64,000 nt of DNA from an uncultured Flavobacteriaceae bacterium (lineage in GTDB: Bacteria; Bacteroidota; Bacteroidia; NS11-12g; UBA955). The stretch spans positions 3,995 to 67,994 of the forward strand of contig CAZPHB010000010.1 of NCBI GenBank assembly GCA_964586595.1, written 5' to 3'. How positions within the stretch are numbered: position 1 is the stretch's first letter; each line of letters opens with the position of its first letter. The notes under the pieces were generated by a model. That model was not told where the DNA came from and ran no database searches. It saw nothing but the letters and a program-made list of their open reading frames with translations. The translations under genes and the position numbers were made by a program. Shown here in pieces: positions 1 to 64,000 of the stretch.

Positions 1-105
1 CGGCAGCCACTTCCAATCAATGGAACGGATTGCGCAGTACCTGGAAGTTCGGCTTCAGCACCTACGACCGCTTCACGAACCAGTGGAACTGATGGGCCCT
101 GAGAA

Positions 106-690
106 TTACTTGCGGATGGCCGCCAGCAACTCTTCGCTCATGGGCGTAACCTTCGAAGGGAAGTAAGCCTCAAGTTTGCCCTCCTCATCTACGAGAAACT
201 TATTAAAGTTCCAGCCCACACTTGCATCCATGGCGCCGTTCAGGCTTTTCTGGGTCAGCCATTGATAAACAGGATGCTGTCCGTCACCGCGCACCTTGAT
301 TTTTTCACTTATTGGAAAGGTAACACCGTAATTCTTCTTGCAAAAAGCACCGATTTCCTCGGCGTTGCCAGACTCTTGCATGCCGAACTGATTGCAAGGA
401 CAACCTATAATCACCAGGCTGTCTTTCATCTGCTGATACAAAGCTTCCAAACCTTCGTACTGAGGCGTGTATCCACAGGCGCTTGCCGTATTCACAATCA
501 GTACTTTTTTGCCTTTGAACGAAGAAAACAGAATCGTGTCTTTTCCGTCCAGCGACACCATCTTCAGGTCGTAAAAACTCGCGGAAGGTTCTGCACCGTT
601 GGCTGTTACACTTTTACTCTGGCCGCTCATGCAACCTTTAATCATCAACAGCACCGCACCGGATGCCAGGAAATACCAAACTCTTTTCAT
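106..690 (-). CDS. glutathione peroxidase (Cys-type, GPx/BtuE family)
   Basis: ORF 106..702. Has the blocks VLIVNTASACGYTPQY, NQFG and WNFNKFL typical of GPx. N-terminal signal-like segment. Codon at 702 is TTG; first ATG gives MKRVW at 690. Confidence 0.85.
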   Translation of the reverse strand: MKRVWYFLASGAVLLMIKGCMSGQSKSVTANGAEPSASFYDLKMVSLDGKDTILFSSFKGKKVLIVNTASACGYTPQYEGLEALYQQMKDSLVIIGCPCNQFGMQESGNAEEIGAFCKKNYGVTFPISEKIKVRGDGQHPVYQWLTQKSLNGAMDASVGWNFNKFLVDEEGKLEAYFPSKVTPMSEELLAAIRK

Positions 691-764
691 GCCCTTAATC
701 AACCCCTTGAGGTGTTATTTTGTTCATGCCATGTGCGTACAAATAACTAATTTCGGGCTTTGGT

Positions 765-1640
765 ATGAACTTCAATTCCTGGAAGCTTCCTGTGCTCGCA
801 GCCCTGGCGCTGAGTGCTTGTATTGACGAGGAACCGCCCTTCGTCATCCGAAAAATCGAAAAGCCGCTGAGCGATACCGCCTACCTGGTTTCATCCATAC
901 CGGCAGCTCAGGACAAACATATCATGCTGCTCGACATCACCGGCGTGCGTTGCAACAATTGTCCGGAAGCAGCGCTTAAAGCCAAACAGATTTACGATTC
1001 CCGTTCCGGGAAAGTGCAATTGTTGGCAGTGTACTACACCATTCCAGGAGCTTTGATATCTATGCCCTGGAAAGGCGAGGATACGCTGAATAACACCGCT
1101 GCAAACGAGCTGATTGACGCCACGGGCGTTGCCGTTAATTCCATGCCCAACGGCATGGTAGATCAGGCGCTGTTTGGAACTTCACGACTGCTGAGCATTA
1201 ATGAATGGGATGCCCGTGTGAATGAACGTTTGACGGCAACCACACCGGTAAACCTCGATGTGAGCAGCGCGTTTGATGCATCTAAAGGCGAGGCGGTAGT
1301 TACGGTAAAGGTGATTTATACCACAGACAGAAGTACCGAGACCCATCGCTTAACCATCGGACTTTCAGAAGATGGAATTCTGGGCAAGCAAAGCGACAAA
1401 GACACCACCGGAGGTATCCGCTACGGCTATACACACAATCATGTGTTGCGCAGCACGCTCACCGCTGCTTCCGGCGATATTTTACAAGCTTCACTGCAGG
1501 CAGGAAGGGTGTTTGAAAAGCAATTTCGTGTAAAACTGAAGCCACACTGGAAGCCCGAAGAGATGCACGTGTTCGCTTTTGTACAGAATGACGCGGATAA
1601 AACCATCCTGAACTGCCGCGATGCCAAGTTGAAACCCTGA
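765..1640 (+). CDS. Omp28-related thioredoxin-fold outer membrane lipoprotein
   Basis: Lipobox LALSAC at the N-terminus. DITGVRCNNCP CxxC block as in Omp28-related proteins of Bacteroidota. ATG at 765. Confidence 0.5.
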   Translation: MNFNSWKLPVLAALALSACIDEEPPFVIRKIEKPLSDTAYLVSSIPAAQDKHIMLLDITGVRCNNCPEAALKAKQIYDSRSGKVQLLAVYYTIPGALISMPWKGEDTLNNTAANELIDATGVAVNSMPNGMVDQALFGTSRLLSINEWDARVNERLTATTPVNLDVSSAFDASKGEAVVTVKVIYTTDRSTETHRLTIGLSEDGILGKQSDKDTTGGIRYGYTHNHVLRSTLTAASGDILQASLQAGRVFEKQFRVKLKPHWKPEEMHVFAFVQNDADKTILNCRDAKLKP

Positions 1641-1642
1641 AA

Positions 1643-2551
1643 ATGACGCAAACCTGGGAACAAATCCTTGCCGGATTCCAGGCTTATCTTTCCTTAGAGC
1701 GTTCTCTGGCGCTGCATACCCGTGTTTCATATCGTGCCGACGTTGCCAAGCTTAAACAATGGCGGCCTCAATCAGATCCGTGCACGTTTCAGCAGGAAGA
1801 CCTGACCGCGTTCATGGTTTGGATTGGGGAGCTTGGATTTACGCCCGTCTCACAGGCCAGAATTCTGTCCGGCGTGAAGGCGTTCTACCGCTACCTGTTG
1901 CTCAACCGACAAATTACGCTGAATCCTGCGGCCCATTTACGCACCCCGAAAACCGGTCGCAAACTTCCTGTATTTCTCAGTCCTGAGGAAGTGGAGCTGA
2001 TGATACATTCTGTGGACCGCAGCAAGCCTTTCGGCGAGCGTGATGCGGCTATTTTGGAAGTGCTGTTTTCCTGTGGCTTGCGGGTTTCTGAATTGACCGG
2101 TTTAAAAATGCAGGATGTTTTTGCGGAAGAAACACTGCTTCGGGTGACAGGCAAGGGGAACAAGCAGCGACTGGTTCCCATTGGCGGCATCGCGCTGAAA
2201 CAGCTTGGTGCTTATTTTCTGGCCGTACGCAATCATCAGGAAATACATCCTGCGCACAAAGATTTTGTGTTTTTAAATCGCTTCGGAAAGCAATTGTCCA
2301 GGGTTTCGGTATTCACCATGATTCGGGATCTGGCAAACCTCTGCGGTATTCAAAAGAGCATCAGTCCGCATACCTTCAGACATTCTTTTGCCACTGCGCT
2401 GGTAGAAGCAGGTGCCGATTTGCGCGCCGTGCAGGAAATGCTGGGCCATGAGAGCATCACCACCACGGAAATATACACCCATCTGGAAACAGATTACCTG
2501 AAAAGCACCATCATGCAGTTTCACCCGGCTTCGAAACGAACGCGTGCCTGA
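1643..2551 (+). CDS. xerD: site-specific tyrosine recombinase XerD
   Basis: 302 aa. Has GLRVSEL, HTFRHSFATAL and LGHESITTTEIYTH (R..HxxR..Y catalytic blocks of the Xer family). Confidence 0.85.
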   Translation: MTQTWEQILAGFQAYLSLERSLALHTRVSYRADVAKLKQWRPQSDPCTFQQEDLTAFMVWIGELGFTPVSQARILSGVKAFYRYLLLNRQITLNPAAHLRTPKTGRKLPVFLSPEEVELMIHSVDRSKPFGERDAAILEVLFSCGLRVSELTGLKMQDVFAEETLLRVTGKGNKQRLVPIGGIALKQLGAYFLAVRNHQEIHPAHKDFVFLNRFGKQLSRVSVFTMIRDLANLCGIQKSISPHTFRHSFATALVEAGADLRAVQEMLGHESITTTEIYTHLETDYLKSTIMQFHPASKRTRA

Positions 2552-3488
2552 AGGTTGGCAGGTATTCGTTGCTGTACCATTGCTGAATGCGGTGGGAAAC
2601 CTGAATGGGTTCGTCTGTTTCCAGGCACAGCACCACTGATTCCTGGTCCAGCCAATTTCCAAATTGCCGCCATACTTCATCACTCATTGTGCCCCAATGT
2701 CCTTGTGCGTCGAACAAGGTAGGGCAGAGCAGTTCCACGGAACGCAGCAGCACATCCAGATTGTTGAATCCTTCATGGCTGAAGCTTTGATGCAACAGCA
2801 CCGCTGAAGCTTCCGGATGCCTGCCTAAGTCCTGATAAGCACGGCAAGTAATATCCATGAACAGTTTAAAATCGGCTTCATATTCATCCAACAGACAGCG
2901 ATGTGCCACAAACAGGTGCATGTATCCGGCCATTACGCCATAGTCTTCGGGTTTGAACAAATTCAAACTGATACCAGCTTTTTCCGCCAGTGGAATTCGT
3001 TTTGGGATGCTGATCCAGGTCGCGTCAATATCGCCATTCAAAAGGTGGGCCCACAGCGATTCTCTCGGGGGTGTGAGGATGCGAAACATGCCAAAGCCTC
3101 CGCTGTTGCGCACCATTTTACGGAGAATGCCGGCTTCAAACCTCGCCAGATGCGCTCCGTAGCGTTTGCCATCCAATTGAGCGGGTTTGGTAATCCCTGA
3201 TCTTTTTAAAGTGGCCAATGCCGTATGGTGTTCCTGTTGGATGGTTCCAATGGCTACCACGTCCATTTCCTGGCGCAGGGTTCTATAGCTCACGATGGCT
3301 TCTGCCGGAGCAATCGCCACATGCACCTGGCCACTTACCAACAACTTCATCTGAGAAGCAAAAGACTCCGGTTCAATAAGTTGAAGGTCCACGCCTGCTT
3401 CCCGATACCAACCGCGCGCCATAGCCAAGTACATGCCCGCATGGAGCACACTCGGCATTCCTTCAAGCGCAACCCGGATGGTTTTCAT
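2511..3488 (-). CDS. NMT1/THI5-like ABC transporter substrate-binding protein
   Basis: ORF 2511..3503; first ATG at 3488 (MKTIRVALEG). Overall resemblance to the NMT1/THI5 periplasmic-binding fold. 41-nt convergent overlap with the xerD 3' end. Confidence 0.55.
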   Translation of the reverse strand: MKTIRVALEGMPSVLHAGMYLAMARGWYREAGVDLQLIEPESFASQMKLLVSGQVHVAIAPAEAIVSYRTLRQEMDVVAIGTIQQEHHTALATLKRSGITKPAQLDGKRYGAHLARFEAGILRKMVRNSGGFGMFRILTPPRESLWAHLLNGDIDATWISIPKRIPLAEKAGISLNLFKPEDYGVMAGYMHLFVAHRCLLDEYEADFKLFMDITCRAYQDLGRHPEASAVLLHQSFSHEGFNNLDVLLRSVELLCPTLFDAQGHWGTMSDEVWRQFGNWLDQESVVLCLETDEPIQVSHRIQQWYSNEYLPTFRHAFVSKPGETA

Positions 3489-3521
3489 TCCACATAGGAA
3501 CAAGCCATCGGCTTTTTGGTT

Positions 3522-6140
3522 TTATCGAATTTTGGTAAGTAATGCTTCCAGTCTGGGTAATTGGACAGGGGCATCCGGATCCTCTTCGCCTGCAAGGGTT
3601 ATTTCGTCCTTCAGTTCCCGGATGGATGTTACTGCCACCTTGCGCCAGGGTTTTTGTGCATCTTCCAGCAACCAGGTTTCGAAGTAGTCAATCAGTTCCA
3701 GCGCATTGTTCGATTTCAGGTAGCCGATGTAGGTAACCATTTCTCTGATCCTGGTGGATTTGGGCACAAATTCGTTGCGCAGCAATTCTTTCAGGTAAGG
3801 AGCTTCTGAATTTTCTGGCAGCAGTTCATACAACCTTCGCGTCCAGGCTAATGCTATTTCCGGATAAGGATTCATCATACCGGCGCGGGCATACCGCACC
3901 GCGGTGGCGCTGTCTTTGATGGCCTCAATGCCGGCCAGCGACAAGGCAATGCTTGAATCCTGAGTGAGTGCGATAAACAGCGGGTCGAACGAGGCTTCCG
4001 GCTCGTAGAACGTTGCGCAGCGGCTCAGCCAATGAACGGCTGCGACACGGGTGTTGCGCACCGGATCGTTAAATGCCAGTTCTTTCACCCTGGGAAGCAA
4101 TAAATCAATGATGGCCTTTTGGTTGTGACTTACGTTCAGACTGTATTCCAGCGCGTTGGCGCGCACCCAGGCATTGCGGTCTTTCAGTCCTGTAAGGAAA
4201 AATGAAGGCAGCAGGGCCGTGTCGGCTTCGTCAAAATCTTCTATGGAAACCTGTTCGATGGCAGCCACGCGCATCCACGCATCAGGAGCATAACGCAAAC
4301 GATCGAACAGCGGAGACAGTCCAAGGAGTGAAGCAGAGTCTGCCGGCCTTACAGGCGTGATGTCAATCAATGCCGGAAGGTGACCGTCGCCATCAGCAAT
4401 CCACCAGTCGGGTTTTTCTTCCAGTGGGATTTTAAATTCAAAGTTTCCGCTGCTGTTCAGGTGCTCACGATCCAGCATCAGCGCGTGTTTTTGAATCTTG
4501 GAACCATTGCCTGTCCATACCGAAAGAGGCATTTTAAATCCTTCCTCGGACGTTACATCGTCGCCATGCAGGGAAAAGCTGAGCGACAGGTGTTGTTCCT
4601 CCGGAACATAAATCGCGTACGCCTGAAGGCGGAAGTTGCTTGGGTTCAGATACCACAGATCAAAAAACCAGTGCAGGTCTTCGCCGCTCACAGCTTCATA
4701 GGCCATCCTGAGGTCATCCACTTCGGCGGTGCCATAAGCGTGCTGTGTGAGGTAGCGCTTCATTCCGGAAAAGAAGAGTTCATCACCCAGATATCCGCGC
4801 AGGTGATGCAGGATCAAAGCGCCCTTCTGGTAGCTGTTCGCATTGAACATGGCGTTGGGGTTTCGATAGAAGTAGTTCACCACCGCAGCCTTTTCATCAC
4901 CCAACATATGGGCATACCATGACTGAATACGCCACTGTTCGAGCAGTTCGTCGGCGTAATCCTTTCCGTATTTATGTTCCCGCCACAGATATTCTCCGTA
5001 AGTGGCAAAACCTTCATTCAGCACCAGGTTGGCCCAGCTTTCGCAGGTCACCAAATCGCCAAACCAATGGTGGAATAGTTCGTGTGAGATGTAATCTTCT
5101 TCAGTGTTGTCGAGGTGTTTCCGTTCATCGTGCTGCAGGCGCATGTTGTGCACCACGGCGCCGGTATTTTCCATGGCACCGCTCACAAAATCACGCACCA
5201 CCACCTGATCAAATTTCTCCCAGGGATATTCCACGCCGGTGATTTTTCCGAAGAAGTCAATCATTTCCGGAGTGTTGCCAAAAACCATGTTCGCATAACG
5301 TGCATATTCAGGCTCGGTGTAATAACGAACCGGAAGTTCTTCGCTGCGCGCATCTTCGGTGATGTTCCATTTGCCGATGGCAACCATGGCCAGGTACGGG
5401 GCGTGGGGTTGTTCCTGTTGCCAGACATCCGTGCGTGTTCCATCGCCATTTTTGGTGCTGTACACAAGGCTTCCGTTTGAAAGGCTCACCAAGGTATCGG
5501 GGAACCGAAAGCTGAACCATTGGGTTGTTTTTTGGTTTGGCGCATCCAAGGTGGGAAACCAATGGCTGTTGCTTTCTGTTTCGCCTTGCGTCCACACCTG
5601 TGTAGGCACATCCGGGTCTTCGCCATGCGGGTCAATGAAGTAAATTCCCTGATCCGAGGTGATGGCATCCCAGGGTTTCGTGGCGTCTGATTTTGGCAGT
5701 GTACGGTAGCGAAGCTCCAGCGTTACGGTATCGCCGGTGCGCACAGGTTCCTGGAAATACACCGTGCATTTGGTGGTATCGTTGTTTTGGCGATATACCA
5801 ATGGGCGTGGAGGGTTTGTGTTCAGGTACACGCCTTCAATGACCATTTCCTTTGCATCCAGCACCAGCGAATCGCGCGTTTTGGCAAAGGCGCTGAGGCG
5901 TAGCATTGCTGTTCCGCTCACGCGCGTTCCCGGGATGTCCACATCCAGCTCGAGGCGGGTGTGCACCAGATTCCAGTACCGTGTGGCACTGGGTTTAAAG
6001 GTTTCAGATCCTGCCGGAACATCTTCGAGGTACGCTTCGTCGATTTCCGGAAAGGCATAATCCTGTTCCTGCTTTTTGAATAAACTACAGGAATGCAGGA
6101 GTAGCAGTGCCAGGATGCCGGGCAGGATGCGGATATTCAT
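3522..6140 (-). CDS. pepN: M1 family aminopeptidase (aminopeptidase N-like) with C-terminal helical-repeat region
   Basis: GAMEN exopeptidase motif and HELFHHWFGD...E zinc site (HEXXH-18-E). Signal/lipobox LLLHSCS. ATG at 6138-6140. Confidence 0.9.
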   Translation of the reverse strand: MNIRILPGILALLLLHSCSLFKKQEQDYAFPEIDEAYLEDVPAGSETFKPSATRYWNLVHTRLELDVDIPGTRVSGTAMLRLSAFAKTRDSLVLDAKEMVIEGVYLNTNPPRPLVYRQNNDTTKCTVYFQEPVRTGDTVTLELRYRTLPKSDATKPWDAITSDQGIYFIDPHGEDPDVPTQVWTQGETESNSHWFPTLDAPNQKTTQWFSFRFPDTLVSLSNGSLVYSTKNGDGTRTDVWQQEQPHAPYLAMVAIGKWNITEDARSEELPVRYYTEPEYARYANMVFGNTPEMIDFFGKITGVEYPWEKFDQVVVRDFVSGAMENTGAVVHNMRLQHDERKHLDNTEEDYISHELFHHWFGDLVTCESWANLVLNEGFATYGEYLWREHKYGKDYADELLEQWRIQSWYAHMLGDEKAAVVNYFYRNPNAMFNANSYQKGALILHHLRGYLGDELFFSGMKRYLTQHAYGTAEVDDLRMAYEAVSGEDLHWFFDLWYLNPSNFRLQAYAIYVPEEQHLSLSFSLHGDDVTSEEGFKMPLSVWTGNGSKIQKHALMLDREHLNSSGNFEFKIPLEEKPDWWIADGDGHLPALIDITPVRPADSASLLGLSPLFDRLRYAPDAWMRVAAIEQVSIEDFDEADTALLPSFFLTGLKDRNAWVRANALEYSLNVSHNQKAIIDLLLPRVKELAFNDPVRNTRVAAVHWLSRCATFYEPEASFDPLFIALTQDSSIALSLAGIEAIKDSATAVRYARAGMMNPYPEIALAWTRRLYELLPENSEAPYLKELLRNEFVPKSTRIREMVTYIGYLKSNNALELIDYFETWLLEDAQKPWRKVAVTSIRELKDEITLAGEEDPDAPVQLPRLEALLTKIR

Positions 6141-7048
6141 CAGAATCTGGACAATTGCTCGAAGCGGCCTACGCGGTCGGCAAGTTCCTGTTCGGTAACT
6201 TCCAGCAAACGTTCCGGGCCAAACTTTTCTACACAGAAACTCGCCAGGGCGCTGCCGTGTACGATGGCCTTGCGCATGGTGTCAAAATCTGTTTTTCCGT
6301 GACGGGCGATGTAACCGATAAAGCCACCCGCGAAGGTGTCACCCGCGCCGGTAGGATCGAATACTTCTTCCAGTGGAAGCGCAGGACAAAAGAAGATGTC
6401 ATCACCATGAAACAGCAGGGCGCCATGTTCTCCTTTTTTAATCACAAGAATGCGCGGGCCCATATTTCGGATCACTTTAGCGGCTTTCACCAGCGAGTAT
6501 TCACCCGACAGCTGACGTGCTTCTTCGTCGTTGATGGTAAGCACATCGGTGAGGGTCAGCGTGTGGCGAAGGTCGTCCATGGCGCTTTCCATCCAGAAGT
6601 TCATGGTGTCCATCACCACCAGTTCCGGCTTTTGGTTCAGCCTTTCAATAACCGTGCTTTGCACTTTGGGACTGAGGTTGCCCAACATGATGTATCGGCT
6701 GTTTTGGTAGCTTTCCGGAAGAATAGGGTCGAAGCTGCCCAGCACATTCAGTTCGGTGGCGAGGGTGTCGCGGGTATTCATGTCGAGGTGATAACGGCCT
6801 TTCCAATAGAAAGATTTTTCACCTTGTTTCACCTGAAGCCCGGAGGTGTTCACGCCACGATTCTTGAGTGTTTCAACAAATGGTTGCGGGAAATCTTCGC
6901 CCACCACGGCCACCAGATTCACGTGTTCATGGAGCAGGGAAGAAGCCAGGCTGATGTAAGAAGCGGCGCCGCCAACAATGCGGTCGGTACTGCCAAAGGG
7001 AGTTTCGATGCCGTCGAAGGCCATGCTCCCAACTACGAGTATTGACAT
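6140..7048 (-). CDS. PfkB-family carbohydrate/nucleoside kinase
   Basis: DPTGAGDTFAGGF anion-hole motif near the C-terminus. Best start is MSILVVGS at 7048. The upstream part of ORF 6140..7171 is AT-rich promoter DNA. Confidence 0.8.
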   Translation of the reverse strand: MSILVVGSMAFDGIETPFGSTDRIVGGAASYISLASSLLHEHVNLVAVVGEDFPQPFVETLKNRGVNTSGLQVKQGEKSFYWKGRYHLDMNTRDTLATELNVLGSFDPILPESYQNSRYIMLGNLSPKVQSTVIERLNQKPELVVMDTMNFWMESAMDDLRHTLTLTDVLTINDEEARQLSGEYSLVKAAKVIRNMGPRILVIKKGEHGALLFHGDDIFFCPALPLEEVFDPTGAGDTFAGGFIGYIARHGKTDFDTMRKAIVHGSALASFCVEKFGPERLLEVTEQELADRVGRFEQLSRF

Positions 7049-7143
7049 AGGGAACAAAATTCCGGTATTTCCGGCAATCCTGCGCGGCAAACAGCTATTG
7101 CGTAACCATTTTGAAAAAAATTTCTTTTTGAAGAAGAAAATTT

Positions 7144-7151
7144 TATTTTTG
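7144..7151 (+). promoter_or_regulatory. Bacteroidota-type -7 box (TATTTTTG) upstream of tRNA-Asn
   Basis: TATTTTTGCA matches TAnnTTTG, 21 nt upstream of the tRNA 5' end. The same 10-mer precedes tRNA-Phe and the gene at 31133. No well-spaced -33 TTTG. Confidence 0.4.
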
Positions 7152-7171
7152 CAGCCCCTTCTAAGGGACAC

Positions 7172-7245
7172 TCCTCGATAGCTCAGCTGGTTAGAGCGAG
7201 CGGCTGTTAACCGCTAGGTCGTTGGTTCGAGCCCAACTCGGGGAG
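7172..7245 (+). tRNA. tRNA-Asn (anticodon GTT)
   Basis: Cloverleaf read by hand. Acceptor TCCTCGA/TCGGGGA, D arm GCTC-AGCTGGTTA-GAGC, anticodon arm AGCGG-CTGTTAA-CCGCT, T arm GTTGG-TTCGAGC-CCAAC. Confidence 0.93.
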
Positions 7246-7250
7246 CATAA

Positions 7251-7273
7251 GCCACCATACGGTGGCTTTTTTT
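7251..7273 (+). terminator. rho-independent terminator after tRNA-Asn
   Basis: GCCACC-ATAC-GGTGGC hairpin followed by TTTTTTT. Confidence 0.8.
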
Positions 7274-7445
7274 ATGCGTAATGAGTTGGGTGAGCAGTTT
7301 ATCCCGCTGAGGCAGCTGTGCAAGGAAGGAGCATATAAGCGGGGCGCTCAGCCAGGGAAGCTGAAAATAGCATCGGTGTAATTGATTCCGGGCTGCAGCA
7401 TTTTGTATGCGTGCATCGGCCTCACAGAGGCGTATATTGCAATGC

Positions 7446-7871
7446 ATGGAAGTTCGCGAATTGCCATTTAATAAGCTGATTCAACTCTCTAATTCAGATA
7501 AATCCGGGTACGCCTTAATGCTCCAAGGACATGAAATGTACACAAATCATCTGGGAACAGTGCATGCTGCAGCTCAATTTTCGCTGGCTGAAGCCTGCAG
7601 CGCTCAACTTCTAAAGGAGTTATTTCATGCGCATGCCGATGTGTTTATTCCTTTGGTTCGTCAGGTTGCAGTGAAATACCGTAAACCTGCTTTGGGTGAG
7701 GTTTATGGAAAGGCGATCTTGCTGGATACCTGTGTTGATGATGTGGTTGAACAACTTGAACACAGAAACAGAGTGCTTTTTCATGTAATGGTTCAACTTT
7801 TTGACAACGCCGATACGCTGGTGATGCGTGCAGATTTTGAGTGGTTTTTAACGACAAAAGTTCAGGGTTGA
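7446..7871 (+). CDS. hotdog-fold (PaaI/DUF4442-like) thioesterase
   Basis: ATG at 7446 (MEVRELPFNKL). The HLGTVHAAAQFSLAEA block is typical of PaaI-like thioesterases. About 140 aa. Confidence 0.6.
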   Translation: MEVRELPFNKLIQLSNSDKSGYALMLQGHEMYTNHLGTVHAAAQFSLAEACSAQLLKELFHAHADVFIPLVRQVAVKYRKPALGEVYGKAILLDTCVDDVVEQLEHRNRVLFHVMVQLFDNADTLVMRADFEWFLTTKVQG

Positions 7872-7894
7872 ATCAACAGCCTGCAATCGCTGCC

Positions 7895-8149
7895 ATGAAC
7901 GAGTTGTCTGAATTAAAGAATTTTGGTCCCTACATGGTGCGGATCTTAAACCAAATTGGCATCTATTCAAAGAATGATCTGTTGCAGGCCGATTTGAGGG
8001 AAATCTACCACGCGCTGCAAGAGCAGGGCATCAAGCCCCATTTGCTTATTTTTTATTCTATAGAAATGGGACTTCAGAACCGAAAGTGGTCGGATATCGG
8101 CGAAGCAGAAAAACGCCGTATTCAGGAGGTTTTGGGTATAAACAAATAG
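7895..8149 (+). CDS. TfoX/Sxy C-terminal domain protein
   Basis: MNELSELKNFGPYMVRILNQIGIYSKNDL... resembles the stand-alone TfoX_C helix-hairpin-helix domain. ATG at 7895. Confidence 0.6.
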   Translation: MNELSELKNFGPYMVRILNQIGIYSKNDLLQADLREIYHALQEQGIKPHLLIFYSIEMGLQNRKWSDIGEAEKRRIQEVLGINK

Positions 8150-8260
8150 TGAAGTCTATGTTCACAACTGTGGTGCTGTAAGTGAAAGCATCCATTGCCC
8201 CCAATGAATTGATGTGGCCCGGGGCCTGTCATAAGCCGCAGTGTGCACATTTTAACGCAT

Positions 8261-8291
8261 AAAAAAACTGCGACCCGTTTCCAGGCCGCAG
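8261..8291 (-). terminator. rho-independent terminator of the 8321..10873 gene
   Basis: Minus strand reads CTGCGGCC-TGGAAAC-GGGTCGCAG followed by TTTTTTT, 30 nt after the stop codon. Confidence 0.75.
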
Positions 8292-8320
8292 TTATTCTTT
8301 AGGATAAAGATTGTATGGTG

Positions 8321-10873
8321 TTATTGCTGCAAAGCGATGCGCTTCATGTAGTGCGTATGTTCAGACTGAACCTGAATCCAGTAGATGCCATTGCTCAGGC
8401 CGGTGAGGTTCAGGTGCATGGTATTGGCTGCTGCTGCATTGTGCTGCATCACCACGCGTCCGTTGGCATCAACAACACTGATGTTCATGGTGCCGCTGAG
8501 TTGTTCTGTGAACTGCAGTGTTATAGTCCCTGTGCTTGGGTTAGGATACACCTCGAAGTTGCGCATGGGTAATTCATTGACTGAATTTGCCGGTTCCTGG
8601 AACCGTTTCAACTTGATAAATCTGGATTGTGCAGCCAGCAAATTCTGTGTGTCGGCTGTAGCTACAACAGCCCATTGCAGCGTTACGCTGTCGCCGGGAT
8701 TAAGCCCCTGGCTGACCAGCAATGCATCTATTCCACCATAAGAAACAGTGAACACCGTGTCTTTACCGGAATTGTTTGATGGGAATGAGAATGTGGGAGT
8801 ATTGAAGTTGCCACCGGGAAGGATGGCCACCCAGCGATAGGTCACAGGTAAGGTACCTGCTGTGCTTTTGCGCCAGATGATGTCCACCAGGTCAGGCTGG
8901 GAAGGCTTTACCGTGAGTGAAGCGCCATCAGCAGGTGATACCAGTCCGAAGCTGCTCAATGGGGCAACCATATAACCGCGGATGAGGTCGATGGCAAAGC
9001 TTTCTGAATAGATGGTATCGGCGCTCGATGATGAAACGGCACGCACACGCCAAACAGCTTTAAGTGTGTCGCCTACCTTCAGTCCGAAGCTGGCAAGCAC
9101 CTGGTCGATGGCGCCGAAGTTCAGGCTCAGGGTGGTATCGGCGCCGCTGTTGTCCGACGCCAATGCAAGGGCAGGTGGCGCGTATTTGTCCAGCGCGCGG
9201 AGGTCTGCCTGCCAGGTATAGCTTACGTTGCTGAGTTTGGCAGCGGAGGTCCAGCTGATGGTTACCGGGGTGGAAGCAGGGCCATTTACGCGAAGGCTGA
9301 AATTATCTGGAGGACTCAGGTTGCTGATGCTTCCGAGGTCTTTGGTAGAACGCTTCAGCCGGATGTCCCAAATCTGGGAAGCGTCGCGTCGCTGGGTGTC
9401 GGCTGCCGCGCGCACGGTCCACTGCAAATCTATGCTGTCGCCCTGTTGGAGGCCAAGGCTTGCAAGGAGGTTGTCGAGTGCGCCAAGGGTAACGGTGAGT
9501 GTGGTATCGGAACCGCTGTTGTCCGATGCGAGGCTTACGGCCGGACTGGCGAAACTGCCGCCTTTGGCTATGGCCAGCCATTGGTAGGTTACGGGCAAGG
9601 TGCCTGCCTTGGCAGCGCTCCAGCGAATCACAGCCTGTTGGGCCTGTCCGGAGGCCACGGTCAGTGCAGTTTCATCGGCCGGTGCCAACAGGTTGAAGGG
9701 CGACAATGGAGCAACCATGTAGCCGCGGATGAGGTCGATGGCAAATGTGTCGGAATAAAGCGTATCTCCACTTGAAACTGCGCGCACACGCCATACGGCC
9801 TTAAGTGTGTCACCTACTTTTAAGCCAAGGCCGGCAAGCACTTGGTCAAGTGCGCCGAAGTTGAGGCTGAGCGTGGTGTCTTTACCGCTGTTGTCGGAGG
9901 CCAGTGCCAGCGCAGCGGGATTGAATCCGGAAATTGAACGGGCATCGGCCTGCCATTCGTAAACGGCACCGGGGAAGTTCTGTGCTGCAAACCAGTTGAT
10001 CGTAACGGGCGTCGATGCAGGTCCGTTCACGCGGAGGGATGCATTATTCGCCGGGCCGACCAGTTTGGGTGCAACGGGATTATTGGTGGCAACCCAGTTC
10101 CAGTCGGTGCGGGCAATGATGCCGTCCACCATGATGCCTTGGCCGGCATTGAACTGTCGGAGTGCAGCAAATTGTATGAAGTTTACATCTGTTTGGTCTC
10201 CGCCCAGCGGACCCAATGTGGGCTTGGCAGGTTCTGCGGTAATATCATCGCCATCGGCAAATACAAACAAGCTCACAGAATCGTTGGTGGCGGAGCCTGG
10301 AATGAAATGGTATTTCACCACCGCCATGTAGGTCACGCCCGTATCGAGGTCGCTTGTCATGTTCACACCCGCAGTAGACGGGGCAGTTGACGAATTGAAC
10401 GTAAGGCCAAGCCTGAACTGACTGGTTGAGCTGCCGGGAACAACATAGGTTCGTGCCCGGAAAGCCGAGCTGATGGCCGTGTACACAGGTACACTGTTGT
10501 TTGCATATTCCCCAACGTGGAAGAAATATCCTTGCGTACTGGTAGTTACCACCTTGTTCACCTTGAACAGGAATGCCGTGTACACTTTGCCGGAATCAAC
10601 CCAGCTTGAGAACGGCCTGTTCTCGTCGCTGCCGGTATTGCTTACCGATGCAGCGTTGCCAACGCCACTTCCAAGATAAGCGGTCTTGCTCCACGACAAT
10701 CCGCCGTTGCTTACTTTGATGGGATTGGTGGTGCCGGCGCTGTGGCCATACCAGCCGTTGTTTTGAAGGTTGTCACCCGATGTGTAATCGAAGTGCTCAA
10801 CCAGTAAAGGGTTTTGGGCCTGCAACTGCGAAAGCAACAGCATTCCCGAAATGAGCGTATAGATTTTTTTCAT
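8321..10873 (-). CDS. T9SS-sorted secreted protein with conserved N-terminal domain, (A-B)x2 repeat modules and Por_Secre_tail
   Basis: ATG at 10873 (MKKIYTLISGMLLLSQLQAQ signal). C-terminus has VYPNPSTGTITLQF...GIYWIQVQSE, a T9SS type A sorting domain. N-terminal 250 aa are paralogous to 10981..12414. Confidence 0.85.
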   Translation of the reverse strand: MKKIYTLISGMLLLSQLQAQNPLLVEHFDYTSGDNLQNNGWYGHSAGTTNPIKVSNGGLSWSKTAYLGSGVGNAASVSNTGSDENRPFSSWVDSGKVYTAFLFKVNKVVTTSTQGYFFHVGEYANNSVPVYTAISSAFRARTYVVPGSSTSQFRLGLTFNSSTAPSTAGVNMTSDLDTGVTYMAVVKYHFIPGSATNDSVSLFVFADGDDITAEPAKPTLGPLGGDQTDVNFIQFAALRQFNAGQGIMVDGIIARTDWNWVATNNPVAPKLVGPANNASLRVNGPASTPVTINWFAAQNFPGAVYEWQADARSISGFNPAALALASDNSGKDTTLSLNFGALDQVLAGLGLKVGDTLKAVWRVRAVSSGDTLYSDTFAIDLIRGYMVAPLSPFNLLAPADETALTVASGQAQQAVIRWSAAKAGTLPVTYQWLAIAKGGSFASPAVSLASDNSGSDTTLTVTLGALDNLLASLGLQQGDSIDLQWTVRAAADTQRRDASQIWDIRLKRSTKDLGSISNLSPPDNFSLRVNGPASTPVTISWTSAAKLSNVSYTWQADLRALDKYAPPALALASDNSGADTTLSLNFGAIDQVLASFGLKVGDTLKAVWRVRAVSSSSADTIYSESFAIDLIRGYMVAPLSSFGLVSPADGASLTVKPSQPDLVDIIWRKSTAGTLPVTYRWVAILPGGNFNTPTFSFPSNNSGKDTVFTVSYGGIDALLVSQGLNPGDSVTLQWAVVATADTQNLLAAQSRFIKLKRFQEPANSVNELPMRNFEVYPNPSTGTITLQFTEQLSGTMNISVVDANGRVVMQHNAAAANTMHLNLTGLSNGIYWIQVQSEHTHYMKRIALQQ
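8591..10075 (-). repeat. intragenic tandem duplication: four ~120-aa modules arranged A1-B1-A2-B2
   Basis: A1 is aa 281-400 and A2 is aa 529-649. They share long identical strings (LRVNGPASTPVTI, LALASDNSG, GLKVGDTLKAVWRVRAVSS, FAIDLIRGYMVAPLS). B1/B2 share GTLPVTY.W and the SDNSG/SNNSG blocks. Period about 247-249 aa. Confidence 0.85.
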
Positions 10874-10980
10874 GGTTTGTGCATTAATTGGATTTACATC
10901 TACTAAATCAAACACTTGAATGGCCTTGAGGTTTTAACCTATGGAAGACAAAATCATTTTTAATTAGATGTCCACACGTT

Positions 10981-12414
10981 TTATCTGCCAATCATCAGGC
11001 GTTGAGGGCTGAAGCTGATGCCGTTTGCGTGAACATCAATCATGTAGATGCCTTCGGGTAATGTTTCGAGGGAAATCCGGGCAGGCTGGCCTGCAGGCTC
11101 CAGGCCGGTGAATACAAGTCGTCCAAGCGCATCGAATACGCGGATGTGCAGCATGCCACTTTTTACTGCATTTGTGTGCAGCTCAACATATCCGTTGCCG
11201 GGATTGGGGTAGAGGCTGAATTCTTTCAGTTCCCTTATTTCATCCGCAGCGGAGCCGTTGCCTTTCCTGATTAGGTCAATATTATACACATTCGAATACA
11301 GGGTATCGGTTCCGGCCGTCGCGCGCACGCGCCAGACCGCTTTGAGGGTATCTCCGGGTTGAACGCCAAGACTTGCCAACGCCGTTTCGATGGCGCCGTA
11401 GGTAAGGCTCAGCACAGTGTCCGCGCCGCTGTTGTCGGATGGCAGCGCCAGTGCAGGAGGGTTGAACGTGCCGCCGGCACGTGCATCTGCCTGCCACTCA
11501 TACACCACATTGCCACCCACGTTACGCACTGCAGACCAGCTGATGCTTACCGGAGTTCCGGCAGGCCCGTCGAGGTTCAGGGTGGAATTATTGGCAGGAC
11601 TCAACAATACAGGCGCCACCGGAGTGGAGGTAGCCAGCCATTCCCAATTGTTGCGTACAATCAGCCCGTCAACGGTAATGCGCTGACCTGCATTGAATTG
11701 GCGAAGCGCGATGTACTGCATGAGATTTACATCGCCTTGGGTGCCCGCCACAGGTCCCGCATCGGCTTTGGCAGGTTCGGCGCTGATGTTGGCGCCATCT
11801 TCAAATACATACAAACTTACCGAGTCGTTGGCTGCTCCGGGAATGAACTGATATTTCACCACCACCAGGTAGGTACGGCCGGTATCCAGATCACGGCTTA
11901 CATCCACGCCCTGCGCTGACGGAGGTGTGGCAGAATTGAACGTAATCCCCATTCTGAAAGTGGCTGCGGTAGTGCCGGGAACCACATATGTGCGGGCCCG
12001 GAAAGCAAAACTGATGGAAGTATATGCCGGATTGGCTGTATCGCTGTATTCCCCCATATGAAAAAAATACCCCTGATTCCCAGTGTTCACTTCGCCATTC
12101 ACCCGCATCAGGAAACCGGCGTACACGGCACCTGAACGTACAAAACTGCTCAGCGGCCTGTTTTCGTCGCTGCCGGTATTGCTTACCGCTGCTGCATTTC
12201 CAACGCCACTCCCCAGATACGGCGTCTGTGCCCAGGATAGACCGCCATCGGTAACCTTGATCGGATTGGTTGTACCGGCGCTGTGCGCATTCCATCCATT
12301 GTCTTGCAGGTTGGTACCCGCATCATAATTGAAATGTTCAACAAGCAAAGGCGCCTGCCCCTGCAAAGACCAGCCCAGAAGGCCAAAACAAACGAGTGTC
12401 AGGTGTTTCTTCAT
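10981..12414 (-). CDS. T9SS-sorted secreted protein, shorter paralog (N-domain + one A module + Por_Secre_tail)
   Basis: Signal MKKHLTLVCFGLLGWSLQGQ. N-domain about two-thirds identical by eye to the neighbour (LLVEHF.Y, HSAGTTNPIKV, YLGSGVGNAA.VSNTGSDENRP). Has GDTLKAVWRVRA. C-terminus SLYPNPGNGYVELH...GIYMIDV. Confidence 0.85.
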   Translation of the reverse strand: MKKHLTLVCFGLLGWSLQGQAPLLVEHFNYDAGTNLQDNGWNAHSAGTTNPIKVTDGGLSWAQTPYLGSGVGNAAAVSNTGSDENRPLSSFVRSGAVYAGFLMRVNGEVNTGNQGYFFHMGEYSDTANPAYTSISFAFRARTYVVPGTTAATFRMGITFNSATPPSAQGVDVSRDLDTGRTYLVVVKYQFIPGAANDSVSLYVFEDGANISAEPAKADAGPVAGTQGDVNLMQYIALRQFNAGQRITVDGLIVRNNWEWLATSTPVAPVLLSPANNSTLNLDGPAGTPVSISWSAVRNVGGNVVYEWQADARAGGTFNPPALALPSDNSGADTVLSLTYGAIETALASLGVQPGDTLKAVWRVRATAGTDTLYSNVYNIDLIRKGNGSAADEIRELKEFSLYPNPGNGYVELHTNAVKSGMLHIRVFDALGRLVFTGLEPAGQPARISLETLPEGIYMIDVHANGISFSPQRLMIGR

Positions 12415-12511
12415 GCGGTTGAGGTTTTGGGTTTAAGCGTCAAAGTTTACAATTTCAACAGTGCAAATACATACCAGTTGGCAAAAAAAGTGGATGCCAA
12501 TCTGGGTCAGC

Positions 12512-14011
12512 CTAAAGAGTTCCCACTACATCATGGACGATATGTAGTTTATGTCGGATGGCACTGGGGCTTACGGTCGAATAGCCCAGGATGAGGCCTG
12601 GCTGCCTGTATGCTCCTGCATAGCAGTTTGAAAGCGGAAAAGCTGCAATGCCTTTTCTGCCAAGAGCCTGAATCAGGGTCTGCTCGCGTTGGATGTCTGA
12701 GGATTCCCGAAATAATGCAACCACATGCAAACTCCGGAATCCTGTTTCCATCAATTCCATGTTTCCAACAGCATCCGCAAAACTATTCCTGAATACTTCC
12801 AGGCGTTCAGCCGCTACTTCCTTTAAATTTTTCAGATGTTGGTACAGGTGATTCCGCTCAATAAACTGGCCCATCACCATTTGCAGCGAAGGCGATACAA
12901 ACCGGTGGCTGTGTTCTTCAAAAGCCTTAACCACAGCTACCAAATGCGGAGGCAGGACCATAAAGCCCAGCCGAATGGAAGGATAAAGCAAACGATTGAA
13001 TGTGCCGAGGTAAATGGTGCGCTGCTCCTTATCCAGACTGAAAATAGTCGATATTTTTTCACGGTTGTTGGCTATTTCCTGTTCGTAATCATTTTCGATA
13101 ATCAACGCCTTACATGCCGAAGCCTGACGCAGCAATTCCAGCCTGCGGTCCAAACTCATCTTCATGCCCAATGGGTATTGATCTGATGGTGTAACATGAA
13201 TCAACTTGGGCCGGACCGGCCGCAGGTCGTGTTTCCCGTGGAGTTGTATTCCTTCGGCATCGGGTGCTATGGCGTGCACATTGGCCCGGAAGCTTCTGAA
13301 AACAGCCTGCACATTTGGGAACGTGGGGTTTTCGATAACCACCTTATCGCCGGGGTCGATGAGTGCACTGGCAATCAGATACAAGGATTGCAGGCTTCCG
13401 GAAACCACCACGATCTGGTCGGGATGCACGCGGATGGAGCGATTTACATGCAGGTAATTGCATATCTGCTGTTGCAAATGCTGCGTAGCGGTTGATTGGC
13501 CATACGACAAATCTGAAGAACGGATGTGCCGCCAATAGCTGTTCAGCAGGTTTTTCCAGCGGTTGATGGGAAATATGTCGATGGGCGGTAAGCCGGGTTT
13601 GAAGGCAATGCCCACATCGGGTGCACGGTTCATCAACCCGATGTGCCCAAGCACAGCATCGCCCAGGGCGGATAATGTCGGATACTCATGCACTCCGGCA
13701 GCATTTGCAACAGGAATTTCGGGCGTCATGGCTTCTGAAAGCACCCAATATCCCGAACCGGCCCGCGCCACAATCAGTTTTTCCAACAGCAACAATTCGT
13801 ACGCCGTATTCACCGTGGTGCGGGAAAGATTCAGGCAATCAGCCAGTTGCCGTGTAGAAGGGAGGCGCCATTTCAGCGGAATCTCTTGCTGCGCAATGCA
13901 CGATTTGATGGCACGGTACAAATCAAGATACCGGAACTTGCTCCCGTTTCCAGCTTCATTTTTGTATGCTTCTGAAATCAGCTTCAGTGCGAAATTCAAA
14001 TTGGTATGCAT
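12512..14011 (-). CDS. MocR/GabR-type transcriptional regulator (GntR HTH fused to aminotransferase class I/II fold)
   Basis: N-terminal wHTH (LPSTRQLADCLNLSRTTVNTAYELL) plus a roughly 350-aa PLP-aminotransferase-like domain. Codon at 14089 is TTG; ATG at 14011 gives MHTNLNF. Confidence 0.8.
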   Translation of the reverse strand: MHTNLNFALKLISEAYKNEAGNGSKFRYLDLYRAIKSCIAQQEIPLKWRLPSTRQLADCLNLSRTTVNTAYELLLLEKLIVARAGSGYWVLSEAMTPEIPVANAAGVHEYPTLSALGDAVLGHIGLMNRAPDVGIAFKPGLPPIDIFPINRWKNLLNSYWRHIRSSDLSYGQSTATQHLQQQICNYLHVNRSIRVHPDQIVVVSGSLQSLYLIASALIDPGDKVVIENPTFPNVQAVFRSFRANVHAIAPDAEGIQLHGKHDLRPVRPKLIHVTPSDQYPLGMKMSLDRRLELLRQASACKALIIENDYEQEIANNREKISTIFSLDKEQRTIYLGTFNRLLYPSIRLGFMVLPPHLVAVVKAFEEHSHRFVSPSLQMVMGQFIERNHLYQHLKNLKEVAAERLEVFRNSFADAVGNMELMETGFRSLHVVALFRESSDIQREQTLIQALGRKGIAAFPLSNCYAGAYRQPGLILGYSTVSPSAIRHKLHIVHDVVGTL

Positions 14012-14030
14012 ATTTTTTTCATCTGGTATG
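14002..14030. promoter_or_regulatory. candidate MocR operator: direct repeat TGGTATG (= CATACCA) x2, 22 bp apart
   Basis: TGGTATG at 14002-14008 and 14024-14030, in the about 50 bp divergent region between the MocR gene and 14063..14986. The reverse complement contains ATACCA, the half-site reported for B. subtilis GabR. Confidence 0.35.
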
Positions 14031-14062
14031 GCAAAGATGCGTGATGTGGACTGTTTTTTTGG

Positions 14063-14986
14063 ATGATGCGGTTTCTTCTCCGGCTTCAAAGGTTCATGGC
14101 CATAGGCGCATCCTTGTGCCTGCTTTTGGGTGTTTTCGCCTGTTCAGAGCAGGATGAGCCCGGCACAAAATGGTCCGGGAGCGGCATGCAGGTATTCTAC
14201 GACGAAGCACTTTCCGCGCCACGCAGCCTCCGCCTTTTTTACTATGTGCCTGAAAAAAAGCAGGAACAGATGCCTGTGGTGGTGGTGTTCCACGGAGTTG
14301 AGCGCAACGCTGTTGAATACCGCGATGCGCTGATATCCAAAGCTGCGGCGAAGGGCTTCATCTTGGTGGTGCCTGAATTTTCTGAGGCAGTTTTTCCCGG
14401 AACCAATGCCTATGCGTTGGGCGATATGTATCCGGATGGCGAATTGCCTCATTCCGACAGCCTGAGGCCTGCCAATTTTTGGTCGTACTCCGTTGTTCCG
14501 CGCATCCTGCAGTTTGTGCGTATGAAAACCAATACGGCAGGAGCGAATGTTTATGCTGTTGGCCATTCTGCAGGCGCACAGTTCCTGCACCGTGCCCTGC
14601 TTTTTCTGCCCGATTTGGCGTTTGACGCCGCCGTGGTTTCGGCCGCCGGTTGGTACACCCTTCCGGAGAAACAGGTCAATTTCCCCTACGGCACAGGAAT
14701 AGCTCCGGCCGATTCACTGAAGCATGCCGCTTTCTTTCAGCGCAGCATCCGGGTGCAGGTGGGCATGAACGATAACAATCCAAATTCATCCACGCTGCGC
14801 CATACACCCGAAGCCGATGCTCAGGGTTTACATCGACTGGCAAGGGCACAATACTTCCACAACCGTTGCGCCCAGCTGGCCGCTCAATCCGGCAAACCCT
14901 TCAACTGGAGCCTGCACCTGATTCCAAACCTCGGACATGATTTTGCTCAGGCCATTAACCACAGCGCCGACCTGCTCTTTCCCTGA
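14063..14986 (+). CDS. alpha/beta-hydrolase esterase lipoprotein (PHB-depolymerase/esterase-like)
   Basis: Lipobox LLGVFAC. Nucleophile elbow GHSAG. Late LGHDF histidine block. Confidence 0.65.
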   Translation: MMRFLLRLQRFMAIGASLCLLLGVFACSEQDEPGTKWSGSGMQVFYDEALSAPRSLRLFYYVPEKKQEQMPVVVVFHGVERNAVEYRDALISKAAAKGFILVVPEFSEAVFPGTNAYALGDMYPDGELPHSDSLRPANFWSYSVVPRILQFVRMKTNTAGANVYAVGHSAGAQFLHRALLFLPDLAFDAAVVSAAGWYTLPEKQVNFPYGTGIAPADSLKHAAFFQRSIRVQVGMNDNNPNSSTLRHTPEADAQGLHRLARAQYFHNRCAQLAAQSGKPFNWSLHLIPNLGHDFAQAINHSADLLFP

Positions 14987-15004
14987 GCCATTCCGCAATT
15001 ATTT

Positions 15005-16456
15005 ATGCCGCGTTTCAATCGTGTAAAAATCCTCTTCCCGGAGCCTTTGCGCAGCCTGCAGCTCTTGTCGGGGCCGTTTGTGTTCCTGCTCTTGCAGCAA
15101 TGGCAACCCTTTGCGGGGCTCAGCGCTCAGGGACATGCACTGCTCGGCGTGGCACTCTGGATGGCCGTTTGGTGGCTCACCGAAGCCGTAGATATGGCAG
15201 CCACCGCGCTCTTGCCCCTGGTGCTTTTCCCCTTGTTCTGCGGCATCGGCATCAACGAAACCAGCCGCACATATGCACATCCCTATGTATTCCTCTTCCT
15301 CGGCGGTTTCTTGCTCTCCCTGGCCATCGAAAAATGGTCGCTGCATAAACGCCTGGCACTCCATATCGTGTTGTTGGTAGGAACGGCGCCGCATAAGCTG
15401 ATCCTTGGATTCATGCTGGCAACGGCGCTCTTGTCCATGTGGATTTCCAATACCGCTGCTACAGTCATGATGCTGCCAATCGCGTTGGCTGTGGTCCGAC
15501 ATCAGCAGCACAAATCCAATAATACCGGGTATGCCGCCATCTTGATGCTGTCCATCGCGTACGCGGCTTCCATCGGGGGCATGGCCACCCTGATCGGCTC
15601 GCCGCCCAACCTTGTGATGGCCGGTTTGCTGAAGCAGAAATACGGCATCGAATTGTCGTTTTTCGACTGGTTCATCTTTGCCTTTCCATTGAGTATTGGC
15701 TTGTTGATAAGCGCCTGGTGGTATTTCACACGCAATCTGAAAGGAGCAGAAGCGCAAGAAGACCCGGGAAGTGCGGAGGAAATCAGGGGCGAACTGGCAG
15801 CATTGGGTGGCATGAGCCCGGAAGAAAAAAAGCTGGCGGTGGTTTTTGTGGTTATGGCCTTTCTGTGGACCTTCCGTTCGCTGTTGCTGGTAAAATTCAT
15901 TCCCGCGCTGGACGATTCCCTCATCGCCATCGCCGGTGGTTTGCTGCTTTTCACCTTGCCGGCCACAGGGAATTCACGCTTGCTGAACTGGTCCGATACG
16001 CGCGAGCTGCCCTGGGGCATCCTGCTGCTCTTCGGCGGTGGAATGGCCCTGGCCGATGGTTTTGAACGCAGCGGACTGGCCGCCTGGATCGGTTCGCAAC
16101 TCGCGGTACTTCAATTATTGCCGTTCTGGCTGATTCTTGCACTGCTCATCCTGAGCGTCAACTTCCTCACCGAAATCACTTCCAACCTGGCCACAACGGC
16201 AATGTTGCTGCCCATCGTGGCTTCGATGTCAGACAGCCTGCAGGTGCATCCTTACTTCCTTTTCTTCGGCACCACGCTGGCGGCATCCTGCGCGTTTATG
16301 CTGCCGGTGGCCACACCTCCCAATGCGATTGTGTTCGGAACCGGCGTCATTCCCATGAAAGAGATGCTTAGACACGGGTTCCGCTTCAACCTGATGTCGG
16401 CCGCGCTGATATCGCTGCTGTGTTATTTCCTGCTGCCCCGGCTGTTGAATATATAA
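15005..16456 (+). CDS. SLC13/DASS family anion:sodium symporter
   Basis: 483 aa polytopic protein. Duplicated SNTA(A)T / PPN hairpin motifs (ISNTAATVMMLPI, IGSPPNLV, TSNLATTAMLLPI, ATPPNAIVF) are characteristic of DASS transporters. Confidence 0.85.
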   Translation: MPRFNRVKILFPEPLRSLQLLSGPFVFLLLQQWQPFAGLSAQGHALLGVALWMAVWWLTEAVDMAATALLPLVLFPLFCGIGINETSRTYAHPYVFLFLGGFLLSLAIEKWSLHKRLALHIVLLVGTAPHKLILGFMLATALLSMWISNTAATVMMLPIALAVVRHQQHKSNNTGYAAILMLSIAYAASIGGMATLIGSPPNLVMAGLLKQKYGIELSFFDWFIFAFPLSIGLLISAWWYFTRNLKGAEAQEDPGSAEEIRGELAALGGMSPEEKKLAVVFVVMAFLWTFRSLLLVKFIPALDDSLIAIAGGLLLFTLPATGNSRLLNWSDTRELPWGILLLFGGGMALADGFERSGLAAWIGSQLAVLQLLPFWLILALLILSVNFLTEITSNLATTAMLLPIVASMSDSLQVHPYFLFFGTTLAASCAFMLPVATPPNAIVFGTGVIPMKEMLRHGFRFNLMSAALISLLCYFLLPRLLNI

Positions 16457-16459
16457 TGT

Positions 16460-17662
16460 TCAAAACCCCAGCTGCACCATTAAATCCAATTGCATCTGCC
16501 GGGCTCCGGTTTCCGGTCTTAAAAAGGTGCAGGCACTTTGAATCTTTAACTGATTTCCTGCAACATATTTGCTCAGTCCAAACCCGGTGTAAGACATAGG
16601 ATTGATGGTGCCCGGGCCGTAATTTTCGAATTCAGGTTTCAGCCGTCCGAGCCTGAAATCGGCGCTGTAACCGCGCTTGGTCACATAGCCAAACTGGGCG
16701 TTGAATGCACTGCCCAAGGCCAGGAATGAACTGATTTGTTGCGGTGCGAGGCGTATAACGGCATTTGGGTCGAGAAACTGCTGGCTCAAACCGCTTGCAG
16801 TGCCCTGCACCCATTCGGCCAGCAAAGAAAAGCCGCGGTACTTGGCGTTCAGGTCGGCATACAATTGCCGGTAATCAGGAAAGGCCTGTGCCCCGTTTTC
16901 ATTGTACAGCATGAAGTTGCCGTGGCCTTCACCCACCGCATCGCTGGCGCCGTGGTTCATGCTCCAGGCAAATCCGCCTGCGATTTTAAGTTTCGCTTCA
17001 TGCGCCAGGTCTGCGCTGTGCAACTCATTTCCCTTGCTGAAATAACCTAAGGGATATACATTGAGCCGGGCCGCGTATTTCAATCCGCCAAGGTCTGTAT
17101 CGCGCGAATCTTCCCCGAAAGAGTTCCTTCCGTCGCCCGAGGTTACAGCCAGCATGGGTTCGAAGCCGATTTTGTTGCCATACCGTCCTTCTACGAACAG
17201 GCCGAATTCACGGCCGGTGCGGCTGAAACGGCTGCTCAGCAAGCTGCGGTCGGTAAACTGCAGGCGGTCTTCGCGGTAGCGCATTTCGGCATTGTTCGCA
17301 AAATGTTGCTTCTGCCCCATGGTGATGCTCAGGTGTTCATCCGGATGCCAGGCCACCCAGGCATCCATCAATGGCCTTGCATCGCTGAGGTTGGTCTGGA
17401 TCAGGAAGCTGACTTTCTCGTTTACGGCTTTTCCGCCCAGGTAGAAAAAAGCCCTGCGTGCATTGAAACGCCTTTCTCCGGGTACATCCGCTGTTTTGTC
17501 GAACGTAAGGCCGGGCTGGAAAAAGCCTCCAACATGAAACTGGTAATTGTCTTCCTGAAAGCTGAATAAAACCGGATTCATGGTTTGCAAGGGATTTGCA
17601 CGCTGGGCAAAGGCCGGTTGCATGATGCCTGCAAGCACGAGGGTATAAAAGCACTTCTTCAT
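16460..17662 (-). CDS. OprO/OprP-family (Porin_O_P) outer membrane porin
   Basis: Signal peptide ending AFAQ. Alternating beta-strand pattern ending in aromatic F. Blocks LMDAWVAW, REFGLFVEG and GLKYAARL are shared with the paralog at 19208..20515. Confidence 0.7.
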   Translation of the reverse strand: MKKCFYTLVLAGIMQPAFAQRANPLQTMNPVLFSFQEDNYQFHVGGFFQPGLTFDKTADVPGERRFNARRAFFYLGGKAVNEKVSFLIQTNLSDARPLMDAWVAWHPDEHLSITMGQKQHFANNAEMRYREDRLQFTDRSLLSSRFSRTGREFGLFVEGRYGNKIGFEPMLAVTSGDGRNSFGEDSRDTDLGGLKYAARLNVYPLGYFSKGNELHSADLAHEAKLKIAGGFAWSMNHGASDAVGEGHGNFMLYNENGAQAFPDYRQLYADLNAKYRGFSLLAEWVQGTASGLSQQFLDPNAVIRLAPQQISSFLALGSAFNAQFGYVTKRGYSADFRLGRLKPEFENYGPGTINPMSYTGFGLSKYVAGNQLKIQSACTFLRPETGARQMQLDLMVQLGF

Positions 17663-17674
17663 GGGTTCTGGGTT

Positions 17675-19204
17675 TTAGGGGTTGATTTGGCGGTAAACAG
17701 GGAGGTAACGGCCACGTTCCGTGGGGAGCAGGCCAAAGCTGACGAAGCTGTTCGGAGCTTCCGGTTCCAATAATTCACCCAACAGGTTGCCGCCTGCCTG
17801 CATGGTGCTGATGCGGTAGGTGCCGGCCGGGAATGTTTTGACGGAACTGTCCATCCGTGCACTGACATCCTGCAACTTCATTTGTTCGTATTTCTCGGCC
17901 GGTGAGCTGTACTTTTCAATGTAAAACTGCTCCACTTCCAAGGTCTGACTTTGGTTTAGGGTGTCGATGCGGAAGTTGAAAAACTGCAGTTTACGGATGA
18001 GCCATTCCTCGCTGCGTTCCACCAGGTAAGCATGTGGGCGCCGACGCGTGTGTGTGGCCGTACTCTGCAATGCATCGCGGAATGTAACCGGCAACGAAAT
18101 TTTCTCGGCCTGTTCAACATCAATGAAATCCATTTTCCCTTCATAGCTGGCGCGTTTGGATGAGACAACCGTTTCATCCGCCGGTACCGGGTGTTCAAGC
18201 AAGGCCAGAAGGGCCGTTTTCTCTTTGATGGCCTGGTCTATGAATGATTTGGCTATGAGGTAACCGGTGAAAATGCGCCGTTTGAAGGAAGTGCGGCCGA
18301 TGCCCACGCCACGCACTTCAACCAGCGTGGAAACACTGTTCATCAGGGCGTAATTGGTGGCGCTGGAACGGGAATTGTTCGAACCGCGGTTGAAATGCAG
18401 ATGCCCGTCTTCTTCCTCCGGCGTCACATAATCATGGTGCTGCAGTCCGGCGCTGCTGAGCACCGTACGGGTAGGTTCAAGAAAGCGTTCCTGCGTGAAA
18501 CGGCGCAGCGGTTCGGGCACATTCAGGTTGCCGCTGTACAGCAACATCACATCGTGCAGGGCCGTTACGCCAAAACTACCGAGCTTCACGTAATCGCGGC
18601 GGTATGGACGGAACTCGTGGAAATCGAGCGCGACATGCGGCTGAAAGCGTGCGAAGGCAAGCTTGAGCTGCGGACTTTCAACGGCCATGAGCTTCGTCTG
18701 GTCGCGGTTCAGGTCCAATCCCTCGGCATTGTTGCGCTGTTGCTCCAGATAGCCGTCGATATTGGCCATCGGAACCACTGCGAGCTCAATCTGATCAAGC
18801 AAGGCGGCGTTTTCCTGTTGGTTCAACAGCACGTGCAGGAGGTAGAGCATCGCTTCGGTACTGGCCGGTTCGTCGCCATGTAAACCGCCCTGCATCCAGA
18901 TGCGTATTTTGCCTGCGCCTGCACCGCTGCGCAGCAGGATCATCGGAATGTCCTTTCCTTTCTTGCTCTTGCCGATATAAGTGAGTTGCACCCGATCGGG
19001 GAACTGCTTTGCCAGCCCCTCCAGAAAACCAATGAGTTCGGGGTAATTGGTGAAGCCTTTGTTCTTCTTCAATGCCGGCGTTACATTGGGCAAATCCATT
19101 TTTTCGGGGAAGAACTTTTCGGTGATTTTCTTTGGCTGCGGATTGAATTGCATCAACAGCAGCGAGGCACATACCAGAAGCAGGAATTGGAATTTGCGGG
19201 GCAT
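17675..19204 (-). CDS. secreted M14 family zinc carboxypeptidase
   Basis: Signal peptide. Zinc ligands in GGLHGDEPAS (HxxE) and a later VALDFHEF histidine block. Confidence 0.8.
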   Translation of the reverse strand: MPRKFQFLLLVCASLLLMQFNPQPKKITEKFFPEKMDLPNVTPALKKNKGFTNYPELIGFLEGLAKQFPDRVQLTYIGKSKKGKDIPMILLRSGAGAGKIRIWMQGGLHGDEPASTEAMLYLLHVLLNQQENAALLDQIELAVVPMANIDGYLEQQRNNAEGLDLNRDQTKLMAVESPQLKLAFARFQPHVALDFHEFRPYRRDYVKLGSFGVTALHDVMLLYSGNLNVPEPLRRFTQERFLEPTRTVLSSAGLQHHDYVTPEEEDGHLHFNRGSNNSRSSATNYALMNSVSTLVEVRGVGIGRTSFKRRIFTGYLIAKSFIDQAIKEKTALLALLEHPVPADETVVSSKRASYEGKMDFIDVEQAEKISLPVTFRDALQSTATHTRRRPHAYLVERSEEWLIRKLQFFNFRIDTLNQSQTLEVEQFYIEKYSSPAEKYEQMKLQDVSARMDSSVKTFPAGTYRISTMQAGGNLLGELLEPEAPNSFVSFGLLPTERGRYLPVYRQINP

Positions 19205-19207
19205 GGC

Positions 19208-20515
19208 TCAGAACGTAAAAGTGGTTTGGATGCGGCCAATCAGTTCGTTGCCGCTGACCGGAAGTCCCTGGTTGTTGTTGATGCCGCCCCGGTTTTGTAC
19301 CAGTGTGAGGTCGGCCTGAATTTTCGCGCCGTAATGCCTCCCCACATATTTGCTCAGCCCAAGGGTGTAATAGTAAGGCCGGTTGTAGAAGGTTCCGTTG
19401 TTTAAGAAGGAATGCGTGGCCGGCGTCAATTGGGTATAGCGGCCATCGACCGATAGGCCGTTCTTCATCAGGTAACCCATCTGCAGGTTCCAGGCAGCAC
19501 CAACAATCATGCGGGCTTTGATGTAATCGGGAACATTCTGTTCGCCATTTACGATGAAATCGCCCGAAACAGAGCCATCCACACGTACCCTTTGCGTGAT
19601 GTTTCCGGGAACGAAGGCTTTGCCTTGCATGTATTCGCCGAGGGCTGAAAAACCGCGGTATTTGAAGAGGAAATCGACGCCGAACTTGGCGTAATCGGGC
19701 AGCAATTCCTGGTTTTGGGCGTCGAGGTACAAGATGGTGCCGCTTTCCCTGCCGGATCGGCTGCTCACGCCTGCCGCATAGCTGTACGTGGTGCCAAGTA
19801 CCAACTTGGGCGTGCGTTCGCGGATGATGTCAACCTGGTTAAACTGTCCCTGGCTGCTGAACAGGCCGAAGGGAAGGAAATCAATACGGCCGCCGTATTT
19901 GAGTCCGCCGCGGTCGCGTCCGAACACATTCGGACCGTCGCCGTTGGTGAGCGTAAGGTAGGAACGGAGGTAAGCCTGGCTGCTGAGGCGGGCGGTGTTT
20001 TCCACAAACAGTCCGAATTCGCGGATGGTGGCAAAGGCCGAAGTAAGCCGGCTGCGTTCCACCAGTTGCAGGGTATTGCTGTTCATGAACAGCTCGCGGT
20101 TATCGGTATAAGGTGCGCGCTGTCCGAAACTGATTTTCACGCGGCGTGCCGGTTCGTAAGCCACCCAGGCATCGAGCAGGTAATTGCTGCTGCCGTCGAG
20201 CAGTTCGCCGGTTCCGCTGAGGTCGGTCTGGAACCGATAGGAGAACTTATCATTGGCGCTGTTGCCATCGATTCGCAGGCGAACCCTGCGCAGCCTGAAC
20301 CGCACATCTGCATCGGTTCCCGTTTCGCCCATCAGCCGTTTCGATTCTGCATAAGGCTGCAGATAGCCGCTGATGCGCAACAACGAGCCGCTGCTGTCTT
20401 TCATGCGCCATCCTTCTCCAAAGCGGTACGCTTTGATCAGGGAAGGGTTTGTCTGTGCAGCCGCCGAAGCGCCTTTCAGCAACAAAAGCAGGAATAAGAT
20501 GCGTTTCACAGGCAT
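19208..20515 (-). CDS. OprO/OprP-family porin (second copy)
   Basis: ATG at 20515 (MPVKRILFLLLLLKGASAAAQ). Has LLDAWVAY, REFGLFVEN and GLKYGGRI. C-terminal TTFTF. 10-nt overlap with the upstream gene. Confidence 0.7.
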   Translation of the reverse strand: MPVKRILFLLLLLKGASAAAQTNPSLIKAYRFGEGWRMKDSSGSLLRISGYLQPYAESKRLMGETGTDADVRFRLRRVRLRIDGNSANDKFSYRFQTDLSGTGELLDGSSNYLLDAWVAYEPARRVKISFGQRAPYTDNRELFMNSNTLQLVERSRLTSAFATIREFGLFVENTARLSSQAYLRSYLTLTNGDGPNVFGRDRGGLKYGGRIDFLPFGLFSSQGQFNQVDIIRERTPKLVLGTTYSYAAGVSSRSGRESGTILYLDAQNQELLPDYAKFGVDFLFKYRGFSALGEYMQGKAFVPGNITQRVRVDGSVSGDFIVNGEQNVPDYIKARMIVGAAWNLQMGYLMKNGLSVDGRYTQLTPATHSFLNNGTFYNRPYYYTLGLSKYVGRHYGAKIQADLTLVQNRGGINNNQGLPVSGNELIGRIQTTFTF

Positions 20516-21651
20516 TCGCTTGGGTTTATGGTAATGGTATTGTTCAACATAACGGGCGTTCCATGAGCAAATACGTCCTGCAATTGCCATTGGTCGTCGA
20601 ACCAGCACATATCGGCATCAAAACCGGGCGCAATGCGTCCCTTGTTTTTCAGGCCGAGGTTTGCGGCAGGATTCGTGGTGATGAGTCGGAACGCATCCGC
20701 CGGACTCATGTTCGCCTGCCGGATGAGTTGCAGGGTTTCAAAGAGGTTGAGGTGGAAAGGTGCGCTGCTGAATCCAACCTGCCGGCCCGATTCGTCGAGT
20801 TTGCTCAAACCGGCATGGCCGTCGGAGCTGTAGGTAAGCCTGCCAATGTCAATCCCGTTTTCCAGTGCCAGCAGCACGGTTTTATGCGGGTCGGTGTATT
20901 TGGAAGCACCGGTGGTGATGTCGATCATCCCGCCCAGTTTCGCAAAATCCATCGCCTGCACAAACAGTTCTTTCGTGCGGCCAACATGCGTGGGGGAAAT
21001 ATGCGCAATGGGGAAGTGGTAGTCACGCACCAGCTGGAACAAAAGATCCATTTTATCGGGAAGATTGCCCAGGTGCACGTGCATGATGCCTTTTTTGCCG
21101 GAAAGCAATCCGCCGGTGCGCACCTCGCGCAGCTTGCGCACGAGTTCAAGCGCGGTTGGATAGGAGGAGCGTATGTCGGCGATGGCTATTTTGAATCCCA
21201 AAACCGGTTCCACAAAAACCATATCGCTTTGGATGCTGTCGGTGATGGTAACCGTGTCGGCGCCGTAATAGCCGCTGTACATGTACGCGGAAAGCCCTTG
21301 TTGCCGCAAAGCCTGCACCTTGCCATACAGGGCGCGTATGGAACGGATGGTGCCGTCGGTGCCGAGCAATCCTACAGCAGTGGTGGTGCCGCAACGGATC
21401 AGGTCTTCCACCGGTATCTCGGTAGTCATGGAAGCAAATCCATCTTTGCCACCGGCTCCGGCAATATGTATGTGCTGGTCAATCAGTCCGGGCAATACGT
21501 ATTTTCCTTCCGCATCGATTGTTGACATTCCTTCCATGCGGAAATCGAGCGCCGGACCGATGGCCGCAAACTTGCCGTTGGCAATGAGGATGTCGCAGAT
21601 TCCCTGTGCTTCCGGGGCGAAAAGCCTGGCGTTTTTAATGAGCTGGAGCAT
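20506..21651 (-). CDS. iadA: isoaspartyl (beta-aspartyl) dipeptidase
   Basis: MLQLIKNARLFAPE...PGLIDQHIHIAGAGG N-terminal HxH block and overall IadA-like amidohydrolase layout. ATG at 21651. No signal peptide. Confidence 0.8.
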   Translation of the reverse strand: MLQLIKNARLFAPEAQGICDILIANGKFAAIGPALDFRMEGMSTIDAEGKYVLPGLIDQHIHIAGAGGKDGFASMTTEIPVEDLIRCGTTTAVGLLGTDGTIRSIRALYGKVQALRQQGLSAYMYSGYYGADTVTITDSIQSDMVFVEPVLGFKIAIADIRSSYPTALELVRKLREVRTGGLLSGKKGIMHVHLGNLPDKMDLLFQLVRDYHFPIAHISPTHVGRTKELFVQAMDFAKLGGMIDITTGASKYTDPHKTVLLALENGIDIGRLTYSSDGHAGLSKLDESGRQVGFSSAPFHLNLFETLQLIRQANMSPADAFRLITTNPAANLGLKNKGRIAPGFDADMCWFDDQWQLQDVFAHGTPVMLNNTITINPSECL

Positions 21652-21653
21652 GG

Positions 21654-23015
21654 TCAAATGAAATGAAGGAGGAACATTAAAATAAGGGTCGAAATCATTG
21701 GGATGAGGTTGCGTTTCACAATATCCATGGTGCTGATACCGGCGATTTGTGCCGTGGCAATCAGCACGCCGGCTACGGGCGAAACCGCGCGGCCCATTGA
21801 GGCGGCCAGTTGCATGGGCAGCATCAGCGTGGTGGTGGCCATGCCGATGCTGCCGGCCAGACCGGGAACCAGCGGGCCAAAAGCAAAGAAGGCCGCATTG
21901 CCGCTGCCCATGAGCATGGAAGCAAGGAAAATCATGGATGTGAGCACCATGCCCACCAGCCCTTTATTGAGGCCCATGGTTTGGGTCAACGAAAGCAGGC
22001 CGTCAATGAAGCCCAGCAGGATCAGTCCCTGCGCAAATATTTCAGCGGCAATGATGAGCGTAACGACCGACTTGAAAATATCGGCCATGCCGGTCCAAAA
22101 CACATTGAACGAATGGCCCAGGTCGCGCAGCCGGCGGTGGCGGATGGCTTCAAACATCAGGGCAACGAAAAAACTCAGGAACATCACCGTGCTGGTGTCC
22201 AGCACCATCGGAGGATGAATCCAGGTATTCAATTCCGAGAAAACCATCAGCAAGGCGATGGGCAAAATGGGCAATACTGCATAAATGGCCGGAGCCGCAG
22301 GCTTTTTCGCCGCTTCGGCCGCTGCGGGTTCGTTTGCTCCGTTTTTGCGGTCGTAATAGCGGTTCACCAGGTAATAGCTGAGCATCAGGCAAAGGGTAAG
22401 CGGCCACACCATCGGAATCTGGTATTCCAGGAAATACAGAATAGTGTCCATCTTCATGATTTCTATGGCACTCGCTGTGGTGGCACAGGCGGGGCCGATG
22501 CCGAAAACGGTACTGGCTGTAATCACCGAAACCGCACTTACCTTGCTCAGACCAAGCCGGGTGAGGATGGGATAGAGCGAAGCCATCAGCAGCAAAGCCA
22601 GGCCGGCGGCAGAAGGAATGGCAACAAATAATACCTGCCCGATGGGAATCACCAGGCTGGCTGCGATATGCGGTTGCCTGCGGAAGAGCTTCAGCGGTTT
22701 CATCGCCCAGTACACCAGCACATCCGAAGCGCCGATATGGTCCATGTACGCCACGAAGCCGCCGATGGCCATGATCATCAGCCCGACGCCGGCATTGGTT
22801 TTACTGAATGCTTCCTTCAGCGCAGCGAAGATGTCGAAATAGGCGTTGCCGGTAGCTTGTTTCAGCTTCATGCCTTCCAGTCCGAGCCAGTTTGCGGCCA
22901 ACAACATGCCGATGCCCGCAAAGAGCAGCACCGCATGGGTGTTGTGTTTCTGCAGCAGCAAACGCGCCACCAGCAGAATGAACAGAAGGGAAAGAATTGG
23001 GCCGGCGTAGTTCAT
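21654..23015 (-). CDS. dcuC: DcuC-family C4-dicarboxylate transporter
   Basis: Blocks GGFVAYMDHIGASDVLV, PAIYAVLPILPI, TGMADIFKSVVTLIIAAEIFAQGL and GSGNAAFFAF parallel E. coli DcuC as I remember it. Confidence 0.8.
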   Translation of the reverse strand: MNYAGPILSLLFILLVARLLLQKHNTHAVLLFAGIGMLLAANWLGLEGMKLKQATGNAYFDIFAALKEAFSKTNAGVGLMIMAIGGFVAYMDHIGASDVLVYWAMKPLKLFRRQPHIAASLVIPIGQVLFVAIPSAAGLALLLMASLYPILTRLGLSKVSAVSVITASTVFGIGPACATTASAIEIMKMDTILYFLEYQIPMVWPLTLCLMLSYYLVNRYYDRKNGANEPAAAEAAKKPAAPAIYAVLPILPIALLMVFSELNTWIHPPMVLDTSTVMFLSFFVALMFEAIRHRRLRDLGHSFNVFWTGMADIFKSVVTLIIAAEIFAQGLILLGFIDGLLSLTQTMGLNKGLVGMVLTSMIFLASMLMGSGNAAFFAFGPLVPGLAGSIGMATTTLMLPMQLAASMGRAVSPVAGVLIATAQIAGISTMDIVKRNLIPMISTLILMFLLHFI

Positions 23016-23019
23016 GCGC

Positions 23020-24018
23020 TCAGAATCGGCTGCCGTCGAGCTTCAACCCCGGACTGAAGAGTGCGCCCTTGGCAGCCGGAATCCGCGCGTGTTGTTCAAA
23101 GGCACCGATGATATCGGGATTGCGTGTGTATGACTCGTTGGGGTCACCCGACAAACCGTTGACGTCGAAAACCGCCACTGTTTTGCCAGTAGCATCTTTC
23201 AGCGTGAGCATATCGCCGGCATTGTTCAGGTTCAGCTGGCCTTCGCTGGCGGTTTGTGTCAACGCCCCTCCAAATGACCCTGTAGGTGTGCCGCCGCCGA
23301 ATACAACAATTACTCCTTTGGAAGGAATAATGGTGCCAGTGGGAAAGGTATGGCGCAGCATCGATGCATCGCTCAGGGTATAACCGCTGATATCGAGGGC
23401 GGGATTGGAATTGAAGATTTCTACGAATTCATCGGCCAGCGGATCGCGGGTGCCGTCGCCGTTGGCATCGCCTGCAGCATCGGCAGGCGGATCGTACAGC
23501 ACTTCGTTGATTACGAGTCCAAGCCAGGGACAGCCGTTGTTGGCAACAGGTCCTGCTTCATCCGGACATGCGTCGTCGCAATCGGTGATGCCGTCGTTGT
23601 CGCGGTCGCTGCTGCAGTTTACCAAACGGATGAGCACACTTGAAGGCGAAACGAGCACGGCGTCAGCAGTTTCTTCCAGACTTACCACGATGGTTCGGAT
23701 GGTCGTATCGGCGTTCGGAATGCCGCTAAGCGTGATGAAGCCGCTGTCGTTGCCGCTTGCGATGGTGATTTCGGCAGCGGAAACAGCATAATGCGTGTTC
23801 AGCACTGCTGTACCAGCGAAGCGCAGTTTCAGCTTCAGTTCGCGGTTGATGCGTCCATTCAGCTTGGCAGATACCTGCGCCGTTCCGCGCGTGAAATCAA
23901 AGTCTGTGGCCGATGTATGCAGGGTAACTGTCGGGAGCACGTCCTCTGTTTTGCATCCCTGGAAGGGTCCGCAGAGCAGCAGGGAGGCTGCCGCCGTCAG
24001 AAGCAGATGAAGTCGCAT
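23020..24018 (-). CDS. lipoprotein with Calx-beta-like region, thrombospondin-type-3 Ca-binding repeat and C-terminal lamin-tail domain (LTD)
   Basis: Lipobox LLCGPFQGC. Has DRDNDGITDCDDACPDE (TSP3-like). INEVLYDPPADAAGDANGDG...DEFVEIFN...ISGYTLSD is LTD-like. Confidence 0.65.
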   Translation of the reverse strand: MRLHLLLTAAASLLLCGPFQGCKTEDVLPTVTLHTSATDFDFTRGTAQVSAKLNGRINRELKLKLRFAGTAVLNTHYAVSAAEITIASGNDSGFITLSGIPNADTTIRTIVVSLEETADAVLVSPSSVLIRLVNCSSDRDNDGITDCDDACPDEAGPVANNGCPWLGLVINEVLYDPPADAAGDANGDGTRDPLADEFVEIFNSNPALDISGYTLSDASMLRHTFPTGTIIPSKGVIVVFGGGTPTGSFGGALTQTASEGQLNLNNAGDMLTLKDATGKTVAVFDVNGLSGDPNESYTRNPDIIGAFEQHARIPAAKGALFSPGLKLDGSRF

Positions 24019-24396
24019 AGTATAGGTTAGGTTGTCAGATGATGGGCAAAACCGCCTTAGGGCGATGTTGCCGAAGAACGAAAAACACCTAAAGCAGGTG
24101 GATGGGGCAAGACCAGATCAGTAAAAAAAAACATACCAATTAGGGGATGTGCCGATGGCCATTTTTTTCTCGATGTTGGCCATGTTGGGTGAAATGATTT
24201 TTGGAAAAAGGTCCCGACCAAATTTCAGGGAAGGGTGATTTCATGTTTTTTAATGGGTTCAGAATAAGGATTCCGTTTATCTGCTTCCGACGCACGGTTC
24301 TGTAGATGAATTCAGGACCGGTTATCACCGAAATATCATTCCTTCAATGCTCATTTTGGGATTCAGTGTTGACCCCGATTATTTAATTTTGAACGT

Positions 24397-24642
24397 ATGA
24401 AAACACCCTTCAACAGATACCTATACATCGGTTTCCTGCTCCTGGGCGCATATCAGGCAATGGGTAACAGGGATTATATACAGGCGGCTACTTCCCTAGG
24501 CATTGGCCTGGCCTTCGATCCCTTTGACCAGGAACAGAAATGGGGCGACAGACCGGTTTGGCAACGCGCGGTGTTGATTGTTCACCTTGCCTTGGCTGCA
24601 GCCTTGCTGGGTTTGGGTATGGGCTTGGGTGACAAGTTGTGA
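24397..24642 (+). CDS. small membrane protein, unknown function
   Basis: 81 aa with two hydrophobic helices. TAATTTTG -7 box at 24384-24391, only 6 nt before the ATG, suggesting a near-leaderless mRNA. Confidence 0.45.
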   Translation: MKTPFNRYLYIGFLLLGAYQAMGNRDYIQAATSLGIGLAFDPFDQEQKWGDRPVWQRAVLIVHLALAAALLGLGMGLGDKL

Positions 24643-24854
24643 CAGGCGCCATGAATAAGCTTTTTGCAAGCATGCTGTGGGGGGCGATGACATGGATGCA
24701 AGCGCTCAAGGTTGCTGAACTGTGAACGGAAGGGGATTGCCCGGGGTTGGAAAACTGCACGAATCAAACCTTGAATACCTGCGTCTGCCGGCAACCCGCA
24801 TTCTGGAGTTGACAGGATTTCCCCCGGCCCTTCATTTAAAAACAAGCTTTTCCT

Positions 24855-24934
24855 AATGTGCTTATTCCGTCGGGATCTGTATAAATAAGCATATCGCAAT
24901 GTGCTTATTCTGACACTTTCTGCATGAATAAGCA
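24855..24934. repeat. two tandem dyad symmetries TGCTTATT-N17-AATAAGCA, 43-bp period
   Basis: Exact 13-mer AATGTGCTTATTC at 24855-24867 and 24898-24910. Exact AATAAGCA at 24884-24891 and 24927-24934. The arms are reverse complements. CATGAATAAGC also occurs at 24650-24660. Confidence 0.8.
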
Positions 24935-25028
24935 AAAAACGACCACTGTTTGTACTTAATCTGACAGGGTGCGGAACCCTTCCAATGCATGCATCAGCAG
25001 AGCAGGAAGCTGTGCACTTCGATGGTGA

Positions 25029-25493
25029 TCAGGGTCTTCTACCGGGCGACAGCCTGAACACAATGAAACTGGCCACATACGCTTCGAGTATGCTCAGTGG
25101 AACAGCCATTGGCAGGATGCCCCAGGGCAGGACACCCAGATTGCCGATGACCAGCCACATCAGCACGAAGCCGATGAACCAGGTGAGTAAGGCCGTCTGC
25201 CACAAGGTGTACTTCTTGCTGAAAACGAATACAGCCACTGCCAGGCAAAGCGACCAGATGCCCCAGACCGCTCCGTTTACCGGTGCTTCGGGGAAAACAA
25301 GTTCCATGCCCTTGTAGTGCACCGCCCAGTGTTCGTGCAGCAGAAAGGTGTTGCGCAAAAACTCCGAAACGCTGATCCAGAGCGTGGCGGCGGCGATGGG
25401 GAGGAAGGTGGATTTCAAAGCGGTGTTTGCGGGAGCAATATCGGCGATTGAACGCAACCCAGATGATGGATATAGCGTGCCCACAAACCGCAA
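25029..25493 (-). CDS. polytopic membrane protein, unknown function
   Basis: Four to five hydrophobic helices (for example AVWGIWSLCLAVAVFVF, LLTWFIGFVLMWLVIG). Start is TTG at 25493, so the start is uncertain. Confidence 0.5.
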   Translation of the reverse strand: MRFVGTLYPSSGLRSIADIAPANTALKSTFLPIAAATLWISVSEFLRNTFLLHEHWAVHYKGMELVFPEAPVNGAVWGIWSLCLAVAVFVFSKKYTLWQTALLTWFIGFVLMWLVIGNLGVLPWGILPMAVPLSILEAYVASFIVFRLSPGRRP

Positions 25494-25517
25494 CGCGCCA
25501 GCGGAGCGGCCAGGCGT

Positions 25518-25706
25518 TCAAAACAGCTGTTCCAACACGTGGTACTCGATTCGCTCCATGAACGGTAAATAGGGCAGGGAGGCGATGAGCTCCAGGACGC
25601 GGGCTTCCCCCACGCCCTGAAACAGCAGCACCGCATCGCGCTTGCTGAAGGAAATGAATAAGCGCTCCAGGATTTGCTCCGCTTTCCAGCGCTGCTCAAA
25701 TTTCAT
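25518..25706 (-). CDS. small ORF, possibly the 3' remnant of a gene truncated at the islet junction
   Basis: ATG at 25706. The frame stays open upstream to a TAA at about 25790, exactly where GC collapses. No recognisable family. Confidence 0.3.
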   Translation of the reverse strand: MKFEQRWKAEQILERLFISFSKRDAVLLFQGVGEARVLELIASLPYLPFMERIEYHVLEQLF

Positions 25707-25799
25707 TTCTTGCTGTACCAGCCCGGGCGCGCTGCGGATCGTGGCTACACCGCTATCGGATAGGGTGATGCGGACGAGGGTGTGGGATGGTTAGAATCG

Positions 25800-27960
25800 A
25801 AGGGTCAGTTGGATTGATTTTGTGTATGAATCTGTAGGCAGTTCGGTTTTTTTAAGACCACCTAAAAACGGATACAACCGTCTTCTTTTTCGCTATTTCG
25901 ATGAATTCAACGCCTTAAATGAAAACCTTATTTAGCTTTTCTGCTATACGCTCATATTCGTAATCATCAATAATGTATTCTGCTTTTATCCGCTCAAGGA
26001 TGATATTGTGGTATTTTTTATCCGTTTTGAAGAAGTTAGTTACTGAGGTTTCTAGGTTCACCCTGGATTCATACAATACAGCAATTGTGCGTATAATTTG
26101 GTTGAAAATAGAATTCAATATCTTTTCATAATCATCCGGCCTGTCCTCTTTAAAAAGTTTACCATTTAGATTATCTATAACCACATCGGCTGACCATTCC
26201 GGAGAATTTGTGTCCAGTTTTAGATCAACCAGGCCTCTTTTATGTTTGATTAGGAAGCAAATTATAGCCAAAATAGCGAGTTTACCATTTTTCGAAACAT
26301 TAGCACCAGTTTCACTTAACGAAACACTTGTAATGTATTTATCAAACATATCTGCTAATTTCAATAGGTCTACAATGGTTGATTTATCGTGGTTCCGTTT
26401 GTAAACTTTATTGTAAAATGATTTATCAGCAAAAATTTTCTTCTTTGCACTCCTTGCTGTCCCTGGTTGCTGGAGTATACATGCTAGAATAATTTGACCT
26501 AAATGATCGTTTTTTATTTTCTGCCAGTTTTCGACATTTTTATACTTTAATATACCCTCACCGCGCTTAATTTCAAGATATATTTTGGGTTCATCTTCTT
26601 TGAGAATAGTCTGTAGTTTTCGTTGTTCTATCTGATTAGACTTTAGATCTCTATCGGATATTGGCTTTTGGGAGTTTGATGCTTCGGCAATTTCCGAAAT
26701 GAAAATGTTAAAGTAATCGTCTCCTATCTTGTCCGGTTTAATTATTTTACATGGTATCGGGAAATCTAAATCTTCGTGTGTGCCTTTATATGCACCGATC
26801 ATAGTTGTAGTCTGACATCCATTGACGATTGAGAAATCCGTAAGTTTGATATTGTCTCCATCGGGATCAAAGTCTTTGCAACCGATAATTATTCCATTAT
26901 TTAAAAACCAGAAAAGATCACGCTTGCTTTTGAGTGATTCATTTATTTGGTTATCTATTTTTTCGTTTTTTATATAGTATCTGAAATTTTGCTCGAACAA
27001 GCCATCGTTCTTATACCTATCGTACAAATCTCTTAGTGAAATGGCTGAAATGTCTACTAAAAGTCCATTGTCGCCATTTTTAATCATACCATGATTTTTG
27101 AATATTTTAATTTTCCCGTTTGGTACAAATCTTCTTTCTTCCTCGTATGATGCAATTTGTTGAATAAGTTCATCCCTGAAAAATAGTTGATATTCGAAAT
27201 CATTAAGGGCCTCAACTTTTGCCAGGTGGTCATAAATCATGTTGCGATAATCCTCTGTTTTATCAAAACCAATAAATAGAACTAGTTTTATATTAAAGTT
27301 GGCATCATCTGATGCGTCGTCAAATTTTTCTCGGTAAATCTTTCTTAATCTTTCATTATAGTTGCCAATCTTTTCATTTTTGAAGTCGGAAACTGTTTGG
27401 GCCATCTTTGTAAAAATATCCTTGATCTCATCTTTTGAATTAACATCATTTATGTTCTTCGACTGGATTAGAATCAAGTTTTTCTCTAAGTCGTTTTCCT
27501 CAACAGCAATCAGGTCAATCCCACCATCGTTGGATCCATCTACAAAAGAGTTTTTAAAATCTGTTTTATCGAACTTTCCGTCATTGTAGAAATACTTATA
27601 TGCCAAGATTCCAAATATGAAGTCATCTGACAATTTGCTGGTTTCGGGTACATTTACCCTAATTTCGTTTACAGCTTTTATTATTGGGTCTTGGATTGAC
27701 ATGTTTTTATCATATTTTACTTTAAATTAAAGTTCGCCAGCAGATAAACTGGTATCTATTGATCGTTTTTTGACAAATATAGTTGTGAATGATGACCTTT
27801 CCAAGGTGAGGATAGAAGTCATTTAGCCTCGATTTGTCAACCGGTAATTAATTGGAATACAATGTTTTGGTGAGTTTATATGGTTTGTTTCGTTCAGTGC
27901 CAATTGTGAATCAGATATGTCAAGTTCTTGGAGCACGTTTCAGCTCGTTTCTTATGCGTC
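25800..27960. other. low-GC islet (horizontally acquired segment)
   Basis: Spot counts of 60-nt lines give about 33-37% GC inside, against about 62% at 25381-25440. The change is sharp near 25.8 kb. Confidence 0.7.
25915..27702 (-). CDS. AIPR-family abortive infection / phage resistance protein
   Basis: 595 aa. N-terminal GSNDGGIDLIAV...LILIQSK (nuclease/Mrr-like block). Central FWFLNNGIII...IVNGCQTT block is characteristic of AIPR (PF10592-type) proteins. Candidate -7 box TATATTTG (minus strand) at 27774-27781. Confidence 0.75.
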   Translation of the reverse strand: MSIQDPIIKAVNEIRVNVPETSKLSDDFIFGILAYKYFYNDGKFDKTDFKNSFVDGSNDGGIDLIAVEENDLEKNLILIQSKNINDVNSKDEIKDIFTKMAQTVSDFKNEKIGNYNERLRKIYREKFDDASDDANFNIKLVLFIGFDKTEDYRNMIYDHLAKVEALNDFEYQLFFRDELIQQIASYEEERRFVPNGKIKIFKNHGMIKNGDNGLLVDISAISLRDLYDRYKNDGLFEQNFRYYIKNEKIDNQINESLKSKRDLFWFLNNGIIIGCKDFDPDGDNIKLTDFSIVNGCQTTTMIGAYKGTHEDLDFPIPCKIIKPDKIGDDYFNIFISEIAEASNSQKPISDRDLKSNQIEQRKLQTILKEDEPKIYLEIKRGEGILKYKNVENWQKIKNDHLGQIILACILQQPGTARSAKKKIFADKSFYNKVYKRNHDKSTIVDLLKLADMFDKYITSVSLSETGANVSKNGKLAILAIICFLIKHKRGLVDLKLDTNSPEWSADVVIDNLNGKLFKEDRPDDYEKILNSIFNQIIRTIAVLYESRVNLETSVTNFFKTDKKYHNIILERIKAEYIIDDYEYERIAEKLNKVFI

Positions 27961-28255
27961 TGCGATATGCGTGTGGTGGTAAGTGACCGGAAAATGTTTT
28001 CTATCTGCACTTGAAGTAGCAAGGAAACCAGAATGTGGGCATTGGTTCGGCCAGAAAATTCAAGTCATGAATAACAGCGTGTTCGTCTATGAGGGAGCGA
28101 GAATAGAAGACCGACTTCTGTATACCAGAGGCTTTGCAGGCTATGCTGACACTTATCTGGTGGGACTGCTGCAGGTAAGCTGCCAATTCTCGGCGGGCAG
28201 CAGGCCTTACCACCTTTTTGCCAGCACATCCTTGAGCATCTTGTTGTCAAGGGCC
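27900..28255 (-). pseudogene. IS3 OrfB (transposase) remnant
   Basis: VVRPAARRELAAYLQQSHQISVSIACKASGIQKSVFYSRS matches the IS3 OrfB N-terminus. In-frame TAG at 28001, then recognisable residues (..HAYRRRIRNE..) fade out by about 27900. Confidence 0.6.
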
Positions 28256-28257
28256 AG

Positions 28258-28473
28258 TTAGGGGTAAATGTGCTTCAGTTTGCGGTTTTGTTCTTCCAGC
28301 TCTTTGAGCTTGCACAGTTGTTCCCCATCCATGCCCGAATACTTCTTTTTACAATTGTACAGGGTCTGTCTGTCAATGCCGAGTTCGCGGCTTATGTCCG
28401 ACACGGAACGGCCGTTTTCAGCCTGTTTGATCGCTTTCACGATCTGGCTATCTGTGAATTTGGTATTCTTCAT
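28258..28473 (-). CDS. IS3 OrfA (HTH) with premature stop
   Basis: MKNTKFTDSQIVKAIKQAENGRSVSDISRELGIDRQTLYNCKKKY. The leucine-zipper part is interrupted by a TAA (..KLKHIYP*LALDNKMLKDVLAK). Confidence 0.7.
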   Translation of the reverse strand: MKNTKFTDSQIVKAIKQAENGRSVSDISRELGIDRQTLYNCKKKYSGMDGEQLCKLKELEEQNRKLKHIYP

Positions 28474-28590
28474 GTTCGTGGTTCTAAATTAACTGTTTTG
28501 CCAACTTATAACCAGTCCGATGCTTGGGGGTACTTACATGCAGCCAATCAATGAACATGGATAATCGTGTTTCATGGATAACTTCGTCCC

Positions 28591-28920
28591 ATGTATGTGT
28601 CCATTACCGGCCTGAAACCCAAAAGCCTGCGCGCTTATTTCAGATTCTGGATCTTGGCTATTCCTTCGTTCAATCAGGCGCGCGCTGCCCGCGGGAACCT
28701 TCATTGCTCGGTGAAACGCATCCAAGGACAACAGTGCACCCTCACCGCCTGGGAAAGCCGGGAATTGATGCTGGATTTTATGCGCAGCGGCGCACACCTG
28801 AAAGCCATGAAGGCCTTCCGCAGCATCGCTACGGGAAAAACGTATGGATATGAGGCAGAAACTGTTCCCCAATGGAAGGAAGCTTTCGCGCTGTTGCAAA
28901 AGGAAGGCCGGGAATATTGA
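28591..28920 (+). CDS. small ABM/Dabb-fold-like protein (DUF3291-like)
   Basis: 109 aa. The LTAWESRELMLDFMRSGAHLKAMK block recalls monooxygenase-like ferredoxin-fold proteins. Weak call. Confidence 0.4.
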   Translation: MYVSITGLKPKSLRAYFRFWILAIPSFNQARAARGNLHCSVKRIQGQQCTLTAWESRELMLDFMRSGAHLKAMKAFRSIATGKTYGYEAETVPQWKEAFALLQKEGREY

Positions 28921-28932
28921 AATGGGCACCAA

Positions 28933-29478
28933 ATGTCACGTGATGTAGTATTGTTTATTGCGGCTTCTGAGGATGGCTACATTGCAGATCTTCAGGGAAA
29001 TATTGATTTCCTGAACATGGCGGAAATTCCTGGTGAGGACTATGGCTACGTCAGCTTCACTGCATCCGTGGATACCGTAATCATGGGTCGCAAAACTTTT
29101 GATAAGGTTCAGTCTCTTGGCGTGGCCTTTCCGCATGAAGGGAAAGAAGTACTGATCTTCAGCCGTAAAGAACAGAACCCACAAGGTCATTGCCGTTTTG
29201 TTCAGGAAAGCCCACAAGCCCTGGTTACACGCCTCAAAACATTGCCCGGCAAGGATATTTACTGCGACGGTGGTGCCGAAATCATCGCACAACTGCTTGA
29301 TGCAGGGCTGATTGACCGGATCATTCTTACCATCATCCCCGTTCAACTGTTGGAAGGTATTCCTTTATTTCCGGGCCATACGCTGCCTGAAGACTTTTCA
29401 TTGTTGTCCGAGCAGGGGTTTGCACGTGGAATCGTGCAGCGGGTTTATGAGCGTGAACCGTACAGGAGTGAGCGGTGA
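28933..29478 (+). CDS. dihydrofolate reductase-like (RibD C-terminal domain) family protein
   Basis: VLFIAASEDGYIA...MGRKTFD...IYCDGGAEI layout of the RibD_C/DHFR-like family. Confidence 0.7.
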   Translation: MSRDVVLFIAASEDGYIADLQGNIDFLNMAEIPGEDYGYVSFTASVDTVIMGRKTFDKVQSLGVAFPHEGKEVLIFSRKEQNPQGHCRFVQESPQALVTRLKTLPGKDIYCDGGAEIIAQLLDAGLIDRIILTIIPVQLLEGIPLFPGHTLPEDFSLLSEQGFARGIVQRVYEREPYRSER

Positions 29479-29523
29479 CTGAAGTTACCATTCATTATTG
29501 TCCCTAAACCTGAAATTTGCATC

Positions 29524-30144
29524 ATGGGAAATACACGTCAGGAACATTGGGAACATATATACGAAACCAAGAGCCCGGAAGAGGTAAGCTGGACGCAGAA
29601 AGAACCAAGAATTTCGCTGGATTTAATCCATAAGGCAGCACTCCCGAAAGATGCGCCGATTGTGGATATTGGCGGCGGCGACAGCCTGTTGGTGGATTTT
29701 CTGCTTCAGGAAGGATACACCCAAATTACCGTTTTGGATATTTCACGGGCTGCGCTGGAACGGGCCAAGGCAAGATTAGGTGCTGATGCCGCCAAGGTTC
29801 ATTGGGTACACAGCGATGTACTCGAATGGAAGCCTGAGCATCCGGTGGCGCTTTGGCATGACCGCGCAGCTTTTCACTTCCTCAGAACCGACGAGGAACG
29901 CAATACCTACCTGAAGCTTATGGCCGAAACGCTGAACGGGCAGGCCATCATCGGAACATTTTCCATCAACGGGCCGTTGAAATGCAGCGGATTGGAGATT
30001 CAGCAATACGATGCTGCTTCGATGCGCACCCTCCTAGCGCAATACGGATTTAAACATCTGGAATGTGTGGAAGAAACCCATACCACGCCCTTTGGAACCA
30101 CTCAGGAATTTATCTTTTGTCGGTTCCTGAAAATGCAGCCATGA
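29524..30144 (+). CDS. class I SAM-dependent methyltransferase
   Basis: Motif I IVDIGGGDS. Post-I acidic residue VLDIS. About 200 aa. Confidence 0.75.
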   Translation: MGNTRQEHWEHIYETKSPEEVSWTQKEPRISLDLIHKAALPKDAPIVDIGGGDSLLVDFLLQEGYTQITVLDISRAALERAKARLGADAAKVHWVHSDVLEWKPEHPVALWHDRAAFHFLRTDEERNTYLKLMAETLNGQAIIGTFSINGPLKCSGLEIQQYDAASMRTLLAQYGFKHLECVEETHTTPFGTTQEFIFCRFLKMQP

Positions 30145-30216
30145 CGAGAACAAAACAGTGCTTCCGGTACATTTGGACCTTCGCCTACTTGATTTAATAC
30201 GCACTGAATAAAAAAC

Positions 30217-30519
30217 ATGTTCCGCTATATACTCTTAGGGTTGCTGATCGGATTGCTCGATGCATTGCCCATGTTCAAGCGCAAGGTACCTGTGTTTTCC
30301 ATCGCTGCCATCTGGCTGCAATGGGTATTCATTGCCCTTGCCGTCGCTTATGCCCCGGCCCCCGATCATCTGTTGATACGCGGAACCCTTTTCGGCTTTT
30401 TGGGCATGGCCCCGTTCCAGATTCAACTGTTTTACCGCAACAGGGCTGCAATTCCGGGCAGCATGTTCGCCTCGCTGGTATTGGGTGCCTTGCTTGGAGT
30501 GGTTGTGGGAAGCCTATGA
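30217..30519 (+). CDS. small three-helix membrane protein
   Basis: 100 aa, hydrophobic throughout. ATGA stop/start overlap with the next gene. Confidence 0.5.
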   Translation: MFRYILLGLLIGLLDALPMFKRKVPVFSIAAIWLQWVFIALAVAYAPAPDHLLIRGTLFGFLGMAPFQIQLFYRNRAAIPGSMFASLVLGALLGVVVGSL

Positions 30520-31109
30520 AAGAGCGCTTGCCGCGTGCTTACTTCCTGCAGCCCGATGTGGTGGCGCTTGCCCGCGATTTCCTTGGGAAAGTGCTTTGCG
30601 TTCAAAGCGCTCAGGGTCAATTTGAGGCGCTTATTGCCGAAACGGAAGCTTATGCCGGCGTGGACGATCGCGCTTCGCATGCGTGGAACGGCCGGTACAC
30701 GAAGCGCACCGCGACCATGTATCAAAATGGCGGAACCATCTTTGTTTATCTGTGTTACGGCATCCATTTCCTGTGTAACATTGTAAGCAACAGGGAAGGT
30801 GTTCCGCATGCCATCCTGCTGCGCGGAGCCTTGGTTCGGGAAGATTCAGCAACTGCATGGAAACAGGTTTCCGGTCCGGGTAAACTCACAAAGCTGTTGG
30901 GTGTAAACATGGAATTTAATGGGGAGGATGTAACCTGTTCACCCATGATCAGTCTGGAAGACCGTGGCATTCAGGTTCCTTCTGATGCCATCAAAACAAC
31001 TCCGCGCATTGGGGTTGATTATGCCGGAGCAGATGCAGCCCTGCCTTACCGCTTTGTCTGGGATATTCCTGCTGCCGGCTTTGACGAACGGGTATGGAGG
31101 CCGCAGTAA
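30516..31109 (+). CDS. mpg: DNA-3-methyladenine glycosylase (Mpg/AAG family)
   Basis: LARDFLGKVL...IAETEAYAG...DRASHA...GIHFLCN blocks of the AAG family. ATG at 30516. Confidence 0.85.
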   Translation: MKERLPRAYFLQPDVVALARDFLGKVLCVQSAQGQFEALIAETEAYAGVDDRASHAWNGRYTKRTATMYQNGGTIFVYLCYGIHFLCNIVSNREGVPHAILLRGALVREDSATAWKQVSGPGKLTKLLGVNMEFNGEDVTCSPMISLEDRGIQVPSDAIKTTPRIGVDYAGADAALPYRFVWDIPAAGFDERVWRPQ

Positions 31110-31132
31110 TTAGGCCTATTTTTGCACCTATA

Positions 31133-32155
31133 ATGAAAAGAATCCTGCTGCTTTTAAGTGTTGTGGCTGTGGCAGCCATCGCCTTCTTCTTGCTGAGGCG
31201 CAACCTGAACTCAACGATGGAGGCGGGCCCTAAGGATTTTGCCATCGAACAGACGCAGAAAGTGGATAAAATCTTCCTGTCTAAAAACAGTACCAAAGAT
31301 TACGTCATCCTTCAAAAAGATGAAGCCGGAAACTGGACGGTGAAAGGCGCCCAAGGGGTGTTTCCCGCCAATACTTCAAATATTGACATGCTCTTGAACT
31401 TCGTGATGAAGAAGCTTCAGGTGAAATATCCGGTGGGCGACAGCGCTTCAGAAGCCATCAACCGCAACTTATACCTGCATGCAGTGAAGGCCGAGTTCTA
31501 CATGAACGGTGATCTTGAAAAAACACTGTATGTAGGTGGCCCTACACCCAATTCACTGGGAACCTATATGTATATGTCCGGATTGAAACGCCCCTACGTG
31601 CTTGAAGTGCCCGGGTTCGAAGGATATCTTTCGCCGTATTTCAGTACCACACTTAAAGACTGGCGCAGTAAAGAAGTGATTCATGCCAAAGCGGAGGATA
31701 TACGCAGGCTGGAAGTGACCTGGCATGAACAAGCTTCTGAGTCTTTCGTGATAGACCGTCCGGATGACGCGGGAATTGCCCTGCTCGATGCTCGGGGTGC
31801 TAAAGTTTCTGTGGCACAGAATCCCTTGCGTTCGCTGGTGGGCATGTTCGAACATGTGCACATGGAAGGTTGGCCGAACCTGCCCAGGCAACGCGCAGAT
31901 ACGGTCCTTCGCTCCAAACCTTTTTGCACCCTGAAAATCAACACCCGCGATGGCAAATCCCAAACGCTGGAACTGTTTCGCATTCCGGTAAGCGACGAAA
32001 CCTATGCTTCCGAAGACAGGGATGGCAACTTGCGCTTGTTTGAAATAGAATATTTCTGGGCCAGGGTAAATGGAACTCAGGAACTGGTGCAAATGCAAGA
32101 TGCTGTGTTGCGCAACAGGTTGAAAAAATTAACAGACTTTACCCAAATTCCTTGA
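31133..32155 (+). CDS. DUF4340-like exported protein
   Basis: N-terminal anchor MKRILLLLSVVAVAAIAFFLL. TATTTTTG -7 box at 31117-31124. Family call is tentative. Confidence 0.5.
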   Translation: MKRILLLLSVVAVAAIAFFLLRRNLNSTMEAGPKDFAIEQTQKVDKIFLSKNSTKDYVILQKDEAGNWTVKGAQGVFPANTSNIDMLLNFVMKKLQVKYPVGDSASEAINRNLYLHAVKAEFYMNGDLEKTLYVGGPTPNSLGTYMYMSGLKRPYVLEVPGFEGYLSPYFSTTLKDWRSKEVIHAKAEDIRRLEVTWHEQASESFVIDRPDDAGIALLDARGAKVSVAQNPLRSLVGMFEHVHMEGWPNLPRQRADTVLRSKPFCTLKINTRDGKSQTLELFRIPVSDETYASEDRDGNLRLFEIEYFWARVNGTQELVQMQDAVLRNRLKKLTDFTQIP

Positions 32156-32895
32156 GCTTCGGAAAATTCATAGGCGGCGGTTTGGGCTGGGTGCTTGGCG
32201 GGCCCATTGGAGCCATCGTAGGCTTTGCCATTGGCAGCTATTTCGACGCGGCCTCTTCCGACAGTGAAGAACCGCCGGTACGCCGCCCTTCTGGTTCGCG
32301 CACCAGCCAAACACAGTCGGGCGACTTTGCCATGAGCCTGCTGGTGCTGATCAGCGCCGTGATGAATGCCGACGGTCGGGTGATGCGTAGTGAACTCGAC
32401 ATGGTTAAGGCCATGCTCCTGCGCACCTATACCGATGAACAGGTGAAGCAATATCTGCTCATCCTGCGGGAATTGCTCAAGAAACAGGTTGATGTTGCCG
32501 GCGTGTGCAAGCAAATACGCGCCAACATGTCCTACAGCCAGCGCCTGGAATTGCTGCACATCCTGTTCCGCATCTCCAGGGCCGACGGGGATGTGGATCC
32601 GGCAGAATTGCGGATGTTGGAGTACATCGCCGCCCACATGGGCATCACCACGCCCGATTACCTAAGCGTGCGCGCCATGTTCGTGGTTTCCGGCGATGCC
32701 GACTATGAAATCCTGGAAATCAAACCCGACGCTTCCGACGATGAGGTGAAACGCGCCTATCGCCGTATGGCCATGAAATACCATCCCGATAAGCTCAGCG
32801 GTTTAGGGGAGCAAATGAAAAAAGAAGCGGAAGACAAATTCAGAAGGGTGCAGCAATCTTACGAACAGATCAAGAAGAAAAGGGGTATGGCATGA
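32152..32895 (+). CDS. DjlA-like co-chaperone (N-terminal TM, TerB-like domain, C-terminal J domain)
   Basis: C-terminal DYEILEIKPDASDDEVKRAYRRMAMKYHPDK (HPD J domain). Glycine-rich TM start. TTG start overlapping the previous stop. Confidence 0.75.
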   Translation: MSFGKFIGGGLGWVLGGPIGAIVGFAIGSYFDAASSDSEEPPVRRPSGSRTSQTQSGDFAMSLLVLISAVMNADGRVMRSELDMVKAMLLRTYTDEQVKQYLLILRELLKKQVDVAGVCKQIRANMSYSQRLELLHILFRISRADGDVDPAELRMLEYIAAHMGITTPDYLSVRAMFVVSGDADYEILEIKPDASDDEVKRAYRRMAMKYHPDKLSGLGEQMKKEAEDKFRRVQQSYEQIKKKRGMA

Positions 32896-33788
32896 AGCAA
32901 CCCCTGGTGCATCTGGCCTTGTTTGCCGTGGCCCTGATTTATGCCATCTTTTTCAGTTGGGCGCGCGACATCATGCCGCATTACCTGAAGCCTGAAGGCT
33001 TCATTGTGATACGCATCGGTGCAGCAGCAGTTATGTATTGGGTGGCGCATGCCTTCCTCATCCGGCAGCCGTTCAACTTCCGCCAGGATGGAAAGCTGCT
33101 TTTTTGGTGTGCACTCACCGGTGTGGCCGCCAACATGCTGATGTTCTTTAAAGGAATGGCCATCACAACACCCATCAATGGCTCGGTACTCATGTTGTTT
33201 ACGCCGGTTTTTGTGGTGGTGATTGACCACCTGAAGCGAAAAATATGGCCGAATAAGGCACTAGGTTCTGGGATCCTTCTGGCCTGCTTAGGTGCAATTC
33301 TGCTGATGGGCGGCACCGGATTCAGCTTCAGTGGAACTACCGTAATCGGTGATGTTTGGGTAACCTTAAATGCCATCAGCTATGCCATTTATCTGGTACT
33401 GGTGAAGGGACTTGTAGGACGTTACCACGCCATGACCGTGAATAAATGGACGTTTACGCTGGGCACATTGTTCGTCCTTCCTTTTGGATTGCCGCAGTTG
33501 GCAGAAACCCAATTTCATGTCATCCCCTGGGATGTTTGGATGAAAATCATGTACGTGCTGGTGTTTACCACATTTATCACCTATCAGCTGAATGCCTATG
33601 CCATCAAGCGTGCGAGTGCATCACTTGCCGGCACCTACATTTATTTGCAACCTGTGCTGGCCAGTCTGATTGCTTCCATAACCGGCCGCGATGCCCTGAG
33701 TGGAACGAAAGTCCTGTATATTCTGTTGATATTTACAGGCGTTTACCTGGCGGTTTTCCAGGGAAATAAAGCCCAAACGAAACAATGA
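32892..33788 (+). CDS. DMT superfamily (EamA) transporter
   Basis: 10-TM pattern with two EamA-like halves. ATGA overlap with the upstream gene. Confidence 0.75.
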   Translation: MKQPLVHLALFAVALIYAIFFSWARDIMPHYLKPEGFIVIRIGAAAVMYWVAHAFLIRQPFNFRQDGKLLFWCALTGVAANMLMFFKGMAITTPINGSVLMLFTPVFVVVIDHLKRKIWPNKALGSGILLACLGAILLMGGTGFSFSGTTVIGDVWVTLNAISYAIYLVLVKGLVGRYHAMTVNKWTFTLGTLFVLPFGLPQLAETQFHVIPWDVWMKIMYVLVFTTFITYQLNAYAIKRASASLAGTYIYLQPVLASLIASITGRDALSGTKVLYILLIFTGVYLAVFQGNKAQTKQ

Positions 33789-34678
33789 ACACCATGCGGG
33801 AACTGAAAAGCATGACTGGTTTTGGCCAGGGAGAAATGGCCACCGACCAATACAAAATTCGTATTTCGCTGAAGTCGCTCAACGGAAAATACTTTGATCT
33901 GGATGTGCGCATGTCGCGGAATTTTGCGGCCTTCGAGCCCGAAATGCGGCAGCAACTGCGGGAACGTCTGGAGCGGGGCTCCGTAGGCGCATCGGTAAGC
34001 ATGGAATACCTGCCCGGTGGCGCAAACAGCAGCCGGGTGAGTGCCGATGTTGCGCTTGCCGAAGCCTATGCGGCGCAAATGAAGGTACTTGCCGAAACAC
34101 TGAATACCGAAGTACACGACCTGTTGGGTAAGGTGATGGCCATGCCCGATGTTTTGCGCGTTCAGGAGGCCACCGATGAAGACCAGCTGCGCCGGGTATT
34201 TTTTCAGGCGCTGGAGCAAAGCCTTGAAAACCTCGACAGCTTCCGCAAACAGGAAGGTGCCCGCTTGGGTGAACTGCTCCGCGGTGCTTTACAGCACATC
34301 CGCGAAGGACTGAAGCTGGTGGAACAGGAAGAGCAAACCCGCCGGGATTTGTTGCGAAAACGCCTGTGGTCCGCGCTGGAAATGCAGGAGACTGAAGGGA
34401 AAATGGACCGCAATCGTTTTGAACAGGAAGTCATCCTGTACATCGAAAAGCTGGACATCACGGAAGAAAAAAACCGACTGGCCCAGCATCTTGATTATTT
34501 TGAAGCCTGTTTGCTGCGGGAACCCTCCGGTAAAAAACTCAATTTTATTGCGCAGGAAATTGGCCGGGAACTCAATACCATGGGCGTTAAATCAAACCAC
34601 TTCCCCATGCAACAGGCCGTGGTAGATATGAAAGAACACTTGGAACAAATACGAGAACAGGTGCTGAACCTGTTATAA
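33785..34678 (+). CDS. YicC-family stress-induced protein
   Basis: KSMTGFGQGE N-terminus and C-terminal DUF1732-like EIGRELNTMGVKS block. Confidence 0.85.
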   Translation: MNTMRELKSMTGFGQGEMATDQYKIRISLKSLNGKYFDLDVRMSRNFAAFEPEMRQQLRERLERGSVGASVSMEYLPGGANSSRVSADVALAEAYAAQMKVLAETLNTEVHDLLGKVMAMPDVLRVQEATDEDQLRRVFFQALEQSLENLDSFRKQEGARLGELLRGALQHIREGLKLVEQEEQTRRDLLRKRLWSALEMQETEGKMDRNRFEQEVILYIEKLDITEEKNRLAQHLDYFEACLLREPSGKKLNFIAQEIGRELNTMGVKSNHFPMQQAVVDMKEHLEQIREQVLNLL

Positions 34679-34688
34679 TCAAAGTATC

Positions 34689-36605
34689 ATGAAACAAAGA
34701 TTTTTATTCCTCTGCATCCTTCTGATGTTGCCGGTCATTTCGGTTTCTGCCCAAAAAAAGGAGGATTTTGTTCCGCCTCCGCCACCCGACGAGCCGGCGC
34801 TTACCACAACACCCCGCGCCTGGCTGATTGATTATGAAATCAATGATTCTTTTGCAGGGTTTGAAGTGTTGGATTCTGCCGCCAGATACGGGCGGTTTTT
34901 CCTTGGAGGGGAAGACCATCGCTTCATGAACTTCAACAGCAGCATGGAATTGAAACTCATGCGCTACCTGCATGCGCGCGGTGGCGTGCGGCACATGATC
35001 CTGGAGCTGGGCTATGCCCGAGGTTATGTGTTGCAGCAGTACATCAATACCGGCGATTCTGTATGGTTGGATATTCTGGAAAACACTACCGGAAGCGAAT
35101 ACATGGAGATGTATCGCGCCATGAGGGAATGGAATCGGCAATTGCCTGATTCGGCCAAGGTCATCGTGACCGGCATAGATGTGGAACGTTATACCGATGT
35201 GCCGCTGCTGTTGCTGGAACAATTGCTTCCGGATTCAGGAATCCCCGACGCGTTGCTGGTGGGCGTGGAAGCCATGAAGGGTCTGGCCCGGCAGATCTAC
35301 TACGGTGATGGCGAAATCCCTTTCGGGGGTGTAGAGGAGGATGAAGGCTTTGATTCGGAATTGGTCAACGTTTCTTCAGAGAACTACGAAGTGCGCCCCA
35401 CCTTGAAACGCTTTCTGGCGGAATACGACAGTTTAAAGCCCTTGTACCGCAACTACCTCGGAAAGAATGATGCCGTTGTGGAAGTGTTGCTGAATTCCCT
35501 CAGGCAATACCTGCAATGGGATGATTATGAATACACGCCGTATCAATATACGTACCGCGAAAAGGTGATGTATGACAACATGAAGGCATTGCTGCAACGC
35601 GATCCGCAGGGTAAATTCTACGGACAGTTTGGTCGTTGTCATGCAGGCACTGCGGTGCAAAACGGACCCTGTGGATGGTTGCATTTCCATTCCATCTCCC
35701 AAAAAATGGCTACACTGATGCCGGAGCCGCTGCGCAATCAGGTCATCACCATCGGATATTTTTATTCAGGCGATGAAGCAGACGATGACGACGATTCGAA
35801 GCGCGCGCAGGAGCAGGAAATTCGTGCTTTTGCCGATGAAACACCGGAAGGTCGGGTTGCTTTGTTTTCGCTGGATCAGCAAAAGCAGGCATTTCCCGTG
35901 CTCACATCCCGATACGATTTTGTGCTGTTTTACAACGATGAGGAATCTTTTTATGATGAGGATGAATACGAAGGCTACGACGATGAATACGATTACGAGT
36001 TTACCCATTTTGGCTACGTGTATCACCGCGAATGGGGGAAAACATCCCGGCTGAATACTGCACTCAACGCACTTGGATTGCCTGCTGTGCCACAGATTCC
36101 AGTGCTGCAAGGTTTTGACATCAGTTATTTCCCGAGGAAATATTCAGATGAAGCTGGCGGAAGGTTGAGTGTATTGTGGATGCCCACGCAAACCCGGCGG
36201 TTTGGCGCTCAGGCAGATTCGATGATGCGGTTCAACATGTTCCGGGTGTTTACGGAATCGTTTTTCGACATCCTGGAATCAGGCCATTTCAACCTGGCCC
36301 TCGGGTCGGGTTTCGGCTACGGCCTTTCGCGCCTGGAACTGAAGAAGGAAGGACAGGTTGTTGATTTCAGAAATCCGCAGCCCAACACGCGCACCTTGTA
36401 CCGCAATCCTGCACTTTGGCTCAGCCTGGGGGCACATGCCCGCGCTGCAATTGGTCCCCTGAGCATTGGGGTTTCCGGTGGCATCGCACACGATTTTTCA
36501 AAGCCGGCATGGCGTTTTGAAGGCAAACGCCTCGACGGAACGCCATCTTTTGCACAGCACATGAAATACCTGGAGGCCACCATTGGCTTCGTAATCAAAG
36601 AATGA
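34689..36605 (+). CDS. secreted protein: erythromycin-esterase/Tiki-like N-domain, acidic linker, predicted C-terminal beta-barrel
   Basis: Signal peptide. FFLGGEDHRF...MILELGYARGYVLQQYINTGD resembles the GE.tH...E block of the Ere/ChaN (Tiki) superfamily. Has DEADDDDDS and YDEDEYEGYDDEYDYE runs. C-terminus shows alternating beta pattern. Confidence 0.45.
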   Translation: MKQRFLFLCILLMLPVISVSAQKKEDFVPPPPPDEPALTTTPRAWLIDYEINDSFAGFEVLDSAARYGRFFLGGEDHRFMNFNSSMELKLMRYLHARGGVRHMILELGYARGYVLQQYINTGDSVWLDILENTTGSEYMEMYRAMREWNRQLPDSAKVIVTGIDVERYTDVPLLLLEQLLPDSGIPDALLVGVEAMKGLARQIYYGDGEIPFGGVEEDEGFDSELVNVSSENYEVRPTLKRFLAEYDSLKPLYRNYLGKNDAVVEVLLNSLRQYLQWDDYEYTPYQYTYREKVMYDNMKALLQRDPQGKFYGQFGRCHAGTAVQNGPCGWLHFHSISQKMATLMPEPLRNQVITIGYFYSGDEADDDDDSKRAQEQEIRAFADETPEGRVALFSLDQQKQAFPVLTSRYDFVLFYNDEESFYDEDEYEGYDDEYDYEFTHFGYVYHREWGKTSRLNTALNALGLPAVPQIPVLQGFDISYFPRKYSDEAGGRLSVLWMPTQTRRFGAQADSMMRFNMFRVFTESFFDILESGHFNLALGSGFGYGLSRLELKKEGQVVDFRNPQPNTRTLYRNPALWLSLGAHARAAIGPLSIGVSGGIAHDFSKPAWRFEGKRLDGTPSFAQHMKYLEATIGFVIKE

Positions 36606-37330
36606 TGAAAGAGATTCCCAACCTGCTCACCCTTTCCAACCTGGCCTGTGGCATTCTGGCCATTGCCGCGGTCCTCGAGGGGCATCCAATCACGGCCTCC
36701 TGGCTCATCTTGCTTGCGGCCGGTTTCGATTTTCTGGATGGTTTTGCCGCCAGATTGCTGAAGGCACAGTCGCCCATAGGCCTCCAGTTGGATTCGCTGG
36801 CCGACCTGGTAACCTTTGGTGTAGCGCCCGGATTCATCATGCAATACCTGGCCATCAGCAATGGATATTGTTCTGCAGAAGGATTTTGTCCGAATACCTA
36901 TGTATTCCTGGCCATTCCGCTGGCCTCGGCCTACCGTTTGGCGAAATTCAATGTTGATGAACGACAAACGCAGGGTTTCATCGGCGTGCCCACACCCGCC
37001 AATGGCTTACTTATTGCTTCTTTCCCCTTCATTGTTGAAGCACATGGATTGCTTGAGCCACTGGTTACACACTTCCGTTTTGTAACCTTGTTCCCCGTAG
37101 TTTCAGCATACCTTTTGGTGGGCGAATTACCGCTGATGGCCTTCAAGTTCAAATCATTCAGCCCTAAAGCGCAACCGTTTCATTACATCTTTTTATTGGT
37201 GTTGTTGGCGGGAATTGTGGTACAAGGCTGGCAATCAGTTCCGTGGGTTTTTGTGGCATATCTGCTGCTTTCTGCCGCCGATCAGTTGTGGCGCAGGCGT
37301 CGCAGTGCTCAATCTGAAGGAACAAACTAA
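36602..37330 (+). CDS. pssA: CDP-diacylglycerol--serine O-phosphatidyltransferase
   Basis: CDP-alcohol phosphatidyltransferase motif DFLDGFAARLLKAQSPIGLQLDSLAD. Confidence 0.85.
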   Translation: MMKEIPNLLTLSNLACGILAIAAVLEGHPITASWLILLAAGFDFLDGFAARLLKAQSPIGLQLDSLADLVTFGVAPGFIMQYLAISNGYCSAEGFCPNTYVFLAIPLASAYRLAKFNVDERQTQGFIGVPTPANGLLIASFPFIVEAHGLLEPLVTHFRFVTLFPVVSAYLLVGELPLMAFKFKSFSPKAQPFHYIFLLVLLAGIVVQGWQSVPWVFVAYLLLSAADQLWRRRRSAQSEGTN

Positions 37331-37343
37331 TTTTGCAACACCT

Positions 37344-37862
37344 ATGGCTAAAGTAGCAATCATCATGGGTTCGGACTCCGACCTGCCGGTGATGCAGGAG
37401 GCCGCCCGCATCCTGGAACATTTTGGCGTAGCCTACGAGCTCACCGTGGTTTCTGCCCACCGCACCCCTGCGCGGATGTTTGACTTTGCAGGGAAGGCGC
37501 ACAGCTTGGGCTTCGGTGTCATCATCGCAGGCGCCGGAGGCGCTGCCCATCTGCCCGGAATGGTGGCAAGTCTTACGCACCTTCCTGTTATTGGCGTGCC
37601 GGTGCAGTCAAGAACCATGTCTGGCTTAGATTCCCTGTATTCCATTGTGCAAATGCCTCCCGGTGTGCCTGTGGCTACGATGGCCATCAACGGCGCCCGC
37701 AATGCCGGAATCATGGCTGCACAAATGCTCGCCATCAGCAATCCGGATTTGGCACAAAAAGTTCAGGACTTTAAGAAAGGTCTGGAACAGGAAGTACTCA
37801 AGAAGGCAGAAAAGCTCGAAGCGCAGGGGTTCGAAGATTACCTCAACAGCAATAATTTCTGA
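37344..37862 (+). CDS. purE: 5-(carboxyamino)imidazole ribonucleotide mutase
   Basis: VAIIMGSDSDLPVM...SAHRTP...AGGAAHLPGMVAS. ATG at 37344. Confidence 0.92.
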   Translation: MAKVAIIMGSDSDLPVMQEAARILEHFGVAYELTVVSAHRTPARMFDFAGKAHSLGFGVIIAGAGGAAHLPGMVASLTHLPVIGVPVQSRTMSGLDSLYSIVQMPPGVPVATMAINGARNAGIMAAQMLAISNPDLAQKVQDFKKGLEQEVLKKAEKLEAQGFEDYLNSNNF

Positions 37863-38440
37863 TGATCATTGTTGGCGAAGCCCTGCTGAGTGAAGACATC
37901 CTTGAGGCGCATTTTGCCTGTCAATTGCAGCAGTGTAAAGGCGACTGTTGCGTGCAAGGCGATGTAGGTGCGCCACTGGAGGAAGCAGAAATTCCCATCA
38001 TCGAATCGGAGCTGTCGGCAATGTTGGAAGTGTTGCCCGAACGGAGCCAGGAGCTGCTGAATTCGGGTCCTTTTTGGGAACGTGACCAGGATGAAGAAGC
38101 GGTGATTCGCTGTCATCCGGATGGAACCTGCGTTTTTGCCATCAATGAACAGGGCATCACGTTGTGCGGTATGGAGCAGGCTTGGCGGCAGGGCCTTACT
38201 GCTTTTCGGAAGCCGCTCAGCTGTCATTTGTATCCCATCAGAAGTAAAAATTACGGGGAGTTTACCGTGATGAATTACCATCGCTGGGACATTTGTCAGA
38301 GTGCCTGTGCTGCTGGTCGAACGCAGGAAATCCCATTATTCCGCTTTCTGAAGGAAGCACTGATCCGTAAAATGGGGCCTTCCTGGTATGAAGAACTGGA
38401 AGCAGTAGCTGCAGCCAGAACTTCCGGTTCAGGCCTCTGA
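37862..38440 (+). CDS. DUF3109 family Cys-rich protein
   Basis: LLSEDILEAHFACQLQQCKGDCCVQGDVGAPL is the typical DUF3109 N-terminus. Confidence 0.65.
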   Translation: MIIVGEALLSEDILEAHFACQLQQCKGDCCVQGDVGAPLEEAEIPIIESELSAMLEVLPERSQELLNSGPFWERDQDEEAVIRCHPDGTCVFAINEQGITLCGMEQAWRQGLTAFRKPLSCHLYPIRSKNYGEFTVMNYHRWDICQSACAAGRTQEIPLFRFLKEALIRKMGPSWYEELEAVAAARTSGSGL

Positions 38441-38776
38441 ATGCAAAGCTTCCCAATAGGCCACGGCCCTCCGGGTATGTGGAATCACGATGGTTCCGCC
38501 AACAATATTGGCCACGGCCAGCACTTCAAAAAGTTCTTCGGTATGCACACCTTGTTCCATGCATTTCCCTAAATGGTACTTTACGCAATCATCACAGCGC
38601 AATACCAAAGAGGCAACCAGACCAAGCATTTCCTTGGTTTTTACACTCAATGCACCTTCCTGATAGGTTTGTGTGTCCAGGTTGAATAAGCGTTTCAGCA
38701 CCAGATTGTCGGCACTCAGGATTTTTTCGTTCATGGTGGAACGAAACTGTTCGAATGATTCAACTTCAGAATTCAT
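38429..38776 (-). CDS. carboxymuconolactone decarboxylase/AhpD-like family protein
   Basis: CDDCVKYH CxxC block in a helical protein of about 115 aa. ATG at 38776. Confidence 0.75.
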   Translation of the reverse strand: MNSEVESFEQFRSTMNEKILSADNLVLKRLFNLDTQTYQEGALSVKTKEMLGLVASLVLRCDDCVKYHLGKCMEQGVHTEELFEVLAVANIVGGTIVIPHTRRAVAYWEALHSEA

Positions 38777-38784
38777 AGTTTCTG

Positions 38785-38816
38785 TTTGCAAGGTACTGGG
38801 TAAAGGTGTATTTTTG
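38785..38816 (+). promoter_or_regulatory. Bacteroidota sigmaA-type promoter of tRNA-Phe (-33 TTTG / -7 TATTTTTG)
   Basis: TTTG at 38785-38788, 20-nt spacer, TATTTTTG at 38809-38816. tRNA starts at 38850. Confidence 0.5.
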
Positions 38817-38849
38817 CACCTCGTTTTGGGACCAATCCCATATCGTGTT

Positions 38850-38922
38850 GGTATCGTAGCTCAGTTGGTAGAGCAAAGGACTGAAAATCCTTGTGTCGGC
38901 GGTTCGATTCCGTCCGATACCA
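38850..38922 (+). tRNA. tRNA-Phe (anticodon GAA)
   Basis: Acceptor GGTATCG/CGATACC, D arm GCTC-AGTTGGTA-GAGC, anticodon arm AAGGA-CTGAAAA-TCCTT, T arm GGCGG-TTCGATT-CCGTC. Confidence 0.93.
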
Positions 38923-38928
38923 CAAAGA

Positions 38929-38953
38929 AGGCCTGAATATCGGGCCTTTTTTT
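38929..38953 (+). terminator. rho-independent terminator after tRNA-Phe
   Basis: AGGCC-TGAATATCG-GGCCT followed by TTTTTTT. Confidence 0.65.
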
Positions 38954-39014
38954 ATGCCTGTTGGCGAACGCAACAACCGGCAGGGCTGCTCGTTTATAAG
39001 AATGTAACCAAACC

Positions 39015-39665
39015 ATGCGGAAGGTTATCTTGCTGATATTGCTTTATGGCGCACAGGAAACTGCAGCACAATTGCCGGCGGTTAGGGACTCTTTGCGTCT
39101 GTGGTTTGCTGCCAAATCAACTTTAACCATGTCGCTGGACGGCAGAAGTTCCTTTATTGGCAGTGCACCGGCGTCTGTGTTGGGCGCCCGTATCGGTTGG
39201 GATTACGGCCGTGTTGGGGTTTATGCAGGTTGCTATACGTTGAGGCGAAAGATTGTTTCCCTGCAATCCATCCGCAATGGAGATACCTTGTACCGCAAGC
39301 TTGGCATGAGCTATGCAAGCGCCACATTTGAATATTTACTGTACAAAGACACGCGCTGGGAGGTGAACGTGCCTGCGCAGCTGGGAATTGGTTTGGCATC
39401 AAGAACCAATATCCGCAATGGCGTGCAGGAAGGAACCACGCGTGTACCCATGTTTCCCCTTGAAGTACAGGTAACCGCCCTGTACAGGATCATGCGTTAC
39501 GCCGGCCTCTATGCCGGACTTGGATTCAGAATGGCCAATGGGGCAGGGCCCTCTTTTAACGGATCTATTTATTCCATGGGCATTTCGGTATTCACGGGAA
39601 CACTGTATCGCGACTTGCGCAAGCACATGGAACGTAAAGAGCCCTTCCCCGGGTACTTATTTTAA
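39015..39665 (+). CDS. predicted outer-membrane beta-barrel protein, unknown function
   Basis: Signal peptide ending AAQ. Alternating hydrophobic pattern with aromatic-rich strands. Confidence 0.45.
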   Translation: MRKVILLILLYGAQETAAQLPAVRDSLRLWFAAKSTLTMSLDGRSSFIGSAPASVLGARIGWDYGRVGVYAGCYTLRRKIVSLQSIRNGDTLYRKLGMSYASATFEYLLYKDTRWEVNVPAQLGIGLASRTNIRNGVQEGTTRVPMFPLEVQVTALYRIMRYAGLYAGLGFRMANGAGPSFNGSIYSMGISVFTGTLYRDLRKHMERKEPFPGYLF

Positions 39666-41366
39666 CCTGGCTTTGCGCGCTTCTACCTCTTCGTAGTTTT
39701 TCAGAAACTCTTCAATCTTCTCTACATCAATCTTCTTGGCAATCACCTTCTTGCTTTGGTCGAGGATGAAAATGGTTGGATTCGAAATGTTGTTGTAGTT
39801 GTACAGGTTGAGGTGCCAGATGGAGTTTTCTTCCAGCCTGCAAACGTTCACCCATTCTTTGATTTCAGGATGCTTCTGCAAATATTCTTTCCACTCTTTC
39901 TCTTTATCTCTGCTGGAAATAGCATACACCTTCCAACCTTCATTTTTGTGTTTTAGGTATGTGCTGTACAATTCGGGTACCACCTTCTGGCAATGGCCAC
40001 AGGTTGGATCCCAAAAGATGACGAACGTATAAGGAGCCTGCAATGCGAAAAGGCGCTTGGGCACCCCAGCAGTGTCGAACAATTGAAGATCCGGAGCTCT
40101 GGTGCCGCAAAGGGTATGGCTCATTCGGTCTGCACCTTCGCACATTTTGGCCACAGTGGCGGAATCACACCACCATGCGCGGCCCTGGCAATAATAATTT
40201 TTGGCCATGTGGACGAACACACCGTCTTCGATACACATAATCTTGCTCGTCTCAAACTTGTTGGTGATGTACCAAATCAGGTATTTTTCATTTTCTACGG
40301 AACATCCTGCGCGCGCAATCAGGCGATCGGCCTCATAGGTAATGGAATCAACCACGGGGATCACCAAGTTGTCGAAGTACTCATCGATTTTCTTTTTCAA
40401 TACATTGTAAGGCGAGCGGATCAAGCCATCTTCACACAAATCCACTTTGTCCCAAAAATGTTCTTTGTACCGGTACACTGCGGCCATGCTGTCGGGCTTG
40501 CCGTCTTTGCCTATGGGAATTTCACGGGATACATCCGGCTCCTGAACGGACAGAAGGAATTTGGACAAATAATGTTTGGGGTATTTCTGGATGTAGAGGC
40601 TGTCCAGTTCATTGTTCCGGATATCTACTTCCTGCAGTTTGGCTTCCAGGCCCGACATCTGTATCACCAGGGCTGCCTTGGCAACTTTTTCTGTTTTGGT
40701 CAGTTGTTCCGGGAATTTAGAAATGCTGTCTTTCAGCGTGCGCAAGTCTTGGCTGAGGTAATATCTTTTTTCGGCATAAACCCTTCTGCTGATGTTGTAG
40801 GCTGCAAATGCAGCATTTGCCTCGTGGCCATCTACCTTCATTTTGCTGTAGTAATCGCCGTTCCAGGAAGTATCTGTGGTAATGATGAAGTCCTGGTCAT
40901 CGTCAATCACCAATTCGAACATTTCAGATTTTCCGTTGAACACGAACAGATACATTCCGCGTTGCAGGCGCTTGGTTCCTGTAAAAACTGCAACCCCGTT
41001 TTTATCGGCTACAGCGGTGTCGCGCAGGTATTTCGCATCTGCAAAATGGTCGGCCAGATAAACCATGCCCGGCTTCATGCCCTTCAGGCGAATTTCTATG
41101 CGGTAATTACCGGCTGTTCTTCCGTCCCAGGTGGGTACATTTTTCAGTTTAGGATAAACGCCTACCGGATTCCTTTCTGCCCAGTTCATGAACGGAGTAA
41201 CGGGGCCTAAGGTTTGTGGCTTGGCCGCCTGAATGAAGGGCTGATTCACAGGTGGCGGTGGTGGCGGTGGTTCAGACAAATTCGGCTTGCCGATTTGTTG
41301 GCCACTGAGGCTGCCTGCGAGCATCAAGGAGCAAAGCATCAGGTTAAAGCGGTTGGTGATCTTCAT
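39657..41366 (-). CDS. TlpA-like thiol:disulfide oxidoreductase with large N-terminal extension
   Basis: C-terminal thioredoxin fold with WDPTCGHCQKV. Signal peptide followed by a PPPPPPP run. Confidence 0.75.
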   Translation of the reverse strand: MKITNRFNLMLCSLMLAGSLSGQQIGKPNLSEPPPPPPPVNQPFIQAAKPQTLGPVTPFMNWAERNPVGVYPKLKNVPTWDGRTAGNYRIEIRLKGMKPGMVYLADHFADAKYLRDTAVADKNGVAVFTGTKRLQRGMYLFVFNGKSEMFELVIDDDQDFIITTDTSWNGDYYSKMKVDGHEANAAFAAYNISRRVYAEKRYYLSQDLRTLKDSISKFPEQLTKTEKVAKAALVIQMSGLEAKLQEVDIRNNELDSLYIQKYPKHYLSKFLLSVQEPDVSREIPIGKDGKPDSMAAVYRYKEHFWDKVDLCEDGLIRSPYNVLKKKIDEYFDNLVIPVVDSITYEADRLIARAGCSVENEKYLIWYITNKFETSKIMCIEDGVFVHMAKNYYCQGRAWWCDSATVAKMCEGADRMSHTLCGTRAPDLQLFDTAGVPKRLFALQAPYTFVIFWDPTCGHCQKVVPELYSTYLKHKNEGWKVYAISSRDKEKEWKEYLQKHPEIKEWVNVCRLEENSIWHLNLYNYNNISNPTIFILDQSKKVIAKKIDVEKIEEFLKNYEEVEARKARLK

Positions 41367-41415
41367 GCGAATCGAAGTATATTGCTTTCAAATTTCGCAA
41401 AATTTGTTCCAATTG

Positions 41416-41772
41416 ATGACGGAGCCTTCCAGGATGTCTTTTTATGAGCAGGTGTATGAAGTGGTGCGCCTCATTCCTTACGGAAGGGTAACAACTTACG
41501 GCGCCATTGCGCGCTATTTGGGTACAGGGAAAAGCAGCAGGCTGGTGGGCTGGGCCATGAATCAAAGTCATTTCATGGAGCCGCCGGTTCCGGCTCATCG
41601 GGTGGTGAACCGATTGGGCATGCTCAGCGGTAAAGCGCATTTTCCTCCGGATGATTCCATGGAGTCCCGTCTGGCAAGGGAAGGCATACAGGTAGCCAAC
41701 GACCGCATTGTCCATTTTGAACAACTTTTATGGGATCCGGCAAACATGCTTCATTCATGCATCGATTTTTAA
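41416..41772 (+). CDS. MGMT-family DNA-binding protein lacking the acceptor cysteine (alkyltransferase-like, ATL)
   Basis: IPYGRVTTYGAIA...VPAHRVVN: the canonical PCHRV has Ala in place of Cys. Alternative ATG at 41434. Confidence 0.75.
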   Translation: MTEPSRMSFYEQVYEVVRLIPYGRVTTYGAIARYLGTGKSSRLVGWAMNQSHFMEPPVPAHRVVNRLGMLSGKAHFPPDDSMESRLAREGIQVANDRIVHFEQLLWDPANMLHSCIDF

Positions 41773-43481
41773 AATACTTATGGTGCTTCGGTGTGCTTGT
41801 TGGTGAAGTACACGGCCAAAAACCGGAGTATCTGTTTTACTCGTGGGATGCCAATAAGCTGCCGCAAACCATTCCGGTCGGATGTCGGGAAAATGAACCG
41901 ATGCTGCTTGCGGAAACGCGCATCGTGGAATTTGCTGTTGATGCGGTGTACATCCTCCAGCACCGTAAAGTTTATTATCCTTCCTGGGCGGCAACAACGA
42001 AGCACAGGGGCGAACCGGTTCAGGGCAAATTGCTGATGATGCAGGCCCGCTTGCTGGATGCCTCAGGTGGAATGCTGGAAACCAATACCGGCAGGTTGCT
42101 GGCAGCCGATACGCAGGAAAATTTTGGTGTGATGATGTTTGGGGGCCGTAAGCCTGCCTGTGTGCTCGAATATCTGACGGTGGTGAAGGAAGCTCCGCTC
42201 AAGTACCTGAATATACAATATCTGCTGGCACCGGTGCAGGCAACAAGGCTGTTGCTGGTTCATCCGCCAGAACTTACCGTGGCGTATTCCTTTACCGGCC
42301 TTGACGCTGTTTCAGAACGCTATAATCGGGATGAAAAGGTATTTACCGAAGTTCAACTGAAGCAAGTACTGCTCGATTCGCAAATGAGGTCCACCATACT
42401 TCCGACTGCCCGTTTGGTGGTGAAAAGAACTAATACAGGGTACGTGCAGGATTGGCCTCAGGTGGCCGTGCAGTTAAGAAAACAATTCTTGGAAGCTTCA
42501 TTGGCTCCGAGGGAAGAAAAGCAAATCCGTGCCGTGTATCGCCGGCTTAAGCAGGGGCATCCGGCACCCCTGAAAAAACAAATCATGTCCATTCCGGAAT
42601 TGTTTCGGCGCGAAAAGCTTTCATTCAGCCATAAAGCCATGCATCACCTGCTGCTGTTGATGGATGTTCCACATGAATTCGTTTTGGCAACGGACCGAAC
42701 CAGGGCGCCTTTGGATACATCACTGGCTTTTTTACCGGATATTTCAGAAACTTTTCTTTGGATTCCGGCCATAAAGACTGCCATTACCACAGGTGGTCGT
42801 TTTACAGAAACATTGCCCCTGGAGTATGCAGGCTGTATGGCCCTTTTTATCCCCATGGAAGCCTACAGTATTCCTTTATGGAAGGAGTTTCCGCTTCCCG
42901 AGGCGGGCATCAATAAGAACCAGGCAGTTGTAATTTATACCGGAAACGCCATGCTTCAATTTAAACAGCAATTTGAGGGAAATGAGGCAGCCCTGTGGAA
43001 GGATTATGGTCGATTAAACGGCGAACAAAGAGGGGAGGCAGATGTTGCTGTTTGCCGGTCGCTGATTCCCGAATCCTGGTTATTGGATGCGCGGGCGCAA
43101 CAGTTGCCGGACAAGGCTTTTTCTTTTGAAGGGGTTTGTTCATTCCCGGATGTTTTTTCCGCGGATGACAGCGTGTTCAGCCTCGAGGCAGCGCAACTGC
43201 TTTTGCCTCAGATACCGCTGGAAGCGTTTCCCGGAACACTATGGGAGCGCAGTCTGCGTATTCCAGTGGCTTACCTTGAAGATGCAGCAACCTGGAGCAA
43301 CGACGCAGCGCAAGTATATCGGGACGCAGTTTCAACAGTGAGCTATACCCAGAAAAAAGATGACGAATGGTTGGAATTGACTGTGCGCATAAACATCCAC
43401 GGTTGTTGCACACGGCGTTACATAGAAACGGGAAGCCTCAGGCTCCCCGCTTCCATTACTCTTAGGAAAAAATCAAGTTGA
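41757..43481 (+). CDS. exported hypothetical protein (574 aa)
   Basis: Signal-like MHRFLKYLWCFGVLVGEVHGQ. No motif I can name. 16-nt overlap with the upstream gene. Confidence 0.5.
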   Translation: MHRFLKYLWCFGVLVGEVHGQKPEYLFYSWDANKLPQTIPVGCRENEPMLLAETRIVEFAVDAVYILQHRKVYYPSWAATTKHRGEPVQGKLLMMQARLLDASGGMLETNTGRLLAADTQENFGVMMFGGRKPACVLEYLTVVKEAPLKYLNIQYLLAPVQATRLLLVHPPELTVAYSFTGLDAVSERYNRDEKVFTEVQLKQVLLDSQMRSTILPTARLVVKRTNTGYVQDWPQVAVQLRKQFLEASLAPREEKQIRAVYRRLKQGHPAPLKKQIMSIPELFRREKLSFSHKAMHHLLLLMDVPHEFVLATDRTRAPLDTSLAFLPDISETFLWIPAIKTAITTGGRFTETLPLEYAGCMALFIPMEAYSIPLWKEFPLPEAGINKNQAVVIYTGNAMLQFKQQFEGNEAALWKDYGRLNGEQRGEADVAVCRSLIPESWLLDARAQQLPDKAFSFEGVCSFPDVFSADDSVFSLEAAQLLLPQIPLEAFPGTLWERSLRIPVAYLEDAATWSNDAAQVYRDAVSTVSYTQKKDDEWLELTVRINIHGCCTRRYIETGSLRLPASITLRKKSS

Positions 43482-43491
43482 AGGAAAGGTC

Positions 43492-43896
43492 TTAGTTGCT
43501 CTTCTTGAGCAGGTAACGGCTGATGACAATACCATTGCCGCCGGAACCTTGTCCGCTGGGTGTTGATGTAAATGCGGAGGTAACGCTCATCAATTCCCAT
43601 CCTTCGGCGGCATAAGCTTCCAATTTGGTGGTAATCTGCGCATCGTTAAAGCGGATGTTTTCGAAATTGATGCCGACCATGCTGTAAAAGTTCTCCAACT
43701 TTACTTCTTCCACAGCACCGGTCTTATCGGTGGCAATCATTCTGGAACGTGCCAGCCCGCCGGGAACCGCGCTTTCAATGGTGGTAAGTTGCAAATACTG
43801 ATGGGTTGCATTGGTTGATTTCTGGGTGAAACTCATCAATGCCGCGGCTGAACCGATGAGGGTTGCCGAAAGTAGGAACAGGTGAAGTTTTTTCAT
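43492..43896 (-). CDS. small exported protein (DUF4177-like)
   Basis: ATG at 43896. Signal MKKLHLFLLSATLIGSAAA. C-terminal AAEGWELMSV block. Confidence 0.45.
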   Translation of the reverse strand: MKKLHLFLLSATLIGSAAALMSFTQKSTNATHQYLQLTTIESAVPGGLARSRMIATDKTGAVEEVKLENFYSMVGINFENIRFNDAQITTKLEAYAAEGWELMSVTSAFTSTPSGQGSGGNGIVISRYLLKKSN

Positions 43897-43962
43897 GAGT
43901 ATAATTTCCATTGATTCTTTCCAAATCTTATGCCGTTTTTGCTGTGCGTGTTATTTTGCAAC

Positions 43963-44592
43963 ATGGCTGAGTTGTTGCCCGTGTTTCCGCTGCCCTTGTG
44001 TTTATTCCGGGATGAGTTGCTGCCTTTGCATATTTATGAGCCGCGTTACGTGTACATGGTTCGTGAATGTGTTGCCGCGCAGTCACCGTTTGTTTTGTTG
44101 CCGGTAATTCAGGGAACCCGCGCTGATGTTGGTACCATTGCTGTAGTGCATCAGGTTGTGCATCGCTACGAAGGTGGGAGCTGTGATGTATTGGTGCGCG
44201 GGCAATTGGTTGCCGATATCGATGATTATCTTCCTTCAGCCAACCCAAACAAACCGGATCAGGTATGGTGCAGGCCCAGGGCATTTGATGTTGATGAAGA
44301 TAAAGAACTCACCTTGCGCATTGATGATTTGTTGCAAGAGGTGCTGTTGTTGATAGAAGACAAAGATCCGCAGCGGTTCAAACCTGCTTCGCGCATTGCT
44401 GAGTATATACACAAAATAGGATTGACCCAGGCGCAGGAATATGAGCTGCTGCAACTTGAAGATTACGCGGGTCAACAACAAGGAGTACTGCGTTGGCTTA
44501 AGGAACTTTTTGAACATTTATCTGCCGTGGCCCAAATGAAGCGCGCAATTTCATTAAACGGACATTTTCGCGATTTCAGGGAGCAGCAATGA
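43963..44592 (+). CDS. LON substrate-binding (N-terminal) domain protein
   Basis: LPVFPLPLCLFRDELLPLHIYEPRY is the typical LON_substr_bdg start. ATG at 43963. Confidence 0.75.
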   Translation: MAELLPVFPLPLCLFRDELLPLHIYEPRYVYMVRECVAAQSPFVLLPVIQGTRADVGTIAVVHQVVHRYEGGSCDVLVRGQLVADIDDYLPSANPNKPDQVWCRPRAFDVDEDKELTLRIDDLLQEVLLLIEDKDPQRFKPASRIAEYIHKIGLTQAQEYELLQLEDYAGQQQGVLRWLKELFEHLSAVAQMKRAISLNGHFRDFREQQ

Positions 44593-45278
44593 TGGATCCA
44601 CTCATCTTATGTATTGAAAGTTCCGATCGGTTCTGTTCTGTGGCGCTGTTTGAAGGAAACCGCTTGCTGGCTGCAGATAAAGCTGCTGCACCGCTCGCCC
44701 ATGCGGAACGTTTGGCGCCCATGGTTCACAAAATATGTGCTGATTTCGGGCGAACTCCTGATGCGGTGGCTCTGAGCAAGGGTCCTGGTTCTTATACCGG
44801 TTTACGCATTGGCGCAAGCATGGCCAAAGGCCTTTGCTTTGGATGGAATGTGCCTTTGCTGGCCGTCGATACCTTGCAGGCGTTGGCCTGGAACATGAGG
44901 GAAGAGGCGGTCTGGTCTGTGCCTTGTTTGCTGGTACCTATGACCGATGCGCGAAGGATGGAAGTGTACACTGCCGTTTACAAGTCACAGGACCTGTCCA
45001 CAGTGATTCCTGTGGGTCCAAAAATTCTGGAGCCCGATGATTTTCACGAACTGGCCGTTGATCATCGGTTGGTGTTTGCGGGTTCCGGTGCCGCTAAATG
45101 GCAGACTTTATGCCGATGGTCTGAAGAAGCCATATTCATCACCGAACTGTTGCCGGATGCCACAGGAATGGGCGCTTTGGCTGCAGATGCCTTCAGGAAC
45201 GGTGCGTTTGCGGATGTGGCCTATTTCGAACCATTTTACCTCAAACAGTTTCTGCCCGGGAAAGGAAGTGTAACATGA
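44589..45278 (+). CDS. tsaB: tRNA t6A37 threonylcarbamoyltransferase complex subunit TsaB
   Basis: ILCIESS...CSVAL and GPGSYTGLRIG blocks. Confidence 0.85.
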   Translation: MMDPLILCIESSDRFCSVALFEGNRLLAADKAAAPLAHAERLAPMVHKICADFGRTPDAVALSKGPGSYTGLRIGASMAKGLCFGWNVPLLAVDTLQALAWNMREEAVWSVPCLLVPMTDARRMEVYTAVYKSQDLSTVIPVGPKILEPDDFHELAVDHRLVFAGSGAAKWQTLCRWSEEAIFITELLPDATGMGALAADAFRNGAFADVAYFEPFYLKQFLPGKGSVT

Positions 45279-45835
45279 AGCATATTTTACTGTTGGACAA
45301 TTACGATTCCTTCACATGGAATTTGGTACATTACCTCATGGAAGCCGGAGCAAAGTGCACGGTTTTGAAAAACGATGATCCGGCGGTATTCGATCCGCAA
45401 TTTGATGCAGCCGTACTTTCACCCGGACCGAAAGATCCGGAACAGGCAGGTTTGCTGATGCCTTTTATCGCCGCCAGGCATCAAGAAATTCCCATGTTGG
45501 GTGTTTGCCTCGGACATCAGGCACTGGGGCTGTTCTTCGGAGGTGTTTTGGTGAAGGCTGCGGAACCTGTTCATGGAAAAACAACGCCAATTACCCATGA
45601 TGCAACAGGTATTTACAAGCAACTGCCACAGCACATTAAGGTATGCCGATACCATAGTTTAATCTTGGATCAACCAGGCGCGGATATGCGCGTTACTGCA
45701 CGAACGGAAGGAGGAGCAATTATGGGCATCAGACATCAATATTTACCGTTGGAAGGTGTTCAGTTTCACCCCGAAGCCATCAGCACGGAATCAGGTTTTG
45801 ATATGTTGCGCAACTGGTTGAGCGGGCTGAACTAA
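45275..45835 (+). CDS. anthranilate/aminodeoxychorismate synthase glutamine amidotransferase component II
   Basis: ILLLDNYDSFT, GVCLGHQ (catalytic Cys) and QFHPE blocks. Confidence 0.88.
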   Translation: MKHILLLDNYDSFTWNLVHYLMEAGAKCTVLKNDDPAVFDPQFDAAVLSPGPKDPEQAGLLMPFIAARHQEIPMLGVCLGHQALGLFFGGVLVKAAEPVHGKTTPITHDATGIYKQLPQHIKVCRYHSLILDQPGADMRVTARTEGGAIMGIRHQYLPLEGVQFHPEAISTESGFDMLRNWLSGLN

Positions 45836-47574
45836 ACGAACCGGTTCAGGGTATTGAGGATGCCTGCCACATCATATCCGGCCTCATGTTGTAAATCGTT
45901 ATTGCTGCCATGCGCCGGGAAATAATCCGGGATACCCAGGGTTACAAGTTGTCCCTTCCATTGTTGCTGCGCGGAATAAGACGCAACTGCTGCACCTAAA
46001 CCGCCAATGATGCTCCCATCCTCCACAGTGATGAGCACATCATGTTGATCCATGATGGCCTGTAACAATCCTGTATCCAGAGGCTTAAGGAAGCGCATAT
46101 GGACCAAACTCGGATTGATTCCCGAAGCGTGCGCCGCTGCCTGGGCTGCTGCAGTTGCAGTGCCTATGGTCAGCAGGGCGATGCGTGTTCCCAGATGCAA
46201 TAGCGAACCTGTTCCAACGGGAATTTGACGCAGTGGGGTCTTCCAGTCAATGCCGGTGCCATAACCTTTGGGATAGCGGATAAACCAAGGTTTGCTGCGG
46301 TCTTGCATGGCAGAGTACATCAGCGCACGCAATTCTTCTTCGTCTTTGGGTGCAACAACCACCACATCGGGCACCGGTTGCAGGAAGGCCAAATCAAAGC
46401 TGCCATGGTGGGTAGGGCCATCTTCGCCGACCAATCCGGCACGGTCCACGCAGAAAATCACCGGAGCCTGCTGCAGGGCAACATCATGAATCACCTGATC
46501 ATAGGCGCGTTGCAGGAACGTGGAATAAACACTGCAAAAGGGAATGTCCCCTGACAGCGCGAGTGCTGCTGAGAACGTGACGGCATGTTGTTCCGCTATG
46601 CCTACATCCCAAAAGCGATTTGGATACAGGTCCATGGCTTTGCGCATGCCACTTCCAGAGGGCATGGCCGGAGTTACACCGCATACGCGTTCGTCCAATG
46701 CAGCCAGTTCACACAAGGTTTCACCAAACACATCCTGATATTTTACCACCTTTTCTGATGGTTGTTTTTCTGCAGGTTCGAGTTTTACATATGCAGCAGT
46801 GCTGTGCCAGCGTGTTTGCTCTTTTTCGGCGGGCGCGTAGCCTTTGCCTTTGATGGTCTTTACATGCAGCACATGAGGGAAAGAGGCATGGCGAAGTTCA
46901 CGGAGTTTATCCACCAATGAACGTACGTCATGGCCGTCCACCGGGCCACTGTAATGAAACCCCATCTCAGTAAACCAGTTGGGGCTGTTGGCTTGCATCT
47001 TGCCAAGCATCTGGCTCATGGCCCCGGTATTGGGGTCGATGCCTATGCTGTTGTCATTTACCACCACCAACAGCCGTGCGTTGCTCAGTGCGGCGTGATT
47101 CAGGGCTTCAAAGGCCATACCGCCGGTGAGGGCTCCATCGCCAACTACGGCAGTGAAGATGCGTTCATCGGGTCCTTTGCGTTGGTGGGCAACTGCAAAT
47201 CCAAGGGCAGCCGAAATGGCGGTAGAAGAATGACCGGTGCCAAAAACATCATGTATATGCTCGTCGCGTTTTGGGAAGCCACTGATTCCATGGGTTTGCC
47301 TGATTTGATGCAAGAATTGTTTTCGGCCTGTGAGTATTTTATGCACATAAGCCTGATGGCCCACATCCCAAATGATGGGTTCATCAGGGGAGTTCAATAC
47401 ATAATGTAGTGCTATGGTAAGTTCGACCACGCCCAGATTTCCGGCAAAATGTCCACCGCTGTGCAGGATGGTGTCAATAAGAAAGGTTCTCAATTCCCGA
47501 CTCAATTCGGGCAGTTCCTCCGTACTGAGTTTTTTTAAATCGGCAGGGCTGTTTATCTGATCAAGAACCGACAT
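45832..47574 (-). CDS. dxs: 1-deoxy-D-xylulose-5-phosphate synthase
   Basis: GGHFAGNLGVVELT, GHSSTAISAALG and VVGDGALTGGMAFEALN blocks. ATG at 47574 (47589 is TTG). TAAGTTTG -7 box on the minus strand at 47587-47594. Confidence 0.92.
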   Translation of the reverse strand: MSVLDQINSPADLKKLSTEELPELSRELRTFLIDTILHSGGHFAGNLGVVELTIALHYVLNSPDEPIIWDVGHQAYVHKILTGRKQFLHQIRQTHGISGFPKRDEHIHDVFGTGHSSTAISAALGFAVAHQRKGPDERIFTAVVGDGALTGGMAFEALNHAALSNARLLVVVNDNSIGIDPNTGAMSQMLGKMQANSPNWFTEMGFHYSGPVDGHDVRSLVDKLRELRHASFPHVLHVKTIKGKGYAPAEKEQTRWHSTAAYVKLEPAEKQPSEKVVKYQDVFGETLCELAALDERVCGVTPAMPSGSGMRKAMDLYPNRFWDVGIAEQHAVTFSAALALSGDIPFCSVYSTFLQRAYDQVIHDVALQQAPVIFCVDRAGLVGEDGPTHHGSFDLAFLQPVPDVVVVAPKDEEELRALMYSAMQDRSKPWFIRYPKGYGTGIDWKTPLRQIPVGTGSLLHLGTRIALLTIGTATAAAQAAAHASGINPSLVHMRFLKPLDTGLLQAIMDQHDVLITVEDGSIIGGLGAAVASYSAQQQWKGQLVTLGIPDYFPAHGSNNDLQHEAGYDVAGILNTLNRFV

Positions 47575-47646
47575 GCTACTTGGACACAAACTTATTCATT
47601 AAACGGCGGATTTACCGAAGGCTATTCCCGGGTCAGGAATTGTTAG

Positions 47647-47676
47647 TTTGATTTAAATTTAATGTGTTTAAATTTG
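47647..47676 (+). promoter_or_regulatory. Bacteroidota sigmaA-type promoter (-33 TTTG, 18-nt spacer, -7 TAAATTTG)
   Basis: TTTG at 47647-47650 and TAAATTTG at 47669-47676, 20 nt before the ATG at 47696. Confidence 0.5.
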
Positions 47677-47695
47677 CATCACATAACAAATAGAA

Positions 47696-48319
47696 ATGGC
47701 TACAAAACAAAATTCAGGAAAAGCGGGAAAAAAAGCTACCGTCAAGGAAGTTGCCGCAACTGCGGGCGTATTGCCTGCAGCACCTGCCCGACGCAAGGGA
47801 CGTCCGGTAGGCTCAAAAAACCGCAAGGTGACAAAAGCAGCTGTTAAACGTGCAGTTGCAAATGCAAAAGCACCTATTGAATCTCTTTCTATTGGTTTTT
47901 CTTTTGATGACATCCGTGCATCAAATCTGGAAAACCTCGTGCGTCAGGAAAAGGAAGTTCAGCATGTACTTACCGCCATTCGCAAAGCGAAGCTGGCTTT
48001 TGGCAAATTGAGTGCTAAATCCTTTTCTATGGAAGGTGCGAGCATCACTGGTGGAACACGTAAACCTAAAAAGCGCGGTCCAAAGAAGGGCTTCAAGCGC
48101 GGTGGTGTAACTAAAAAACAGTCCATCATCAACTACATGAATGAAATTGGTACACCGGTAAAATCTGGAGATTTAATAGCCGAGCTGTTCAAGCGTTCCG
48201 GCGAAAGAAACCGGACCAGTTTCAGGCAAAGTATGTTCACCACACTGTCACAGATTTACAAATCAGGGGAGCTTGTAAAGGACAGCGAAGGTGTAATTTC
48301 TCTTGCCAACAAAGGTTAA
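47696..48319 (+). CDS. lysine/arginine-rich DNA-binding-like protein with AT-hook-like motifs and C-terminal winged-helix-like domain
   Basis: RRKGRPVGSKNRK and KPKKRGPKKGFKRGG basic motifs. About 60-aa C-terminal globular segment. Own promoter and terminator. Confidence 0.6.
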   Translation: MATKQNSGKAGKKATVKEVAATAGVLPAAPARRKGRPVGSKNRKVTKAAVKRAVANAKAPIESLSIGFSFDDIRASNLENLVRQEKEVQHVLTAIRKAKLAFGKLSAKSFSMEGASITGGTRKPKKRGPKKGFKRGGVTKKQSIINYMNEIGTPVKSGDLIAELFKRSGERNRTSFRQSMFTTLSQIYKSGELVKDSEGVISLANKG

Positions 48320-48342
48320 ATTTTAAAGAAAAAGCAGGAAAA

Positions 48343-48367
48343 GGGAGCCTACAGGTTCCCTTTTTTT
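48343..48367 (+). terminator. rho-independent terminator (overlaps the prmC 3' end)
   Basis: GGGAGCC-TACA-GGTTCCC followed by TTTTTTT. Confidence 0.7.
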
Positions 48368-49209
48368 ATGCATCTCAGCATGCGGGGTATGCCTGTGAAA
48401 TCGTTCCTGGAACTCATGATTACCGAGGCATGGAGGTCGGAAAATATGTGTTGTACTTCCTCCATACGGCCGGCGTGAAGTTCCATATATGCGGCGCATG
48501 TATCCAGTTTCTGCAGATGTTCCGCAATTCTTCGATAGAAGATAATTGCGTCCTGTTGCACTACAAACAATGCTATTTCAGGTTCAAATCGGGCTACGTG
48601 TTCATCTACCAAATGCCGGTCATTGAGCGCGATATAGGGGGGATTTGACACAATTAAATCATATTTTTCATCGGGAAAAAATATCAGGTAATCTAATAAT
48701 GACCATTTAATGTTGTGATGCGTTCCGAGTAGTTCATGTGCATTAAAGGCCGCCACCTTCAATGCAGCTGCCGATACATCCAATGCAGTGATTTGGGCAT
48801 TTGGGAATGCCTCTGCAAGGCTGATTGCCAGACAACCGCTTCCCGTGCCAACGTCTAAAATCCTGAGCTGTGCTTCCGGCGGATAATCTTCCAGAATCCA
48901 CTCCAGCAGTTCTGCAGTTTCAGGGCGTGGTATCAACACATCCGGATTTACGCGAAAGCGCTTCCCGCGGAAGTATGCGGTTCCAAGCACGTATTGCAAA
49001 GGCTGTCCCTGCTCCAGTGCTGCGGCATGCTGCAGCGCCGTCGCTGCGAATTGTTCATCCACCGATTGAAGGTACAGCTCCGGATGATTGAGGTCTTTGT
49101 TGTGGTAATGCAGGTAGATTTCGCGGAACATCGCAGCGGCTTCTCCTTCGCCGTGCACAGGGGCGACTTTTTTCAGGAAGGCACGGCGGAGGTCCTGGAG
49201 TTGCGACAT
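48349..49209 (-). CDS. prmC: release factor glutamine N5-methyltransferase
   Basis: ILDVGTGSGCLAI motif I and VSNPPYI catalytic motif. Confidence 0.88.
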   Translation of the reverse strand: MSQLQDLRRAFLKKVAPVHGEGEAAAMFREIYLHYHNKDLNHPELYLQSVDEQFAATALQHAAALEQGQPLQYVLGTAYFRGKRFRVNPDVLIPRPETAELLEWILEDYPPEAQLRILDVGTGSGCLAISLAEAFPNAQITALDVSAAALKVAAFNAHELLGTHHNIKWSLLDYLIFFPDEKYDLIVSNPPYIALNDRHLVDEHVARFEPEIALFVVQQDAIIFYRRIAEHLQKLDTCAAYMELHAGRMEEVQHIFSDLHASVIMSSRNDFTGIPRMLRCIKKGNL

Positions 49210-49769
49210 CAGTTGAGTTGAGGATGTTCAGGAGCTTCGCTCATCCATGCATAAGGCGCACCCAGGGCGCGCAGGCTTTTCTTCCAGAGTTGGTCTTCCT
49301 GCTTGAAGAGCTCCTGAATATCCATTTCGGCCAGTACCCAGCTTTTGTCTGCAATTTCGGATTGCAGCTGTCCTGGGCCCCAGCCGCTGTAACCATTAAA
49401 GAACAACACTTCATGCAGCGGTAATATTCCTTGATCTACCGCGTTTCTTAGCGCATCGGGATCGCCTGCCCAAAAAAGTTCATTACTGATAGGATAGGCT
49501 CCTGAAATACTTGCGCAGGTATGAATAAAAAACACCTGATCTTGGCCCACCGGGCCGCCGCACAATAGACGTTTCTCTTCAGGAAAGCCGTCAACCACAT
49601 GACCCACATTGATGGCACAGGGCTGGTTGATGATGAAGCCCACCGATCCGGTTTCATCGTGGGAAACCAGGAAAATAATGCTTCTGCTGAAGTCTGGATC
49701 GACAAGGAACGGATCTGCAATCAGAAACAAACCTGCCTGTACGTCTTGTTGCAACTGAGGCTTTTTCAT
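49209..49769 (-). CDS. YqgE/AlgH family protein
   Basis: About 186 aa. LIADPFL.DP.F.RS.IFL..HDE.GS.G.IIN pattern of UPF0301. Confidence 0.85.
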   Translation of the reverse strand: MKKPQLQQDVQAGLFLIADPFLVDPDFSRSIIFLVSHDETGSVGFIINQPCAINVGHVVDGFPEEKRLLCGGPVGQDQVFFIHTCASISGAYPISNELFWAGDPDALRNAVDQGILPLHEVLFFNGYSGWGPGQLQSEIADKSWVLAEMDIQELFKQEDQLWKKSLRALGAPYAWMSEAPEHPQLN

Positions 49770-49779
49770 ATTACAGGCC

Positions 49780-51660
49780 CTATGGAATCAGTTCAAAAAT
49801 CTGTGCCGAAACGGGAGGCAGTTCAAGGTATTCTGTGATGGGAATACGTGTGCCATCGATAGGATTAAGCAGATATTGGTAACCTTGGAGTCGTTCTGCG
49901 AAACGCGCGCTGCGGATGCGTTTGCTCGTGTTGTCCTGGTTCAATGCCACCATGAAGGTTTTTCGGGAATTGTAGCGGAAATACACCCAGGTGCCGTCTT
50001 CTCCGGTGAATTGCATGAGCTTGCCATCCTGCAGGGCAGCTTCAGCATTCCGCAGTTTTGCCAGCTTGCTGAGGTGGTTGAAGGCGTCTTGTTCCAAAAT
50101 GGTTCTGCCTTCCGCAGTGAATTTGTTGGTTCTGTCGCCCGGGAATCCACCGGGGAAATCCTTGCGCACCAAAGCATCTGTCGGTTGCGTGCCTCCTTCC
50201 ATCAAAATTTCTGTTCCATAGTAGATGCAGGGAATGCCACGAAGGGTGAGCAACAGGGTGATGCCCATCTTCCATTTCTTCAGGTCGCCGTTCAGATGCG
50301 TAAAAATGCGTGTTAAATCGTGGTTGTCCAGGAAAATGCAATGTTTGAACGGGTCTGTGTAGATAAAATCTTCAGCCAGGGTTGCATAAATGCGGTTCAA
50401 ACCGTCGTTCCAGCCGAATGGGTTGGTCAGGGCATGTTGTATGGCCCAAAGCAGTTGGAAATCAGTGACGCCCGGAAGTCCGCTGTTTAGGGTTTGCCGG
50501 ATGTTGTTTTGCACGAACCAGGCCTGAGTTCCCATGCCATTGACCCAGGTTTCGCCAAAAATGCCCAACTGCGGGTATTCTGTGAGCAGGGACTGGCATA
50601 ACCTGGTCATGAATTCCTGATCGGGATAAGCATAGGTATCGATTCTATAGCCTTGCAATCCGGCATACTCTACCCACCAGAGGTACAACTGTGTGAGGTA
50701 GCGGTCGATATGAATATTTCGTTGATTCAGGTCCGGCATGTGGTGGTCAAACCAACCGTTGCTGTTGAGATTCCGTTCATGATCAGATGCGTATGGATCA
50801 AGCATTACGGATGCGCGGTAATTGGTTCGCGTGAATTGTGGCCAGGCATTGTACCATCCCGTATCGCGGTTTTCAAACATCCAGTGTTTGTTTCCCGTAT
50901 GGTTCGGGATGATGTCCATCACCATTTTCATTTTACGGCTGCGCATGTCTTCCGTCAGCTTCAGGTATTCGTCATTGCTTCCGAAGCGCGGATCTATGAG
51001 GTAATGGTCTGTGATGGCATATCCATGGTAGCTTTCGCGTGGTTGGTTGTTCCATTGCACCGGGTTAAGCCATAAAGCGGTGATGCCTAATTCCTGCAGG
51101 TAGTCCAAATGCTGGTGGATGCCCTTCAGGTCGCCACCGTGACGGCCTTTCAGGCTATCACGCGAATAAATATCAGGTTGGGCCAAGGGGTGACGGTCGT
51201 TGGTCGGGTTGCCGTTGGCGAACCGGTCGGGCAGAATCAGGTACATGATGTCGGCACTGTTGAGTCCCGCCTGTACCTGCCATTGCTGGTTTCGTGGTTT
51301 CAATTCATAAGTCCAGCGCATTTCCCGGGTACCGCGTTTTCCGGGGATGTTCACCCGAAAATTCAGGGTTCCCGGGCGTGCATCACGGCCAATGTTCAGG
51401 TTTACATAGAGGATGTTTTCGGCTGCCCCCTTGCTGGTTCCTACAAAGGCAACCTGTTCATAAGGGTCCATGCTCAGCACCCAAGAGCTGGCCTCTGGGC
51501 TGTGGATGATAATTTCCAAAGATTCGCGGCTAAATCCACAATACCAGTGAGGAGGAGCCACATTGTGCGGCATCAGCAGGTTTTTTGAAGCAGACTTTTG
51601 GGCCAGCGCTGCAGAAATAAACAGGGGCAGGAGCAGGATGGTAAAGAAGGAGCGTTTCAT
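49780..51660 (-). CDS. GH13 alpha-amylase-family glycosidase (cyclomaltodextrinase/neopullulanase-like), secreted
   Basis: GH13 regions I-IV: VMDIIPNHTG, GYRIDTYAY, FGETWV and FLDNHD. Signal peptide. ATG at 51660. Confidence 0.85.
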   Translation of the reverse strand: MKRSFFTILLLPLFISAALAQKSASKNLLMPHNVAPPHWYCGFSRESLEIIIHSPEASSWVLSMDPYEQVAFVGTSKGAAENILYVNLNIGRDARPGTLNFRVNIPGKRGTREMRWTYELKPRNQQWQVQAGLNSADIMYLILPDRFANGNPTNDRHPLAQPDIYSRDSLKGRHGGDLKGIHQHLDYLQELGITALWLNPVQWNNQPRESYHGYAITDHYLIDPRFGSNDEYLKLTEDMRSRKMKMVMDIIPNHTGNKHWMFENRDTGWYNAWPQFTRTNYRASVMLDPYASDHERNLNSNGWFDHHMPDLNQRNIHIDRYLTQLYLWWVEYAGLQGYRIDTYAYPDQEFMTRLCQSLLTEYPQLGIFGETWVNGMGTQAWFVQNNIRQTLNSGLPGVTDFQLLWAIQHALTNPFGWNDGLNRIYATLAEDFIYTDPFKHCIFLDNHDLTRIFTHLNGDLKKWKMGITLLLTLRGIPCIYYGTEILMEGGTQPTDALVRKDFPGGFPGDRTNKFTAEGRTILEQDAFNHLSKLAKLRNAEAALQDGKLMQFTGEDGTWVYFRYNSRKTFMVALNQDNTSKRIRSARFAERLQGYQYLLNPIDGTRIPITEYLELPPVSAQIFELIP

Positions 51661-52760
51661 CACGAGTTTAACTGGTAATTCATTCCCGGTAGTTGGGTAA
51701 TTATGCCCTCAAGTTCCATGTTGAGCAGCAGATGTGCAAGTTTACTGCCTGAAAAACCTGTTTCGTTCAACAATTCGTCCACCGATTTATTGTTGTGCTG
51801 CAGGATGGAAACCAAGGTTTGTTCTTCAGGAATGAGGTTGCGAAACAAGGGAATTTGTTGCTTTACTGTTTGTTTTTGTTGGTTCCAGCCCATCATGTTG
51901 GCGATGTCATTGGCAGAACAAACCAAGGCTGCCCTATTGCTTTTGATGAGCATGTTGCAGCCGGCGCTGGTTTCATCTTCCGGGCGGCCCGGCACGGCGA
52001 AAACATCGCGGTTATAGGAAAGGGCAATGTCTGCGGTGATCATGGCTCCTCCATCGGTCATGCTTTCTACCAGCAGCAGGGCATCGCATAAGCCGGCAAT
52101 GATTCTGTTCCGTTTGGGGAAATGTTCAGGGCTTAGCTTCATGCCGTGCAACTGATCACTGATGATGGCACCACCACCTTGGAGCATGTTTCTGGAAAGT
52201 TGAAGATGGCTGGGAGGGTACAATACATCCAGACCGTGTGCAACGACCGCGGCAGTCGGAATTCCTGCTTCCACGGCGGCAAGATGTGCCTGTGCATCAA
52301 TACCGTATGCCAGTCCACTCACAATGCTGCAACCATAAGGAGCAAGTGCCTGGGTAAAACTGTTGGTTCGGGCTTTGCCCTGTCTGCTGGCCCTCCGGGT
52401 TCCCACAATGCCTACCATACGTCGTGCGTTCAGATCCATGGTACCTTTTACAAACAACAAGGCCGGACTGTCGCTGCAGTGTTTCAGCCGAAACGGGTAT
52501 TCCGGATCGGTAAAGAAAAGCGCCCGGATGCCGTTTTGTTGCACCCAGGCACTTTCGCTTTCGGCACGTGCCCAATCCTTGAAGTGCTTCACTGCGTTAG
52601 CCGTCTGCAAGCCAATCCCAGGAATTTTTTCAAGATGGTGCTGCTTCTCCCTGAAAACAGCCTCAGCACCGCCGCAATAAGCCACCATCGCCTTGAGCAA
52701 TACGTCACCAACTCCGGGAACGAGTTGCAGGGCAATCTGGTGTACCAAGGATTCTTCCAT
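51660..52760 (-). CDS. dprA: DNA-processing protein DprA
   Basis: IVGTRRAS..G, SGLAYGIDAQAH and GGAMITA Rossmann-like DprA blocks. Confidence 0.88.
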   Translation of the reverse strand: MEESLVHQIALQLVPGVGDVLLKAMVAYCGGAEAVFREKQHHLEKIPGIGLQTANAVKHFKDWARAESESAWVQQNGIRALFFTDPEYPFRLKHCSDSPALLFVKGTMDLNARRMVGIVGTRRASRQGKARTNSFTQALAPYGCSIVSGLAYGIDAQAHLAAVEAGIPTAAVVAHGLDVLYPPSHLQLSRNMLQGGGAIISDQLHGMKLSPEHFPKRNRIIAGLCDALLLVESMTDGGAMITADIALSYNRDVFAVPGRPEDETSAGCNMLIKSNRAALVCSANDIANMMGWNQQKQTVKQQIPLFRNLIPEEQTLVSILQHNNKSVDELLNETGFSGSKLAHLLLNMELEGIITQLPGMNYQLNS

Positions 52761-52820
52761 GCCTCAGGCAAATCAATGCAATCAATGCCAATGAAGGCGT
52801 GTGCAAGCGTTTGTAAATGT

Positions 52821-54014
52821 TTACAATTGATTCAACACGGGATTTCTGCCACGCTGAGCGGCTTGCCACATCATGTACAGCAACAAGACACCGTACATAC
52901 TTGCTGTAAATGTTGGTTTGAAATACCAAACTTCATAATTGGATAGCTCCATGCTGCGCAACACCATTTCCATATTCAGGAAGTAGGAAAGGCTGAAGAG
53001 GAGTAAGGGCAAATATCGACGGGTTCTGACAGACCATAAACCCAGAAACAACCAGGCCGGATGGCTGTAACGTTCGTGCATTTGCGTGGGGAAATAAAAG
53101 AAGCACAAGGCCAGGATGCTGGCGGCCAGCAAATAGTCATCCAACGCGAATTTTGGGAATGCACCTTCCTTAATAGCCCGAACAAGCCGTCTTCCGAATA
53201 AAAGCCAGGCGCCGAAAAGGGTACTGCCCAGCAGGAGCAGCAGCCCCCAGTTGTGGTAGCTGATGCCGGAAATCCAAGGGCTGCGGTCGTCAGCAATAAC
53301 GGGGTTTGTCGATTCAGGCAGCACCAGATACCAAAAGTTGAAGGCGTTCATGCTGACACGCTGGAAAAATCCCACCGATCCAATCACCACCCGCCACAAG
53401 GGAACAATAGAACCGCCGAGCAGGAAGGGCAGGATGAGCAGAACCTGAACGCCCAGCGCCAACAGGCCGGTGCGCATTGCGTATTGCCATGATTTTCCGC
53501 GCAGCGCATCCCACAACAACCACAGGATGATGGGCAGGAAGATGATCATCTGCAGCTTTATGTTCAGGGCAAGGATGTAGGCAGGAAGTGCCCATACGGC
53601 CCGATTTTGGAGGAACAACTTCAGCGACCATAAGGTGAAAAATACCGGAATGGCATCAATCTGTCCCCAGTTCAGTGTGTTGTAAAAGTATGCTCCATTA
53701 AATACAAATATGGCCCAATGCCGGTTGTTGTAAGCGGTATGATGACACATAGAAAGCATCAGTAATACCGAGCCAATGTCAAACAACAAGGTATATAATT
53801 TCAGCGCATGGAGGTGCTGGGAAGCTGCTTCGGCGCTGCCCATCAGCCATACATGAAACTTCAGGAGGTACAGGTAGCCGGGCAGGTAGTTGCAGTCGAT
53901 GTCGTAGATGCGGTGGAACGGTTGTACATCCAGTTGTCGCATCCAGGCGGCCCAGCAGGAAAAGTCGTAGCCGTGGCCGGAAACGGGCAGGTGGAAGGCG
54001 AGCAGCAGGAACAA
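52821..54014 (-). CDS. polytopic GT-C-like membrane glycosyltransferase (DUF2029/PMT-like)
   Basis: About 10 TM helices. DYLPGYLYLL-type loop (NYLPGYLYLLKF). Start is TTG at 54014. The frame stays open to 54079 without ATG/GTG/TTG. Confidence 0.5.
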   Translation of the reverse strand: MFLLLAFHLPVSGHGYDFSCWAAWMRQLDVQPFHRIYDIDCNYLPGYLYLLKFHVWLMGSAEAASQHLHALKLYTLLFDIGSVLLMLSMCHHTAYNNRHWAIFVFNGAYFYNTLNWGQIDAIPVFFTLWSLKLFLQNRAVWALPAYILALNIKLQMIIFLPIILWLLWDALRGKSWQYAMRTGLLALGVQVLLILPFLLGGSIVPLWRVVIGSVGFFQRVSMNAFNFWYLVLPESTNPVIADDRSPWISGISYHNWGLLLLLGSTLFGAWLLFGRRLVRAIKEGAFPKFALDDYLLAASILALCFFYFPTQMHERYSHPAWLFLGLWSVRTRRYLPLLLFSLSYFLNMEMVLRSMELSNYEVWYFKPTFTASMYGVLLLYMMWQAAQRGRNPVLNQL

Positions 54015-54079
54015 GCCTCCGCTGAACCACCACAGGTGGCGGGGAATCGGGTTGAAATCAGGGGAAGCTGTGACGAGTT

Positions 54080-54808
54080 TCAGCGCAGTTTGTAGCTGAG
54101 GTTCACCGTGATTCGGGCGGTTTTCTCACGCGAATCGGTATTGAAGGCGCCACCCCAGGAAAATTCTTCCGAAGAGTGCAAACCCGTTATCTGAAAGATG
54201 CCCATATCGGCGCGCTGCAGCTTATCTAAAGTAGATCCGGCCGCATCCACAATTTTCTGCGCCCTGTTTTTTGCGTCTTCAGTAGCCCGTTTGATCAGGT
54301 CCAGTTTTAATTCCGCCAGGCGTGTATAATAGTATTCAGGTGATTGTGAGTTCAACTCCACACCCTGGTCGATCAGCTCCGTCACTTCTCTGGAAATCCG
54401 TTCGATGCCATCTACATCTTTCGATTCAACCTTCACGCTTTGCATGAGTCTGTACCCCTGGAAGGTGCGGTGGTTTTCGCCATTGTAGTAGTTGTAATCG
54501 TATTCTTGGTTGATGTCAACGGCAGAGAACACAATGGCGCTGTCATGAACACCTTTGCCTTTCAGGTAGGCCTTCACCTTGGCTTCATCTTCTTTCAGGG
54601 ATTGGTAGGCTTCTTTCAGGCTCATGTTCATTTTGTTGAAGCTGCCGCGCCACACAATCAAATCGCTGCTGAAGTTTTTTTCAGCCAGCCCGGTCACTTC
54701 TACACTTTCGCGCAGGCCTTTGTTGCGGATGCCACTGCTCAGGAGCCAGGCGGAAATACTCAGTGATGCAGCGGCGATGCTTACCGCCAGGATGGCATTG
54801 CGGTTCAT
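54080..54808 (-). CDS. SIMPL (DUF541) domain protein
   Basis: N-terminal anchor. The blocks I matched by eye were VEVTGLAEK... and ...NRAQKIVDAAG... Confidence 0.75.
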   Translation of the reverse strand: MNRNAILAVSIAAASLSISAWLLSSGIRNKGLRESVEVTGLAEKNFSSDLIVWRGSFNKMNMSLKEAYQSLKEDEAKVKAYLKGKGVHDSAIVFSAVDINQEYDYNYYNGENHRTFQGYRLMQSVKVESKDVDGIERISREVTELIDQGVELNSQSPEYYYTRLAELKLDLIKRATEDAKNRAQKIVDAAGSTLDKLQRADMGIFQITGLHSSEEFSWGGAFNTDSREKTARITVNLSYKLR

Positions 54809-54816
54809 GTATGTGT

Positions 54817-55416
54817 TTATTTACTGGTTTTGGAAAGGGAATCTTCAATAGAACGACACAAGCTGGAGAATATTTCTTCTACCGTGCCCATGCCGTCAAT
54901 GGGCTGAAGCTTACCCTGGTTCTTGTAAAAAGCCAGGAGTGGTGCTGTTTCATTATTATATACGCGGAAACGGTTGCGAATGGTGTCTTCATTTTGGTCA
55001 TCGGCACGACCACTTACCTTTCCGCGTTCCAGCAAGCGGCGTGTCAATTCTTCTTCATCCACTTGCAGTGCCAAAACCATGCTGATGTTCATTTCTAGCT
55101 TGTGCAGCATTTCATCCAGGGCCGAACCCTGGGCTTCGGTGCGTGGGAATCCGTCAAAGATGAATCCGCGTACCTCCGGATGCTGCCGAACGACTTGTTC
55201 AACCATGCCAATCACCACTGCATCAGGAACAAGTGCTCCTTTTTCGATATAGGCATTTGCTTGCTGTCCCAGTTCGGTGCCGGCTTTGCGTTCTGCACGG
55301 AGGATGTCGCCGGTAGAAATGTGCTTCAATTGAAAATGTGCCAGCAATTTCTCGCTCTGGGTGCCTTTTCCTGCACCGGGAGGGCCGAACAGGATGATGT
55401 TGAGCTTGTTCTTCAT
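54817..55416 (-). CDS. adk: adenylate kinase
   Basis: IILFGPPGAGKGTQ P-loop. ISTGDILR. No zinc-lid cysteines seen. ATG at 55416. Confidence 0.92.
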   Translation of the reverse strand: MKNKLNIILFGPPGAGKGTQSEKLLAHFQLKHISTGDILRAERKAGTELGQQANAYIEKGALVPDAVVIGMVEQVVRQHPEVRGFIFDGFPRTEAQGSALDEMLHKLEMNISMVLALQVDEEELTRRLLERGKVSGRADDQNEDTIRNRFRVYNNETAPLLAFYKNQGKLQPIDGMGTVEEIFSSLCRSIEDSLSKTSK

Positions 55417-55420
55417 GGGT

Positions 55421-57934
55421 TTATGCAGCTTCTTGTTCTTTTTTTCTGGTGAGGAGGAAGGCAGCGGGCAGCAACAACAAGATGAATACCGAGCTTGCCA
55501 GCTCCAGTTGGCCGTAGTTGTGTCCTTGTTCTGGGGTAAATACAAACAGCACTTCATGATTGCCGGCGGGTATTTTCAGAGCCCGCAGGGCATAGTTTAC
55601 CCTTCCGTACGGAACCTCTTTTCCGTCCAGGTAGGCACGCCATCCCGGGTAATACAGTTCAGAAAATATAGCCAGTCCTTCGGCGCTGTTGTTGGTTTTA
55701 TAGCGCAGCGAATCGGGGTGGTAGCTGCTCAGTTTGATGCTGGCGCTGCTGTCCAGGCGAAACTCGGTGGTGTTGCCCAGAATCTGTTCGTTGTTCAGGT
55801 TGCCGTTCATTTTCTGAGCCACGGCTTCCACGCGTGGAAGAAATCCACCCACAAGGCTTGAAGTCAGGGAATCTGCGGTGCTGTCCTGAAGCAGGTTTGA
55901 AGATTTCAGCGCGTCGATTTCGCCGCGCGGATCGGCCACCCAGCGCAGTTTGTTCACAAACCAGCCATTGCCCAGCGCGCTTGGACGCAACTGCGCTACC
56001 GGCTGATTTTGATTGTCGTAGCCGATGTAGTATTTGCAGTTGAGCATGTCCAGCACGGCCGGATTGTTTTTGCCGAGGTGGTTCAGGATTAAGTCCTGAT
56101 ATACGCTCAGTTTTGCCGGATGGTAGCCGTTGATGAGTTTATGAAACTTGGCTCCGCGGTTGTCGGAGAATGGGTCGCGGTTGGGCGTGAGTTCAAACAC
56201 GCGGAAATGCGGATCCTTGTCGGCCATGATTTGCTCGTCGGCCTGTGTTTGTTCTACGATAGGATCCAAACGGTATTTGAATTTATAGTCTTTCCAGCCG
56301 AGGTAATGCCAGGCCAAGCCACCCAGGTCAATCAGCATTACGGCAATGATGCCATAGTACAGCATGGTTTCTTTGATGCGTCCCTGCAGCCAATACCACA
56401 GCAGCCCGAAGCTCAGTCCGATGAACAGCAGCGAGCGCAGGGAATCTTTGCGTACCATCGAAGCGCGTGCACTTTGCAGGGCATCTGCCAGAAAAGGCTG
56501 CATTTGTCCGTCGCTGGCGGCGTTGTATTCACGCAGGTAGCTGCCAATGAATCCGAACACCAGTACGAAGCCTCCGGTAATCAGCCCTGCCATTTTCAGG
56601 CTTTTTAGTTTGTCTGCAGATTTGAGGTCGGCGCTCATCCACTTTTGCAGGCCAAGAATAGCCAGCAGGGGAACCATGACCTGAGCGATGGTCAGCGCCA
56701 TCATGGGCGTGCGGAATTTGTTGTAATAGGGAAGGGTTTCGAAGAGGAAGTCGTTCAGAATGGCGAAGTTTTTCCCCCATGCCAGTGCGACAGATACGCC
56801 CAATGCTGCCAGGATGGGCCAGCGGATGGCATCGCGCACAACAAACAAGCTGAGCACAAACAGGAACATGATGGCCGCGCCCAGATATACCGGTCCGCTG
56901 GTAAAGGGCAGGTCGCCGAAATAGGTTGGGGCGCGTTCGGCAAATTCTTTGGCTTGTCCGGGATCGGCGCCACCGGCGGTCAGTTCTTCATAAAGGCCGG
57001 AGGAGCGTCCACCCACGTTTTCGGTGCTGCTTCTTCCTTCAAAACCGGGGATGATGAAGGTAAATGTTTCAGCCAACCCGTAGCTCCATCCAAAGGCATA
57101 ATCTCTGTTCAGTCCTTTGTTGCCTACTTCGCTGTCCGGGCCTTCCGGGCTTTCTGTTTGGTTGTTGGCCAAAGCGGATCCGCCGCGCATGGATTGTTCG
57201 GCATATTCTGAAGTGGTTTTGAGTTTGTTGATGTTGGAAACTACGCCCAAGGCACCTGCAAGCAGCGCCAATGCAGCGCCAATGATCAGGTGTTTCCAGT
57301 CGCGTTCACGCAGCATCTGATATGCGTAGAAGATGGCGAAGATGCCAATCAGGATGGCTGTATAATAGGTGATTTGATAGTGGAAGTAATAAATCTGAAG
57401 GCTTAAGCTGAAGGCTGTGGTAAAGAGTCCCCACAGGTAGTTGCGCTTCATGATCATGATGAGGCCGCCGAGGATGGCAGGCATCACGCCCATGGCCAGA
57501 CATTTGGTATAATGCGCCGCTTCAATACTGCTGATGCTGTATGTAGCAAATGAATAGGCAACGGCACCTCCGGCGGCCAGCCAGGGCGTGATGCCCAGGG
57601 CGAGCAGCAGCACCAGGAATCCTATCATGTTCACCGCCATGATGCGGTAAGGATACAAGGCTTTCAGGAACAGGTGGTTGGCTTTCGCGATGAGGTTGTC
57701 TGAAGGACGGCCACCAATAAGCGTGGTAGGCATGCCGCTGAAGATGGCATTGGTCCAGTACGGCAGCTGTCCGTCGCGTTCCTTGAATGTATTGGCTTCC
57801 GTTAAACTCAGCAAACCCTGGTTTACGTCGCTTTGGGAGTGGATTTTCCCGTTGAACGTAGGTAGGGTGTATAAGGCTGAAATGATCAGGCACAGCAAGA
57901 GCGGAAGCCCGATGGCGCGCAGTTTGTCTTTCAT
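55421..57934 (-). CDS. YfhO-family polytopic membrane (glycosyl)transferase
   Basis: 837 aa with many TM helices in the first about 520 aa and again at the extreme C-terminus. General YfhO architecture. Confidence 0.7.
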   Translation of the reverse strand: MKDKLRAIGLPLLLCLIISALYTLPTFNGKIHSQSDVNQGLLSLTEANTFKERDGQLPYWTNAIFSGMPTTLIGGRPSDNLIAKANHLFLKALYPYRIMAVNMIGFLVLLLALGITPWLAAGGAVAYSFATYSISSIEAAHYTKCLAMGVMPAILGGLIMIMKRNYLWGLFTTAFSLSLQIYYFHYQITYYTAILIGIFAIFYAYQMLRERDWKHLIIGAALALLAGALGVVSNINKLKTTSEYAEQSMRGGSALANNQTESPEGPDSEVGNKGLNRDYAFGWSYGLAETFTFIIPGFEGRSSTENVGGRSSGLYEELTAGGADPGQAKEFAERAPTYFGDLPFTSGPVYLGAAIMFLFVLSLFVVRDAIRWPILAALGVSVALAWGKNFAILNDFLFETLPYYNKFRTPMMALTIAQVMVPLLAILGLQKWMSADLKSADKLKSLKMAGLITGGFVLVFGFIGSYLREYNAASDGQMQPFLADALQSARASMVRKDSLRSLLFIGLSFGLLWYWLQGRIKETMLYYGIIAVMLIDLGGLAWHYLGWKDYKFKYRLDPIVEQTQADEQIMADKDPHFRVFELTPNRDPFSDNRGAKFHKLINGYHPAKLSVYQDLILNHLGKNNPAVLDMLNCKYYIGYDNQNQPVAQLRPSALGNGWFVNKLRWVADPRGEIDALKSSNLLQDSTADSLTSSLVGGFLPRVEAVAQKMNGNLNNEQILGNTTEFRLDSSASIKLSSYHPDSLRYKTNNSAEGLAIFSELYYPGWRAYLDGKEVPYGRVNYALRALKIPAGNHEVLFVFTPEQGHNYGQLELASSVFILLLLPAAFLLTRKKEQEAA

Positions 57935-58029
57935 AACGATGCCCCAAATTTGCGGGTTTTGCTCGGTTTAACCAATACAGGCACGCAGCCTATTTATCCC
58001 ATTTTGTGCATCTTTGGACTTTCTTTCTT

Positions 58030-59094
58030 ATGAAATTCTTTCACCTCATCACCATCGCCGCATGCTGCGCGGCGCAGCCGATGCGCGCACAAACAGACAG
58101 CACTGCTGTTGAAGAAGATTTCAGCCAATATGAAAATGTGGGTTTTGCCGACGATGGCGCCAAGCGCTTTTGCACCAGTAAGGTGCTTGATTTAAGTCCG
58201 CAGAAGCTCATCAGTATTGGTTATGACATTCAGGGGCCTTATTCCATGAATCTTGATTCATTTGCCGGCGGCAGCGCTGTGCAGCGGAACATGGGCAACA
58301 GCCGTGGATTGCGCCTGTTCGCCAACATCCCGGTGATTTCTAATACGGCCATCACCTGGACCATCGGCGGCTATTATCTGGAACAGATTTATTCCCGCAA
58401 GCAGGAGGGAGGCGTTCTTCCTTTGCCCCGGCCATCAGACATGATTTGGAACACGGGCATCCGCAGTACGGCGCTGAATACCACCGTGTTTAAGCCACTG
58501 GATGAACAGCGATTTATGTTGTTTCAGGGTCAGCTGGAAGTGAATGGCGACTACGGCTGGGACGGCATTGGAACGGCTTTGGATCAAACCAAAGGCAGTG
58601 CCGCGGTTTTGTATGGAAAGAAGGTACACGACCGCAAGCAATGGGCCTTGGGGGCGGTGCGTACCTGGAGGGCGGGTGAAATCAATTACATACCGGCTTT
58701 ATTGCTGAATTATACCTGGCCTTCCCGCAAATACGGCGTGGAGATGTTGTTTCCCGCCCGTGCCGCAATCCGGCGCACCTTCAATCCGCGCAACCTGTTG
58801 TTCTTCGGGTATGAGCTGGAAGGCGGCAGCTATTGGATGCAGGGTGCTCAAAATTTTGGCGTGAACGACTTCGAGTTGCGGCGCAGTGAATTGCGCTTCC
58901 GGTTTACCTACGAACGCAGCCTGCATGGGTTTATCTGGCTCAGTGCCCAGGCTGGCATGCGCGCCAATTACAGTTTTAATGCCGACCGCGGTAATTTTTT
59001 CAGGGGTTTCTTTGGTGAACAACCCTTCCTGATGCAGAATACTTTAAGTCCGGCGCCTTACCTGCAGGTGTCGTTGAATTTGGTAAGTCCGTGA
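58030..59094 (+). CDS. predicted outer-membrane beta-barrel protein (DUF6268-like)
   Basis: Signal MKFFHLITIAACCAAQPMRAQ. Beta-strand periodicity. Family name tentative. Confidence 0.5.
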   Translation: MKFFHLITIAACCAAQPMRAQTDSTAVEEDFSQYENVGFADDGAKRFCTSKVLDLSPQKLISIGYDIQGPYSMNLDSFAGGSAVQRNMGNSRGLRLFANIPVISNTAITWTIGGYYLEQIYSRKQEGGVLPLPRPSDMIWNTGIRSTALNTTVFKPLDEQRFMLFQGQLEVNGDYGWDGIGTALDQTKGSAAVLYGKKVHDRKQWALGAVRTWRAGEINYIPALLLNYTWPSRKYGVEMLFPARAAIRRTFNPRNLLFFGYELEGGSYWMQGAQNFGVNDFELRRSELRFRFTYERSLHGFIWLSAQAGMRANYSFNADRGNFFRGFFGEQPFLMQNTLSPAPYLQVSLNLVSP

Positions 59095-59102
59095 ATAAAG
59101 GA

Positions 59103-59136
59103 ACGCCTGCACATGGTTTAAACCATGTGCAGGCGT
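59103..59136. repeat. perfect 34-bp palindrome centred on GGTTTAAACC
   Basis: ACGCCTGCACATGGTTT|AAACCATGTGCAGGCGT lies between the convergent stops at 59094 and 59144. No flanking T-run. Confidence 0.9.
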
Positions 59137-59143
59137 GTATTCC

Positions 59144-60814
59144 TTACAAATGTGCCACAACAAAGTTGTAGGCATTGTCGAAACAAATTTTCCGTGCCAG
59201 ACTTTCTGCATTTTCGCCGGCAGGAACAAAGTATTCCTGGCTGCGGTTTGAATCAAAAATCACTTGCTGGATGTTCCGGGCAAGGTCTTGTTCCAAGGCG
59301 GGATAGTCCAGCACCGTGGCGTACTTGTTCAATGGGTCGATGTATCCATCAAAATCGCTCCCCAGACTGAACAGATTCCACAGATTCTGCTTTTCCGAAG
59401 TGTTTAACTTGGGATGTTTGAGGATGCCCTCAAGCATGCCGTGCAGGTTTTGCCACAGGGCATCTGCGCTGGTGCTGTCCAAATCCGTCGCTTTGTTGTT
59501 GTTGCGTTCTTCTGCTTCCGTGTCGATGCCACAAATCCGTTGATCCAGACTTAATCCAATCAAACCACCCGTTTTCACTGCCCAGAATAAATCTTCATTG
59601 CACATATTGATGTTCCAGCGGTTGATGAAGCTGCCATCGCCCATCGGATTGTTCAGCGCGATGAGTTCTTGCAGCGTATCCACGCCACTGTAGCCCATGT
59701 GGCTGTATATGAGCGGTGGCGGATTTTCCGGAATATGCTTGTAGATGCGCTCGTAGATGTCGGATCTGGTTCTTGCCGAACTGTGTTTTAAGTCGATCAG
59801 GATGTTGTTTCCGGTGATCGTCGGATTGGGCAGATATTGGCCGTTCTGGTTTTTGGCAATCCCGAGGAAATCGGCCACACATTGTTCCCCTAAATCGGTC
59901 AAACCTTCATCCAAACGCGCGCTTTGGTCGAGTAAAATGTCGCCGGGCGACGGAAGGCTTTTTGCATGACCGCTGATGTGGTTGTCGAAATGGTGCCCCA
60001 GCGTGATGAAGAAGATACGTGAATGGTTCCAGTTCCTTAGGGTGGTGATGCGCTCTTTGATGCGATCCCAAAAGTCGGCATCCAGGGGATTGAGTTTGTC
60101 AATTCCCAGCACATGGGCACCTTCAATGGTAAGCACCATGGCAATACCATTTCCCTGTTGGATGACGTTGCGCACTTCCGCGCCCTGGTTGCAAATGGTG
60201 TATTTACCTTTTGCTTTGGTGTTGCGGAGGTATTCCTCTTTTTTGGAATTACCTGTGAGCTGCTGAATCAGCTTTTTTTCACCCAGAACCACAGACTCAC
60301 GTTCTTCATTGGAATGATGGATGATGAAATCGCGTTCGGTATGCAATTCCTGCCAATAGTCGTAAGTAGCTGAGGTGAAGAAGTCTGCCCGTTTTCTGGG
60401 AATCTTCATCATGAGCGCCTGAATGGTTTTTCGCACTTCGGGGTCATTGATTTTATCCTTGACAAGTAGGCCCAATCCGTTGAATAGTGGATTCAGGATA
60501 TCGTGTTTGGTTAGGAATTCCACCAGTTTCGCTATTTCCGCAGGGCCCAGGTTCCTTTCCGCGATAAAAAAGCCACGTTCTATAGGGTAAAGTGCATTAA
60601 AGACCAATCTGGTGCTCGAATTAGTGCACAACACCAAATTGCTCTGATTGTACGAAAAGGCCCTTTTGCCCTCGCCTTGTTTTTTCAGATTTCCTGCTGA
60701 TATGGTCCAGGGATGATAATATTTCGGGTTGTCGCGGAGTCGATCAATGGCTACATTGTTGTAGCTGCGCATGTGCACGTGCAGGTGCAGGTCTGCGTAA
60801 GGTTTGTTGCTCAT
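59144..60814 (-). CDS. M19 (renal/membrane dipeptidase)-like metal hydrolase with large insertion
   Basis: Ordered blocks YADLHLHVH, TIEGAHVLG, ITLGHHFDN, IDLKHSS, YSHMGY, GGLIGLSLD and LGSDFDGY mirror M19 motif order. About 150 extra residues after block 1. Confidence 0.6.
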   Translation of the reverse strand: MSNKPYADLHLHVHMRSYNNVAIDRLRDNPKYYHPWTISAGNLKKQGEGKRAFSYNQSNLVLCTNSSTRLVFNALYPIERGFFIAERNLGPAEIAKLVEFLTKHDILNPLFNGLGLLVKDKINDPEVRKTIQALMMKIPRKRADFFTSATYDYWQELHTERDFIIHHSNEERESVVLGEKKLIQQLTGNSKKEEYLRNTKAKGKYTICNQGAEVRNVIQQGNGIAMVLTIEGAHVLGIDKLNPLDADFWDRIKERITTLRNWNHSRIFFITLGHHFDNHISGHAKSLPSPGDILLDQSARLDEGLTDLGEQCVADFLGIAKNQNGQYLPNPTITGNNILIDLKHSSARTRSDIYERIYKHIPENPPPLIYSHMGYSGVDTLQELIALNNPMGDGSFINRWNINMCNEDLFWAVKTGGLIGLSLDQRICGIDTEAEERNNNKATDLDSTSADALWQNLHGMLEGILKHPKLNTSEKQNLWNLFSLGSDFDGYIDPLNKYATVLDYPALEQDLARNIQQVIFDSNRSQEYFVPAGENAESLARKICFDNAYNFVVAHL

Positions 60815-61972
60815 TTAAGGAAGGTTCTGGTGGAAGGAAGAACTGAGGTAACGTCGAGGGTTGTGTTCGGTGATTTGCGCCCATTGTTCGTCGCTGACGG
60901 CTGCGCGGAAGTCCTTAACCAGCTTTTGCTCGGGGTTTTCTTTTTCTGTCATGAAGAAGTCCGTTCCAAACAAAATTTTATCCGGGAACTCCCTGATGAG
61001 TGCCGCAATCTCGTCGAATACCGCATGCTCGTAAAGGGTATAGCTTATATCGGTATATACATTTTTAAAGCGCAACAACGACTTCACCTCTTCAAACCAG
61101 TTTTGATTGCCCAAAGCATTACATTTCCGGTCATTAATGTTTTGCTGGTCATGCTTCATGTAGATGCTGCCGCCGGCATGCGCCAGACAAATCTTTAAAT
61201 CGGGAAATTGCTTCAATACCGGTTTGTAATTGACAGGGTTGGAGAAGTTGTATCTGAAGCAGGAATAGTCGGTATCGTCGTTTAAGCGTTGCTGAACCTC
61301 TTCAGGAATGCCGCAAAAAGAAACGGGGCGTCGGTGGGCGTCGCTGATGCGTTTTTTCTTTTTGAATTTACCCCATTTTTCATCCGATTGGTAATGAATA
61401 CCGCCGATGTCGCAATGCGTCATCAGTGGAATTTGGTGTTCCTGCGCGTATGCATAAAGCGGTTCCATCCTGTGGTCGAAGGGATAAAAGCCCAGGGGCG
61501 GATACAGTTTCACCCCATAAAAATGTTTCCGTTCGATGCTGTGTTTTACGGTACGCAGGCCATCGGCATTTCTGGGGTCGAAGCCTACAAAGCCAAAGAT
61601 CTGATTCGGGAATTCCTTCTTCAGTGCATAAATTTCTTCTATTTGGGCGTAGAAGTTTTCCTGTGCTTTTCCGGCATTCATGTGGTCCATGTCCATGGTG
61701 AGCACGATGAATTTCCAGTTGTCATCATATTCGTAGGCTTGGCGCAGGTGATTGAAAACTTCACTCTGGCGTTGCAACATCCCGATTTTGGCAAAGGCCG
61801 CCATACGCCGCTGGTTGTCGTTGCCGATGGCCCGAGTAATTTTATCCAGTGCCTTGATGGAAATATTCGTCAATCCCGGCTTGTTCGCCAGTCTGGCAAA
61901 TCCTGGAAATCCGTAAAACGCGTTGGGCAGGTTGCGTATGCTGAACAGGTGTACGTGACAATTGTATGGCAT
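60815..61972 (-). CDS. Amidohydro_2-like TIM-barrel metal-dependent hydrolase
   Basis: MPYNCHVHLF (HxH), MTHCD, CLAHAGG and FGTDFF blocks. Its stop abuts the start codon of 59144..60814. Confidence 0.6.
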   Translation of the reverse strand: MPYNCHVHLFSIRNLPNAFYGFPGFARLANKPGLTNISIKALDKITRAIGNDNQRRMAAFAKIGMLQRQSEVFNHLRQAYEYDDNWKFIVLTMDMDHMNAGKAQENFYAQIEEIYALKKEFPNQIFGFVGFDPRNADGLRTVKHSIERKHFYGVKLYPPLGFYPFDHRMEPLYAYAQEHQIPLMTHCDIGGIHYQSDEKWGKFKKKKRISDAHRRPVSFCGIPEEVQQRLNDDTDYSCFRYNFSNPVNYKPVLKQFPDLKICLAHAGGSIYMKHDQQNINDRKCNALGNQNWFEEVKSLLRFKNVYTDISYTLYEHAVFDEIAALIREFPDKILFGTDFFMTEKENPEQKLVKDFRAAVSDEQWAQITEHNPRRYLSSSFHQNLP

Positions 61973-61975
61973 GAT

Positions 61976-62947
61976 TTACTTTTTTGAAGTGCCTACCGAA
62001 CGAAGATTGATGATTTTATTGATGACATCCCACCAGAAGGGTGCACCCATGCGCATGAGCATTGCAGCAAGAATGTAACCGCTGAGCAGTCGTATATAAT
62101 TCCACACAATGCCCAAAAATCCGGGATGATCTGATTCCGTCCCGCTTTGAAAAGGCTCCTTTTGGGTGAAGCAGGCCTTCCACACCCCCGGGTTGATGCC
62201 AATGGGCAAGCCCATCCTGTTGAGTTCACGGGTAACTGAATCCATCAGTTCTTTGGGGTTTTCGCCTTCGTATGTTGGCATATTTCCCTGGGCGGCCAGC
62301 ATCGTTATTTTCGCTTCCAATGCTTTCTGGGCGTTTTGGTTGTGCCATAAATCCTGGAACAGGGTTAAACCGTTGACGTTTAGTACCATCGCCACCAGCA
62401 GGGCAATGACAAACAGCGGCTTTTTCTGCCTGCGTTTATACTCGCCGGAAATGCGCGCCATATATGCGTCAAACCATTTGACAATATTGGCTTTGATGGC
62501 GTCTGCCCGGTCGGAACTATCGCTGCCTGAAGGCAGCAGACTGTAAAGGAATTGCTGCTGTTTGTAGGAATCCACCAGGGCAATGCCCTGTACAAATCGT
62601 TCCGCGTTGGAAACCGATATACGGTCATCGGCGGTGGCGCCTACATCCACGGTTTTTTCGGCGATGATGGAAAAAAGGGCATCGGCAAAGTTTTGTCCGT
62701 CGATGGCGCTCGGCATATAATCTGTGCCGCTCAGCTGTTGTGCAATCTGTGGATGCCGATACAGCTCAGCAACGAGGTTACTCTTCTCGTCGGTGAGTGC
62801 TTTTTCAAGCATCTCACGTAAAAAGATTTTACGCTTATGAATACGCCCCGAATAGGCATTCCATAATTCCAGAAAACTGGAAACAATGTTGCTGAGCAGC
62901 AGGTAAACCGCCGCAAGGGAAAGTAGGTAGATCAATAATGCTGGCAT
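61976..62947 (-). CDS. three-TM membrane protein, unknown family (C-terminal GAPFWWDVINKIINLR)
   Basis: TM helices at aa 3-25, about 185-205 and about 285-305. Soluble loops between them. 3-nt gap to the next gene. Confidence 0.6.
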   Translation of the reverse strand: MPALLIYLLSLAAVYLLLSNIVSSFLELWNAYSGRIHKRKIFLREMLEKALTDEKSNLVAELYRHPQIAQQLSGTDYMPSAIDGQNFADALFSIIAEKTVDVGATADDRISVSNAERFVQGIALVDSYKQQQFLYSLLPSGSDSSDRADAIKANIVKWFDAYMARISGEYKRRQKKPLFVIALLVAMVLNVNGLTLFQDLWHNQNAQKALEAKITMLAAQGNMPTYEGENPKELMDSVTRELNRMGLPIGINPGVWKACFTQKEPFQSGTESDHPGFLGIVWNYIRLLSGYILAAMLMRMGAPFWWDVINKIINLRSVGTSKK

Positions 62948-62971
62948 GATGAAAGGGTATTTGTTTATGTA

Positions 62972-62999
62972 ATTATAAGCATGAATTTGAAAAAGTCAA
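62972..62999 (-). promoter_or_regulatory. sigma70-consensus-like promoter TTGACT-N16-TATAAT for the three-gene cassette
   Basis: Minus strand has TTGACT (62999-62994), a 16-nt spacer and TATAAT (62977-62972), 25 nt before the ATG at 62947. No TAnnTTTG box within about 110 nt upstream. Confidence 0.4.
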
Positions 63000-63438
63000 G
63001 TGAAGAAATTTTGAATTTTATAAATGTTTGTATAAGGTGACATACTGCAGTTTGGATTCAAAGAATCGGGAATGTAATCTGATACAGCTGAAATGGCGCA
63101 ACGAGTTTTACGGTGCTCATTGGGTCATCGTTGTCGGTTCTAAGGAAACAATTGAGTACTATTTGTTACGCCCGTTCAAGGCTGATGTGCAGGGACAAAA
63201 ATGTTAGATGATCAATACATCTGACGCTTGGATGCTATAAAAGGATTGTATGGTGAAAAATAATATGGAATACCCGGACATGGCTGTCATGGGAAAATGT
63301 AATGCCCGGTTTGGTCATTGATCTGCCCTGGACATGGAGGACGCGTCCTTGGGATGCTTCTTAGAATTATTGGAGATTGAATGGAGCGATGAGTGCAGAT
63401 TATCGCATTGTAAAACAAAATCAAATAAAGATGGTAAA

Positions 63439-63470
63439 TGCCTTGCCACGGTTTAAACCGTGGCAAGGCA
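63439..63470. repeat. perfect 32-bp palindrome centred on GGTTTAAACC
   Basis: TGCCTTGCCACGGTTT|AAACCGTGGCAAGGCA, 16 nt downstream of the stop of 63486..63944. Arms resemble those of the 59103 palindrome (GCCT.GC.CA.GGTTTAAACC). Confidence 0.9.
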
Positions 63471-63485
63471 AGGCCGTACAACGTA

Positions 63486-63944
63486 TTAGTTCACCTTCAA
63501 ACGCTTCCACACATCGGTGCGGCCGAAGGTCTGAATGCCAATATACCCGCGGATGTCCAGCGTGTTGGCATCTTTCATTTTAATCACGCAGTTGTAGGTG
63601 CTCCCATTCTCCGGGTCGTAGATGGTTCCATCCGACCATTCATTGCTGCCTTTATACGTGAAGTCTTTGAGCATGCGGTACCCTTTCAAGGGTACGCTGC
63701 GCATGTTTACATCAGGATTGTTCTTGTCCACCTTGGGAAGCTTGGTCTGCGGGTCAATGGGTTCGCGCAGCCACACAATCTTACCGTAGTACTTGCCGGC
63801 AATTTTCTCCACTTTTACGCGTGCTTTGCCGTTGCTTGGTTCCCATACGCCAATGAGTCTGTCGCCATCATCGGCGGGGCTGAACGATGCCAGCAGGCCG
63901 ATGCTCAGAATGCTGAGGCAGATGTTTTTGAGGTTCATGATCAT
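63486..63944 (-). CDS. DUF2147 domain exported protein
   Basis: Signal peptide. The LIGVWEPSNGKARVKVEKIAGKYYGKIVWL and GTIYDPENGSTY blocks are typical of DUF2147. Confidence 0.7.
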   Translation of the reverse strand: MIMNLKNICLSILSIGLLASFSPADDGDRLIGVWEPSNGKARVKVEKIAGKYYGKIVWLREPIDPQTKLPKVDKNNPDVNMRSVPLKGYRMLKDFTYKGSNEWSDGTIYDPENGSTYNCVIKMKDANTLDIRGYIGIQTFGRTDVWKRLKVN

Positions 63945-64000
63945 TTGAAGATTTTAGGAGTTGATGTTATTCTTTAACAGTGATGCGAAAGCGGAAGTTT

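What the first reader, a model, noticed from the sequence alone, without database searches (positions are those of the whole stretch)
59144..62947. Self-contained three-gene cassette of unknown function: 3-TM membrane protein + Amidohydro_2-like hydrolase + expanded M19-dipeptidase-like hydrolase
Three minus-strand genes are packed with 3-nt and 0-nt gaps, so they are very likely co-translated.

- Gene A (61976..62947) has TM helices at the N-terminus, middle and C-terminus and ends in GAPFWWDVINKIINLR. I cannot assign it to a family.
- Gene B (60815..61972) carries HxH at residues 6-8 plus HCD, CLAHAGG and FGTDFF. This fits an Amidohydro_2-type TIM barrel.
- Gene C (59144..60814) shows the ordered M19/renal-dipeptidase blocks (DLHLHVH, IEGAH, LGHHFDN, DLKHS, SHMG, GGLIGL, GSDFDG). 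It also has about 150 inserted residues.

Two different amidohydrolase-superfamily enzymes are coupled to a dedicated membrane protein. No transporter, regulator or pathway partner is adjacent. Spot GC counts give about 47-50%, against about 60% in the flanking yfhO. The cassette sits between two convergent core-type genes and is bracketed by related palindromes. All of this suggests an inserted module. One possibility is a conflict/defence-type system (membrane sensor or effector plus hydrolases). Another is a dedicated peptide or nucleotide-derivative processing system.
Basis: partly seen in the sequence, partly recalled or inferred. Interest (0 to 1): 0.72.

Follow-up and report, generated by a model that had tools for sequence, protein, structure and literature searches.

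The report
Membrane protein coupled to leaderless hydrolases
The three genes form a real, conserved operon in which a membrane protein from a very large unannotated bacterial family is partnered with two metal-dependent hydrolases that lack export signals, an arrangement that most resembles a non-viral holin-plus-lytic-enzyme (controlled lysis, release or suicide) module, though its function has not been tested.

Summary
The three minus-strand ORFs exist exactly as described, with 3-nt and 0-nt gaps. B is an Amidohydro_2 enzyme. C has an M19-dipeptidase fold with insertions. A is a 3-TM protein (predicted N-out/C-in) with a confident model and no Pfam, NCBIfam, PDB or viral-structure match.

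The trio is syntenic elsewhere: 63% relatives carry it beside Cas9, and a Cyclobacteriaceae genome carries it with A only 27% identical. A and B form reciprocal clades, so they are an old co-evolving pair. C is a recurrent optional third gene (9 of 30 A–B loci).

The A family is very large (17,576 clusters at 50% identity) and essentially absent from phages. Across the family, the gene right after A is usually a signal-peptide-less degradative enzyme: peptidoglycan amidase, peptidase or lysozyme, patatin or Tle1 lipase, S8 or CHAT protease, or TIR. Some A proteins are fused to a PG-binding domain or a protease. In Maribellus, C sits next to a GTA 3-TM holin and an amidase.

Best reading (confidence about 0.4): A gates or activates leaderless hydrolases at the envelope. 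A role in defence is possible but not shown.

The parts
61976..62947 (-). Gene A: 323-aa three-TM membrane protein (TM1 about 2-25, TM2 about 177-196, TM3 about 277-299, plus a C-terminal amphipathic helix). It is a member of a very large unannotated family with invariant E27, R39, W158, G250 (LPIGW) and a GAPFW(F/W)D motif.
   Evidence: ORF. No Pfam, NCBIfam, PADLOC or PHROG family. Family alignment. Model pLDDT 90, pTM 0.82 with no PDB or BFVD fold match. 17,576 clusters at 50% identity. N-out/C-in topology from K+R bias.
60815..61972 (-). Gene B: 385-aa Amidohydro_2 TIM-barrel metallo-hydrolase with no signal peptide. Ligand-type residues H6, H8, K155, H186, H265 and D338 are conserved. It belongs to the A-linked clade of its family.
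   Evidence: Pfam PF04909, 1.2e-24. Conservation. Only weak links to solved ACMSD-type structures. A-linked B proteins form one clade.
59144..60814 (-). Gene C: 556-aa M19-dipeptidase-fold metallo-hydrolase with about 150-200 inserted residues and no signal peptide. It has HxH (H10, H12) where M19 has HxD. E231, H344, H372 and D487 are invariant.
   Evidence: Pfam partial hit of 25.3 bits. Profile against PDB: M19 3fdg, 6e-5. Model pLDDT 90.4. Foldseek top 20 hits are all M19, 4.5e-12, TMt 0.6-0.69. Conservation.
62972..62999 (-). Best promoter-like site (TTGACT-16-TATAAT, 11 of 12), 25 nt upstream of A's start codon.
   Evidence: Consensus scan only. The number of sites in the region is not above the shuffled expectation. 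No Rfam element in the 538-nt leader.
59103..59136 (.). Perfect 34-nt palindrome between the convergent stops of C and the 362-aa gene. Likely a bidirectional hairpin terminator marking the 3' end of the operon.
   Evidence: Conserved in position with covarying stems in L171-L173.
63439..63470 (.). Perfect 32-nt palindrome with the same GGTTTAAACC centre, just past the stop of the DUF2147 gene. Likely that gene's terminator, and the upstream boundary of the cassette's leader.

Best explanation
A-B-C is one operon of a widespread, cellular (non-viral) module. A conserved three-TM inner-membrane protein of a new family works together with hydrolases that are made in the cytoplasm without export signals. 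Across the family the partner is most often a peptidoglycan hydrolase, and otherwise a lipase, protease or TIR enzyme. In this clade it is the Amidohydro_2 enzyme B, often together with the M19-like enzyme C. The most likely mechanism is analogous to holin-endolysin or type-10-secretion cassettes. On some trigger, A opens or reorganises in the membrane and gives B and C access to the envelope, or activates them there. They then hydrolyse amide bonds, plausibly in peptidoglycan stem peptides or another envelope component. The outcome would be controlled lysis or release of cell contents, possibly as an abortive-infection or suicide response. Shown here: gene structure, protein families and folds, intact catalytic residues, synteny, co-diversification of A and B, absence of signal peptides, partner polymorphism, fusions, and absence from phages. 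Inferred: the gating role of A, the substrates of B and C, and the physiological purpose.
For: (1) The operon is tightly packed. The same order and spacing are seen at 63% identity in a different context and in a Cyclobacteriaceae genome where A is 27% identical. (2) A sits directly upstream of B in 25 of 80 B-family loci. A-linked B proteins form one clade (33 of 34 leaves), and B-linked A proteins form one clade (34 of 38 leaves). C is the only recurrent extra gene (9 of 30 A-B loci). (3) Of 48 genes immediately downstream of A-family genes: PG_binding_1 8, Amidohydro_2 7, Amidase_2 6, S8 3, patatin 3, Tle1-like 2, M15_4 2, PG_binding_3 2, and phage-type lysozyme, CHAT and Pycsar-type TIR 1 each. 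At flanking positions there are also S9, M15_3, M23, GH108, DNase II and PLC genes. PGAP-annotated plasmids show A followed 2 nt later by a MurNAc-L-Ala amidase. (4) These partners, including B and C, lack signal peptides, while A is predicted N-out/C-in. (5) Fusions: A joined to a PG-binding-domain region (4lpq, 5.5e-9) and A joined to a chymotrypsin-fold protease. (6) The distant trio has an M15_3 PG peptidase 3 nt upstream of A. In six Maribellus-type loci C is followed by a GTA_holin_3TM gene and then an Amidase_2+SH3 gene. C sits next to M15_4 and a contractile injection system in Hymenobacter. (7) C's structural neighbours are dipeptidases solved with L-Xaa-D-Xaa mimics. (8) Holin-dependent release systems of non-phage origin are established (PMC9527704, PMC10847048).
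Against: A shows no homology to any holin (no Pfam hit; hhalign against the GTA 3TM holin gives probability 1.6%). At 323 aa it is two to three times the size of classical holins, and it has a folded cytoplasmic domain of about 140 aa. Neither B nor C is a recognised cell-wall hydrolase, and no peptidoglycan hydrolase is encoded in this window's cassette. Two thirds of B-family genes and most C-family genes occur without A, so these enzymes can work without it. Partners such as TIR and CHAT act in the cytoplasm in known systems, which fits a sensor or effector role for A better than a gate. No experiment, and no structure of a complex or oligomer, was available.
Confidence: 0.4

Rival explanations
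1. An abortive-infection or anti-phage defence system built like Lamassu, Avs or CBASS, with one conserved component (A, a membrane sensor or a membrane-disrupting effector) combined with swappable enzymatic effectors. Here B and C would act in the cytoplasm, for example by destroying a nucleotide, cofactor or peptide, and would not cross the membrane.
For: The partner set includes classic defence effectors: Pycsar-type TIR, CHAT, patatin and S8. One family member is fused to an N-terminal P-loop NTPase (GNSGTGKSS motif read by eye). TIR_2 and ThsB-like TIR genes recur near A plus PG-hydrolase loci. The cassette sits beside Cas9-Cas1-Cas2 in L004. Near other A-B loci there are type I R-M, caspase-like, MADS or Dpd-like genes and an SNF2 helicase. 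The cassette moves between contexts and occurs on plasmids.
Against: No PADLOC model matches A, B or C. Defence neighbours are seen in a minority of loci and no control set was scanned. The commonest partners are peptidoglycan hydrolases with PG-binding domains, which must act outside the membrane. In this lineage the cassette has native composition and a stable position.
Confidence: 0.25
2. A housekeeping envelope-maintenance or recycling module. A anchors or regulates hydrolases that trim or recycle peptidoglycan peptides or other envelope components during growth, without lysis or conflict.
For: Native GC, GC3 and codon usage, and the same position in 84-92% relatives. The C family is present across whole genera (Algoriphagus, Ekhidna), as a core gene would be. 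M19-type enzymes are dipeptidases. Cytoplasmic recycling enzymes also lack signal peptides (general knowledge of AmpD and LdcA).
Against: The A-B pair is sporadic and sits in a different neighbourhood at almost every locus. Partner types such as TIR, CHAT, patatin, Tle1 and DNase II are not recycling enzymes. No permease or other recycling genes are adjacent.
Confidence: 0.2
3. The three genes are unrelated and are merely adjacent.
For: B and C families often occur alone.
Against: Reciprocal A/B clades, conserved order and overlapping or near-zero spacing across distant genomes, and fusions of A to partner-type domains.
Confidence: 0.02

Closest known systems
Phage and GTA holin-endolysin lysis cassettes (class I three-TM holins; GTA_holin_3TM, PF11351)
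   Same: A three-TM N-out/C-in membrane protein sits immediately upstream of, and is translationally coupled to, a signal-peptide-less wall hydrolase. C itself sits beside a GTA 3-TM holin and an amidase in Maribellus.
   Different: No sequence or profile similarity. A is 300-450 aa with folded soluble domains. The family is cellular: 0 hits in 50,697 phage genomes and 3 in 2.9 million viral contigs. Partners extend to lipases, proteases, TIR and, here, amidohydrolases.
Type 10 secretion systems and non-lytic holin-dependent protein release (PMC9527704, PMC10847048, PMC10109510)
   Same: A non-phage chromosomal cassette in which a membrane protein lets leaderless proteins leave the cytoplasm, possibly in a subpopulation.
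   Different: T10SS use recognisable phage-derived holins and endopeptidases or muramidases plus a separate cargo. Here the membrane protein is a new family and no separate cargo or PG hydrolase is encoded in the window.
Modular defence systems with swappable effectors (Lamassu, Avs, CBASS, retrons; own knowledge)
   Same: One conserved component combined with protease, lipase, TIR or amidase-type partners, with patchy distribution and changing neighbourhoods.
   Different: No homology to any component. The conserved part is a membrane protein, and the dominant partners are extracytoplasmic wall hydrolases.
M19 membrane/renal dipeptidase family (GliJ, Sco3058, DPEP1)
   Same: C shares the fold and the ordered motif blocks, including the bridging Glu, His, His and Asp.
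   Different: Below Pfam's cutoff. About 150-200 inserted residues. HxH instead of M19's HxD at strand 1 (M19 motif from own knowledge). 10-15% identity.
Amidohydro_2 (PF04909: ACMSD, LigI-type decarboxylases, hydratases and lactonases)
   Same: B passes the Pfam threshold and keeps HxH...H...H...D.
   Different: Only about 20 bits to any solved member. There is an insertion of about 85 residues after the HxH. It forms a distinct A-linked clade. The substrate is unknown.

Membership tests
Amidohydro_2 (PF04909), gene B | Score above Pfam's gathering threshold | tested here: met
   88 bits against 26.4, E 1.2e-24, residues 96-375.
Amidohydro_2 (PF04909), gene B | Amidohydrolase-superfamily metal ligands (HxH on strand 1, His on strands 5 and 6, Asp on strand 8) conserved | tested here: met
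   H6 and H8 nearly invariant; H186, H265, D338 and K155 invariant in 40 sequences. Assignment to strands is inferred, not modelled.
Characterised Amidohydro_2 subfamilies (ACMSD, LigI, IDCase and others), gene B | Significant similarity to a member of known function | tested here: not met
   No phmmer hit to PDB. The profile gives only E 1.7e-3, 20.6 bits, partial, to ACMSD.
Peptidase M19 (PF01244), gene C | Score above Pfam's gathering threshold over the whole domain | tested here: not met
   25.3 bits against 26, covering only profile positions 83-169 of 319.
Peptidase M19 (PF01244), gene C | M19 TIM-barrel fold | tested here: met
   Foldseek top 20 hits are all M19 (5lwz 4.5e-12, 3itc, 1itq), TMt 0.6-0.69, probability 1.00. 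Profile against PDB gives 3fdg at 6e-5.
Peptidase M19 (PF01244), gene C | Binuclear zinc site HxD / Glu / His / His (own knowledge of DPEP1) | tested here: inconclusive
   E231, H344, H372 and D487 are invariant, but strand 1 carries H10-x-H12 instead of HxD. No residue-level structural superposition was done.
Holins (class I; GTA_holin_3TM), gene A | Sequence or profile homology to a holin family | tested here: not met
   No Pfam hit at E <= 1. No credible PHROG hit (the only match is phrog_604, a family of unknown function, E = 0.0057, with no stretch passing on its own). hhalign against the GTA 3TM holin gives probability 1.6%.
Holins (class I; GTA_holin_3TM), gene A | Three TM segments, N-out/C-in, charged C-terminus | tested here: met
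   Model and hydropathy. K+R net +2.1 before TM2 and +2.0 after TM3, against about 0 in the TM2-TM3 loop. Consistent with the fusions P0440 and P0413. This is a prediction only.
Holins (class I; GTA_holin_3TM), gene A | Small size (about 70-170 aa) and phage or GTA origin | tested here: not met
   323 aa (family range 280-500). 0 hits in 50,697 phage genomes, 3 in IMG/VR.
Holins (class I; GTA_holin_3TM), gene A | Adjacent leaderless peptidoglycan hydrolase | tested here: inconclusive
   True for many family members and for the distant trio (M15_3). In this window the adjacent enzymes are B and C, whose substrates are unknown.
Holins (class I; GTA_holin_3TM), gene A | Forms membrane lesions that release the enzyme | not testable with these tools
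   Needs expression, permeabilisation and localisation assays.
Known anti-phage defence systems (PADLOC-DB v2) | Match of any component to a defence-system model | tested here: not met
   No hit for A, B or C at E <= 1.
Known anti-phage defence systems (PADLOC-DB v2) | Protection against phage | not testable with these tools
   Needs phage challenge.

The most novel reading that the evidence does not exclude
Gene A defines a previously unrecognised, very large (more than 17,000 clusters at 50% identity) cellular family of membrane 'gate or activator' proteins with a new fold. It is the common chassis of a modular cell-suicide, defence or release system whose interchangeable payloads are leaderless hydrolases. 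B (Amidohydro_2 clade) and C (expanded M19-like clade) would then be new classes of envelope-degrading, or metabolite-destroying, effectors.
Probability: 0.35. Interest if true: 0.8.

Novelty: new variant of a known kind. Interest (0 to 1): 0.62.

Why it matters
If A really gates or activates leaderless hydrolases, it would be a widespread non-phage counterpart of holins. It would give a function to a family of more than 17,000 sequence clusters that no database currently annotates. It would also explain many orphan 'hypothetical protein + amidase/lipase/protease' gene pairs in soil and aquatic bacteria, and add two new enzyme clades (B and C) to the repertoire of lytic or conflict effectors. 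That bears on how bacteria lyse on purpose: abortive infection, release of injection systems, vesicles or DNA, and leaderless protein secretion. It could also yield new lytic enzymes.

Tried and rejected
- **Recent horizontal insertion inferred from GC:** rejected.
- **Palindromes as mobile-element ends:** rejected. They are conserved in place with covarying stems in close relatives and absent from the copy in another context.
- **A as a phage holin family:** rejected.
- **A resembling any solved or viral predicted structure:** nothing below E 0.25.
- **Prophage or tailocin context for A plus PG-hydrolase loci:** no structural phage markers in 110 neighbours. eCIS association is seen only anecdotally.
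- **A conserved neighbour for solo B genes that would reveal a pathway:** none found.
- **Riboswitch or known RNA in the 538-nt leader:** none.
- **Third genes of A-B loci that lack C (L016, L052, L109):** no PDB match.
- **P-loop region of P0440:** no PDB match.
- **The three IMG/VR loci:** uninformative.
- **First C-family locus scan:** failed for lack of a conserved block and was redone with a narrower alignment.


Full report
**Observation**

The gaps are 3 nt and 0 nt. Every quoted motif is present in the translations.

- B is a clear Amidohydro_2 protein (88 bits).
- C gets only a partial, just sub-threshold Peptidase_M19 hit (25.3 against 26 bits).
- A matches nothing in Pfam, NCBIfam or PADLOC, and nothing credible in PHROGs.
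- The flanks are a 362-aa protein with no Pfam hit, YfhO, and a DUF2147 gene. No transporter, regulator or pathway partner is adjacent.

The composition claim fails. Cassette GC is 0.47-0.49 against 0.512 +/- 0.036 for 44 other genes. GC3 is at the background value, and codon usage is among the most typical in the window.

The two palindromes are real: 59103-59136 and 63439-63470, both perfect, both centred on GGTTTAAACC, and the only two in 64 kb. In close relatives they sit at the same gene ends with covarying stems. They are missing where the cassette lies in a different neighbourhood. They therefore look like local hairpin terminators, not insertion borders.

**The proteins**

- **B** keeps the amidohydrolase ligand pattern (H6/H8, K155, H186, H265, D338). 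It is far from any solved or characterised member.
- **C** gives a confident model (pLDDT 90.4). Its 20 best PDB neighbours are all M19 dipeptidases: GliJ, Sco3058 and renal dipeptidase, at E about 1e-12 and TM 0.6-0.69 on the target. A family profile also reaches M19 structures (6e-5). It differs from M19 by about 150-200 inserted residues and by HxH in place of M19's HxD. The catalytic-type residues are invariant.
- **A** gives a confident all-helical model (pLDDT 90, pTM 0.82). It has no similarity to anything in the PDB or in BFVD. The K+R bias across 41 homologues supports N-out/C-in topology, with a cytoplasmic domain of about 140 residues and a periplasmic loop of about 80 residues. Two fusion architectures are consistent with this.

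Neither B nor C has a signal peptide.

**Synteny**

- Relatives at about 63% identity carry A-B-C with the same spacing but next to Cas9-Cas1-Cas2 and different downstream genes.
- Relatives at 84-92% carry it at the same site as in the window.
- A Cyclobacteriaceae genome has the whole trio although its A is only 27% identical. There a small M15_3 peptidoglycan peptidase lies 3 nt upstream of A.
- Among 80 B-family loci, 25 have an A gene directly upstream.
- In 30 non-redundant A-B loci, the only recurrent additional gene is a C-family member: 9 loci, 6 of them in A-B-C order. All other neighbours differ.
- In neighbour-joining trees the A-linked B proteins form one clade (33 of 34 leaves). 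The B-linked A proteins form one clade (34 of 38 leaves).

So A and B are an old, co-diversifying pair, C is a facultative third component, and the unit relocates as a whole.

**The wider A family**

The family is very large: 17,576 clusters at 50% identity at E <= 1e-3, and 8,573 at E <= 1e-30. It is found in more than 570 species-level genomes of many phyla and on 12 plasmids. It is virtually absent from viruses.

The gene immediately downstream is usually a degradative enzyme (counts from 48 downstream genes):

| Downstream Pfam family | Members |
|---|---|
| PG_binding_1 | 8 |
| Amidohydro_2 | 7 |
| Amidase_2 | 6 |
| Peptidase_S8 | 3 |
| Patatin | 3 |
| Tle1-like phospholipase | 2 |
| Peptidase_M15_4 | 2 |
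| PG_binding_3 | 2 |
| Phage-type lysozyme, CHAT, Pycsar-type TIR | 1 each |

- Further S9, M15_3, M23, GH108, DNase II and PLC genes sit at flanking positions.
- These partners lack signal peptides.
- Independent PGAP annotation on plasmids shows the 'hypothetical' A followed 2 nt later by a MurNAc-L-Ala amidase.
- Some family members are fusions. In one, A is joined to a region with a genuine peptidoglycan-binding domain (5.5e-9). In another, A is joined to a chymotrypsin-fold protease. In a third, a P-loop NTPase, an extra TM and a coiled coil precede A.
- The surroundings of A plus PG-hydrolase loci have no phage structural genes. They do repeatedly contain TIR proteins and eCIS-type toxins.

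**The C family**

Most C genes are solo, but their neighbours are telling.

- In six Maribellus/Draconibacterium/Tangfeifania loci, C is followed by a GTA_holin_3TM gene and then an overlapping Amidase_2+SH3 gene.
- In Algoriphagus, a DUF900 alpha/beta-hydrolase ends 3-4 nt before C.
- In Ekhidna a patatin follows C. In Aureispira another alpha/beta-hydrolase precedes it.
- In Hymenobacter, C lies between an M15_4 peptidase and a contractile injection system.

C thus keeps company with lysis-type enzymes, and A occupies the position that a bona fide holin occupies elsewhere. A is not homologous to that holin.

**Interpretation**

The best-supported reading is that A is a membrane gate or activator for cytoplasmically made hydrolases. 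This is analogous to holin-endolysin cassettes and to holin-dependent type 10 secretion (PMC9527704, PMC10847048). In this reading B and C are the payload of this clade, plausibly acting on peptidoglycan stem peptides or another envelope amide. I give this about 0.4.

The main rival (about 0.25) is a defence-type module in which A senses or disrupts the membrane and the enzymes act inside the cell. It is favoured by the TIR, CHAT and NTPase associations and by occasional defence-island neighbours. It is unsupported by any known-system match or by a controlled enrichment test.

A housekeeping envelope-recycling role (about 0.2) fits the native composition and the genus-wide presence of C. It does not fit the polymorphic partners or the shifting contexts.

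None of these readings is demonstrated. The gating step, the substrates and the trigger are all inferred.

**Novelty**

The logic resembles known lysis or release cassettes and modular conflict systems. The membrane component, however, is an unannotated family with an unmatched predicted fold, and the payloads here are enzyme classes not previously tied to such modules. I rate it a new variant of a known kind, of good but unproven interest.

Noticed in passing
window 25915-27702 (-): A 595-aa ORF with GC 0.334 and GC3 0.336 against 0.507 for the window, the strongest compositional outlier. By tblastn it is 34.6% identical over 92% of its length to genes annotated 'AIPR family protein' (abortive-infection type) on Enterococcus plasmids. 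It is probably a horizontally acquired defence gene about 32 kb from the cassette.
   Followed up: partly
window 59103-59136 and 63439-63470; L171 3338-3369; L172 904-945 and 5194-5225; L173 1424-1463: A lineage-specific family of perfect palindromes with an invariant GGTTTAAACC centre and covarying stems at gene ends. Probably hairpin terminators. The reason for the fixed centre is unexplained.
   Followed up: partly
P0330, P0390, P0440, P0413 (A-family members): Fusion architectures: A + chymotrypsin-fold protease; A + PG-binding-domain region; P-loop NTPase + TM + coiled coil + A; and a Cys-rich repeat array inserted in the TM2-TM3 loop.
   Followed up: partly
L187, L192, L198, L204, L208, L214 (about 6000-9000 in each): A non-phage cassette in Maribellus, Draconibacterium and Tangfeifania: C-family hydrolase, then GTA_holin_3TM (PF11351), then Amidase_2+SH3_3, tightly spaced.
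   Followed up: partly
L004 147-5665: A type II CRISPR-Cas locus (Cas9, Cas1, Cas2) lies immediately upstream of, and divergent from, the 63%-identical copy of the cassette.
   Followed up: no
L251 11777-17403: In the distant full trio, four further same-strand genes without Pfam hits (568, 255, 863 and 171 aa) follow C and precede a type I restriction-type helicase. They may extend that operon.
   Followed up: no
L089 3772-5969: Two A-family genes in tandem upstream of one B gene.
   Followed up: no
window 47696-48319 (+): A second low-GC3 gene (GC 0.457, GC3 0.389).
   Followed up: no
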